Shown here: in pieces, positions 1 to 35,687 of the stretch
How the letters are laid out: every line of letters starts with the position of its first letter
Numbering within the stretch: the first letter of the stretch is position 1
Source: a virus
Taxonomy: Duplodnaviria > Caudoviricetes
Reading direction: 5' to 3' (one strand)
DNA length: 35,687 nucleotides
Virus record (IMG/VR): IMGVR_UViG_3300007778_000019
Coordinates: 1 to 35,687 of that record
Notes under the pieces: generated by a model
What the model was told of the DNA's origin: nothing
Database searches by the model: none
What the model saw: the letters and a program-made list of their open reading frames with translations, nothing else
Position numbers and translations under genes: made by a program

Positions 1-243
1 ATTGTAGGCTCATTACGACTAGGGGGTTTACCATTCACAAGCTCAACTTATTCACCAATAACAGTGTCGTATTGTAATGCTTTTAATTTTGACGAAGCTA
101 CAACTTCAGTAAGTGGTTTTGTGCCTACTTCAGCCACTTATATATCGTTTTTAAAAGGCAGCAGTGTAAATGCCATAACTGATACCGATTGTTCAGCGTC
201 AGGATCTGGTGCTCTTATACTGTGTGCTACATACGAGATTTAA
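1..243 (+). CDS. 3' end of a gene truncated by the window; probable tail fibre/appendage C-terminal domain
   Basis: Frame +1 is open from base 1 to TAA at 241-243 (IVGSLRLGGLPFTSS...LILCATYEI). The GLPF motif and short beta-rich end resemble phage fibre C-termini. Confidence 0.55.
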   Translation: MVGSLRLGGLPFTSSTYSPITVSYCNAFNFDEATTSVSGFVPTSATYISFLKGSSVNAITDTDCSASGSGALILCATYEI

Positions 244-296
244 TTACCCCTAGTGGATTCTAAGGGTGGACATTTAACAAAACTAAGGAGGCCAAC

Positions 297-533
297 ATGG
301 CTTTAACAAAAGAAGTAGTAGTAGACAAGTGCGAAATGCTTGAGAACGGATGTATCCAAGTGCGTACAGCAACTCGTATTCTAGAAGACGGGCAAATTAT
401 ATCTCAGTCTTACCACCGTCATGTATGTGTTCCAGGGCATGATTACACAGACGAAGATCCAAAAGTACAAGCTATTTGTGCAGCTGTACATACCCAAGAA
501 GTTATTGATGCTTATAATGCATCACAACAATAA
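297..533 (+). CDS. Small phage protein (78 aa), possibly tail-fibre associated
   Basis: Strong SD (AAGGAGG) before the ATG; directly follows the putative fibre gene. Confidence 0.7.
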   Translation: MALTKEVVVDKCEMLENGCIQVRTATRILEDGQIISQSYHRHVCVPGHDYTDEDPKVQAICAAVHTQEVIDAYNASQQ

Positions 534-604
534 TACGTATAATACATTTATTACTAATATACTAGTGTAGTATTATAAAACTTATACAAGAGAAGATATT
601 AAAT

Positions 605-2752
605 ATGAATGACGAAGATATAATTAAAGATGAAGTAGCTAAAGACATATACGCTTCTAAATCTTCTCTGGCTAAGTGGGATAATGTACCTAGTGTTCGT
701 GATCTTAAGCAAGACTTAGAAGACGCTAAATCAGCTCATAATGCACAAGTCAGTCAAGTATCTACTTGGTTAGATAATCTTAATGTTACTGGGTCTGCTA
801 GAGTTAATACTAAGAAAGGCCGTAGTAAAATTGTTCCTAAACTTATTCGTAAGCAAGCAGAATGGCGTTACTCTTCACTGTCTGAACCTTTCTTGTCTAC
901 TGAGGATGTATTTAACGTAGAACCTATTACTTTTGAAGACAAACCTGGAGCATTTCAAAATCAGCTTATTCTTAATAATCAGTTTAATACTAAACTAGAT
1001 AAAGTTAAGTTTATTGATGATTACGTTAGAACAGCAGTAGACGAAGGTACTGTTATTGTTCGTGTAGGTTGGGATTACGAAGACGAAACTGTTGAAGTAG
1101 AAGTACCTGTCTTTGAATACGTAACAACTCAAGATCCTGCAGTAGCTCAACAGCACCAACAAATTCACGCATTGATGCAACAGAACATTGGTGAATATAA
1201 CAATCTACCTGCAGAATTGCGTACTGCTCATGAAATTCTAATGGAATCAGGTGAGCTAGTTGTACCCCAATTAGTAGGTACTGAAGTACGTGAAGAAACT
1301 AACGTATTACGAAACCAACCTACAGTATCAGTATGTGATTATCGTAACGTTATTATTGACCCAACTTGTGAAGGTGATTTAACCAAAGCTAGCTTTATTG
1401 TGTATAGCTTTGAAACCTCACTGTCTGAGTTAAAGAAAGACGGTAAATATTCTAACTTGGATCAAATCAAAGTAAGCAACGCTTCTGTGCTTAGTGAACC
1501 TGATCATGCTAGCCATGATGACAGTGCGTTTAGCTTTAAAGATAAACCACGTCAAAAGTTTGTAGCTTATGAATACTGGGGTTACTGGGATATTGATAAT
1601 ACCGGTATTGTTAAACCTATTGTGGCTACCTTTGTAGGTGACACTATTATCCGTATGGAAGAAAACCCATTCCCAGATCAAAAGCTCCCATTTGTTTTGG
1701 TTCAATACTTACCTAAACGTAAATCTATTTACGGTGAACCTGATGGTGCATTGTTAGAAGATAACCAAAAAATTGCTGGTGCTGTTACACGTGGCATGAT
1801 TGACATTATGGGCCGTAGTGCTAATGGTCAAATGGCAGTACGTAAAGATGCTTTAGATTTAACTAACAAGCGTAAGTTTGATCAAGGTATGGACTATGAG
1901 TTCAATGCTAACGTTGATCCAAGACAAGCATTTCATATGCACACCTACCCTGAGATTCCACAGTCTGCACAGTTCATGTTGCAACTGCAAAACCAAGAAG
2001 CTGAATCACTTACAGGTGTTAAAGCCTTTACTACCGGTATTAGCGGACAATCATTAGGCAATACTGCTACAGGCATTCGTAGTGCATTAGACGCTACCAG
2101 TAAGCGTGAGTTAGCTATCTTGCGTAGATTAGCTGAAGGCATCAAAGAAATAGGCCGTAAAATTATTGCAATGAATGCTGTCTTCTTGTCCGATACAGAA
2201 GTAGTTCGTGTAACTAACGCACAGTTTGTAGAAGTACGCAGAGATGATCTTGCTGGTAATTACGATCTTAGGCTTAGCATTAGCACGGCTGAAGCAGACA
2301 ATGAAAAAGCACAAGAATTGGCTTTCATGCTTCAAACGATGGGTAATAGTATGGATCCTAATATGTCTCGTATGATCCTGGCAGACATTGCTAGTTTACG
2401 TAAGATGCCTGAACTAGCTAAACAAATTAAAGAGTACCAGCCACAACCTGACCCATTAGCTCAACGTAGAGCAGAACTTGAATTGGCATTGCTAGAAGCA
2501 CAAGTTATGAATGAACGTGCTAAAGGCCAAGAAAATGCAGTGGATGTACAACTTAAAACTGCTAAGACTCAAGTTGAATTGGCTAAAACACGTAATCTTG
2601 AAAGCAGATCAGATCAACAAGATTTGGACTTTGTACAAAAACAAACAGGCCAAGACATTGAACGTGAATTGGCTAAGAAGGATTTCGACAGAAAATCTCA
2701 GCTGGATCTAAAAGCTGCAGATTCTATGTTGATGGGTAACGAGCAACCATAA
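605..2752 (+). CDS. Portal protein (N4 gp59-like)
   Basis: Contains PKLIRKQAEWRYSSLSEPFL, AYEYWGYWDID and ALDATSKRELAILRRL, typical of N4-like portals; C-terminal coiled coil; synteny. Confidence 0.95.
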   Translation: MNDEDIIKDEVAKDIYASKSSLAKWDNVPSVRDLKQDLEDAKSAHNAQVSQVSTWLDNLNVTGSARVNTKKGRSKIVPKLIRKQAEWRYSSLSEPFLSTEDVFNVEPITFEDKPGAFQNQLILNNQFNTKLDKVKFIDDYVRTAVDEGTVIVRVGWDYEDETVEVEVPVFEYVTTQDPAVAQQHQQIHALMQQNIGEYNNLPAELRTAHEILMESGELVVPQLVGTEVREETNVLRNQPTVSVCDYRNVIIDPTCEGDLTKASFIVYSFETSLSELKKDGKYSNLDQIKVSNASVLSEPDHASHDDSAFSFKDKPRQKFVAYEYWGYWDIDNTGIVKPIVATFVGDTIIRMEENPFPDQKLPFVLVQYLPKRKSIYGEPDGALLEDNQKIAGAVTRGMIDIMGRSANGQMAVRKDALDLTNKRKFDQGMDYEFNANVDPRQAFHMHTYPEIPQSAQFMLQLQNQEAESLTGVKAFTTGISGQSLGNTATGIRSALDATSKRELAILRRLAEGIKEIGRKIIAMNAVFLSDTEVVRVTNAQFVEVRRDDLAGNYDLRLSISTAEADNEKAQELAFMLQTMGNSMDPNMSRMILADIASLRKMPELAKQIKEYQPQPDPLAQRRAELELALLEAQVMNERAKGQENAVDVQLKTAKTQVELAKTRNLESRSDQQDLDFVQKQTGQDIERELAKKDFDRKSQLDLKAADSMLMGNEQP

Positions 2753-2789
2753 GCTCAACAACACTATCTCTTAAATGAGGACACGCGTA

Positions 2790-3128
2790 ATGATTGAACA
2801 ACAAATTGAAGAAATTGAAGTAAGTATTGCCGCTGCTAAAGAACACATCGCTAAGATGGAAGCTTTGTTTAGGCTTACTGAAAACAAAGACTTTAAAGAA
2901 ATTATTGATGATGGTTACTTTGTAAAAGAAGCAAGCCGTGTAGTATTGCTAAAAGCTGATCCTGAAATGCAGGATGAAAAGTACCAAAAACAATTGAATG
3001 ACTCAATCATTGCGATTGGTGTACTACGCCAATATTTCCGCAGTGTGATCCAGTTGGGTCGTATGGCTGAACGCTCTATTGAAGACGATGAAAATACACG
3101 TCAAGAGCTACTAGCCGAGGCGGTGTAA
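2790..3128 (+). CDS. N4 gp58-like helical protein
   Basis: Lies between portal and gp57; L..NKDFKEIIDDGYF motif. ATG at 2790 preferred because of the GAGG SD at 2777-2780. Confidence 0.8.
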   Translation: MIEQQIEEIEVSIAAAKEHIAKMEALFRLTENKDFKEIIDDGYFVKEASRVVLLKADPEMQDEKYQKQLNDSIIAIGVLRQYFRSVIQLGRMAERSIEDDENTRQELLAEAV

Positions 3129-3129
3129 T

Positions 3130-4317
3130 ATGAGTACTGCTGAGGAACTCAATCCACTGGAAATGTCTGATGACGACATCAATGATGCTATTGCACGTGA
3201 ACTAGCACGTGTATCTGGTGTTAATGAAGAAGAAGAAGCAGACGACATTGTAGAAGACGTAGCTGACACTGAAGAAGTTGAAGAGACTGAAGAAGTAGAA
3301 GACGTTGTTGACGAAGACACTGAAGTTGAATCTGAAGATGACTCTGAGACTGTTTCAGAAGACGCTGAAGACGAAGTAGTTGAAGACACTGATGATGATT
3401 TGCCTGAAGCAGAAGATGACTCAGAAGAGCCTACAGAAGCTTCTGACGATGAAGAAGTTGAATCAGATGAAGAAATCGACTATAAAACACTGTATGAACA
3501 AGTTTTAGCGCCATTTAAAGCCAATGGCAAAGAAATGCAAGTGGATAACATTGATGATGTTAGAAGCTTAATGCAAATGGGTGCTAACTACAGTAAGAAA
3601 ATGATGGCTCTAAAACCCAATCTCAAGATTATGAAGATGCTTGAGAATAACGGGTTATTAGATGAAAGCAAATTAACCTTTTTAATTGATCTGGATAAAA
3701 AAGAACCAGAAGCAATTAAGAAGTTAATCGGTGATAGTGGAATTGATCCACTGGATCTGGATACAACGGCTAATAGTTATAAGCCCAATACTTACACTGT
3801 CTCTGACAAAGAAGTAGAACTGGATGGAATACTCGAAGAAATTCGAGACACAGAAACCTTTAATGCTACTTTAGATGTTATTGGCAACAAGTGGGATAGC
3901 CCGTCTAAAAATATTATTGTTAATGACCCTAGTATTATTAGAACCATTAATGAGCATATGCAGACAGGTATTTATGACATTGTTAGCCAAGCAGTAGAAC
4001 GGGAACGGGTATTAGGTAGACTGAATGGTTTATCTGATCTTGAAGCCTATAAACAAATCGGTGATATGATCAATGACAATGGAGGTTTTGCTCATTTACA
4101 GCATAATGCTCGTAAACAGCAAGCCCAACCTAAAGTTATATCAAAACCCAGTAATGTTAATAGAGCAAAGACAACCGTAGACCCAAAGCTTACGAACCGC
4201 AAGAAAGCTGCGAGTTCTACTAAAAGTGCTCCTAGCACTAAACGTGAAGAAAACTTCAATCCACTTAGTTTAAGTGATGAAGAGTTTGAAAAATTAGTTG
4301 CTAGTAAATTTGTTTAA
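3130..4317 (+). CDS. N4 gp57-like protein (often labelled tape measure; more plausibly a scaffold)
   Basis: Long acidic N-terminus, PFKANGKE...LMQMGANYSKKM..LKP motif, C-terminal NPLSLSDEEF; directly upstream of the capsid gene. Confidence 0.88.
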   Translation: MSTAEELNPLEMSDDDINDAIARELARVSGVNEEEEADDIVEDVADTEEVEETEEVEDVVDEDTEVESEDDSETVSEDAEDEVVEDTDDDLPEAEDDSEEPTEASDDEEVESDEEIDYKTLYEQVLAPFKANGKEMQVDNIDDVRSLMQMGANYSKKMMALKPNLKIMKMLENNGLLDESKLTFLIDLDKKEPEAIKKLIGDSGIDPLDLDTTANSYKPNTYTVSDKEVELDGILEEIRDTETFNATLDVIGNKWDSPSKNIIVNDPSIIRTINEHMQTGIYDIVSQAVERERVLGRLNGLSDLEAYKQIGDMINDNGGFAHLQHNARKQQAQPKVISKPSNVNRAKTTVDPKLTNRKKAASSTKSAPSTKREENFNPLSLSDEEFEKLVASKFV

Positions 4318-4341
4318 TATTATTGGTAAAGGTATATAACC

Positions 4342-5517
4342 ATGACTCAATCATACAATGAACCCGGAGTTACCGAATCAAACGTCGGTACTCAAGTACG
4401 TACTGACTACTTCTACAAGAAAGCTCTTGTTGAAATCGCAAAAGAACAGTACTTCTCACAATTGGCTGACGTAACTGCTATGCCCAAAAACATGGGCAAA
4501 ACCATTAAGCGTTACCATTACTTGCCTATCTTGGATGATGCTAACGTATTTACCCAAGGTTTGGATGCAGCTGGTTCTGCAGTAAACCCAGGCAACCTGT
4601 ATGGCTCAAGCAAAGACATTGGTACTATTACTGGCAAAATCCCTGCTTTGTCTGAAGCTGGTGGCCGTGTAAACCGTGTTGGTATGACTCGTATCGAAAT
4701 TGAAGGTTCTCTTGAGAAGTTTGGTTTCTTTGATGAGTACACTCAAGAGTCAATTGACTTTGATTCTGACGCTGAACTGGAAATGCACATCACTTCTGAG
4801 TGTTTGAAAGCAGCTAACGAAATCACCGAAGACCAATTGCAAATTGATTTGTTGAACGGTGCTGGTGTTGTACGTTTCACTGGTGATGCTACTACTCCTG
4901 CTGAATTGCAAGGTACTACTACTTCACCTGACGTATTGACCTACGATGACTTGGTTAAACTGGCTATCGAGTTGGATAACAACCGTACTCCTAAGCAAAC
5001 CAAAATCATCACTGGTTCACGTATGGTAGACACCAAAGTAGTTAACGCTGCTCGCTACATGTACGTAGGTTCAGAAATGTTGCCAACTTTGATGAAGTTG
5101 ACCAACTACCACAGCGAAAAAGCTTTTGTTCCTGTATCACAATACGCTGATGCTGGTAACGTTGCTCGTGGTGAAGTAGGTGCTATCGACAACTTCCGTA
5201 TCATTGTTGTACCTGAAATGATGAAATGGGCTGGTGTTGGTGCTGCTGAAGGTGTTAACGCTGGCTACCAAGCAACTGGCGGTAACTATGACGTATTCCC
5301 AATGTTGGTTATTGGTGATGGTTCATTTACTACTATTGGTTTCCAAACTGACGGTAAATCAGTTAAGTTTAAAATTAACCACATGAAACCTGCTCAAACT
5401 GTACGCCCAGAAGATCCCTATGGTGAGACTGGCTTCTACAGCATCAAGTGGTACTACGGTACTATGGTTCTCCGTCCAGAGCGTTTGGCGGTAATCAAAA
5501 CTATTGCTGAAGTTTAA
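4342..5517 (+). CDS. Major capsid protein (N4 gp56-like)
   Basis: GNLYGSSKDIG, GGRVNRVG, ANEITEDQLQIDLL and DPYGETGFYSIKWYYG motifs; strongly biased codon use; followed by a terminator. Confidence 0.97.
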   Translation: MTQSYNEPGVTESNVGTQVRTDYFYKKALVEIAKEQYFSQLADVTAMPKNMGKTIKRYHYLPILDDANVFTQGLDAAGSAVNPGNLYGSSKDIGTITGKIPALSEAGGRVNRVGMTRIEIEGSLEKFGFFDEYTQESIDFDSDAELEMHITSECLKAANEITEDQLQIDLLNGAGVVRFTGDATTPAELQGTTTSPDVLTYDDLVKLAIELDNNRTPKQTKIITGSRMVDTKVVNAARYMYVGSEMLPTLMKLTNYHSEKAFVPVSQYADAGNVARGEVGAIDNFRIIVVPEMMKWAGVGAAEGVNAGYQATGGNYDVFPMLVIGDGSFTTIGFQTDGKSVKFKINHMKPAQTVRPEDPYGETGFYSIKWYYGTMVLRPERLAVIKTIAEV

Positions 5518-5528
5518 GCAATAAACTA

Positions 5529-5559
5529 GCCCCTTACTTCGGTAAGGGGTTTTATTTTT
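5529..5559 (+). terminator. Rho-independent terminator after the capsid gene
   Basis: GCCCCTTAC-TTCG-GTAAGGGGT hairpin with a C(UUCG)G tetraloop, followed by TTTATTTTT. Confidence 0.92.
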
Positions 5560-5606
5560 AATACACATACTAGTGGTATCACCCACTATCAAAAAAGGTA
5601 ACTAGC

Positions 5607-6182
5607 ATGACTGATGATACAAACGATATTGAAATGACTGAAGAAGAACAACAAGCAGCGTATGCGCTTGATGCTTTAAAAGCTAAAGCTGATCTTTTAG
5701 GTGTTAAGTACACTAAAAATATTGGTGCAGAAAAACTGCGTATTCGAATTGAAAATCATTTAGCTAAACAAAATGAAGACGATGAGATTGAGGCTGAAAT
5801 TGTTCAAGAAGAATTAAGCCATAAGCAAGTAATTGCTCAACGCAAAAAAGACGCATCTAAGTTGCTTCGTATTCGTGTAACTTGCATGAACCCAAACAAA
5901 AAGAATTGGCAAGGTGAAATCTTTTCTGTTGGATCTTCTAAAATGGGCACGTTCAAAAAGTTTGTACCATTTAATGCTGATGATGGTTGGCATGTACCTA
6001 AGATTATTTACGATGCAATTAAAGAGCGTAAATTTAGTACATTTAAAACTGAGAAAACCAATAAGGGACAACAAGTACGCAAAGCTCATTTAGTTCCTGA
6101 GTATAGTGTGGAAGTGCTTCCTGACTTAACTAAAGAAGAACTTGAGTCACTGGCTAAACAACAAGCTATGGCGAAAGGCTAA
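5607..6182 (+). CDS. N4 gp55-like protein
   Basis: LKAKADLLGVKY..NIG, LLRIRVTCMNPNKK.WQGEIFSV and VEVLPDLT.EEL..LA..Q motifs; synteny. Confidence 0.88.
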   Translation: MTDDTNDIEMTEEEQQAAYALDALKAKADLLGVKYTKNIGAEKLRIRIENHLAKQNEDDEIEAEIVQEELSHKQVIAQRKKDASKLLRIRVTCMNPNKKNWQGEIFSVGSSKMGTFKKFVPFNADDGWHVPKIIYDAIKERKFSTFKTEKTNKGQQVRKAHLVPEYSVEVLPDLTKEELESLAKQQAMAKG

Positions 6183-6199
6183 ATTAAAAGGTAAATGAT

Positions 6200-6514
6200 A
6201 TGTTTGTAGTAGATGCCGTTGACGTTATTACGTTCACAATTACTCGTCCTAAAGAAGCTTCACCAGAAGCAGTCACATCCGGTGTGGCTTCTGTACGTGC
6301 TGTTGATCCTGTAGGTGATGTTCAATCTATTGCTTTAAGCTCTGCTGTTGCCCCTACTAGTACTACTGAAGGTTCAATTGCATTTTCAGATATTTTGAAT
6401 ACTAAAGGTGTATACCGTTACGAAGTAATTAATGATGCAGGTGACGTAACTCACGTAATGCACGTTAACGCAGTAGAACGTTCTACAGCATATACATCTA
6501 CTGTTAAATTTTAA
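6200..6514 (+). CDS. Hypothetical beta-rich virion-module protein (104 aa)
   Basis: SD (AAGGT) and tight packing between the gp55- and gp54-like genes; alternating hydrophobic strands. Confidence 0.7.
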   Translation: MFVVDAVDVITFTITRPKEASPEAVTSGVASVRAVDPVGDVQSIALSSAVAPTSTTEGSIAFSDILNTKGVYRYEVINDAGDVTHVMHVNAVERSTAYTSTVKF

Positions 6515-6524
6515 GGTATAACCA

Positions 6525-8369
6525 ATGGCTGACATTGATATAGCTGAAGTTACTTCAGGAACCGTTGCTGGCGATGGTATCTTTGATGAACTGATGAAAG
6601 GTGTTACTGCTCATTTAGATGAACAGTACAAAAAGAATCGGATCAAAGGTGCTGACTATGCCAATGTCTACCTTGGATCAATCCAGTATGCAATGCAGCA
6701 AGCGATTACGTTTGCATTGCAGAAACAGCAATCCGACAAGCAAGCTGAGCTTTTAGCAGCTCAAACAGCTGAAGTAGTCGATTCAACTGTACGTGCTAAT
6801 GCAGAGCTAGACAGTACGTTAGCTACTGCCGCTAAGCAACGAGATGGTTTAGATGCTGACATTAACCTTAAAGTGGCCCAGACTGGAGAAGTAGAAGATT
6901 CTACAGTTAGAGCCAACACAGAATTAACTGACAAACTGTTAACCTCTGGTAAACAGCGTGACGGTATTGATTCTGACATTACTCTTAAAGCTGCCCAAAC
7001 AGCTGAAGTTACAGATTCTACGACTAGAGCTAATACTGAACTTACCGATAACTTGCTTACTGCTGATAAGCAACGTGATGCTATTGATTCAGATATTAGT
7101 CTCAAAGCAGCACAGAGTGCTGAAGTTACTGACAGTACAAGCAGAGCTAACGTAGAGCTTTCTGACAAGCTTTTGGTTACAGCAATACAAAGAGACTTAA
7201 CTGCTGAGCAAATTGCTGATACGTCAGCTAGTGCGCTTCTGAAGGCTGCACAGACTAGTGAAGTAACTGACAGCACTGTACGAGCCAATACTGAACTGGC
7301 AGACAAGCTAGAATCTACTGAAGCAGATCGTACTTTGACCTTTAAACAGGTTGAGTCAACTACTCAAGATATTGCACTTAAAGCAGCACAAACCAGTGAA
7401 GTTAGTGATAGCACTATACGAGCTAACACTGAGCTTACTGACAAACTTGTTAGTACGGCTAAAGAGCGTGATGTACAAGATGCACAGATTGCTAATCTGG
7501 CTATTGAGTCACAACTTAAAGGTGCACAGACTGATGAAGTCTTGGATAGCACTACACGTGCTAACACTGAGTTGTCAGACAAACTCTTAACAACTGCAAG
7601 TGAACGCACATTGTTGTCTTCACAAACAACTGAAGTTAACGCTTCTGCTGCACTAAAAACAACACAGAAAGACGAAGTGGCTGATGCTACTATTCGTGCT
7701 AATACTGAGCTTAATGATAAGCTCATTAGTACTGAGAAAGACCGTCAAGCCATTGATTCAGAGATTGTACTGAAAGGTGCTCAAACCAATGAAATACTAG
7801 ACAGTACTGATCGTGCAAACGTAGCACTGAATGATGAGCTAGCAACATCAGCTGCACAGCGTGAGAAGATTGCTAAAGACATTGCATTAGCAGACGTACA
7901 AGCCTTTGAAGTTATCGACAATACTGAACGTGAACGTTTAGCCTTAGATGCAGAGCTTGAAAAAATTGAAGTTGATAAGACTCGTGTCAAAACTGAAATT
8001 GATTTAGCTATGGTTCGTATTGCTGAAGAGACTGCTGCTACTGCTAGAGCAGATGCACGTAACACTAAAGAACTTGAAGTTATGGCTTCACAGATTGTTA
8101 AGATTGAAGCTGAAGAAAATCTGTTGGTGGCTAAACTTAGCACTGAAACAGCGCATCAAAGTGTTTACCTCAAACAAGTTGAACTCTACACAGCACAAAA
8201 AGATGGCTTTGCTAGAGATGCTGAACAGAAAGCCGCTAAGATCATTGCAGATCTATGGGCAGTAGAGCGTACATCTGGTGGATCAATTGCATTGCCATTA
8301 AGTACTAGCGAATACCCAGGAGTCTTCCATGATCTAGTAAGTAAAGCTGGATTATCTGAAGGCGCATAG
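6525..8369 (+). CDS. N4 gp54-like tail (tube) protein with an expanded internal repeat
   Basis: N-terminal G.GIFDELMK.V.AHL.EQY.KNRI.GADYA.VY and C-terminal KQVELYTAQKDGFARDAEQKAAKI are gp54-family hallmarks. Confidence 0.85.
   Translation: MADIDIAEVTSGTVAGDGIFDELMKGVTAHLDEQYKKNRIKGADYANVYLGSIQYAMQQAITFALQKQQSDKQAELLAAQTAEVVDSTVRANAELDSTLATAAKQRDGLDADINLKVAQTGEVEDSTVRANTELTDKLLTSGKQRDGIDSDITLKAAQTAEVTDSTTRANTELTDNLLTADKQRDAIDSDISLKAAQSAEVTDSTSRANVELSDKLLVTAIQRDLTAEQIADTSASALLKAAQTSEVTDSTVRANTELADKLESTEADRTLTFKQVESTTQDIALKAAQTSEVSDSTIRANTELTDKLVSTAKERDVQDAQIANLAIESQLKGAQTDEVLDSTTRANTELSDKLLTTASERTLLSSQTTEVNASAALKTTQKDEVADATIRANTELNDKLISTEKDRQAIDSEIVLKGAQTNEILDSTDRANVALNDELATSAAQREKIAKDIALADVQAFEVIDNTERERLALDAELEKIEVDKTRVKTEIDLAMVRIAEETAATARADARNTKELEVMASQIVKIEAEENLLVAKLSTETAHQSVYLKQVELYTAQKDGFARDAEQKAAKIIADLWAVERTSGGSIALPLSTSEYPGVFHDLVSKAGLSEGA
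6753..7889 (+). repeat. Nine degenerate tandem coding repeats (117 or 138 nt; 39 or 46 aa)
   Basis: Consensus KAAQT.EV.DST.RANTEL.DKL..T...R; unit lengths 39,39,39,46,46,46,46,39,39 aa, counted from the translation. Confidence 0.93.
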
Positions 8370-8371
8370 AT

Positions 8372-10606
8372 GTGGGGATATTTGCTGAAGATACGCTCTA
8401 TGTAGGATCGGTTAGCGTACAATCGTTATACGATATTGACGAGTACGTTAACACTAGTACTAGAGCTATCATTACAGCTATTAGAACCAATAGTAACATT
8501 GCTACAGAACTTCTTAAGGCTAGTTTAGCTAACCCAGCTAGCTCCCTTAAGAAGTTTTATACTGAATACCAACAGTTTGTTGATAGCTACGACAATATTA
8601 AAAATACTGGTATTTTCTGGCGAGATAATACATTTAGAGCCTTAGATTACAATAAAGTCACTGACTTAGTTGAATCTTTGTATCCTGTCAGTAGTCCTTT
8701 GTACACGTACGTAACTTGGTCAATTAATACTGCAGACCCAACAACAGGTAGATACCGTACAGTTACTCCTTTAGAGTATGCTAATTACACATTAGGTAAA
8801 AATAATTACTTAACCTATAAATACAGCGACACAGGCACATCTACTTTTATAGAGAATGGTGTAACCAAAAGCGTTACAAGTGCTGTTGCTTCTGGATCAA
8901 AAGTTACAGTTACCTTAACTAGCAGTGCTGGTACAGAAACCAGAACAATTACTGGCTACAATTCAACTACAACGTTTGCTGTATTTATTGCAAACTTTGC
9001 TGATGTAGCTAAAAGTACATTTGACCCAGACAAAACAACTGTACTTTACCTGTATGATTTAAACGCTAATACCCTTGGATTAAGCTTTAACCTGCAAATA
9101 GACGTAGGTGAGCTTGATACACTAGTCCCCTCGGTTACATTAAAGCGTGACGCTAAATATTTAGATGACCCAGATTACACTAATAAACTAGTGTCACTAG
9201 GTATTAACTGGGCTGCTATTGCTGGCATTACTTACAATAACGCTAGTCTTGAAACTATTACACAACAGTACAAACATTTCTTAGACATTTTTGGTTTGTC
9301 TTATGACGATGTTAAACAACAGCTTGAAGAAGCTGATGATCAAAATGGGCAAGAAACAACTATTGGTTATGCTACATTTAGAGTATGCCCTAACATTTAT
9401 TCTTCAGAGCCAGCTGTATACAAGTACATGTATGAGTTTTTTGATTACTTACGTACTAAACACATTGAACGTTTACAAGCAGAAGACGCTTTACTAAACA
9501 TCACTCGTACTTACACAGATGCAGATATTTGGTCAGATCCTTTAATTGTTTATTACAACTTAGCAGATTCAGGAACTAACAGTATTGGTGCAAGACGTAT
9601 TACTAAAACCAGTTACACTGGATCAATTGCTCAAGATTACCTTAAAACTATTAATACTACTTGGACTGATCCAACATCAACTGTTGTTGGTTACATGGAA
9701 TTAACTAAAAAAATTGATGCTAACAACTATGATGTATTACGCATTGAAGGTTTAGAATTTAAAGCAGAATTTCCATTTTATGACAGTGATACCAATACAT
9801 ATCAAGTTAATAACCAAGGCAATGTATTTCAGCTAACGTCAGATACACTATCTGAAGCTTATCGTAATGCTGTAGTACCGTTGCATATACCTACATTAAA
9901 TTTATTAAACACATTAGAACAAGAGCGATTAACTGTAGTAGGCGCATCATTTGTAGTGTTTTCACAACAAACAGTGTACTTAGAATGGTATGAGTCGGGT
10001 CAGTTCTTAGATTTCTTCCAAGCAACAGCAATCATAGTTAGCTTAGGTACAGGCATAGATGTAACTTCAACTTTTTGGGGTAATGTTGGAAATATCGCAG
10101 CACAAATATTAGTTAGTTATGGCGTTGTTAGAGCATTAGAATACGTTGCTAAAGAAATAGACAACGAATTCTTACAAGGCATATTAACAGCAGCAATTAT
10201 CTACATGTATTTCACTTATGGCTTTGGTGATAAAGCCAGTGATGCAATTAAAATTTTAACTACAGTAGATGCTGTGGGTGAAGCTTACTTTAATGTTCAA
10301 TTTGAAAGTTTACTAGATAATTGGGAATCATTTAGTGAAGAAGCTGAAGCACTACAAGCCTACTTAGAAGAATCTACTCGTGACTTACTCAACGGCGGTT
10401 TATCTAACAAAGTGCTACAAGCTATTGAGCTTTACCGTATACGTTATGAGTCTCCTGATCAATTTTATTTTAGAACACTAAACACAAACCCAGGGGTAAT
10501 TACTCTGGATTACGTTAAAAACTTTGCTAAGAGTTCTTTAGATCATACAAATGTTAAGTCATTTGAAGAGTTAGACGAAAACTTTGTAAGCGGTAGTCTT
10601 ATTTAA
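8372..10606 (+). CDS. N4 gp53-like structural protein (tail tip/plug)
   Basis: MGIF start (GTG), WYES.. followed by hydrophobic helices, C-terminal YESPDQFYFRTLNTNPG; synteny. Confidence 0.78.
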   Translation: MGIFAEDTLYVGSVSVQSLYDIDEYVNTSTRAIITAIRTNSNIATELLKASLANPASSLKKFYTEYQQFVDSYDNIKNTGIFWRDNTFRALDYNKVTDLVESLYPVSSPLYTYVTWSINTADPTTGRYRTVTPLEYANYTLGKNNYLTYKYSDTGTSTFIENGVTKSVTSAVASGSKVTVTLTSSAGTETRTITGYNSTTTFAVFIANFADVAKSTFDPDKTTVLYLYDLNANTLGLSFNLQIDVGELDTLVPSVTLKRDAKYLDDPDYTNKLVSLGINWAAIAGITYNNASLETITQQYKHFLDIFGLSYDDVKQQLEEADDQNGQETTIGYATFRVCPNIYSSEPAVYKYMYEFFDYLRTKHIERLQAEDALLNITRTYTDADIWSDPLIVYYNLADSGTNSIGARRITKTSYTGSIAQDYLKTINTTWTDPTSTVVGYMELTKKIDANNYDVLRIEGLEFKAEFPFYDSDTNTYQVNNQGNVFQLTSDTLSEAYRNAVVPLHIPTLNLLNTLEQERLTVVGASFVVFSQQTVYLEWYESGQFLDFFQATAIIVSLGTGIDVTSTFWGNVGNIAAQILVSYGVVRALEYVAKEIDNEFLQGILTAAIIYMYFTYGFGDKASDAIKILTTVDAVGEAYFNVQFESLLDNWESFSEEAEALQAYLEESTRDLLNGGLSNKVLQAIELYRIRYESPDQFYFRTLNTNPGVITLDYVKNFAKSSLDHTNVKSFEELDENFVSGSLI

Positions 10607-10658
10607 TATTTTAGCATTTAGTGCTATATTAATTTTATTATATTTATAGGTGGTTATT

Positions 10659-11171
10659 ATGATTGGTAAGAGTCCTGCTGATATATTGAAGTTAGGTGGA
10701 GGTGGCCCTGACACTAATAGTACTGATGTAGGTTGGTGGGGAGAAGGTGGCTATTTAGACATTGGTTCAAAAGCACTTAGCTCGCTGGGTAATATGTATC
10801 TTGGCTACAATACTTTAAAACTAGGTAAGCAACAACTAAGTGATTCACGTAAGCAGTTTGGTATGAACTGGGGTGCACAAGCTCAGTTGGCAAACCAAGA
10901 ACGCAGTGACAAGCTGTATGTAGATTACTTGAACCAAGGTTACAATGCTCAGCAAGCTCAGGCACTGACTAATCAAACAATGGCAACTCAAGCTATACCT
11001 TTGACTGTAGAAGGTGCTAAACAAGCTTATATGTCGCCTAGTAACGTTCCAGCACCACAAGCGTATCAAGCACCAGCACCTAGTAGTACTGCTATGAATT
11101 ATTCAGCACCTAATACTGGTAATACAGCACCTGTAGCTGAAAAATACAAAATGAATTACATCGTAGGTTAA
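10659..11171 (+). CDS. N4 gp52-like small ejection protein
   Basis: Gly-rich amphipathic segment, then LGKQQLSDSRKQFGMNWGAQ...N; no Cys. ATG at 10659 follows the AGGTGG SD. Confidence 0.8.
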   Translation: MIGKSPADILKLGGGGPDTNSTDVGWWGEGGYLDIGSKALSSLGNMYLGYNTLKLGKQQLSDSRKQFGMNWGAQAQLANQERSDKLYVDYLNQGYNAQQAQALTNQTMATQAIPLTVEGAKQAYMSPSNVPAPQAYQAPAPSSTAMNYSAPNTGNTAPVAEKYKMNYIVG

Positions 11172-11184
11172 GGGGTAATAACCA

Positions 11185-12546
11185 ATGGCTACTTGGACAC
11201 AGATTAGAAGCACACCAATTGATTTAGCTGATTATACTCAGACAGCTGGTGCTTTATTCAATAAAGCGATTACATCTGCCCAAGAAGGCATTGAAGCTCG
11301 CCGTAATAAATACATTGACGAAAATACCCGTAGTTTTATGCAACAGCTACAAGGGGTAAATACCCTTGAAGACTATGACGCTAGAAAAGGAGAGCTACAA
11401 AATCAGTTAGCAGGTTATGGTGGTTTAGTAGACGTAGAAAAAGCACAAGCTGCTTTAAACACTCGTGATGACACTATCTTTGATAACACTAAAACAGCAC
11501 AAGAACGTACTGACTATGCTGCTACACAAGCGGGTAGACCTAGTTACGAAGCATTGCAACGAGGTGTTGCTGATCTTAAAAGTGAAACTGACATTGATGC
11601 TTGGAAAAATGCTATTAACATGGCAGACATCACTGCAGCACAAGAAGCAGACTTAACTACTCGACTAACTGACCGATTACAAAGTGTACGTAATGAGCAG
11701 ACTTATCAACTTGGTGAAGGTAAACGTAAGTCTACAGACGCATTAAATACTGTTGCTGGTTTAGTACGTGATTCTTCTGGATCAGAATTAAGTGCAATGG
11801 ACATTCGTAAAATCCCTGAATGGAATTTGATGACTCCACAAGATCAATTGTCTGCACTTGGATTAGTAAGTAATGAAGCTGAAAGACGTTTCCAATCAAG
11901 TGATTTAGCACGACAACGTGGTGAAGTTATTGGAGAACGTTTTGTTGATAGTGCTATTGCAAACAATGATGGATTACGTTTATACAATGAAACAGGCGAA
12001 ATCCCTACACCACAAGTTATAGCCTCACTTGAAGACAGTATTCGTGCACAAGCTAGAGCTGCTAATGTCAATGTAACTCCTGCAATTTTAAAGCAAGGCA
12101 TTGATAAATATATGGGCGGTGTTAAATCTTCTGCACCTTATTTAGCTCGTCAAGAAGAAAACGCTAGAGCTGCAGGATGGCAAGAAGTAGATGAAAAACT
12201 AAACGTTGCTTTGGATAAATTTGATTCAGGAACCGTTGGGTTTAGTGATGATAAAGCACAAGCTAACACGTTTGTTAATACTGCTTTAACTAAAATTCAA
12301 GGCGATCCAGAGTTATCTAAAATTACCCCAACGTTAGCAACTAACTTACTGCAAGACATTTTGCGTAGAGCTAGCCAACCTGACGCTTGGACAGATACGT
12401 TTGATCAAGATGATGCAAAAACGTTATTGGATAATGCTTTAGATAGAATTAAGAAACGCAGTTCTAAAGAAAACATTAAGAGCAGTTTAATTTCACAAAT
12501 ATTAACAGAAGAAGCTATCAAAGCAGGTATAGAAGAGAAAGATTAA
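11185..12546 (+). CDS. N4 gp51-like ejection protein
   Basis: MATWTQI start resembles the family's 'TWR' N-terminus; helical, Cys-free; directly upstream of the vRNAP. Confidence 0.7.
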   Translation: MATWTQIRSTPIDLADYTQTAGALFNKAITSAQEGIEARRNKYIDENTRSFMQQLQGVNTLEDYDARKGELQNQLAGYGGLVDVEKAQAALNTRDDTIFDNTKTAQERTDYAATQAGRPSYEALQRGVADLKSETDIDAWKNAINMADITAAQEADLTTRLTDRLQSVRNEQTYQLGEGKRKSTDALNTVAGLVRDSSGSELSAMDIRKIPEWNLMTPQDQLSALGLVSNEAERRFQSSDLARQRGEVIGERFVDSAIANNDGLRLYNETGEIPTPQVIASLEDSIRAQARAANVNVTPAILKQGIDKYMGGVKSSAPYLARQEENARAAGWQEVDEKLNVALDKFDSGTVGFSDDKAQANTFVNTALTKIQGDPELSKITPTLATNLLQDILRRASQPDAWTDTFDQDDAKTLLDNALDRIKKRSSKENIKSSLISQILTEEAIKAGIEEKD

Positions 12547-12616
12547 ACAAACCCCTGATAACTAGGTAACTGCACCTTAATTATAGAAAAGATTAGCTGA
12601 ATAAAAGGCACATGTA

Positions 12617-15600
12617 ATGGCTCTAACTTTGGATAAAAATGTGGGCATTAAAAATGTGCCTGATAACAATGCAGATAAACTACTTAATTTAGCTAAGAAC
12701 AGTTTAGATAAAACTTTTGTTAATGATAACCAGGAAAAACTTCAACAGCATCTAGATAAGATTAATGCTGATTTAGAATCATCTTTAGAAACATACGCTG
12801 AAGCTGACAAGTCGTTACGTGAATACGAAGCAGCACAAGAAGATGCGTTTGTATCAAACTTAGAAGCCAATAGTGTAGCGGGTTCAGCACTGAATACTGG
12901 TGCTAGCCTATTATCTGGTGGTGTTCGTATTATAGGTGATGTATTTAGTGCACCTGCACGGCTTCAAGCTGCTGGGCTTGAAAGCAAATACGCTAAAGCT
13001 TTAGAAGCTGTAGACGTTGAACAAAAAGCTAAAGCTGAATTAGATACAATTAATTTAGAAGTATCAAAACACCAAAAATCTGGTACTTTAATTGATCTAA
13101 ACCTTCTCGAAAGACAGACCCAACTACAACAAGGCTTAACAGAAGCTACCAAGTACTTAGATGAGCAGTCTGCTATTGGAGTAGATGAATCAGTATTTAA
13201 TGCAGGTACTGGCCCTACAAACCGTCAGCAAGCTTTAGAAGCTATTAACTATCGTAAAGCAGTTGAACCACTCATTACTATTACTGAGATGGCTCAAGAA
13301 AATGCAAGTAAGCTGGTTAACCGTAACAAACAAAATGCTTTACTTGAAGAAGTACGTGTTGATGCAGAACAATCAGCTAAGTCATTCAATGAAGGTAATT
13401 ACGCAGATGCAGCTATCACAGCATTTACTGGATTTGCTAAAGGCTTAGTAAATAACCCAGGCGCAGCTACTGAACTATTTGCTGAATCTTACCCACAGAT
13501 GTTGCTGTCTGCTAAATTTGCTACTGGCAGCACAGCAGTACTGTTTGCACGTAATAATGACGATATTACTAAAGAATTTATTGAAGTTAATAAACGCAAT
13601 CCAACTGAACAAGAAAAAACTGTTATTGGTCAGTCAGCGTTAATTGCTGCTATAGCTGATGCAGCGTCAGACAAAATATTAATGCAAGGTTTACCGGCTA
13701 TTGCTGGTGCAATAGGTACTACAGCTAAAGCTGTAGGTATCCCATTAGAAATTGTAAGTAAGCCCTTTCAATCCTTGGTTCAACGCTTCCCTAAGACAGC
13801 TAAAACTGGTGAAGTTGCAGGGACTACAACCTTCCAACCAGTACAAGAATTCTTTTCTGGTGCTACTACCGAAGCAGCTACTCAATACGGTGTAAAACAA
13901 GACGCAGATAAGTTAGATACTCCTGAAATATTTACTCAAGGTATTGTAGAAGCTATTGCTGTTGGCCCTGTACAAGCAGCTAGAGGTGCTAAAGCTTTAA
14001 CACGTGAAACCGTCAAAGGTATTAACCAAGGGGCTAAAGTTCTTGTAGAACGTGCACAAGAAGATGTAGCCAATACTAGTGAACAAGCCAAAAGCTTTTA
14101 CAGTGAATTAACTTCACTAGATACTGAACTAACAGACTCTATTGAAGCACTAAAAGAAGATCAGTTAAGCCCTGAAGAATTTCAACAACAACTCAATGAC
14201 AGAGTTAAAAACATTGCTGAGCGTCAATTAGAAGCTGCACTGCAAGCTGTTGAAGATGTTGAAACCAATGAAAACTTAACATCTAAGCAAAAGCAAACTT
14301 ACGCTAAGGACATACGTGCATCATTAGAGAAAGCCAGAAGTCTTCAATTTGAGGATAACTTTGTACAAAAAGTAGGTTTTGTTCCTACTGATGACAATAT
14401 GGCTATTGCTGTTAATGAAATTATTGACGATACCTTTGGCAACACTGGTGCAATACCTGTCATCAAACGCAGGTACATGTTTGAAGTACTGCTAGATGAA
14501 TCCAGTGTAATAGACGATGACACTGTTACTCGTATTCTCGGTAGTAAAAACTTTAGCCGTAGTGAAAAACGAGCTATTACAGCTAAACAAAAGTTCAATA
14601 AACTATTAGAAGAACGAGCCAATAGCACTAACAAAACTTTTGAAGAAGTTCGTCAAGAAATATTCAAAGGAACTGACAGTACTCTAGGTGTAAAAGACTA
14701 CGAGTTAAGTATTCTACTTGGATTAACCAGTGGAAATACTGATTATGTAACTAAACAAGCTACCTTATTAAACAACTGGGTCGAAACACAAATCAATAAA
14801 GCTAGTGCTATTGATCAAGTACGTACTTACAACGAAGAAGTTCGCAGTCGAGTTACACCTGAAAACCGTATTCCATTAGCCAATGTAGAAATCACTGAGC
14901 GTGACAAAGCTGGACGTATTACTAAGTTTAAGCCACTTGGTTCAAAGACTGAATTAATCTATGACAGTCGTACTAAACGTGGTGAGAATGCTTTTGCTAA
15001 ATTGCAACGCACTGTACAAAGCGATACAGAGGCTTTGGTAACATTCCGTGATGTAATCAATGAATCTATCGCTACAACCCAAGACGTTGCTCCTGAAGCT
15101 TCACAGGAAGTCACAGAGACACCTGTACCCCCAGTAGAAATCCCTGAAGTATCTACTGAAGTTATTGATGAAAACTTTGAGCCAAATGAAGGCACTAACT
15201 CTATTGATGCTGACGACTTTGCACAATATGAAAACTATATTGATAATACTGAGCAAAACGAAGACCCAACACCTGCAATAGAAGTAGAACAGGTTATTCG
15301 TGATACTGCTTATGATGTCACTCCACCTCCTACAGGTAACATAAGCAAAGAAGCTTTATTTGAAGGTATGGAGTCACTGAGTGCTTGGATTGATCAGAAA
15401 TTTGATTACACTGTTAAGCGTGACTTACAAACAGCTATTTACAGTGTACTAGATGCTGTAAGGCGTGGTTTTGCACAACCTCACTTGGCTTTAGCTGATC
15501 CACGTGATCAAAGCATTAACTATTCTGACTTTAGAGCACTGCTACAAGTGTTTTCAGATGTAGATAGTCAAACACATGCTGAACTAGCTAAAGAAGGTTT

Positions 15601-18600
15601 TTATATCCCTAGCATTCTTGAAAAAGAATACTTAGCGGCTTATGAACAAAACCCAGATAAACCAGCTATTGAAGGTACTCTTAAAGAACGTATTGCTCGG
15701 TATGAAGATGAGTTTATCCGTGATTTAGGTGCTGTCCCTAGCATCCGTCTAGATGAATTTGTACAGAAAGGTATTACTGAAGGTAATCGTAATGCCTACA
15801 CGTACTTTTTACATGAAAAGATTCACATTGCTACTTCACGTTTTATTCAAGACAACCCGACAGATTCACGGGTTAAACGTTTAAAAGCATTATTTGAACG
15901 TGCTAAACGTATTGCAGCACAAGAACCTCAATTGTTTACTAACGCCAGTGATTACTGGCAAACCAACTTAGAAGAATTCATCGCTGAATCATTGAGTAAT
16001 CCAGAACTAATACTGGCATTAAAATCAATAACACTAACAGGAGAGAAGACTTCTAAATTAAATAACTTTTTCAAAGCGTTAATAGATACTATTGGCAATG
16101 CACTTGGATTCAGTTCATCACAAGCACAGACACTGTATGATTCAGCAGTCGCTGGATTTGCTGAAATAGCTACTGCACAAGCAGAAGTGGAAGATAGTAA
16201 ACAGACGGTGCGTAGACCTCGTACACGCAAACGTGTTCCAACGCAGCAGGAATTGATGGAACAGATTCCTATGTTTATGGAAGACAGTACGATTGTTAAC
16301 GAAGAATCTAGCTTTGAGCCTACAGCAACTGCTTTAGACGATTGGTTTAACAATACTGCACCTGCTTTTGTAGCAGCACCCCCAGAAATGACAGCATTAC
16401 CTTTTGGTATATCTGCACCTGAAGGATCTGAAACTACAGCTGAACAAATTTTAAACAAAGCAGAAGTTAATCCAACTATTGCTGAGAATATTGACGGTGA
16501 TGTTACTGTTAATAAACGTAGCTATGATCCAAAGTCTGATGTGACATTGATTACTGAAGGTAGAACCAGCAGTGTCTTAGCTCGCATTAGCAATTTCTTT
16601 GAGTCATACCGCAACAACACATTAGCTATCCCATTTGTTAGTCGTGAATCTGAAAATGGATTTAGAGTACTAGATAAGTTTGTTAAACAATTTGGTGAAG
16701 CATTTGTACCTGTGTTTGAGATTACTGACTTTAAAACAGCTAAAGGTCAGCAGTTTTCATTTTTACGTAAAATTAATAACCAGGATAAATTTAATTTAAA
16801 CCCAGCACTACATTTCTTCCACATGGTAACGTTTAAAGACAAAACAGTTACCTCACAGAGTGGGACATTTGCTTTACAAAAAGGTGCAGTAGATCCTAAC
16901 GTTATGTCAGCAATGGCCGTAGTAGCGTTTGAATGGTTAGCTACAGAAGCTAGCAACACACTGTACAACAATGATTATGCTATTCGTAAACTAATGGGTT
17001 ATAGCGATAACCAAGTTATCCCTAAATTTATTTACGAGCAATTATCTGAAGGTATGCCTAGATCACAGCTAGCAGATACTTTAGGTAAAGCATTTCTTAA
17101 GCAGTTTGATGCTAAGCTAAACCCAGAGTTAGTAGACCATTTAGCTAATGATCGTTTAGTAAAATCTATTGGTTTGCACATTATTGCTACCTTACAAAGC
17201 CAAGGATATATCAACACTAAACAAGTTAATTTAGGCAAACTAGGAGCATATGAAAATGATCCAGTGTTTGTGACTTTGGCTTACAAAGGTAAAGGACTTA
17301 ACAAACAACCTACAGCTGCTATAGAGTTATTTAGACAAAGCTATTCACCTAGCTTTTTCCAACAGATGTTTGGCATTGTACGTAAAGCTAGAGGGCCAAG
17401 CTTTAGGCCACGTAAACCATTAAAGTCTATTCACATTGGATTAAACGGTGAAGTTGGCAAAGATCGTGTAGCACTTGTTAACAAGCAACGTAGTGTGCCT
17501 TGGAACATTCGCAAAGATAAAGTACGTTTGTTAGATAAGCTAAGCCAAGGTGATGTAGCTACTGTAGACTTTGTTAAAAAGCTAATGGGTTACAACTTTG
17601 ATATTCGTAACAATACACCACTAGCTTTCCAGGAAAATGTTGAAGCTAAGAATCGTGAAATTGAGCGTGAGATTGCTCAAATTGTAGAATTCTATGAAAG
17701 CTATAAAGCTACAAATAATAAAGACTTTTACTTTGATTACGCCTTACAAGACAACATCCGTATGCGTGTTAACGGTAGTATTTTTAACTACCAAAGCACT
17801 AAGCTTGTACGTCATTTAATTTACAGCCCAGAATGGGGTGTACAAAAAGTAAGCAAGTCTGACCCAGCAGTAATGCATGGTTTACAAGAAGCTTTTGATA
17901 AACAATTTAGTTTTACTAGTGTTACTGGCTTACTACGTAATAAAGACATTAAAGCCGCATTAGCTGCATTAAAAGTAGGTAAAGTAGCTGACCCAGCTGT
18001 ACAAAATATAGTCAATGACGAATTACAATTAGATGCCTTGTACTACTTGTTGGATCATAGCCAAACCAAAGGCAAGTTAGTTACTACGCAATACGTAGTA
18101 GAAGCTGATGCTAAGACTTCAGGTATTATTCTGACTGAACGTATGTTCCCGTCAAATACACCAGAGTCTGATCAAATCTTAAGAGCAGGTGGTTTTTACA
18201 CCTTTAGTGATATACCCCAAAGCTTAGAAGAATTTGCTGCTGATAAAAGTAACCGTGATAACTATAACCGTTTAATTGATGTATGGATGCGTCATGTCAC
18301 AGGCATACTTGAAAACAACAAGAACCCTAAGTTACACCAGCTTACACATTTAATAGAGCTTAACCGTGATATAGCCAAAGTATTGGTAATGCCAGCATCT
18401 TACATGGCGGGCAACCAAGGCTTAATTGAAACACTGACTGAGCACTTCATTAAAGAATTAAGCTTTAAACTGGTAGAAGCTAAAGGCAATCCAGAACAGT
18501 ATCAATTACTGTTGGATCAAATTAATGCAGTCACTAATGGTAAGTTAACTACTGAATTGGATCTACGCACTGAGAGCTTACCTAAAGCTCTTGAGGACAA

Positions 18601-21600
18601 CTTACGTGCCCAGTTCACTACATTGTATGGATCAACGTTAGAAACAGCTCTAGAAGAGTTACAGACCCAATCTCGTGAACGAGCTAAGTTAGTTAACTTG
18701 TATACCAACATAGCTTATGCGGTATTTAAATTTAAGTTTGATAAATTCATTAATGGCATTAGCTCTAAAATTACTGAAGCCCAATTTAGAGATGAATTTC
18801 AGGCTTTCCTAGAACAAAATGCTCCTATCCTTGAGTACATTGATGCAAGTGTAAAAACTGAAGGTTACTTTGCAGCTAAAGTTGGACGTAAAAGCAGTCC
18901 AATGTTTAGCGATATTAACAATGCATCAGTTATTTTATCCGGTGGTAAACAATCAATTAGTGCTTATGTTAAGCAACTAGATTTTGATGCTCCAGGTGTT
19001 GCTGCATTTGTTAACGGTATTCAGTCACTGGATGCTGCTGGTATGGAAGGTGTGATTAAAAATCATACAGTCATGTCAGTATTTGATGCTGTACTCACTC
19101 CCCCTAGTTTGTTGACTGAAACTGTTAACACGTATGTACGAGCCATTGAAGATAACGCATCACGTTATAACATGCTGGATAACGCTGTAACGCTTATGCG
19201 TACTAGCCTTGATAGTTTGCGTACTAAAGATGACTCTGGGTTATTGAATGAATTTATTTCAACATTAAAAGATCAGCAAAAAAATAAAGCTTACAGTCGT
19301 TTAATTAAAGAACTTAAAGCAACTAAGGAACTTGATTTAACAGAAGCTACTCTTGCTGATATTGAAGCTTTGCTTGAAGCTGCACAACAAGAAGTAGACT
19401 TAAGCGAACAGGAACGTAGCACTTACAAATTACGTTTAAGCTCTGTAGATCATATGGAGTTTGCTCCAGGCAGACAAACCTATGAACTAGGCATTGAAGA
19501 CGAATTAGCCATTGATTTCACTAATGAAGAAACAGCCCAAAAAGGTCTTAAAAAGGTTGTGGATAACATTGTGGAGAACATCGACAAAGATGAAAACAAT
19601 GGTGACACACTAGGTAGTACGCCTTATAGTCGTAAAGACACATTTAATGCTCAAGAAACCCATGAGCTAAAAGCTGATAGCGTAGCTCAAGTGTATGACA
19701 ACTTAGAAGCTGTAGACCGACCTAACCGTGTCAATATCAGTGATACCCATGACTCATTGTTACGCAATGTAGTAAACACGTTAGTAGCTACTGTAATGCC
19801 AGCAATAGATGCATATGAACTTAGAGTTCGTACTATTGGTTCTAGCATTTATGCACAAATACGTCCTGACAATGTTATTGAGCTAACCAAGAACTACCGT
19901 CCTGTTAAGACTTTGGTTCAAATGTCAGCTAAAGAAGCTTACGTTCACGAATTGGCTCACTTAATCAGTAAGACAGGTATTGCTGATCCAGAAAATGCTA
20001 TTACTGTACGTAAATTAGATCAGCTAATGAGACGTGCAAAGCAAGAACTTAACAAAAAGTATGACGGTAAAGGTTGGAAGATTTTCTTACACACTGACAG
20101 TGACGGTAAGATTATTTATAAAACCAATAAAGCTGCAGAAGAAAAGGCAGCTAAAGAACAGTTTGATTACATCTTTAATAATCCAAAACTGGTACGTGTA
20201 CGTGTCAAAGTTAATGGTAAAACCCAAGACATTGATACACATGTTGGCTTACATGAGTTTGTAGCGTTTGGTTTAACCAATGAAAAGCTGAATGACTTCT
20301 TAAAAACTATTCCAGGTTACAAAATAGAAGACAATCGTGATGGTTCATTAGCAGCTGCTGTGAAATATTACTTTGATAAGATTGTATTCCGTTTAGCTCG
20401 AATGTTTGGTTCTAAAAACAACGTATCTGGCGATAAAGCGTTATATGACATGGTACTCGAATTAAATGAGTCACATCAGTTACGCTTAAACATGCTAGAC
20501 AAACTATTTGCTGGGCCAATAGACAGTCTGAACACTACTGTAGTCAATGCTTGGCGTAAGCATGTATTTGCTCCACTCAATCGTGCTAACTTGCGTAGGC
20601 TTACTTTAGAAGGTGCTGGGCCTAAAGAAGCTGTAGCTAGACTTACCTTTGGTAAATTGATTGATCCCCAAAACGCTTATTACAGTAGAGCACTCGGTGA
20701 AATGCGTAGACGCATGAATATTTCTACTGTTGGTTTTGTTCAAGAAATTGCTGCTGAAATATTTAATGCTAATTCACTGGTCTTTAAGAACGTAGAGAAA
20801 ATTTTATTACGTAGTCGTATTCTGATTGATCAACAACGTCAACGTGCTGTAGGTGCTATTACAGGCGATCTAGAAGCACAATTTGCTACGCCTATTGATA
20901 GACTTCAAGGTGAAGCATTAACTCGTGTATTTATGCGTACTGGGTTAACTGACATCTTTGGTGAAATTAACCGTAAAAACTACAAGAAAGTTATTTCTAC
21001 TTTACAAGATCCAAGTGTACGCATTAAAACAGCTGTAGCTACATTGTCAGCACTAGGCCCAATAGGTAATTTTTACATTAACCAAGCCAGAGGTTTAGGC
21101 ATCTACATGGCTAAAGGTTTAGTCACTGTTGAAGGTTTGGGTCTTAACGCTGAGCAGATTGTTCGTGCTGAAGTCGTTAAAGAAGCAGGTGGTCAAGTAC
21201 CATCAATGAATGCTGAAGAACGAGCCAAAGCTAAACAAGCTATTGATGATTTAGCTAGTTTAATTGCTATTCAAAATACTAGCCGTGATATGCGTAATAC
21301 TGCTGTAGACCTAATTAACTCTGAGTTCGAAGCTAACAAACAATTTAATGGCATTCAATTTTTCAGTGGTCAGTTAGCATTACATCGTGCAGAGTCTTTG
21401 GTTAAAAACTTCCAAGGCAATGAAATGCTCACTACCAAAGGCTACGTTAAAAATGTCTTTGATAAGTTTATGTCATTTAAAGTTTTGCCTTACCCTGTAT
21501 CAGGTGAAGACGCTATAGCATTGAAAAAAGCTGGGTACACTTATTACCAACAGTTGCCTACTGATCCTAATGATCCACTAAGTCAAACAATGGCTATGTA

Positions 21601-23209
21601 CACTAACCCTGTAGGTGGGTTAGCTATGCGGGATAGGGGTGTACTGGCTATGTCTGATTTACGCGCAGCAGGTACATCATTCTATGATGGCAGTGCTAAC
21701 GCATTATCTGGCAAAAACCATTACATTGCTAAACACAATGAAGTAAACAAAGTCAGTAAAAACAATAAAACCAGTATTCTTACTCAGCTAACCACTGCCA
21801 ATTACAGCAGTCAATCGAGTAACGTATTACTGCCTGTACGTAACGAAGACGGTAAAACAGTTGATTACCGTTATGTCATGAGTGATGAAACACGTACTAA
21901 CCTACTAAACCAAGAAGTCTATGCACCTTTGTTGTTAGGTGAAATGATGGCTGCAATCAAAGAAAAGCAGGATGTTAAAGGCAACAACCGTGCAATGATT
22001 GATGCACTCAAATTAGACTTTGAGAAAAACTTCACTAAAGAACGCAAAGACTTTGTTTACATTGGTTCAGATTCTACTGATCCAAAAATACAGCAAATCT
22101 ACCGTATGTTGCCTAAAGACAGTCGTGATTACATCACTAAGCAGTTTGGCAAAAGCTTTTATGTACGTGAAGAGATTCTTGAAAGTGTCTTTGGTAGAGC
22201 TAAGTACAGCCTAGCTGAAGCACTTACCACTAAAACTGGCGGTGCTAAGATGGCTAAGCTCATTGAGTTATTGCTTCAAGAGTTGGTTCAGTTTGGTAAA
22301 CGCACTATTGTTATTCGTTTCCCTCAAGTACTGCGTGACAACGTAATATCTAACACATTGTTTGGTGTAGCCCGTGGTGTACCACCTACCTACATGATGA
22401 GTAAACAAATTGAAGGTGTACGTCATATTCACAACTACTTGAAAGATGCTTACGAACAACGCCGTTTAGAAAACCAACTAAATGCACGTAAAGATTCATT
22501 AACTGCATCTCAACGTAAAGATTTAGGTAATCAATTATCTAGTGTTATAGGCCGTATTAATAGCAATCCAATTATGCCATTGATTAAAGCTGGTTTATTT
22601 CAAACCATTGCTGATGAAATTGAATTGGCAGAACATGGTGCTTCATTTAGTGATAGATATCTTGAGGATCTTACAGATCGCCTTGGATCAGCATTAAACA
22701 TTAGTCGTGACAAAGGCGTAGGGAAAGGACTGAAAACAGCCGTAGACTTTGCTTACATGGGTACTGATACCGCTATATATAAGTTTATGTCTACAGCCAC
22801 TCAGTATAGTGACTTTGTAGCAAGATACGCTGTGTACTCGTACAAAGTGAAGAAAGGTCAAGAAATTGGTCAAGATGTTAGTGAACAAGAGCTTCTGCAA
22901 CAAGTTCAAGATATGTTTATTAACTACGAGACTATGACTAACTCTAAGCTAGAGTACGCAAGTTCGATTGGTTTTGTTATGTTTAGTAAGTATCCATTAC
23001 GTATTGTACGTGCATTGGTTACTGCATTCAGAGAAAACCCTGTGCAAATGGTAGCGTTACTAGCTGCTCAGGAAATTTTAAACACTGATGCACCTGAGCC
23101 AATGGATTCAGCAACAAGTATGTTGAATATTATGAGTTTGCCTACAGAAGCTTTAAGTGCAGCTGCTACACCTGCAGGTCTAAGATTACTAGGTGTTACG
23201 TTAGATTAA
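12617..23209 (+). CDS. Virion-encapsidated RNA polymerase (N4 gp50-like), 3530 aa
   Basis: Size and synteny. T7-type motifs: A VEADAKTSG (~18101), B RDIAKVLVMPASYMAG (~18365), C SVFDAV (~19085). C-terminal TQYSDFVARY...FINY...GFVMFSKY. No cysteine seen. Confidence 0.95.
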   Translation: MALTLDKNVGIKNVPDNNADKLLNLAKNSLDKTFVNDNQEKLQQHLDKINADLESSLETYAEADKSLREYEAAQEDAFVSNLEANSVAGSALNTGASLLSGGVRIIGDVFSAPARLQAAGLESKYAKALEAVDVEQKAKAELDTINLEVSKHQKSGTLIDLNLLERQTQLQQGLTEATKYLDEQSAIGVDESVFNAGTGPTNRQQALEAINYRKAVEPLITITEMAQENASKLVNRNKQNALLEEVRVDAEQSAKSFNEGNYADAAITAFTGFAKGLVNNPGAATELFAESYPQMLLSAKFATGSTAVLFARNNDDITKEFIEVNKRNPTEQEKTVIGQSALIAAIADAASDKILMQGLPAIAGAIGTTAKAVGIPLEIVSKPFQSLVQRFPKTAKTGEVAGTTTFQPVQEFFSGATTEAATQYGVKQDADKLDTPEIFTQGIVEAIAVGPVQAARGAKALTRETVKGINQGAKVLVERAQEDVANTSEQAKSFYSELTSLDTELTDSIEALKEDQLSPEEFQQQLNDRVKNIAERQLEAALQAVEDVETNENLTSKQKQTYAKDIRASLEKARSLQFEDNFVQKVGFVPTDDNMAIAVNEIIDDTFGNTGAIPVIKRRYMFEVLLDESSVIDDDTVTRILGSKNFSRSEKRAITAKQKFNKLLEERANSTNKTFEEVRQEIFKGTDSTLGVKDYELSILLGLTSGNTDYVTKQATLLNNWVETQINKASAIDQVRTYNEEVRSRVTPENRIPLANVEITERDKAGRITKFKPLGSKTELIYDSRTKRGENAFAKLQRTVQSDTEALVTFRDVINESIATTQDVAPEASQEVTETPVPPVEIPEVSTEVIDENFEPNEGTNSIDADDFAQYENYIDNTEQNEDPTPAIEVEQVIRDTAYDVTPPPTGNISKEALFEGMESLSAWIDQKFDYTVKRDLQTAIYSVLDAVRRGFAQPHLALADPRDQSINYSDFRALLQVFSDVDSQTHAELAKEGFYIPSILEKEYLAAYEQNPDKPAIEGTLKERIARYEDEFIRDLGAVPSIRLDEFVQKGITEGNRNAYTYFLHEKIHIATSRFIQDNPTDSRVKRLKALFERAKRIAAQEPQLFTNASDYWQTNLEEFIAESLSNPELILALKSITLTGEKTSKLNNFFKALIDTIGNALGFSSSQAQTLYDSAVAGFAEIATAQAEVEDSKQTVRRPRTRKRVPTQQELMEQIPMFMEDSTIVNEESSFEPTATALDDWFNNTAPAFVAAPPEMTALPFGISAPEGSETTAEQILNKAEVNPTIAENIDGDVTVNKRSYDPKSDVTLITEGRTSSVLARISNFFESYRNNTLAIPFVSRESENGFRVLDKFVKQFGEAFVPVFEITDFKTAKGQQFSFLRKINNQDKFNLNPALHFFHMVTFKDKTVTSQSGTFALQKGAVDPNVMSAMAVVAFEWLATEASNTLYNNDYAIRKLMGYSDNQVIPKFIYEQLSEGMPRSQLADTLGKAFLKQFDAKLNPELVDHLANDRLVKSIGLHIIATLQSQGYINTKQVNLGKLGAYENDPVFVTLAYKGKGLNKQPTAAIELFRQSYSPSFFQQMFGIVRKARGPSFRPRKPLKSIHIGLNGEVGKDRVALVNKQRSVPWNIRKDKVRLLDKLSQGDVATVDFVKKLMGYNFDIRNNTPLAFQENVEAKNREIEREIAQIVEFYESYKATNNKDFYFDYALQDNIRMRVNGSIFNYQSTKLVRHLIYSPEWGVQKVSKSDPAVMHGLQEAFDKQFSFTSVTGLLRNKDIKAALAALKVGKVADPAVQNIVNDELQLDALYYLLDHSQTKGKLVTTQYVVEADAKTSGIILTERMFPSNTPESDQILRAGGFYTFSDIPQSLEEFAADKSNRDNYNRLIDVWMRHVTGILENNKNPKLHQLTHLIELNRDIAKVLVMPASYMAGNQGLIETLTEHFIKELSFKLVEAKGNPEQYQLLLDQINAVTNGKLTTELDLRTESLPKALEDNLRAQFTTLYGSTLETALEELQTQSRERAKLVNLYTNIAYAVFKFKFDKFINGISSKITEAQFRDEFQAFLEQNAPILEYIDASVKTEGYFAAKVGRKSSPMFSDINNASVILSGGKQSISAYVKQLDFDAPGVAAFVNGIQSLDAAGMEGVIKNHTVMSVFDAVLTPPSLLTETVNTYVRAIEDNASRYNMLDNAVTLMRTSLDSLRTKDDSGLLNEFISTLKDQQKNKAYSRLIKELKATKELDLTEATLADIEALLEAAQQEVDLSEQERSTYKLRLSSVDHMEFAPGRQTYELGIEDELAIDFTNEETAQKGLKKVVDNIVENIDKDENNGDTLGSTPYSRKDTFNAQETHELKADSVAQVYDNLEAVDRPNRVNISDTHDSLLRNVVNTLVATVMPAIDAYELRVRTIGSSIYAQIRPDNVIELTKNYRPVKTLVQMSAKEAYVHELAHLISKTGIADPENAITVRKLDQLMRRAKQELNKKYDGKGWKIFLHTDSDGKIIYKTNKAAEEKAAKEQFDYIFNNPKLVRVRVKVNGKTQDIDTHVGLHEFVAFGLTNEKLNDFLKTIPGYKIEDNRDGSLAAAVKYYFDKIVFRLARMFGSKNNVSGDKALYDMVLELNESHQLRLNMLDKLFAGPIDSLNTTVVNAWRKHVFAPLNRANLRRLTLEGAGPKEAVARLTFGKLIDPQNAYYSRALGEMRRRMNISTVGFVQEIAAEIFNANSLVFKNVEKILLRSRILIDQQRQRAVGAITGDLEAQFATPIDRLQGEALTRVFMRTGLTDIFGEINRKNYKKVISTLQDPSVRIKTAVATLSALGPIGNFYINQARGLGIYMAKGLVTVEGLGLNAEQIVRAEVVKEAGGQVPSMNAEERAKAKQAIDDLASLIAIQNTSRDMRNTAVDLINSEFEANKQFNGIQFFSGQLALHRAESLVKNFQGNEMLTTKGYVKNVFDKFMSFKVLPYPVSGEDAIALKKAGYTYYQQLPTDPNDPLSQTMAMYTNPVGGLAMRDRGVLAMSDLRAAGTSFYDGSANALSGKNHYIAKHNEVNKVSKNNKTSILTQLTTANYSSQSSNVLLPVRNEDGKTVDYRYVMSDETRTNLLNQEVYAPLLLGEMMAAIKEKQDVKGNNRAMIDALKLDFEKNFTKERKDFVYIGSDSTDPKIQQIYRMLPKDSRDYITKQFGKSFYVREEILESVFGRAKYSLAEALTTKTGGAKMAKLIELLLQELVQFGKRTIVIRFPQVLRDNVISNTLFGVARGVPPTYMMSKQIEGVRHIHNYLKDAYEQRRLENQLNARKDSLTASQRKDLGNQLSSVIGRINSNPIMPLIKAGLFQTIADEIELAEHGASFSDRYLEDLTDRLGSALNISRDKGVGKGLKTAVDFAYMGTDTAIYKFMSTATQYSDFVARYAVYSYKVKKGQEIGQDVSEQELLQQVQDMFINYETMTNSKLEYASSIGFVMFSKYPLRIVRALVTAFRENPVQMVALLAAQEILNTDAPEPMDSATSMLNIMSLPTEALSAAATPAGLRLLGVTLD

Positions 23210-23361
23210 TCGTCTGCAAAGGCTAGTGCTGCAAGAAACCATGCAAACACAATAATGCCTATCAGTGATCCAAAGAGAATCAGTACAGGGGTAGCTAGAA
23301 ATAGTACTACCCCTACACTGGCTAATAACACCGCTAAGAAAAATATTTTTAATGTTTTCAT
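23206..23361 (-). CDS. Small two-helix membrane protein (51 aa; not in the ORF track)
   Basis: Read by hand: MKTLKIFFLAVLLASVGVVLFLATPVLILFGSLIGIIVFAWFLAALAFADD*. Its stop overlaps the vRNAP stop. Confidence 0.75.
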   Translation of the reverse strand: MKTLKIFFLAVLLASVGVVLFLATPVLILFGSLIGIIVFAWFLAALAFADD

Positions 23362-23379
23362 AACGCTGCCTAATGATAA

Positions 23380-23850
23380 TTAGGTAAATAATTTAAAAGT
23401 TGTTTTTGCTGGCTCAACAGGTTCTTCTTTAAATAAACCAGTGCTTTCAGTTTCTGGTTCTTCTGCAGGAATAGTATTTACAAATGCATTCCAGCCAACA
23501 GTTAACTCTTCAACAGATTGTTCTGGCTCAGATTCATCAACTTCTTCATCAACTTCTTCAGTAATGTCTTTAGCAATGTCTTCAGAGGCAATCTCAGGCT
23601 CTACAAGGAACTCTTCTTCTGGGGTAACCTTACGGCTATCTAGCAGGTTATTTACTGCTAAGAAGGTTTTAGGTGGCTCTGACAGCTCTGCTAGAACATC
23701 ATTAGAAATGTAAATAGCTGCAGTACCAAAATTACCGTTACGACCGCCAATAACGACAGTTTTAATAATCTTATCGCTGCTAATGCCTCGTCTACGGACA
23801 TACTCTTCAATAGCTAGTTGAAGTTCTTCACTAGATAAATCAATTTTCAT
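23380..23850 (-). CDS. Conserved N4-like hypothetical protein with an acidic tail
   Basis: MKIDLSSEELQLAIEEYV...GGRNGN N-terminal domain; ATGA overlap with the upstream gene. Confidence 0.75.
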   Translation of the reverse strand: MKIDLSSEELQLAIEEYVRRRGISSDKIIKTVVIGGRNGNFGTAAIYISNDVLAELSEPPKTFLAVNNLLDSRKVTPEEEFLVEPEIASEDIAKDITEEVDEEVDESEPEQSVEELTVGWNAFVNTIPAEEPETESTGLFKEEPVEPAKTTFKLFT

Positions 23851-24071
23851 AAATTTTTCTCACTTAAATAATGTGCTAATGCGTTATAGCCACCAATATG
23901 TTCACCACCGTAGAACACTTGTGGAACAGTTTTCCATGCTGGGTCACGCCAAGTAGGATTAGTGCCTACATCTAGATAACCAAACGCTAGGTTTTTTGAA
24001 TGCAGTAATTCTTTGGCTTTGTCACAGAAAGGACATTCAGCTTTACCGTATATAAAAAATAAATCACTCAT
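23847..24071 (-). CDS. Glutaredoxin (74 aa)
   Basis: IYGKAE-CPFC-DKAK, TVPQVF and HIGGY motifs. The likely start is ATG at 24071 rather than 24206. Confidence 0.92.
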   Translation of the reverse strand: MSDLFFIYGKAECPFCDKAKELLHSKNLAFGYLDVGTNPTWRDPAWKTVPQVFYGGEHIGGYNALAHYLSEKNL

Positions 24072-24453
24072 AGGAATCACATTGCGTAATTTGTATTTCA
24101 ACTCTTGGATTGTCTTTATCGACTTCACCAAACAAAAAAGTTGACTGCACCACTTCTTTATAACTGTCGTCAGATATACAACCGTACTCAACCAAAGCAT
24201 CTTCAAAAAACTTTTGATGAACGCTTAATGCATTGCCTAAGTCACCACGCTGCTTATTTTTAGGAAACAACGTGTATGTTATTTTTATTGGGGTAACTAA
24301 CAATACATCGGTAAGTTGAGTAGCCAAAGATTCTTTATATCGAATCTTGGCTGTATTCAACGTATAAAAATGAGCGTTCCTGTACTGATTAAGATTCAGT
24401 ACAAAATACTTTGTCTTAGTAACAGGAACTCTAAGTGGTGCAATCACTAACAT
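24064..24453 (-). CDS. RusA-like Holliday junction resolvase
   Basis: LNLNQYRNAH, DLGN...KFFEDALV..G.I.DD and VDKDNPRVEI motifs. Start at 24453 is just past the SSB stop. Confidence 0.85.
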   Translation of the reverse strand: MLVIAPLRVPVTKTKYFVLNLNQYRNAHFYTLNTAKIRYKESLATQLTDVLLVTPIKITYTLFPKNKQRGDLGNALSVHQKFFEDALVEYGCISDDSYKEVVQSTFLFGEVDKDNPRVEIQITQCDSYE

Positions 24454-24457
24454 ACAA

Positions 24458-25216
24458 TTACTTAAACAGTGATCCACTTGATTTAGGCGCAATGGTCGCT
24501 ACGTTAGTAGGCTCTGCTTTAGGTGCAGGTGTAGCTCCACCTTTAGCTATTTTGCTCTTAATACGCTGTTTACCTTGGTTACGGGTAATCCAGTTATCAA
24601 GTGCAGTAGCCTCTTTAGCTTTACCTACAATTTCTTTAGGACTCATACGATCAACTGCACGGAATACTGCATTAATCTCATTGATAGTAATGGTTTCACC
24701 TGAAGGTACATATTCACCTTGAGCATTTTTAACATTCTTGTCGTCTACAACTTCTTGCAAACCAAGAATGATTTCTTTGCCCAGTAAATCTACCAGTACG
24801 TGTTTCTTTTGAGGTAGTTCTTTACGTGCAGTACGATCCCACAAAGACAAGACCTTTTCTTCAGCTTCTTTACCAACTACTGCTAATGGATCACCAGAAG
24901 CCAACAAACACAAGTTGTTAGCAATAGTAAATCCAGGCAAAGGACGTGCTTCACCAGATTTTTTATCTAGGTAAGTACCTTGTCCTTGACGGTTAGTAAA
25001 ATAAATAGTTTGACGTACAATTCGACCTTCAGCATCTTTGAAGACAAAGTTCACGTTATGTGCACCACCAGCAGATACATCCAAGTAAGCCATATCAATA
25101 GTCATATGGTATGCATCAGTAGGAAATGGGCCGTACTGTGCACCTGAGCTAGCAGGTGCTGAATCAGATTGTTCTGATACGGTATCAATATCAGTTAAGT
25201 TATCAAAAATTGACAT
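24458..25216 (-). CDS. ssb: Single-stranded DNA-binding protein (N4 gp45-like)
   Basis: AYLDVSAGGA, PLPGF..AN.LC.L, NAQGEYVPSGET...NEI and C-terminal SLF motifs; GAGG SD; synteny. Confidence 0.88.
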   Translation of the reverse strand: MSIFDNLTDIDTVSEQSDSAPASSGAQYGPFPTDAYHMTIDMAYLDVSAGGAHNVNFVFKDAEGRIVRQTIYFTNRQGQGTYLDKKSGEARPLPGFTIANNLCLLASGDPLAVVGKEAEEKVLSLWDRTARKELPQKKHVLVDLLGKEIILGLQEVVDDKNVKNAQGEYVPSGETITINEINAVFRAVDRMSPKEIVGKAKEATALDNWITRNQGKQRIKSKIAKGGATPAPKAEPTNVATIAPKSSGSLFK

Positions 25217-25238
25217 AGTTTAATCCTCGTAGTTTTTC

Positions 25239-25955
25239 TTAAGCATAATAGTCATGCAGACGTTCGATGACGTTCTGTATGTTATTATCAATGTATGTCT
25301 CTGGCGTAGACCACATACGTAGTGGTGCACGAATACGCTCATTGACAGTATCTTTAGTAATCTTGGTTTGAAAAACATATTTAAAACCAAGTGCCTCTTC
25401 TTCTGGTGTAATGTCTAGTAGATCATTACCATAGTCTTTCAAAGCTTTTAAATTAACTTTTTTAGTGCTGATTACAGTACTGAAATATGACTCTACACCT
25501 TGGTTCATAATTGAACCTTTTACTTTTACCATAGTCTCCATTGTCATTTCAGACTCATTGAGAATGTCTGATGTATGAGCAGTAAAAATAACATTCTTAC
25601 TTGAACGGACTACATATTGACTCATTAGTTTTTTAAAAAACTGAGCATAGTCACCCCAAGCTTTCATCGTATTGCTAGCATTCGACACATAAACGCTTTC
25701 GAACATATCCATTAGATAGGTCAAGCTATCTACAATAATGGTATGCACTCCAGGCATAGTCTCAGCTTCATCAAATGCTTGGTATACCTGCATTGGATCG
25801 AGAATAGTGAATTCTTTGAACTTACTTTTGAACGGTAACTTTTTATTATTTTCACAGTTCAAATAAATAATGTTTTCCTGATCTTTAAGATCCATCAAAC
25901 ACGCAGACTTACCTGTAGCGGATTTACCGCTAACTAACACTAAATGGTCATTCAT
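25239..25955 (-). CDS. Sak4-like AAA ATPase / ssDNA annealing protein (N4 gp44-like)
   Basis: Walker A GKSATGKS, Walker B IIVDSLT, GVESYFSTV and ERIRAP motifs. Confidence 0.9.
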   Translation of the reverse strand: MNDHLVLVSGKSATGKSACLMDLKDQENIIYLNCENNKKLPFKSKFKEFTILDPMQVYQAFDEAETMPGVHTIIVDSLTYLMDMFESVYVSNASNTMKAWGDYAQFFKKLMSQYVVRSSKNVIFTAHTSDILNESEMTMETMVKVKGSIMNQGVESYFSTVISTKKVNLKALKDYGNDLLDITPEEEALGFKYVFQTKITKDTVNERIRAPLRMWSTPETYIDNNIQNVIERLHDYYA

Positions 25956-25978
25956 TTTAATTACCTATATATGATTTG

Positions 25979-26010
25979 CTAGACTGCATGAAATGCAGCC
26001 TAGTTTTTTT
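25979..26010 (+). terminator. Hairpin overlapping the primase stop; possible + strand terminator or - strand stabilising stem
   Basis: CTAGACTGCAT-GAA-ATGCAGCCTAG followed by T7 on the + strand; on the - strand the mismatch becomes a G-U pair. Confidence 0.5.
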
Positions 26011-28144
26011 GAGTTAACTTACGCATTACTGACACAAGAATCGTATTGTCGATCTCATCAACAGGTAACGGATTCTTGAGGTTATTATTGAATGCATAGA
26101 CTGCACTACGTACACCGTCATAGTCATAACCACTATCTACCAATACATAAGCATACTTAATTAATGTATTAGATCGGTTACCTGAACCAGCTTTCAATAA
26201 AAACCAACGCTCTAAGTTATTTAAGGATGCATAATCCATAACTTTCTGGTGGTGTTCTGTTTGTTTTTTAGTATCAGGAATAAACAACAAAGCATCTAGC
26301 ATTGCACCGTCTTGATAGTAGTAATCACCAGCATACGCTTCCCACTTACGGGCAATGTCTTTACCAGCGTTATCTACTTCAAAGGGCAACCATTCAAACA
26401 CGTTTTCCATAAACTGTTTGTAGATTGTTGGATCTAACTTAACAGTATGGCTTAACGGTAGAATAATCCTATAACGGTTATTCTCAGGAGTATGGCGTTT
26501 AGTGGTAGCAAACAATGCTTTGTAATCTTTAAGCAAAGATCGAGCAGCATTCAATGTTGTACCATCGTCTACGTCAATAATGACCAGATTAAAGCCAGGA
26601 ATAGCATTGTCACTATTGCGGTATTTATCCACAAAGTGATGAGCTGTGTAGTGCAATCCAGAGGTAGATGTTAGTTTATGTAACTGATCCCAAGGTGCAT
26701 ATTCTGACTCAAAGTTTTGAGTAATATCCTGAGAGTATGAACAGGTCAATTTATTGAGGTCAGTACGGTCAAGTGTTTCACCGCTAAAGAACTCAATGTT
26801 GTCTGTCATGCTAGTACGAATAATAATATTATTACGATAACCCCAAGCAATAGCTTGGCTCATAATATCTCTACGTTGAGCATTACCCCCCTTATAGAAT
26901 GGCAAGTCTTCACTTAATTCTACTTGGGTTACTTCTTTACGAACTTCAGCCAAATAACGTGCTACACGTTCATAAGCTTTGGGTCGTTCAAGAATTTCAA
27001 GGAATGCCATACCAGAATCTTCTACAAGGCGTATAGCAGCTTCTAAATGGTATGACTGCATACTAGGGGAGCTATCAATAAAAGCGTAAGCTCCAGCTAG
27101 CTTCAGAGCCTTGTAATAACGGTGACTAAGTTCAGCTTTCTGCAACTCTTCAAAGTCACGCATTTGCTCTGCACGTTCTTCACAATCTAGTTTATAACGC
27201 AGTAGATCAATACTGATTTGCTTACTGACATCAATGCTTAAATTAAAGTTGATTGGATCAGCTAGCTTCTCCATCATAGCACTGAGTGCATCTAAGTCCT
27301 GATCAATAGACGTGTCTGTAAGCTGTTTGTAGGCTTCTTCTGGGGTAGGTGTACCCAACTTATTCACTTTACGTGAATAGCCAAACAAGCAACGTCTAGC
27401 GTAGCCTGTATCCAACATAGAAATAAATTCTTCTTCGGTTTTACCACCGTTAAGCAATTTACTGGGTGTACCATACAGCATCATATTGGCAGGTGTACGA
27501 CCATCTAATTGCTGACCACGACGATTCTCTGATGTATTTTTAGTCAGCTTTTGTTTTACTTTACCTACGTCATACAATTCTAAGAAGGTAGCCAACACTT
27601 CAGCATTACCTAACAGATTAGATCCCATCTCGTCCATTTCTAGGTTGATAGCACCTGCATTAGCCATCAGTAATTGCTGACGCATTTGCTTAACAGCAGG
27701 TGTAGTACCTGAGTCAAAGCTGAATACTAATGGCCCTAAAGTTTCAAACTCATGCTTTAAAATTTCCAGCATACTAGAAACGTCTAAACCAGATTTAGCT
27801 GCACGAAGATTAGCCATCTTGTTCAAGTTATTTTCTACTTGTATGGGATAGGTCTCTTGCATATAAACATCTTTAAAGCCTTGAAGTACCAAGTCTTCCA
27901 TAATGTTAGTAGAAAAGCCTTTACCAGAACCAGACACACTCAGGTTAATGGCATAAGTATTAACAGGAATAACACCACGATCAGTGGTATTAATGTCAGT
28001 ACGCATTAACGCTGCTATTTTAGAAAAATAATAAGCAACCAAAATTCTAAAGAATTGTGGGTTATTGTTTTGGGTCTTTTTGATCAGAGCATTTACTAGC
28101 TTTTCTTGCGGAGCAAAATAAGCCATATCTTCTATGAGTTTCAT
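26000..28144 (-). CDS. DNA primase with an N-terminal P-loop ATPase domain (N4 gp43-like)
   Basis: SGSGKGFS Walker A, EMDEMG, FDSGTTPAVKQ, IIDVDDG and TTKRHT primase motifs; C-terminal GNRSN.L (PriCT-like). Confidence 0.9.
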   Translation of the reverse strand: MKLIEDMAYFAPQEKLVNALIKKTQNNNPQFFRILVAYYFSKIAALMRTDINTTDRGVIPVNTYAINLSVSGSGKGFSTNIMEDLVLQGFKDVYMQETYPIQVENNLNKMANLRAAKSGLDVSSMLEILKHEFETLGPLVFSFDSGTTPAVKQMRQQLLMANAGAINLEMDEMGSNLLGNAEVLATFLELYDVGKVKQKLTKNTSENRRGQQLDGRTPANMMLYGTPSKLLNGGKTEEEFISMLDTGYARRCLFGYSRKVNKLGTPTPEEAYKQLTDTSIDQDLDALSAMMEKLADPINFNLSIDVSKQISIDLLRYKLDCEERAEQMRDFEELQKAELSHRYYKALKLAGAYAFIDSSPSMQSYHLEAAIRLVEDSGMAFLEILERPKAYERVARYLAEVRKEVTQVELSEDLPFYKGGNAQRRDIMSQAIAWGYRNNIIIRTSMTDNIEFFSGETLDRTDLNKLTCSYSQDITQNFESEYAPWDQLHKLTSTSGLHYTAHHFVDKYRNSDNAIPGFNLVIIDVDDGTTLNAARSLLKDYKALFATTKRHTPENNRYRIILPLSHTVKLDPTIYKQFMENVFEWLPFEVDNAGKDIARKWEAYAGDYYYQDGAMLDALLFIPDTKKQTEHHQKVMDYASLNNLERWFLLKAGSGNRSNTLIKYAYVLVDSGYDYDGVRSAVYAFNNNLKNPLPVDEIDNTILVSVMRKLTQKN

Positions 28145-29118
28145 AATATTAATTGTCCTTTGCGAATATAATCGTGCGCTTGTTCACATATGCTGACTGC
28201 AGGGCAGTACCTACAAAAGCCAACACTTCCCTCTACAGTAACGATTTCACCAATAGATCCATCGTCTACATACCTTTGGTATGCTTGCCAATATTCATCA
28301 AAGTTCTTAGTGCTTCTTGTTTTATTGGCTGGATTTTTATAGTACTTATAAACTGCTGGACGTTGCCAAATCTCTTCTGCAGTACATACAGGCATAGCAC
28401 TTTGGTCAAGATCTTTATATCTAATTAATTCGTTTAATTTATTTGCTATAAAGGCTTCAGTTTCCCCAGGGGTCATTAAGGGATACTTTTCAGTAACAAT
28501 GCGAGATTTAGGATACGTTGGATCAGACTTAGCTTTAACTGCAGACCAATCAGTAAAAATATACTGAATACGCATATAGTCTTCAGTAATTAAATCTGGG
28601 TTAAGCCACCGATAAATACTACCTTGCTCAATATACTTTTGCTTATTGCTTTGGTTAATCCAATTAAACGTACTTGTAGATTTAAAGTCTTCTAGTACGC
28701 CATCACAAATAAAGTCGAATTTACCTGTAATTGTAAAACCTAGAAGTTCACGTTCACGACGTATTTCCATATAAATAGGAATGCTATCTTCAGTTAAATC
28801 TTCTGGATTAGGATTAACTACAATATTGTTGCGTATTTTGTTAGGTAGATTTAATTTAGCTAACGTATCATTTAGATCAGTTTTTAACCAAGCTTGCTCA
28901 ATAGCAGTATGTAGTGCAGTACCCATCCGACTAGGTACAAGGTCTAATACATCAACTGAAGCTGCTTGAGTAGGAATACTAGAACTAAGTAAAATACTTT
29001 TTGTAGGTTTTAAAAGGCTAGTAGCACTTAGCGTATTAGTGTCTTTATTATGGTCATAGTCATCATCAGCTAACCAGACAGCAATACTCATGCTGAGATT
29101 GTTTAAATTTGTAAGCAT
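28141..29118 (-). CDS. PD-(D/E)xK exonuclease (N4 gp42-like)
   Basis: SRMGTALH, GKFD...EDFKST, QGSIYRWLNP and a C-terminal C...CRYC.....C cluster. GAGG SD before ATG at 29118. Confidence 0.88.
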   Translation of the reverse strand: MLTNLNNLSMSIAVWLADDDYDHNKDTNTLSATSLLKPTKSILLSSSIPTQAASVDVLDLVPSRMGTALHTAIEQAWLKTDLNDTLAKLNLPNKIRNNIVVNPNPEDLTEDSIPIYMEIRRERELLGFTITGKFDFICDGVLEDFKSTSTFNWINQSNKQKYIEQGSIYRWLNPDLITEDYMRIQYIFTDWSAVKAKSDPTYPKSRIVTEKYPLMTPGETEAFIANKLNELIRYKDLDQSAMPVCTAEEIWQRPAVYKYYKNPANKTRSTKNFDEYWQAYQRYVDDGSIGEIVTVEGSVGFCRYCPAVSICEQAHDYIRKGQLIL

Positions 29119-29217
29119 GATAAACCTCTGGTTCATTGCATGTATGTGATAGGGGGTAGTTCGTTGTAGCTACAGGTGAACCACTCCTGCGGAGGCACGG
29201 TTGAATAACCAAAACCG

Positions 29218-29805
29218 TTAGCTAAACATCTCGTAAATCTCTTTAGCAGTAGCATCACCGGAAAGCTTTGTACTGCAGGACATGTTAGGATAGAGCACTT
29301 CTAGCTCTGCTTCAAGGCCAACTTCGCTGTGGATAAGTTCACTGCACGGTATCGTACACATTGCATTTATTAGACGATTATTTATCCAAGCCAATAAATT
29401 AGGATCAGCTTTTACTAAGTAATACTGACTGTCATGGATCTGTGCTATAGGCAATATTTGATGGCTTAAGTTAGCTTCAGCAACTTCTTCCATAAACTTA
29501 ATAGCACTGTAATTATTCAGCAACCCATAAGACTGACCTAGCGCATTACCTGCTGTTCTGCCTTCAGCAGCTGCTTCAAACGGCATATGAGAGCGATTAA
29601 GCAATGTTTTATGTAATACTGGTGTCCTTACCCTAAGTCCAAAAGCAACTTCAATATAACCGTCCTTAGAGGCTTTCAGAAGCTTATCTTGAACCCATTC
29701 ATCACTGGCTTTGTAAAGTTCATGATAATTGTCTTCAATTTGTTTAGCTTCTTTTGGATCAAAGCCTAGGTTATTGACTAATGTATGCCAGGTTCCTTGG
29801 TACGT
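29218..29805 (-). CDS. DNA polymerase A, piece 3b: second half of motif B to the C-terminus
   Basis: TYQGTWHTL...FGLRVRTP...AEGRTAGNALGQSYGLLN...QIHDSQY (motif C). Similarity begins only at TYQG; the first 14 aa of the listed ORF from 29847 are out of the polymerase frame. Confidence 0.88.
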   Translation of the reverse strand, partial: TYQGTWHTLVNNLGFDPKEAKQIEDNYHELYKASDEWVQDKLLKASKDGYIEVAFGLRVRTPVLHKTLLNRSHMPFEAAAEGRTAGNALGQSYGLLNNYSAIKFMEEVAEANLSHQILPIAQIHDSQYYLVKADPNLLAWINNRLINAMCTIPCSELIHSEVGLEAELEVLYPNMSCSTKLSGDATAKEIYEMFS

Positions 29806-29948
29806 TACGTAAGAGCAAAGGTTGGACCCTTGCTCTTCTGCCTCCATTGACTGTATTTAGTCTCAATACTATTAATTTGAATACGGTTAAATTCACTATT
29901 ACTGATTTCGTGAATAGAATCAGGTTTATTTGATATGTGGATTTCCAT
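29805..29948 (-). CDS. DNA polymerase A, piece 3a (47 aa; not in the ORF track): first half of motif B
   Basis: Read by hand: MEIHISNKPDSIHEISNSEFNRIQINSIETKYSQWRQKSKGPTFALT*. INSI..KY...RQ.SK.PTFALT is N4-type motif B. Confidence 0.85.
   Translation of the reverse strand: MEIHISNKPDSIHEISNSEFNRIQINSIETKYSQWRQKSKGPTFALT
29811..29837 (-). promoter_or_regulatory. 12-bp mRNA hairpin immediately 5' of the ACG-TAA interruption (candidate recoding signal)
   Basis: mRNA AAGAGCAAGGGU-CCA-ACCUUUGCUCUU has 11 Watson-Crick pairs plus one G-U pair that forms only on the coding strand. Confidence 0.6.
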
Positions 29949-30516
29949 TAACTCTTGCTCTTTCTTGTTTCTGTCTTAACAACTCGGCATCTAGTAAATG
30001 TTCAATGCCTTGTTCTTTAGCAATTTTACGTATTTTTGTAGAAAGATACGGCACTCTATACGGTAGACGTAAAGATAGACTGTAATAGCTTTCACCTTCC
30101 AATACATCATGTAAACATTGGATAAACTCTTCTTTTGTAAGTCTACTAGTATATGTTTTAAGTCCTGTTCTAACTGCATGAATTGCATTTCCTTGACGTG
30201 TACACCACTCTAAATTACTAACCTGGTTATTTAACCTATCACCGTCTATATGGTTTACTTCAGGCAAGTTAAGTGGGTTAGGTATCCATGCTATAGCAAC
30301 AAGTCGGTGTACATACTTAGTGTATTGCTTACTATCTTTCCACAAACTTACTTGTGGGTATTTTAACCGTTTATTAGGTCTTGCACTTAATATTCTAGAT
30401 GGGCGTGGATAATAAACACCATCCCTACCTAAAACATATCTAGCTATAGATTTCACTACACCTGTGTCGCTTACAGCATATGAATCTTCAAAGCCTGTTA
30501 TTGGTAAAAAGTTCAT
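29926..30516 (-). mobile_element. NUMOD4-HNH homing endonuclease inserted in the DNA polymerase gene
   Basis: FLPITGFEDSYAVSDTGVVKS (NUMOD4) and VHRLVA.AWIPNP.NLPEVNHIDGDRLNNQVSNLEWCT..GN..HA (HNH). GGAG SD before ATG at 30516; overlaps both flanking polymerase pieces. Confidence 0.93.
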
Positions 30517-31069
30517 AAAATTCTTCTCCAGTGTATGCACTATTTTTGTATTTTATAGTATCACCAGATGTAAAACAAATGTCGGTGCCATTTACATTTG
30601 CACAGTATGTTTTTAATGCACTATTTTCAGGTATTTGACGTATGTCTGGCATTTGGTCTTTAAAGTACGCATAAGCTCTGAGACAGTGGCCATCGTATCC
30701 ATCCTCATAGACTTTCAATTTATTTGGATCTTTTGTTGTCAATGCAGCAATACGGTCTTCCAGACTAGAAAAGTCAGCGCCAATTAATACCCAGCCTTCA
30801 GGAGCTACAAAACACTTTTTAAACTTCTTAGCGTAAATAGTACCAGTAGACGGTAGATTCTGTAAGTTAGGATTACTACTGCTCATACGACCAGAAACAG
30901 TACCACCTAAATTAAAGTTACCATGTAAATAATGCCTACCGTCTGCTTTAGGTATGCTTTTATTTTTAAACGCTTTGATAAATGTATTTTGTAACTTGTT
31001 AATTTCAGCTAGGACATTAATGCTCTTTAACAACCGTAAAGCTTCAAGAGCTTCTTGTTTGGTTTTCAT
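30488..31069 (-). CDS. DNA polymerase A, piece 2 (end of thumb, palm motif A)
   Basis: GGTVSGRMSSSNPNLQNLP, IGADFSSLEDRI (motif A) and DGYDGHCLRAYAYFKDQMPDI, then a ~50-aa extension. Confidence 0.92.
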   Translation of the reverse strand: MKTKQEALEALRLLKSINVLAEINKLQNTFIKAFKNKSIPKADGRHYLHGNFNLGGTVSGRMSSSNPNLQNLPSTGTIYAKKFKKCFVAPEGWVLIGADFSSLEDRIAALTTKDPNKLKVYEDGYDGHCLRAYAYFKDQMPDIRQIPENSALKTYCANVNGTDICFTSGDTIKYKNSAYTGEEFYELFTNNRL

Positions 31070-32538
31070 AAGGCATCATACTCTTCGTCAGAAATATTGA
31101 ACTTAGTCTTAAGTTGACTAATAAGTTTTTTAACAGTTTTATTCCCAGTAGCAGGTAACCCAGTATCAGTAGTATCAATAACATCAAAGCCAATATGGTC
31201 ATATAACAACTTGGTTAGATGTACTGTACTTCCTGGGTTAAACAATACTTTGCAATCATCTAAAGACACCACTTTACGTTTTAGTGCTTTATTTCTGTTA
31301 ACAAATTCTTCTTTAGTAAGTGCCCATTCAAAGTCTTTAACTAACTGACTATGTTGGATCACTTGGTTATGTTGCTCACGTAAATCATTAAGTTCTTGAT
31401 CCAAGGTATCTACAACAGACATGTCCATTGGCATACCTACTAATTCCATTTGTGTAATGTTCTTTAACGCTGGAATAAATAGGTTCTTGTAAATGTCGAG
31501 TTGGTTATCTTGAACCAAAGTAGGGTAATGTTTACTGTAGGCATAGTGCGTAGATAAGGCGTCTACTAAATTATATTCTAACAGTTCTTTTTCAGGTATT
31601 TGTGTAATGTCATGAATCTGCTCTTGAGCATAATCACCTGCAAATTCAAAAGCTATAGCTTTCAAACTTAAATTATTACCTGTAGTAGAATTAGTAGCCA
31701 AATAAGCAATTAACTTAGTATCGTGCACTTTACGGTACATAACATCTAATCCTTGGATCATGCCTTCATAATCCAATGGGTGTTGCATAAATAAGTGATA
31801 CACAATGCAACGTATGTCGAATGTAGCGTTATGCCACATAGTCGTACCAGAATATGTACAAAAAAACTTTTTAATTGCAGGTATATTTTCGTCAGTAATT
31901 CTAAAAGCAATACCTTCATGTTGGTTCCAGGCAAAGCTAATCGTAGCAGGTACAGCTTTAGCCAGATCCAAACCATAAGTTTCAATGTCACAAGACAGCA
32001 TGGAATGCTGATGTAGTTTAGATAGTGTTGTTTCAACCTGAGAGAGCGTTTCAGGGTAATAAGCACTGTGTATGATGTTATGCCCTAGCTCTGTATAAGT
32101 CCCCTGTAACCAGCTGTTAAGGGTTTTTAAACTCAAGTCTAATTTGTCTTGTAATGCTGGGTTATGGAACAGTGCTTGATAATTAACACCGTAAATAATG
32201 TTTATGTGTTCAAAGTTTTTGATAGCACAAGGAATCACATAACCATAACAAGGTTCAGTCTTTGCTTTCTTGGTTAAAAACTTAAAATAAGCTGAATCTG
32301 CAACATATAACGTCTTAATATTATTTTCATTTAAGATGGGTAATATATGCTGCAGGTACTCTTTAGCAATAGCGGCTGTAATTTTATTATTATCTGGATA
32401 CTCCAGTGATAAAGCTACTACAGAGCTATTAATAAACCTAACATAATAGGAGTACAACAAGTCATAGCTACAGGCTTTGTCTTTAATAAGCAAAGCTACG
32501 CTAGGAAATTCATCCGGTGTAAAATGGTACTCTTTCAT
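31066..32538 (-). CDS. DNA polymerase A, piece 1 (N-terminal domain, 3'-5' exonuclease, start of thumb)
   Basis: ExoI CDIETYG, ExoII HNATFD, ExoIII YNLVD; thumb FNPGS...LLYD and TGLPATG. Confidence 0.92.
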   Translation of the reverse strand: MKEYHFTPDEFPSVALLIKDKACSYDLLYSYYVRFINSSVVALSLEYPDNNKITAAIAKEYLQHILPILNENNIKTLYVADSAYFKFLTKKAKTEPCYGYVIPCAIKNFEHINIIYGVNYQALFHNPALQDKLDLSLKTLNSWLQGTYTELGHNIIHSAYYPETLSQVETTLSKLHQHSMLSCDIETYGLDLAKAVPATISFAWNQHEGIAFRITDENIPAIKKFFCTYSGTTMWHNATFDIRCIVYHLFMQHPLDYEGMIQGLDVMYRKVHDTKLIAYLATNSTTGNNLSLKAIAFEFAGDYAQEQIHDITQIPEKELLEYNLVDALSTHYAYSKHYPTLVQDNQLDIYKNLFIPALKNITQMELVGMPMDMSVVDTLDQELNDLREQHNQVIQHSQLVKDFEWALTKEEFVNRNKALKRKVVSLDDCKVLFNPGSTVHLTKLLYDHIGFDVIDTTDTGLPATGNKTVKKLISQLKTKFNISDEEYDAL

Positions 32539-32546
32539 TAGATTGC

Positions 32547-32744
32547 CTATTTGTCATCATAAGTATTAGCTTTAACAATTGCTGCCAATTCTTCTGTGGC
32601 TTCTAGCAAATCTTCAAACTCGTCAAACAACTCATCATTAATATAAATGTACGTACCGTGCTCTTCATGCTCAATACGAATAGAGTTGCGATTTGATGCA
32701 AATAAATCTTCAAGTAAAATAAGTTGGTTTTTATGGAATCCCAT
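32547..32744 (-). CDS. Hypothetical acidic protein (65 aa)
   Basis: AGGAG SD; ends 8 nt before the polymerase start. Confidence 0.7.
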   Translation of the reverse strand: MGFHKNQLILLEDLFASNRNSIRIEHEEHGTYIYINDELFDEFEDLLEATEELAAIVKANTYDDK

Positions 32745-32778
32745 AATCAGTCTCCTATAGCTTCTATTATTTTCTTAC

Positions 32779-32805
32779 AAAAAAAAGCCCTACACGAGGT
32801 AGGGC
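32779..32805 (-). terminator. Rho-independent terminator
   Basis: Minus strand GCCCTA-CCTCGTG-TAGGGC followed by T8, in an intergenic gap. Confidence 0.85.
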
Positions 32806-32865
32806 AAGGTATAACTGTAGGGGAGTAAACTAATGCGTCTTTGCAAAGTTCACTTCAACTATAGT

Positions 32866-33045
32866 TTACGTTGTTGCTGCTTGCCACTCAACTTGAACGT
32901 GCCAAATTTGATTCTTTTTAATACTAGCTATGGATAGCCAAGTCTTTTTGTTCTTAATTGATTCTTCATCAATTTTGCTTAATACATACTCTAAATTTGA
33001 ATTGGTGTATAAACTTGTTGGATTATAAGTTTTATTTTTAGCCAT
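32866..33045 (-). CDS. Hypothetical protein
   Basis: GGAG SD before ATG at 33045 (MAKNK...); co-oriented with neighbours. Confidence 0.55.
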   Translation of the reverse strand: MAKNKTYNPTSLYTNSNLEYVLSKIDEESIKNKKTWLSIASIKKNQIWHVQVEWQAATT

Positions 33046-33087
33046 AGTTCTTAACTCCGCACACTCTAAACCTAGATATAAATGCAC

Positions 33088-33273
33088 TTACTCGCCCCTG
33101 TAAACTTCTTTAGGGTACATATCTTCCATTGTGTCACCGTATCTATCGTATTGACGTAAATATTTAGACATTGTGCTGTAAGACACGCCAAATTCACTGT
33201 GAAACCATTTAACAGGCATACCTTTTAACCACAATGCATAAGCTTCTTTCATTTCATTAATTGAAATTAACAT
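33088..33273 (-). CDS. Small putative helix-turn-helix protein
   Basis: AYALWLKGMPVKWFHSEFGVSYSTMSKYLR fits an HTH pattern; the start abuts the upstream stop. Confidence 0.6.
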   Translation of the reverse strand: MLISINEMKEAYALWLKGMPVKWFHSEFGVSYSTMSKYLRQYDRYGDTMEDMYPKEVYRGE

Positions 33274-33274
33274 A

Positions 33275-33460
33275 CTATTGTCCTGAGTAATTAACAGTAA
33301 TTTCTTTATCATCTACGTAAGCATCACAACTGCTACAATAAATCTCAGGATAAAAGTCTTTGGGTTCAAAGCGTTGAGTGTCTATCTCCCAGCCTACTAA
33401 GGCTACATACAGAAGTTCACCGTCACATAATGAACAGACTCGGTTTATTGTTTGGTTCAT
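33275..33460 (-). CDS. Small zinc-ribbon-like protein
   Basis: CSLC...YCSSC pairs; GAGG SD. Confidence 0.65.
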   Translation of the reverse strand: MNQTINRVCSLCDGELLYVALVGWEIDTQRFEPKDFYPEIYCSSCDAYVDDKEITVNYSGQ

Positions 33461-33463
33461 AAG

Positions 33464-33610
33464 CTAGTCCTCATTGTTATGTTGACTAGCACATCCTTCC
33501 ATAAATTCATCAGCTAAATTAAAAGCTGTAGGTATTAAAGCGGTTGGATCCAAATCACTGCGTGTAGCTAGTGCTATCAACAGTAATGCAGCTAGTTCGT
33601 CAGTATTCAT
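33464..33610 (-). CDS. Hypothetical protein (48 aa; not in the track)
   Basis: MNTDELAALLLIALATRSDLDPTALIPTAFNLADEFMEGCASQHNNED*; fills the gap between neighbours. Confidence 0.6.
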   Translation of the reverse strand: MNTDELAALLLIALATRSDLDPTALIPTAFNLADEFMEGCASQHNNED

Positions 33611-33656
33611 GACAAACTTCTTATTTGTGCTAGTTTTGTAACTGTAATATACATCT

Positions 33657-33884
33657 TTAATTTTCTCCTACAATTTTTTGCAAATAAACTTCTTGAAGAG
33701 TATCTGTGTCATACTCAACGATCTCATAGTTTTTAAATTTAACGTCTTGAATCTCTACTTCGTAAAAGTCTTCGTAGGTAATACCACCCCAAAACTCTAC
33801 TTTTTCAGTGTATTTGTCTACTGTGCCTAAAACTTCTAAATCGTCTATAGGCACATTAATTGTAATTTGTACGTAATGTGTCAT
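33657..33884 (-). CDS. Hypothetical acidic protein
   Basis: GGAGGT SD before ATG at 33884 (MTHYVQ...). Confidence 0.7.
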   Translation of the reverse strand: MTHYVQITINVPIDDLEVLGTVDKYTEKVEFWGGITYEDFYEVEIQDVKFKNYEIVEYDTDTLQEVYLQKIVGEN

Positions 33885-33898
33885 TAGATACCTCCGGA

Positions 33899-34186
33899 TT
33901 AAATTACCCAAGGCATAGCGAGTATTTGTTTGCGTGAGTAAGTTCTATAGTTAAGTGGACTATCTAGTGGATGGTAGCGGTTTACACCTGATCTAAAACA
34001 TCCACAGGATTTAACTTTTTTAATACTACTGGCTCTAGTAGTAAAATGTTTATTGCACACTTTACACTCTAAAACCCACATATGATCTCGTTGTTTTTTA
34101 ACGTAATGACTGTACTCAATAACCTTGATGTACTTGGTTTCAAAGTTAGTGAATATAGTTTTATTTTTTCCAATAGGTGTAGGCAT
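33899..34186 (-). CDS. Basic Cys-rich protein resembling the N-terminal Zn module of phage homing endonucleases
   Basis: IKVIEY...MWVLECKVCNKHFTTRASSIKKVKSCGC; no nuclease motif follows. Confidence 0.6.
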   Translation of the reverse strand: MPTPIGKNKTIFTNFETKYIKVIEYSHYVKKQRDHMWVLECKVCNKHFTTRASSIKKVKSCGCFRSGVNRYHPLDSPLNYRTYSRKQILAMPWVI

Positions 34187-34188
34187 AG

Positions 34189-34539
34189 CTATACCCAATT
34201 CTCCGCATGTAAAGGCGATTCAATCTGCCTAACAATGTATAAATGGTAGTCCATTGGATCACCTGACATTTCATTGTCATCGTTTTCTTCACCAATTCGT
34301 ATAAACCCATAAAGATCTCTTTCGCTTGGAATTTCTTCAATAGCTGCTAGTAAAGACTCCATGTAAGATACATCTGGATAATCCAAATACCACCTGGTTC
34401 CATTAACAGCCCAATGATAAGCACCATCAATAACTGTTTTGCTGTCATGCCAAAACGCATTGATACCTACACCAATGAGCACTTGTGCATCATAAGTATC
34501 TTTGTCTATAGCTATAGCTACATCACTTCGATAACCCAT
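34189..34539 (-). CDS. Phage hypothetical protein (MGYRSDV-type)
   Basis: MGYRSDVAI...RWYLDYPDV...FIRIGEENDD, a pattern recurrent in phage hypothetical proteins; AAGGT SD. Confidence 0.75.
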   Translation of the reverse strand: MGYRSDVAIAIDKDTYDAQVLIGVGINAFWHDSKTVIDGAYHWAVNGTRWYLDYPDVSYMESLLAAIEEIPSERDLYGFIRIGEENDDNEMSGDPMDYHLYIVRQIESPLHAENWV

Positions 34540-34541
34540 AA

Positions 34542-34709
34542 TTATCTACCTTTTAATATTTGATCCACAGTAAACAGAATGTCGTCTATAAAGTCATCCA
34601 TACTATTGCGGTGTACGATACTGCCAGTTTCTTCGTATCCATCTGCAGCTACTTTTAAGTCATAACATAGCTGGATTAATTCAGCTTCAAGTGTTTCTTT
34701 ATCAGTCAT
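34542..34709 (-). CDS. Hypothetical protein (55 aa; not in the track)
   Basis: MTDKETLEAELIQLCYDLKVAADGYEETGSIVHRNSMDDFIDDILFTVDQILKGR*; TAATG coupling with the upstream ORF. Confidence 0.65.
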   Translation of the reverse strand: MTDKETLEAELIQLCYDLKVAADGYEETGSIVHRNSMDDFIDDILFTVDQILKGR

Positions 34710-34861
34710 TATTTACTTCGATTATTATCTATTAAAGGTTTCTGCCCTTTGTCTAGCTCCCAGGGAATCCATGTATAACAATCTAAACAAAGTTTTCTAT
34801 GGATTGAACTGAATAAAGCTAAACAAGTAGAGTCACAGTTAGGACAAATTTTTGTGGTCAT
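34709..34861 (-). CDS. Small zinc-ribbon-like protein (50 aa; not in the track)
   Basis: MTTKICPNCDSTCLALFSSIHRKLCLDCYTWIPWELDKGQKPLIDNNRSK*; two CxxC pairs. Confidence 0.65.
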   Translation of the reverse strand: MTTKICPNCDSTCLALFSSIHRKLCLDCYTWIPWELDKGQKPLIDNNRSK

Positions 34862-34915
34862 TAAAAGTAATCCGAATTACTAGAGTTGTTAAATGCAGTT
34901 TTATATGTAACATAA

Positions 34916-35263
34916 TTAATCTGCTTCATCTTTCACCCACTTATTACCAAAACAAAGATACTGCATCTTCCGCCAAAACCATTTCGGCTCTTTGCCTTTC
35001 TCTGGTCGCCATACCATGCCATTGCCACGATTTCCAAACAAATAACAAAGCCATTCAGAAGATTCGTAAGGTTTAATAAACTCGGCATTATCTATCTTCA
35101 GAGTGTAATTGACTAGCTCGCCCCACTTAATTTGATGTACCGCCTCGTGATACCACGCCTCGTTACGTTGCTTTGCTCTTTCAGTAAGTGCCTTGATTTC
35201 AAATTTTGCTTTTTTTATGATGCTATTCTCTACGCTATCCTCTTGTGTTTTTTCTTCATTCAT
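34916..35263 (-). CDS. Hypothetical phage protein
   Basis: ATGA overlap with the upstream gene; Trp-rich C-terminal half (P.WFWRKMQYLCFG.KW). Confidence 0.7.
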   Translation of the reverse strand: MNEEKTQEDSVENSIIKKAKFEIKALTERAKQRNEAWYHEAVHQIKWGELVNYTLKIDNAEFIKPYESSEWLCYLFGNRGNGMVWRPEKGKEPKWFWRKMQYLCFGNKWVKDEAD

Positions 35264-35568
35264 AGCTCAACTCCCTTCATTCGTAAATAACACAAAGCCG
35301 CTGCCTTGGTTGGCGTATCTGCCCACACTTCTGCAATGTTTCCGCAACTAGCGGCGTGCCAATCTTTACCGTCAGTCATTGGCTCGTAGTGCAGATCAAT
35401 CTTCTCGCGCTCAATGATCGGGCCAATCCAACACCACTCCCTATAATCTATGCCTCTTATGTTTGGATGCCTGAGAGGAGTTACCACTGCACTACTTATC
35501 CAAGATTCGATCTTGTAGTCGGGGTACTCAATTTTAGCAATAGCTAAGTTAATCTCTGCGTCTCTCAT
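35260..35568 (-). CDS. NinX-like phage protein
   Basis: EINLAIA...W.WIGPIIEREKIDL...TP.KAAALCYL pattern of the NinX family. Confidence 0.7.
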   Translation of the reverse strand: MRDAEINLAIAKIEYPDYKIESWISSAVVTPLRHPNIRGIDYREWCWIGPIIEREKIDLHYEPMTDGKDWHAASCGNIAEVWADTPTKAAALCYLRMKGVEL

Positions 35569-35687
35569 CACTCACCCCCATTAGCCAGTCGTTTAATCTC
35601 TGCCTCAATGTAGAACTTGATCTTCTTTGCATCGCGCATCTTCTCGCTGTGCTCGACCTCTCCGTAACGGTAGCACGCACGAAAAAT
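35568..35687 (-). CDS. 3' end of a DUF3310-like phage protein, truncated by the window
   Basis: IFRACYRYGEVEHSEKMRDAKKIKFYIEAEIKRLANGGE*; the R.G......D.KK..FY pattern fits the family. Confidence 0.5.
   Translation of the reverse strand: MFRACYRYGEVEHSEKMRDAKKIKFYIEAEIKRLANGGE

Follow-up and report, generated by a model that had tools for sequence, protein, structure and literature searches.

The family A DNA polymerase gene of an N4-like phage is interrupted within motif B by five bases, which are a real, selected and conserved coding gap inside a mobile HNH endonuclease cassette. Probably, the gap is crossed by programmed translational bypass and the insert protects the phage from the cassette's own HNH endonuclease. 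In this mechanism, the peptidyl-tRNA-Thr would leave ACG codon 47 at a UAA stop, and a hairpin ending at this codon likely helps the ribosome forward. The peptidyl-tRNA would then re-pair at an ACG five bases on, which yields a predicted 241-aa small polymerase subunit.

Organization of the polymerase gene

The window (the whole stretch of 35,687 nucleotides analysed here) is a fragment of an N4-like phage, from a record that is ~48% complete. It carries N4-type genes for a 3530-aa virion RNA polymerase, a portal, a capsid and a primase (PHROG assignments). The polymerase is encoded on the minus strand in four pieces (Table 1). The cassette that splits it comprises, in this order, a C-terminal extension (CTE) of piece 2, the HNH gene, an N-terminal extension (NTE) of ORF 3a and the insert. 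The NTE is conserved among relatives, and both tails would serve the reassembly of the subunits.

Table 1. Features of the split polymerase gene and its cassette in the window
Feature	Position	Strand	Basis or remark
Polymerase piece 1, 490 aa, 3'-5' exonuclease part	31066..32538	-	ORF and PF01612; ATGA overlap with piece 2
Polymerase piece 2, 193 aa, motif A; C-terminal end is the cassette's CTE	30488..31069	-	PF00476 profile positions 59-201
CTE, ~50 aa, cassette-borne	30488..30640	-	Conserved across 24 split loci and missing from unsplit polymerases
NUMOD4-HNH homing endonuclease, 196 aa, between pieces 2 and 3a	29926..30516	-	PF07463 and PF13392; PHROG HNH
ORF 3a, 47 aa, ends GPTFALT	29805..29948	-	ORF list; 375 short homologues; motif B placed via PolA structure alignment
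Parts of ORF 3a: NTE (~residues 1-24, 29948-29877) and 5' half of motif B (R..SK.PTFALT)			
12-bp mRNA hairpin, predicted stimulator	29811..29837, arms 29837-29826 and 29822-29811	-	z -4.1 versus synonymous recoding
Predicted take-off codon ACG (Thr47)	29808..29810	-	Sequence
5-nt coding gap: TAA (29807-29805) overlaps the predicted landing ACG (29805-29803)	29803..29807	-	
Resumed frame 3b, 194 aa: YG of motif B, fingers/palm, motif C (QIHD)	29218..29802	-	PF00476 profile positions 221-343

A second split of the same polymerase, at 31069-31066, consists of the ATGA overlap and holds no insert. Loci L030 and L152 harbor here an ORF of 163 aa that matches neither Pfam nor PHROG; L003 has one of 79 aa ahead of piece 2, and other relatives are unsplit at this point. 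Elsewhere in the window, a small ORF (33899-34198) with a weak match to an HNH-endonuclease PHROG is possibly a remnant.

The five-base insert

On the minus strand the junction reads CTT ACG TAA CG TAC CAA GGA, with TAC at 29802-29800, exactly as a sequence-only reading of this DNA had reported. The same reading placed take-off at codon 47 and predicted a 241-aa joined product; both agree with a 47-aa ORF in which TAA directly follows ACG and with a resumed frame of 194 aa. Removal of the five bases restores FALT-YQG as in unsplit relatives, again as it had claimed. A profile of 12 gapless subunits aligns this stretch to R..K......YG of solved PolA structures, which we take to be motif B, and the break falls directly before the tyrosine.

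Contigs from three of three runs span the site gaplessly (depth 34, 17 and 25). They match the window except for one synonymous SNP at 29524. The source samples of the window may be these very runs, and the comparison is one of contigs, which drop rare variants, rather than of reads. The same insert is present in the metagenome contigs L150 and L151, which show 3 and 1 differences from the window over 5141 nt. In relatives the break recurs with other letters (ACC-TG-ACC, ACG-TA-ACA, ACY-TA-GCT), and the insert is therefore neither chance nor artefact. The perfect tandem repeat of the window, and hence its matched codons, may simply reflect an origin by tandem duplication. As a conjecture, tandem duplication of TA-ACN in YTA ACN TAY would make take-off, stop and landing in one stroke.

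Two other explanations of the five bases were rejected. Suppression by a phage tRNA finds no tRNA in the window (of a record ~48% complete), and a remnant of an intron is not compatible with 5 nt, which has no ribozyme core.

Gapped relatives

When 3a, piece 2 and the HNH served as queries, 136 non-redundant junctions at motif B were recovered, with misses of the regular expression corrected by hand. A short insert occurs at 28 of these loci (26 distinct cassettes) and a group I intron at two; the rest are uninterrupted. Relatives with their own inserts and compatible codons, which the sequence-only reading had named as a check on its proposal, do exist, with varied lengths and letters. The inserts measure 1 nt (n=2), 5 nt (n=15), 6 nt (n=3), 10 nt (n=3) and 7, 9, 40, 45 and 48 nt (n=1 each). 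The residue before the insert is the Thr of FALT in 18 loci, the Thr of K.PT in four, Pro in three, Phe in two and Leu in one. The split in all 28 gapped genes comes with tails of the same type.

A DNA pattern scan allowing 1-31 nt after FALT returned 58 matches, eight of them genuine polymerases, all with 5 nt and representing six distinct cassettes. A profile search with 3a matched 375 short proteins (clusters). The 120 listed include 82 that stop at the FALT position, 26 that run one residue further (Arg in 19) and six that stop at PTFA, the intron position; the profile itself favours ends of this kind. A second library contributed 243 representatives (50% identity); 142 of them were new, and their C-termini fall at the FALT position in 24, at K.PT in 14 and at K.P in 21. 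No cultured phage with a gap was among the matches listed when 50,697 phage records were searched by tblastn with three NTE peptides, the CTE, three HNHs and a gapless subunit. The cultured-phage regions that were fetched comprise ten with an uninterrupted motif B, two (L329 from JA-1, and L183) without a motif match, and phage nACB1 with an intron. A scan of genome contigs added one locus, L327, which is gapless.

The family includes several unusual members. One-base inserts at the motif B Phe codon, beside the cognate HNH, read UUU-C and UUU-U (L077:3123-3160, L172:1075-1112; protein P0088) and are candidate +1 frameshifts; the insert in L172 could be a homopolymer error. At the other extreme, the 40-48-nt gaps (L073:3204-3251, L078:3141-3180, L265:1155-1199) are gene 60-like, with strong GC hairpins, A-rich 3' ends and no immediate stop. 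Three loci (L067, L170:183-188, L176:1123-1128) carry in-frame, stop-containing 6-nt inserts after the motif B Pro, where 21 of the 142 new representatives also end, together with a third HNH type and no hairpin, and could be read by hop or by readthrough. In L003 (843-1877) an HNH is fused in frame to the C-terminal part of the polymerase while the NTE and motif B are missing, which points to a deletion or a misassembly.

Predicted take-off, landing and reading frames

In all 28 loci the landing triplet is compatible with the take-off tRNA: six triplets are identical to the take-off codon, 11 differ at position 3 only and 11 are G.U-compatible. Seventeen landings thus match at positions 1-2, and the other 11 depend on G.U pairing at one of these two positions. 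The sequence-only reading had emphasized matched codons. This stands for ACG/ACG in the window, but exact identity is unnecessary in relatives (6/28). For gaps of at least 7 nt, all eight landing triplets match positions 1-2 of the take-off codon, compared with 3 of 190 internal triplets. The looser G.U rule is also satisfied by 23 of the 190 internal triplets, and the 11 G.U cases therefore weigh less. In 5-nt gaps a purine at landing position 1 follows from the initial stop itself.

All 13 distinct 5-nt gaps open with a stop codon (TAA in four, TAG in seven, TGA in two), and their fourth base is C in 12. The long gaps of L073, L078 and L265 open with sense codons. Gap lengths cover all three frames. 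In the frame-changing gaps of L162, L165 and L078 a stop in the resume frame directly precedes the landing triplet, so that no single frameshift joins the frames at these loci. A mini Shine-Dalgarno sequence ~6 nt before the landing site is absent in the window, and purine-rich stretches were seen, by eye, in L073, L078 and L265. A take-off/A-site stem-loop has no room within 5 nt, and hairpins inside the gap were found only in the 40-48-nt gaps. The ribosome hop proposed by the sequence-only reading is the best fit to the family as a whole, as it would accommodate pairing in 28 of 28 loci, lengths in three frames and closed resume frames. The 5' hairpin and the link to an HNH cassette were missed by that reading.

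The 5' hairpin

The 12-bp hairpin of the window ends at the take-off codon and is more stable than expected from synonymous recodings (z in Table 1). The median z is -3.96 in 16 site-A loci (12 below -2), against -0.65 in 29 split gapless loci (two below -2) and 0.08 in 73 loci that are unsplit at the site (ten below -2). All ten core pairs form in 9 of 16 site-A loci and in 1 of 102 gapless controls. When the gap lies four codons upstream (four loci), a different hairpin ends at that earlier codon in 4/4, with z of -2.9 to -5.6, and 4 of 102 controls have z < -2 at this position. The hairpin is missing from the three 6-nt loci and from L071, L072 and L078. The stem shows modest covariation, its score being equalled or exceeded in 13 of 500 shuffles. 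Seven phylogenetically independent pairs link gap and hairpin, short of significance (p 0.06, at a threshold set once the data had been seen).

Pairing of the mRNA leaving the ribosome has been proposed as the forward driver of the gene 60 hop (10.1101/2024.12.09.627546, accessible part), and by this precedent the hairpin would act as a push from behind. A role as terminator was rejected, as no U tract follows the stem.

Mobility of the cassette and its link to the gap

The HNH gene moves as a unit between divergent genomes, i.e. as a free-standing homing endonuclease cassette. A unitig of 956-974 bp (L030:1686-2659) is present in all three runs at depth 70-74, flanked by contigs at ~27-32 and 50-62. 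In its 974-bp form it holds the end of piece 2, CTE, HNH, NTE and gap, and stops 13 nt past the gap. Its depth is the sum of those of the two flanks, which shows that two divergent phages share the cassette. The window and L154 share one sequence through the gap, with divergence starting 8 nt beyond it. L028, with cassette and gap, is 97-98% identical on both flanks to the unsplit L060. Similarly, L078, which has the HNH and a 40-nt gap, is 99% identical to L258, which is split but has neither; the identity picks up again at the landing triplet. L078 looks like the re-invasion of an HNH-free split gene. A quick tree of 3b with 87 rows requires 16 changes of the gap label, and strong branches force at least eight of them.

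A gap is found in 24 of 24 split loci with a cognate HNH and in 0 of 26 split loci without endonuclease (Fisher p 8e-15, kinship uncorrected; the count leaves out the intron locus L177 and five loci whose upstream DNA was too short). Phylogenetically independent HNH-gap pairs number four, none in the opposite direction, which falls short of significance (p 0.125). The six loci with a divergent HNH comprise two with 6-nt gaps and four gapless ones (L163, L167, L327, L175), three of which have amino-acid changes at the Thr or Tyr. A split intein was rejected, with no invariant Cys in the CTE alignment and no Pfam intein match. Split polymerases that have lost their HNH (several of L249-L319, and L029) often hold unrelated genes between their halves, and in L028 (1196-2839) two further HNH genes break the same polymerase upstream.

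Group I introns mark the same motif. They lie within the motif B Leu codon, 4 nt upstream of the gap site, in L177 (635-871; Rfam) and in the Acinetobacter phage nACB1 (OQ032511; L179:2357-3195). The nACB1 intron, which its record does not annotate, carries an HNH, and the HNH of the window is 50% identical to it. Among five loci scanned, including L030, a close relative of the window, only L177 gave an Rfam match. Intron-borne endonucleases as a rule cut near the insertion site of their own intron, and motif B is therefore the likely HNH target. Gap and intron are likely alternative ways of breaking this target. Self-protection is suggested by the gap-HNH association together with the intron position, and would mirror the account given for MobA.

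Alternative explanations

A duplication introduced by assembly, an alternative kept by the sequence-only reading, or by sequencing has next to no chance of being correct: the insert of the window is a perfect 5-nt tandem repeat, but it recurs in three runs and in SNP-distinct contigs, which refutes the idea at contig level, and relatives have inserts at the same place that are not repeats. That reading had also considered a -1 ribosomal frameshift just before the stop, adding two residues. A 5-nt gap does equal the -1 frame, which is open for 18 codons upstream in the window, and L077 and L172 resemble +1 slips. The window nevertheless has no slippery site, as no codon pair in codons 34-47 re-pairs fully and ACG re-pairs 0/3; moreover, 7-, 10- and 40-nt gaps need other frames and three loci are closed just before landing. 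We regard a frameshift as highly improbable. Removal of the bases at the RNA level, by polymerase skipping or an unknown small splicing reaction, could draw on the group I introns at this motif and the strong hairpins of long gaps. It is very unlikely, in view of gaps far too short for ribozymes, the lack of conserved splice ends and the selection of a stop at the gap start. In addition, the end repeat is 1-3 nt, codon-aligned and variable at the third position, a pattern which RNA-DNA realignment would presumably not allow; freedom at this position with positions 1-2 held suggests re-pairing of a tRNA rather than skipping at the RNA level.

Alternatively, 3a and 3b could remain separate peptides, made by termination and re-initiation (at the overlapping ACG or at ATG 29847) and assembled like the other pieces. 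TAACG looks like an overlap of stop and start, the resume frame of the window has an ATG 14 codons upstream, and the polymerase already tolerates two other splits. However, landing triplets of relatives (ACC, ACA, ACT, GCG, GCT, CTA) are not start codons, an upstream resume-frame NTG exists in no more than 5 of the 28 loci, and a start at the first NTG downstream, often 50-104 codons away, would cost the motif B tyrosine. As gapless split relatives also keep 3a and 3b as one ORF of 240-250 aa, separate peptides are very unlikely. (An AlphaFold model of such a gapless subunit, with mean pLDDT 62 and the NTE below 50, was set aside as low confidence.) The remaining alternative is a dead or leaky subunit, in which unprogrammed hopping is low-level, the cassette is parasitic and the phage relies on co-infecting phages or host enzymes. 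Unstimulated stop-hops are indeed described as low-level in the accessible text of PMC5009743 and 10.1101/2024.12.09.627546. Purifying selection over the 60 codons after the gap (seven pairs, pN 0.09-0.20 versus pS 0.46-0.88) may predate the arrival of the cassette. In contrast, the cassette's own 3a has dN well below dS in 4/4 pairs, and 24 of 24 resume frames examined are open over 135-208 codons, the two shortest reaching contig ends. With a phage depth of 17-34 in three runs and the short ORF kept in 375 clusters, the chance that the subunit is dead or leaky appears very slight. Programmed bypass is the reading retained here.

Implications

We lean, if only somewhat, towards a second, independently evolved endonuclease-plus-bypass element in N4-like phages, in which a lone hairpin drives a 5-nt hop well enough for an essential polymerase. 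On this same footing, the family would form a natural series that begins with +1 slips, continues with hops of 5, 7 and 10 nt and ends with gaps of 40-48 nt, and would show how bypassing arises and grows. If true, an independent family of endonuclease-linked bypasses exists in another essential gene. The 5-nt gap is shorter than the minima given in the accessible literature (20 nt for MobA elements, 10 nt for Hau3). It reduces the signal to a 5' hairpin, a stop and a matched codon, which permits a direct test of the mRNA-pairing push model (10.1101/2024.12.09.627546, accessible part), and the natural gap-length series offers ready variants. In phage metagenomes, the bypass would also account for polymerases that look broken and for hundreds of orphan ORFs of 42-48 aa.

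Comparison with known systems

To our knowledge, very few systems have programmed bypassing that is established by bench work. The literature describes it for T4 gene 60 and homologues, Streptomyces phages and yeast mitochondria; a search that covered few subscription papers and no bioRxiv supplements found no report for N4-like polymerases. The comparisons below follow the accessible portions of the sources cited.

Cultured counterparts are the N4-like phages AlfredRasser, VEc25, Pollock, SP5M and Pylas, whose polymerase is HNH-split with a similar CTE. Their split lies ~20 codons further upstream and motif B is uninterrupted. Loci L243-L246 and L180-L182, from cultured E. coli and Klebsiella N4-like phages, have a related HNH at this upstream split; the AlfredRasser and Pylas records annotate the halves as one joined CDS. 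HNH-split N4-like polymerases have been noted before, with introns suggested (PMC3670811). The Aeh1 nrdA gene, split by mobE, similarly yields an endonuclease-split enzyme with added tails.

In the mitochondrial byps of Magnusiomyces, many inserts are likewise neutralised by hopping with relaxed take-off/landing matching, although these are 27-55 nt long and place an unused codon in the A site (PMC5009743). Synthetic stop-hops in E. coli (Weiss 1987, via PMC5009743 and 10.1101/2024.12.09.627546) also cover +5/+6 over a stop between matched codons, yet they are artificial, low-level and without stimulators. The 10-nt bypass in the terminase of Streptomyces phage Hau3 (PMC10732093) shares the short gap and a 5' stem-loop proposed as stimulator; in contrast, it depends on UUA, a rare codon, a regulatory role is proposed for it, and the accessible text describes no endonuclease cassette.

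A further parallel is T4 gene 39/mobA/gene 60 with its 50-nt bypass, where an essential replication gene is likewise split by an HNH gene that brings CTE and NTE tails (10.1101/2022.08.31.505936). Gene 60 also shares a gap around codon 46-47 in the second ORF, take-off followed by a stop or a rare codon, and tRNA-compatible take-off and landing. Its homologues show the same third-position tolerance, and a rare AGG may replace the stop (Manning and Atkins; 10.1101/2022.08.31.505936). In MobA elements the gap is lost after endonuclease loss and is said to block self-nicking (10.1101/2022.08.31.505936, also for Bonocora 2011). There are also differences. The take-off tRNA is Thr (also Leu or Pro) here and Gly or Asp in gene 60/MobA, first-position G.U landings occur in the present family, and gaps span 5-48 nt instead of the 20-50 nt of MobA elements. 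The 5-nt gap of the window, unlike that of gene 60, has no room for a take-off/A-site hairpin or mini Shine-Dalgarno sequence, whereas the 5' hairpin, unconserved in MobA elements (10.1101/2022.08.31.505936), is the conserved element. The element thus works like gene 60/MobA but is not a member of the MobA element: MobA resides in topoisomerase II of T4-like phages, and the host gene here is a PF00476 family A polymerase in a phage with an N4-type virion RNA polymerase.

What the first reader, a model, noticed from the sequence alone, without database searches (positions are those of the whole stretch)
29801..30640. HNH endonuclease plus protective insertion: a mobA/gene 60-like mobile cassette in a PolA gene
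Seen: an intact NUMOD4-HNH ORF splits the polymerase between ...QMPDI and INSI..., and the 5-nt insert lies about 120 nt past its stop, in the most conserved nearby sequence (motif B). Established: T4 mobA splits the topoisomerase large-subunit gene into genes 39 and 60, and the bypassed 50-nt insert protects against MobA and is co-inherited with it; homing endonucleases favour conserved active-site codons. Inference: this HNH cuts insert-free motif-B alleles, the insert gives self-immunity, and recoding rescues translation. That would be a convergent case in an unrelated gene and phage family.
Basis: partly seen in the sequence, partly recalled or inferred. Interest (0 to 1): 0.85.

Follow-up and report, generated by a model that had tools for sequence, protein, structure and literature searches.

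The report
Five-base ribosome hop in phage polymerase
This N4-like phage's DNA polymerase gene carries a stop codon plus two extra bases inside a catalytic motif, and dozens of wild relatives keep the same break behind a ribosome-binding-like signal and an RNA hairpin, so ribosomes likely hop five bases over it, in a nuclease cassette that would shield the gene from its own nuclease, a miniature and untested relative of the phage T4 gene 60 bypass.

Summary
Real, not an assembly slip. An intact NUMOD4-HNH gene splits the polymerase, and 119 nt past its stop motif B reads Thr-stop-2 nt-Tyr. Relatives show a conserved design: 38 distinct +5 loci all have a Thr codon, then a stop (TAA, TAG or TGA), then a Thr or wobble-compatible triplet. 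All 38 have an upstream Shine-Dalgarno-like site (5 of 66 intact loci) and a hairpin ending at the take-off codon; looped out, it puts the landing triplet a median 8 nt from the SD. Downstream frames are intact with dN/dS 0.04-0.22. All 13 loci found through this HNH clade alone have a motif-B insert (+1, +5 or 40-48 nt); phage nACB1 has the same nuclease inside a group I intron there. The cassette's C-terminal tail resembles that of T4 gp39, so the case is not purely convergent. Best reading: programmed +5 ribosome hop (about 0.75) in a mobA-like cassette; nicking and immunity are inferred (about 0.65). Nothing was tested at the bench; no paper found. This scan noted the same element once before on another genome.

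The parts
31066..32538 (-). Polymerase piece 1 (3'-5' exonuclease and start of the thumb), 490 aa; ends at a second, separate split
30641..31069 (-). Polymerase piece 2 up to QMPDI (contains motif A)
30488..30640 (-). C-terminal extension (CTE, 50 aa) added by the cassette; similar to the T4 gp39 tail, weakly Hint-like; likely half of a clasp
29926..30516 (-). Free-standing NUMOD4-HNH endonuclease, 196 aa, I-HmuI-like, overlapping both tails; GGAG upstream of the ATG
29808..29948 (-). N-terminal extension (NTE) plus the cassette's own copy of the start of motif B, 47 codons ending at the take-off Thr
29841..29845 (-). Shine-Dalgarno-like GGAGG, 3 nt before the hairpin
29811..29837 (-). 27-nt mRNA hairpin ending at the base before the take-off codon
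29808..29810 (-). Predicted take-off codon ACG (Thr)
29803..29807 (-). 5-nt coding gap: stop TAA overlapping the predicted landing codon ACG (29805-29803)
29218..29802 (-). Polymerase C-terminal frame from the motif-B Tyr through motif C, 194 aa, no conserved start codon

Best explanation
The polymerase gene is split by a mobile tail-HNH-tail cassette and carries a five-base, stop-containing gap in motif B, which ribosomes likely cross by a programmed +5 hop from one threonine codon to the next. Shown: the anatomy, its conservation, and its co-transfer as a block. Inferred: the ribosome pauses with peptidyl-tRNA-Thr on ACG and the stop in the A site; 16S rRNA pairs with GGAGG while the 27-nt hairpin refolds behind the ribosome; with the hairpin looped out the SD lies 8 nt from the second ACG, where the tRNA re-pairs, and decoding resumes at the motif-B Tyr, giving the normal ...FALTYQGT sequence. 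Inferred, less firmly (about 0.65): the HNH nicks gap-free motif-B alleles, the gap protects the carrier, and repair copies the cassette into other phages. Inferred: the two tails fold together and hold the split polymerase halves.
For: Gap length is not random: 16 of 18 polymerase loci from scans allowing 1-30 extra bases have exactly 5. All 38 distinct +5 loci have Thr then a stop, with all three stops used (TAA 14, TAG 15, TGA 9), at two sites 12 nt apart (14 and 24 loci). Landing triplets are ACN or differ only by A-to-G at base 1 or C-to-T at base 2, both wobble-pairable; pyrimidine-ending take-off goes with pyrimidine-ending landing in 23 of 23, purine with purine in 11 of 15. SD-like duplex of -6 kcal/mol or better in 38 of 38 against 5 of 66 intact loci, shifting with the take-off site, no difference in 6 downstream control windows. 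Hairpin ends within -3..+2 of take-off in 38 of 38; z below -2 against synonymous shuffles in 14 of 14 and 20 of 24, against 10 of 66 and 2 of 66; two-sided changes in 6 of 12 and 2 of 10 pairs. SD-to-landing distance with the hairpin looped out: median 8, range 6-14, also 8 in three loci with a 44-nt hairpin. 40 of 40 complete downstream frames keep motif C; dN/dS 0.04-0.22 in 10 unsaturated pairs. 13 of 13 HNH-clade loci have an insert, six of them 40-48 nt with a C/G hairpin between Thr codons. nACB1 carries a 50%-identical HNH in a group I intron inside the Leu codon of the same motif, nested in the same HNH clade. Cassette moves as a block: L278/L284 93-100% identical over -840..-1, 67-88% upstream; L200 and L287 match intact L206 almost perfectly from the landing codon on; window and L286 are identical upstream and diverge 8 nt after the gap.
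Against: No protein, ribosome or RNA data exist here. The 38 loci are not independent (near relatives, horizontal transfer), so the P values overstate; matched third bases could partly reflect origin by duplication. An SD 30-45 nt before take-off acting through a looped-out hairpin has no tested precedent in the papers I read; in gene 60 the mini-SD is inside the gap. Five +5 loci are unsplit with no HNH at the site and two are split without one, so the gap does not need the nuclease to persist. HNH clade and gap site are not strictly matched (L301, L304, L200). From memory, I-HmuI-type nickases can cut both intron-plus and intron-minus alleles, which would undercut self-immunity. The identical-then-divergent pairs could include assembly chimeras. 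No cultured phage with the +5 gap was found among 13 records inspected of 470 with a match.
Confidence: 0.75

Rival explanations
1. Another translational route: stop readthrough followed by a -1 or +2 slip, or a -1 slip before the stop, giving a polymerase with one or two extra residues in motif B.
For: A +1 class exists at the same motif (L267, L319; 8 of 120 protein fragments begin with +1-frame peptides), so slippage is tolerated here; U-runs follow the gap at site 1.
Against: Site 2 has no common slippery run; all three stops occur; extra residues would fall in the O helix next to its Phe and Tyr (alignment to Klenow fragment); matched landing triplets would be unexplained.
Confidence: 0.09
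2. Two separate polypeptides: translation ends at the stop and the SD, bridged by the hairpin, starts a new protein at a non-AUG codon at the landing position.
For: The SD-hairpin geometry gives initiation-like spacing; some landing or adjacent triplets are near-cognate starts (ACG, GTG, ATT, TTG); the enzyme is already in pieces.
Against: Many landing triplets (GCT, ACT, GCG, ACC) cannot pair with initiator tRNA but can with tRNA-Thr; the window's upstream ATG at 29847 is not conserved, and that frame has stops in relatives; the cut would sever motif B between its Lys/Phe and Tyr.
Confidence: 0.07
3. RNA-level repair: the five bases are excised from the mRNA by a trans-acting ribozyme or enzyme, or skipped in transcription.
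For: A group I intron sits two to four bases from the gap in nACB1; the gap can be drawn at the same junction ending in G.
Against: No group I core in the window (only part of the genome is held); excision would not select for an in-frame stop, an SD or Thr-pairable triplets; gap sequence, length and site vary.
Confidence: 0.05
4. The gap kills the polymerase; these phages use a host or helper polymerase and the cassette spreads as a pure parasite.
For: No cultured isolate with the gap was found; only part of the genome is held, so a second polymerase cannot be excluded.
Against: 40 of 40 complete downstream frames are open with motif C, dN/dS like intact relatives; SD and hairpin were built by synonymous and residue changes.
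Confidence: 0.03
5. Sequencing or assembly error.
For: In the window the gap is a perfect tandem duplication.
Against: Present in contigs of 3 of 3 runs and, in 19 different take-off/stop/landing forms, in 38 distinct loci.
Confidence: 0.01

Closest known systems
Phage T4 gene 39 / mobA / gene 60 element and its homologues (Manning and Atkins, bioRxiv 10.1101/2022.08.31.505936; abstract and sections 3, 4, 12 read)
   Same: Free-standing HNH splitting an essential gene; CTE and NTE overlapping the nuclease ORF; cassette-encoded copy of host sequence before the gap; stop after take-off; matched or wobble-matched codons; element ending at or just after the landing codon; nuclease lost or replaced in some relatives. 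The CTE profile aligns with the T4 gp39 tail (hhalign probability 61%, E 8e-5; above 150 of 150 shuffles and 137 of 137 natural decoys).
   Different: Family A polymerase of N4-like phages, not topoisomerase II of myoviruses; gap 5 nt (shortest reported there 20 nt); Thr rather than Gly/Asp; SD and hairpin lie 5' of take-off instead of in the gap; no NTE similarity and no similarity of the HNH profile to T4's broken mobA region; function not tested.
Synthetic 'stop hops' and +5 hops in E. coli (Weiss et al. 1987, known only through passages and the reference list of PMC5009743)
   Same: Matched codons flanking a stop; +5 hop.
   Different: Artificial constructs without dedicated stimulators; the 2016 review says no natural in-frame stop hops were known. 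Here the hop would have to supply an essential enzyme.
Group I intron with HNH in motif B of Acinetobacter phage nACB1 (OQ032511.1, L002)
   Same: Same nuclease clade (50% identity), same motif, insertion 2-4 nt from the gap.
   Different: Intron-encoded nuclease and splicing instead of a free-standing nuclease and recoding; no split at QMPDI.
HNH-split polymerase genes of cultured N4-like phages (Pylas, SP5M, PD205; JA1 in PMC3670811, passages read)
   Same: HNH inside the polymerase gene between motifs A and B.
   Different: Another site (after KVY), another HNH clade, and an intact motif B.
Fractured genes with split inteins around a free-standing nuclease (Dassa et al. 2009, PMC2677866; abstract read)
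   Same: Enzyme half + tail, nuclease, tail + enzyme half; 6 of 10 weak fold matches of the CTE are Hint domains (Z 2.0-2.6).
   Different: Tails are far too short and lack conserved splicing residues; no coding gap described in the abstract.

Membership tests
Programmed translational bypass (gene 60 type) | Matched or wobble-matched take-off and landing codons | tested here: met
   ACG/ACG in the window; Thr or wobble-pairable triplet in 38 of 38
Programmed translational bypass (gene 60 type) | Stop or slow codon right after take-off | tested here: met
   38 of 38, all three stops
Programmed translational bypass (gene 60 type) | Stem-loop holding the take-off codon with its tip in the gap, and mini-SD inside the gap 5-7 nt before landing | tested here: not met
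   In the 5-nt class hairpin and SD lie 5' of take-off; the 40-48-nt relatives do have a hairpin and purine-rich tract in the gap
Programmed translational bypass (gene 60 type) | One polypeptide from two frames | not testable with these tools
   Indirect only: open, selected downstream frames
Programmed translational bypass (gene 60 type) | Nascent-peptide stimulator | not tested
   Five unsplit loci lack the NTE, so it cannot be universal
MobA element | Insertion in the topoisomerase II large-subunit gene | tested here: not met
   Host gene is PolA
MobA element | CTE-HNH-NTE layout with overlapping ORFs, ending at the landing codon | tested here: met
MobA element | CTE homologous to that of gp39 | tested here: met
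   Modest but control-beating profile match and rank 2 and 5 fold matches to the same residues
MobA element | NTE and nuclease homologous to gp60 NTE and MobA | tested here: inconclusive
   No match, but only T4's single NTE and broken mobA were compared
MobA element | Nuclease nicks gap-free allele and spares gap-containing allele | not testable with these tools
   Indirect: 13 of 13 co-occurrence, intron-borne homologue at the same motif, block transfer
Group I intron | P3-P7 catalytic core around the nuclease ORF or the gap | tested here: not met
   No Intron_gpI match in the window; the same search finds it in nACB1
Split intein (fractured gene) | Full Hint halves with conserved splice-junction residues | tested here: not met
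   50-aa and about 20-aa tails, no invariant splice residues, no Pfam Hint match; only a weak fold likeness
NUMOD4-HNH (I-HmuI-like) endonuclease | NUMOD4 plus HNH_3 domains | tested here: met
   Both above Pfam cut-offs; only solved match is 1u3e

The most novel reading that the evidence does not exclude
A distinct, minimal bypass mechanism: an upstream SD and a looped-out hairpin act as a ruler that re-seats a stop-stalled ribosome five bases forward, even on wobble-mismatched codons, efficiently enough to supply an essential polymerase. One nuclease clade has driven a whole series of escapes in a 15-nt window (+1 slip, +5 hop, in-frame 9-nt hop, 40-48-nt hairpin bypass, group I intron), showing how gene-60-like bypasses arise or shrink, on a clasp module shared by descent with T4's mobA cassette.
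Probability: 0.55. Interest if true: 0.9.

Novelty: new variant of a known kind. Interest (0 to 1): 0.8.

Why it matters
Programmed bypassing has been demonstrated in very few genes, and the origin of the T4 gene 60 insert is an open question. This family offers a 45-nt signal with dozens of natural variants and built-in compensatory changes, short enough for a simple reporter test, and natural intermediates from 1 to 48 nt plus an intron at one motif. It also means that N4-like polymerase genes annotated as frameshifted or broken in metagenomes may be functional, and it gives a direct test of the idea that recoding signals are selected as shields against homing nucleases.

Tried and rejected
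Exact-duplication pattern in viral contigs: 0 matches; the family was reached only with degenerate patterns. Group I intron around the HNH: not found. No tRNA gene in the window. No RNA holder listed, so expression was not examined. Cultured phages: searches with the tail, a second HNH and the out-of-frame peptide led to 7 records, all with intact motif B. The +5 pattern in prokaryotic genomes gave 12 loci, none a polymerase of this kind; 15 of 45 metagenome matches and 3 of 21 viral matches were likewise not polymerase and were dropped; 3 of 80 loci were too short to score. Pfam names no family for the CTE; Foldseek gave no match at E 0.001. The careful polymerase tree did not finish; the quick tree was used, 6 short rows left out. 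Literature searches found no paper on a motif-B gap or bypass in N4-like polymerases; the library lacks most subscription papers, and the supplements of the bioRxiv preprint, which list further cases, were not seen.

Full report
Observation. The window is part of an N4-like phage (virion RNA polymerase, portal, capsid). On the minus strand the family A polymerase lies in four frames: 31066-32538 (exonuclease), 30488-31069 (motif A, QMPDI, then a 50-residue tail), a 47-codon frame from ATG 29948 ending KGPTFALT-stop, and YQGT to 29218. An intact NUMOD4-HNH ORF (29926-30516) overlaps both neighbours. Motif B reads ACG TAA CG TAC; the five extra bases (29807-29803) lie 119 nt past the HNH stop. 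The motif aligns with the O helix of Klenow fragment; the gap is just before its Tyr. Contigs of 3 of 3 public runs span the site without an indel; they may be the source of this DNA, so the independent evidence is the relatives.

Survey. Among the 80 best polymerase loci in viral contigs, 77 could be scored: 70 intact, 6 with +5, 1 with +9. No intact locus has an HNH between QMPDI and motif B; 5 of the 7 inserted ones do and 2 have too little flank. Scans allowing 1-30 extra bases gave 21 loci, 18 of them polymerase: 16 with +5, one +9, one +1. A fixed +5 pattern, blind to content, gave 45 metagenome loci, 30 polymerase. A pattern for the HNH clade, blind to motif B, gave 13 loci, all with an insert: six +5, one +1, six of 40-48 nt. 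After merging identical neighbourhoods there are 38 distinct +5 loci and 66 intact ones; many are relatives, so counts are not independent events.

The signal. All 38 have a Thr codon followed by a stop (TAA 14, TAG 15, TGA 9), 14 before the motif-B Phe and 24 before the Tyr. The triplet five bases on is ACN, or differs by G at base 1 or T at base 2, both able to wobble-pair with tRNA-Thr (established pairing rules); pyrimidine-ending take-off codons always go with pyrimidine-ending landing codons (23 of 23). An SD-like site is present in 38 of 38 against 5 of 66 and moves with the take-off site; six downstream windows show no difference. A hairpin ends within -3..+2 of the take-off codon in 38 of 38; it beats synonymous shuffles at z below -2 in 14 of 14 and 20 of 24 loci against 10 of 66 and 2 of 66. 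Two-sided changes occur in 6 of 12 pairs at site 1 (13 of 14 loci aligned) and 2 of 10 at site 2 (21 of 24 aligned; three with a longer stem left out), covariation score above 500 of 500 shuffles in both, though a one-base slide scores nearly as well at site 1 and relatedness inflates this test. With the hairpin looped out the SD lies 6-14 nt (median 8; window 8) from the landing triplet, also in three loci whose hairpin is 44 nt. The long inserts have Thr codons at both ends, a C/G hairpin and a purine-rich tract, close to the gene 60 layout.

The product is under selection. Of 47 distinct inserted loci, 40 have a complete downstream frame, all 194-208 residues with motif C; 7 run off the contig. 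dN/dS is 0.04-0.22 in 10 pairs (3 more saturated) against 0.07-0.15 in 3 intact pairs. The frame has no conserved start.

Mobility and the nuclease. Gap loci are scattered among intact ones on a quick tree of the downstream protein. L200 and L287 match intact L206 almost perfectly from the landing codon on and diverge upstream; L278/L284 and L315/L316 are most alike over the 840 nt of the cassette; the window and L286, 63% identical in the downstream protein, are identical over the 108 nt held upstream and first differ 8 nt after the gap. Some of these could be assembly chimeras. Acinetobacter phage nACB1 has a 50%-identical HNH inside a group I intron in the Leu codon of the same motif, nested in the clade of free-standing cassette nucleases. 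Since intron nucleases generally act near their insertion site (established knowledge), this points to motif B as the target. Against a strict link: of the 38, 27 have a profile-detected HNH at the site, 1 a different HNH type (L290), 2 are split without one, 5 are unsplit, 3 are too short to tell; loss and replacement of the nuclease are also reported for MobA (Manning and Atkins, sections 4 and 12).

The tails. The CTE folds as four strands and a helix (pLDDT 73). Weak fold matches are six Hint domains and residues 471-518 of T4 topoisomerase, its own cassette tail (Z 2.0-2.6; Foldseek rank 2, E 1.6). The CTE profile aligns without gaps to the gp39 tail (probability 61%, E 8e-5), above all 150 shuffles and 137 decoys. 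Xin et al. (PMC11461880, passages read) describe that insertion as a pendant domain formed by both tails. A complex prediction of CTE with NTE gave weak support: score 0.42, best control 0.01, contacts agreeing at least 91%, partner pLDDT at least 67; the mark was reached by 116 of 157 solved and 2 of 215 mismatched pairs, but at 0.60 or under by only 18 solved and both mismatches. So the clasp is plausible, not shown, and probably shares ancestry with T4's.

Mechanism and verdict. Most likely (0.75) a programmed +5 hop: pause at the stop, SD pairing and hairpin refolding behind the ribosome, re-pairing of peptidyl-tRNA-Thr, resumption at Tyr. A forward push by mRNA pairing behind the ribosome is proposed for gene 60 (Wills et al., bioRxiv 10.1101/2024.12.09.627546, abstract and first part of the introduction read), but the SD-plus-hairpin ruler is my inference. 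Nicking of gap-free alleles and self-immunity are inferred (about 0.65). It works like the mobA/gene 60 element and is not a member as defined (other host gene, other RNA layout). Bonocora 2011 and Weiss 1987 were not read; they are cited through the preprint and review PMC5009743 (passages). Six searches found no paper on this element. Earlier AI notes of this scan, seen after my reading was formed, report the same element in another N4-like phage and similar short gaps in other phage polymerases; they are not independent support.

Noticed in passing
window 31066-31069: Second split of the polymerase in the thumb, with overlapping stop and start and no gene between; relatives L179, L168, L170 and L174 are split at the same place with one or two unrelated ORFs inserted.
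   Followed up: partly
L204 (= L251) motif B: In-frame 9-nt insert with Leu codons flanking Arg-stop, behind the same SD and hairpin: a candidate natural in-frame stop hop.
   Followed up: partly
L267, L319; proteins P0126, P0132, P0149, P0167, P0168, P0169, P0171, P0226: One extra base at the Thr-Phe codons of motif B; the two loci with DNA have the HNH cassette, SD and hairpin: a candidate +1 frameshift class.
   Followed up: partly
L088, L320, L321, L323, L326 motif B: 40-48-nt inserts between Thr codons with a C/G hairpin (UUCG loop in L088 and L326): close look-alikes of the gene 60 gap.
   Followed up: partly
L002 3359-4199 (nACB1): 843-nt group I intron with HNH in motif B, annotated in the record as two separate polymerase genes; further intron-like 3' ends in proteins P0159, P0207, P0230.
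   Followed up: partly
38 +5 loci: ACA is never the take-off codon (0 of 38) although it is common at these positions in intact loci (17 of 66 and 6 of 66); ACG is over-used (15 of 38).
   Followed up: no
window 33899-34219: Short ORF with a partial HNH-family match (phrog_374), possibly a nuclease remnant.
   Followed up: no
window 29524: One base differs between the window and all three public contig sets, and from L274.
   Followed up: no
window 32787-32808: Inverted repeat followed by a T run on the minus strand upstream of the polymerase operon, terminator-like by eye.
   Followed up: no

Follow-up and report, generated by a model that had tools for sequence, protein, structure and literature searches.

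A stop-containing five-base insert in polymerase motif B of uncultured N4-like phages, probably crossed by a hairpin-stimulated ribosomal hop

To our knowledge, natural programmed bypassing occurs in few settings, namely the gene 60 family, the yeast mitochondrial byps and the Hau3-type terminases. The gene 60 element of phage T4 contains a 50-nt translational bypass whose gap protects it from nicking by MobA (10.1101/2022.08.31.505936). Pairing of the exiting mRNA has been proposed as the forward driver of this bypass, and the events at the mRNA exit are its main unsolved problem (10.1101/2024.12.09.627546). Of the terminase bypass of the Streptomyces phage Hau3, with three such genes known, a UAA variant has been confirmed in E. 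coli by mass spectrometry (PMC10732093). In the account of a 2016 review, hops over an in-frame stop were known from constructs only, at a low level, and from no natural gene (PMC5009743). Hairpins upstream of the shift site stimulate +1 shifts on 70S ribosomes, in that report only without RF2 (PMC6321510).

The DNA analysed here, which we call the window, comprises an entire virus record (35,687 bases) with a family A DNA polymerase gene on its minus strand, and the closest relatives of this polymerase are those of Schitoviridae (N4-like) phages. Motif B is unbroken in N4, where it reads KAPTFALTYQGT, whereas in the window the five bases TAACG stand between its Thr and Tyr codons. The interrupted locus has a conserved anatomy, composed of a 47-codon leader, a GGAG, a hairpin, a Thr codon, a stop, a matched RCN codon, a Tyr codon and an intact frame (Table 1). 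The most probable reading of this arrangement, in our judgment a good deal likelier than its rivals together, is a programmed +5 ribosomal hop, which would be stimulated by the hairpin and would rejoin motif B of the polymerase across the 5-nt insert. The polymerase is split a second time at window 31066-31069, around N4 residue 492, where its pieces share an ATGA overlap; in L004 an additional ORF occupies this place.

Table 1. Features of the polymerase locus in the window (positions in the 35,687-base record).
Feature	Position	Strand	Remarks
Polymerase piece 1 (3'-5' exonuclease)	31066..32538	-	ATGA stop-start overlap joins it to piece 2
Polymerase piece 2 (motif A)	30488..31069	-	3' end is a conserved element-encoded tail of ~50 residues, 30491-30640
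NUMOD4-HNH endonuclease ORF	29926..30516	-	PF13392, PF07463; overlaps both polymerase pieces; no intron detected
Leader ORF, 47 codons	29805..29948	-	~24 element-encoded residues, polymerase segment INSI...KSKGPTFALT, stop
Shine-Dalgarno-like UGGAGG (Trp-Arg codons)	29841..29846	-	3 nt 5' of the hairpin
mRNA hairpin, 12 bp with a 3-nt loop	29811..29837	-	ends at the take-off codon; predicted forward-driving stimulator
Mini-stem UACG-UAA-CGUA	29801..29811	-	not conserved
Predicted take-off codon ACG (Thr, leader codon 47)	29808..29810	-	followed by TAA, CG, TAC
5-nt insert TAACG	29803..29807	-	stop TAA 29807-29805 overlaps the predicted landing codon ACG 29805-29803
C-terminal polymerase frame, 194 codons	29218..29802	-	starts at the motif B Tyr (YQGTW...), has motif C (QIHD); PF00476; 470 phage records

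The tail-HNH-leader-gap architecture of the T4 element is found in the window cassette. As in T4 gene 39/mobA/gene 60, an HNH gene splits an essential replication gene, the C-terminal tail has ~50 aa (~44 in T4), the leader has 47 codons (46 in T4), and a take-off codon is followed by a stop and a matched landing codon, with wobble of the same tRNA; both elements are spread across host lineages with repeated insertion, and both show stepwise loss, in which the nuclease is lost and the gap kept, or both are lost and the split kept (10.1101/2022.08.31.505936). The interrupted gene differs, being the family A polymerase at motif B (PF00476) here and the large subunit of topoisomerase II, at Gly46/Asp45, in T4. 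The take-off codon encodes Thr here and Gly or Asp there, and the gap measures 5 nt here and 20-50 nt there (10.1101/2022.08.31.505936). The main stem and the SD lie 5' of the take-off codon in the window, and the 5-nt form is without the take-off stem and the landing mini-SD of T4. The leader has no similarity to gp60. The tail (30491-30640) resembles the C-terminus of T4 gp39 (L197:2282-2461) weakly (E 0.00037, probability 36%; third of 5,001 against shuffles), a likeness that may hint at a shared joining module, and no topoisomerase was found among the 26 scanned of its 55 profile matches (50% clustering). The cassette would work like gene 60 bypassing, yet it does not belong to the MobA element: the gene, the codon and the gap are others, the leader is unrelated and the tail is only weakly alike. 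The word 'polymerase' does not occur in the main text of the study of the T4 element (10.1101/2022.08.31.505936).

The other described systems each share a part of the arrangement. The Hau3 bypass is similar in its short gaps (10 and 7 nt) and its proposed 5' stem-loop with a flanking SD, and differs in its trigger, the rare codon UUA, and in its proposed regulatory role; the relevant passages draw no link to an endonuclease (PMC10732093). The synthetic 'stop hops' of Weiss et al. 1987 likewise have matched codons around a stop and include +5 and +6 hops (PMC5009743), while the arrangement here is natural, conserved, equipped with stimulators and apparently needed for an essential enzyme. In prfB and in the hairpin-stimulated +1 shifts, a duplex 5' of the P site also favours a forward move at a stop; there the shift is of a single base and SD and hairpin are alternatives, while here they stand in tandem (PMC6321510). 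A free-standing endonuclease that cuts a gene whose halves reassemble is found as well in Aeh1 nrdA/mobE and phage 25 gene 43, for which the relevant passages describe no recoding gap (PMC2988022). We found no published report of a 5-nt polymerase cassette in the literature covered, with few subscription journals and, for the preprints, their main texts.

The insert is a real, non-coding, frame-breaking block inside a conserved ORF, as the initial annotation had held. Contigs from all three near-identical runs (X1-X3), which differ from the window by 1 to 3 letters over ~2.8 kb, bridge the site without gaps; because the window may itself derive from these runs, we place the weight on diverged phages. 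A search for the motif with TRR directly behind it returned the 5-nt form in 11/11 loci. When the five bases were left free, a metagenome scan gave 29 matches, 20 of them to this polymerase (the other 9/29 were dropped as something else), and stop-C-N was present in 20/20; with codon 47 also free, 11 of 41 matches were verified and 30/41 dropped on the same ground, and ACN-stop-C was present in 11/11 of those verified. A scan that allowed any gap of 0-30 nt, with CAA as the only Gln codon, found 101 loci with gap 0, 6 with gap 5 and no other verified length (4/111 were unverified). Altogether, 24 distinct junctions from diverse phages carry the insert, every one with the Thr codon, the stop and the overlapping RCN codon, and their downstream identity to the window is 42-78%, near-copies of the window apart. 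An assembly artefact was rejected on the gapless contigs together with the recurrence of the same insert across diverged phages. The downstream frame is under purifying selection in 10/10 pairs (dN/dS 0.01-0.20), and motif C is kept in 26/29 printed frames, the three misses being contig ends. All carriers of the 5-nt form are uncultured. A GTDB scan for the insert gave 0 matches, and no cultured phage with this form was among the matches listed in two DNA searches. The related-locus search with the C-terminal piece alone gave no match.

The codons on both sides of the stop are related in a way that a hop would require. The triplet five nucleotides past the take-off codon is RCN in 24/24 junctions, and in 18/24 it shares its third base with the Thr codon, a count that 0/100,000 permutations reach; among 18 hand-picked representatives the match holds in 13 (p 0.0004). 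The codons for take-off and for landing are thus matched and non-overlapping, a defining trait of bypassing. The six third-base misses are ACG to ACA (2), ACT (2) or GCT (1) and ACC to GCT (1). Such landing codons could be read by wobbling tRNA-Thr species. All three stop codons occur in the insert, and a stop codon would occupy the A site at the predicted take-off in 20/20 loci of the scan in which the insert was unconstrained. The codon match cannot be the product of a recent duplication, because the insert starts with TA or TG, whereas the Leu codon preceding the take-off is CTT or CTC in every case. Against the hop, landing would be on GCN in 9/24 junctions, where the first base differs and the re-pairing from ACN to GCN requires a first-position U-G pair.

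The hairpin 5' of these codons agrees with its first description, according to which it has 12 bp and a 3-nt loop, ends exactly at the take-off ACG-UAA and contains one non-canonical pair that is G-U on the mRNA strand only. On refolding, the minus strand at 29837-29811, AAGAGCAAGGGUCCAACCUUUGCUCUU, which encodes KSKGPTFAL, gave a stem of -15.7 kcal/mol (z -4.5; 1/200 shuffles equal), and the plus strand of the same positions gave -11.8, with a mismatch in the stem. Among the 8,864 in-frame 27-mers taken from 13 long ORFs of the window, none folds more strongly (runner-up -11.3). The initial annotation had suggested a comparison with synonymous codons, and as stable a fold was obtained in 11/20,000 recodings under the codon usage of the window and in 15/20,000 under uniform usage. 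Its other suggestion, to look for the hairpin together with the insert in homologues, was borne out among 21 distinct interrupted and 86 distinct intact regions (rows with <75 upstream bases were dropped), in which the last 27 nt before the junction fold at a mean of -11.8 kcal/mol when interrupted and -3.0 when intact. An equally stable hairpin in intact homologues, which was to count against a stimulator, was seen in none of the 86 (best -8.3) but does occur at -16.6 in L315. The Ala codon of the stem is GCT in 21/21 interrupted and 34/86 intact regions, and the Ser codon is AGC in 18/21 and 11/86, respectively. Both the rarity of equally stable recodings and the association of hairpin and insert support the proposal that the codons here were selected for a recoding stimulator.

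The outer pair of the stem is A-U in 9, G-C in 8, G-U in 1 and unpaired in 2 of 20 aligned rows. No shuffle (0/500) reaches the covariation score of the stem, in a control that ignores relatedness; to be set against the hop is that the covariation comes mainly from one pair and that the sequences, being related, do not count as independent samples. The usual 5' arm is lost in L001 and L003, where a new arm is formed from other codons, with the stem end still at the take-off. Against the link of hairpin and insert, a search by the stem motif gave 18 matches, 14 interrupted and 4 intact, two of the latter at -10.8. The terminator scan did not list the hairpin as an intrinsic terminator, and the stem is followed by ACGUAA with no U run. 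A mini-stem around the stop, UACG-UAA-CGUA, had also been put forward; its sequence is present in the window, but it is complete in only 5/24 junctions and absent from the 71- and 141-nt folds, so that we rejected it as a conserved signal and regard it as a likely by-product of the ACGTA repeat.

The reading given in the initial annotation included neither the conserved SD nor the link to an HNH element. GGAG occurs 5' of the stem in 21/21 interrupted and 5/86 intact regions, the anti-SD duplex has -9.4 in the former and -2.9 in the latter, and hairpin and SD features are found together in 21/21 versus 3/86. The first base of the GGAG lies at -32 to -40, except in L001 and L003, whose SD has moved to -52, and the motif is encoded by different residues, namely WR, KE, GE, EE, RR and IRS codons. 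The conserved mRNA elements expected of a bypass, a putative stimulatory hairpin and a GGAG, are therefore both present.

In the proposed hop, the ribosome would pause with peptidyl-tRNA-Thr on ACN and the stop in the A site, the internal SD would pair with the 16S rRNA, and the hairpin, its 3' arm still in the ribosome, would zip on exit and pull the mRNA through. The peptidyl-tRNA-Thr would be released and re-pair five nucleotides on, such that decoding would resume at Tyr and yield ...PTFALT-YQG as in N4; the stem would then end 5 nt before the P-site codon. Against this scheme, by the geometry of the ribosome, a stem that ends at the take-off codon cannot form fully while this codon is in the P site. 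Also to be set against it, with regard to efficiency in the presence of release factors, is that the hairpin-stimulated +1 shift needed the absence of RF2 (PMC6321510). As for its purpose, the insert would spoil the target of the element's own nuclease without a change of protein, much like the 50-nt gap of T4 towards MobA; such a protection would fit the association of HNH and insert. The insert likely arose from a 5-nt overlap comprising the last two bases of a Leu YTR codon and the Thr codon, which would create the take-off, a TRA stop and the landing in one step; this origin fits the intron site of phage nACB1 described below, where the 3' exon starts TA-ACA-TAT.

It is unlikely that the hop is real and the inverted repeat acts on DNA, altering or masking the nuclease target, or rides neutrally with the element. 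Conservation could partly be descent, since the element carries the whole stretch along, and a stem as strong as that of the window is found in an intact, HNH-split gene. This gene is that of L315, a contig from a bin titled Fusobacteriaceae, which has an intact motif B behind a different HNH and no GGAG, and which is possibly a revertant or a precursor. A repeat without a role in mRNA is opposed by the G-U pairs, functional on the mRNA strand only, in 5/20 rows, by the 5' arm rebuilt elsewhere in L001 and L003 with the 3' end unchanged, and by the unrelated hairpins and SD-like runs 5' of the single-base class of loci described below. Very unlikely, in turn, is a -1 (or +2) shift that restores the frame and adds residues to motif B. 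A -1 shift after Thr would meet no stop in that frame at the junction and would give a similar insertion everywhere, [VL][TA] ahead of Tyr, but neither the -1 nor the +2 triplet offers a match to tRNA-Thr, there is no slippery run, 0/101 intact genes have extra codons at the site, the third-base match is left unexplained, and a -1 shift is opposed by upstream hairpins (PMC6321510).

Two further readings appear to us highly improbable, and to the same degree. In the first, the nascent hairpin drives RNA polymerase past five template bases without copying them, or five bases are excised from the RNA. Nascent hairpins can drive polymerase slippage, and the cultured relative nACB1 has a group I-like intron at nearly the same site; in a skip, however, only three bases would re-pair, with an A-C mismatch required in nine junctions, five bases cannot self-splice, most inserts are without a terminal G, the Rfam scan gave no intron in the window, and the invariant stop and SD are left unexplained by either event. 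In the second, the SD and the looped-out hairpin form a start site and the C-terminal part is a separate chain. Ribosome-binding sites that accommodate a hairpin are known in T4, which gives a precedent, the SD is strong and the gene is already split twice, but no start codon is conserved at the junction (TTG, CTG, GTA, CTA or TTA by locus), motif B would be cut between Thr and Tyr, and the matched codons would be needless. A dead gene or an assembly error is barely credible, even with every carrier uncultured and X1-X3 a possible source of the window, against the same insert in 24 diverged junctions and the selection and motif C retention of the downstream frame given above.

The programmed hop, as we propose it, belongs to a cassette for which a selfish nuclease gene is the likely vehicle. 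In 18/24 junctions the gene directly upstream is of one HNH family, while 5/24 are fused genes without this HNH directly upstream and one is too short; the HNH sits between the ~50-residue tail of the upstream piece and the leader, whose start is mostly 138 nt before the take-off. A nuclease search over 51 of 64 database parts gave at least 12 full-length matches, six of them the sources of the queries; in each of the remaining six, motif B is interrupted, by a gap of 41-48 nt in five and by a single base in one. In the split loci without the nuclease (L278-L281, L283, L285; the sequences of L282 and L284 end before the junction), tail and leader are kept, other genes or a short spacer stand in for the HNH, and there is no insert. 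In a tree built from the downstream 130 residues, 11 changes are required to account for the 22 insert rows, and at least 3 of these changes are forced. That the 5-nt state arose only once in the host gene was rejected by the AU test (p 1.9e-50), run on a quick tree with 130 columns and 36 intact rows picked after the first tree had been seen. The boundaries of co-conversion are unmappable because the closest intact sisters, with 63-92% DNA identity, are too distant. In the cultured N4-like phages Pylas, AlfredRasser, SP5M and Pollock (L012, L289, L290, L291), another HNH, ~36 codons further upstream, is accompanied by a related tail and no insert; two of these records join the CDS as spliced, and the layout resembles a split gene.

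Relatives break motif B in other ways. At the same codon, L201, L204, L206/L207, L208 and L300 have gaps of 41, 48, 47, 45 and 48 nt, respectively, in the order ACN, strong internal hairpin, stop, purine-rich run and ACN landing, behind a weaker 5' stem (-5.3 to -11.3); the internal hairpin has a C-UUCG-G loop in L201 and L208. These loci, in which features similar to the gap stem-loop and mini-SD of T4 are present, are candidates for a gene 60-like bypass. A scan for further long gaps gave 3/19 real cases, all three of them previously identified in this analysis. In L310/L313, L311 (= L209), L312 and L314 (5 loci, 4 distinct), a single base is added at the Phe codon, giving TTT-C or TTT-T, and each locus lies behind an HNH, of several families. 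Directly 5' of the base they carry a hairpin and an SD-like run, with folding energies of -10.1 to -20.5 in the five, compared with -3.7 (best -11.2) in the 86 intact regions. They form a candidate +1 frameshift class. Their stem ends about one codon before UUU, so that after either move the stem would be 4-5 nt behind the P-site codon.

Acinetobacter phage nACB1 (OQ032511) has an unannotated group I-like intron in the motif B Leu codon (L288:3534-4380), which encloses the same HNH family (50%); it is the sole cultured phage with this nuclease. The intron matches RF00028 at E 3e-7 and 4e-4, below the gathering score, and among 8 loci only that of nACB1 matches. The main text of the nACB1 genome paper mentions neither the intron nor the HNH nor the polymerase. 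A group I intron at the insert of the window was rejected, the Rfam scan of window 28000-33500 having no RF00028 match.

We are inclined to see in these loci a second, independent family of endonuclease-borne recoding cassettes, in N4-like polymerases, in which one module of SD and hairpin would drive the 1-nt shift at UUU-Y, the +5 stop hop and the 41-48-nt bypasses, with the group I intron as a fourth solution. If true, the 5-nt form would be a minimal natural bypass, in which an SD-anchored hairpin alone pushes the ribosome past a stop with an efficiency that suffices for an essential enzyme, and the forms together would provide a graded series for the origin of long bypass gaps. As the signal is reduced to ~50 nt with natural variants, the model in which exiting mRNA drives the ribosome becomes directly testable. 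The loci also suggest that recoding has been enlisted time and again by homing endonucleases as a shield for their own target, and that annotation currently records polymerase genes of this kind as broken.

Elsewhere in the window, in which no tRNA gene and no known RNA family was found, a 3,530-codon ORF (12617-23209), whose first 1,128 residues have no firm Pfam match, has the size of an N4-type virion RNA polymerase.
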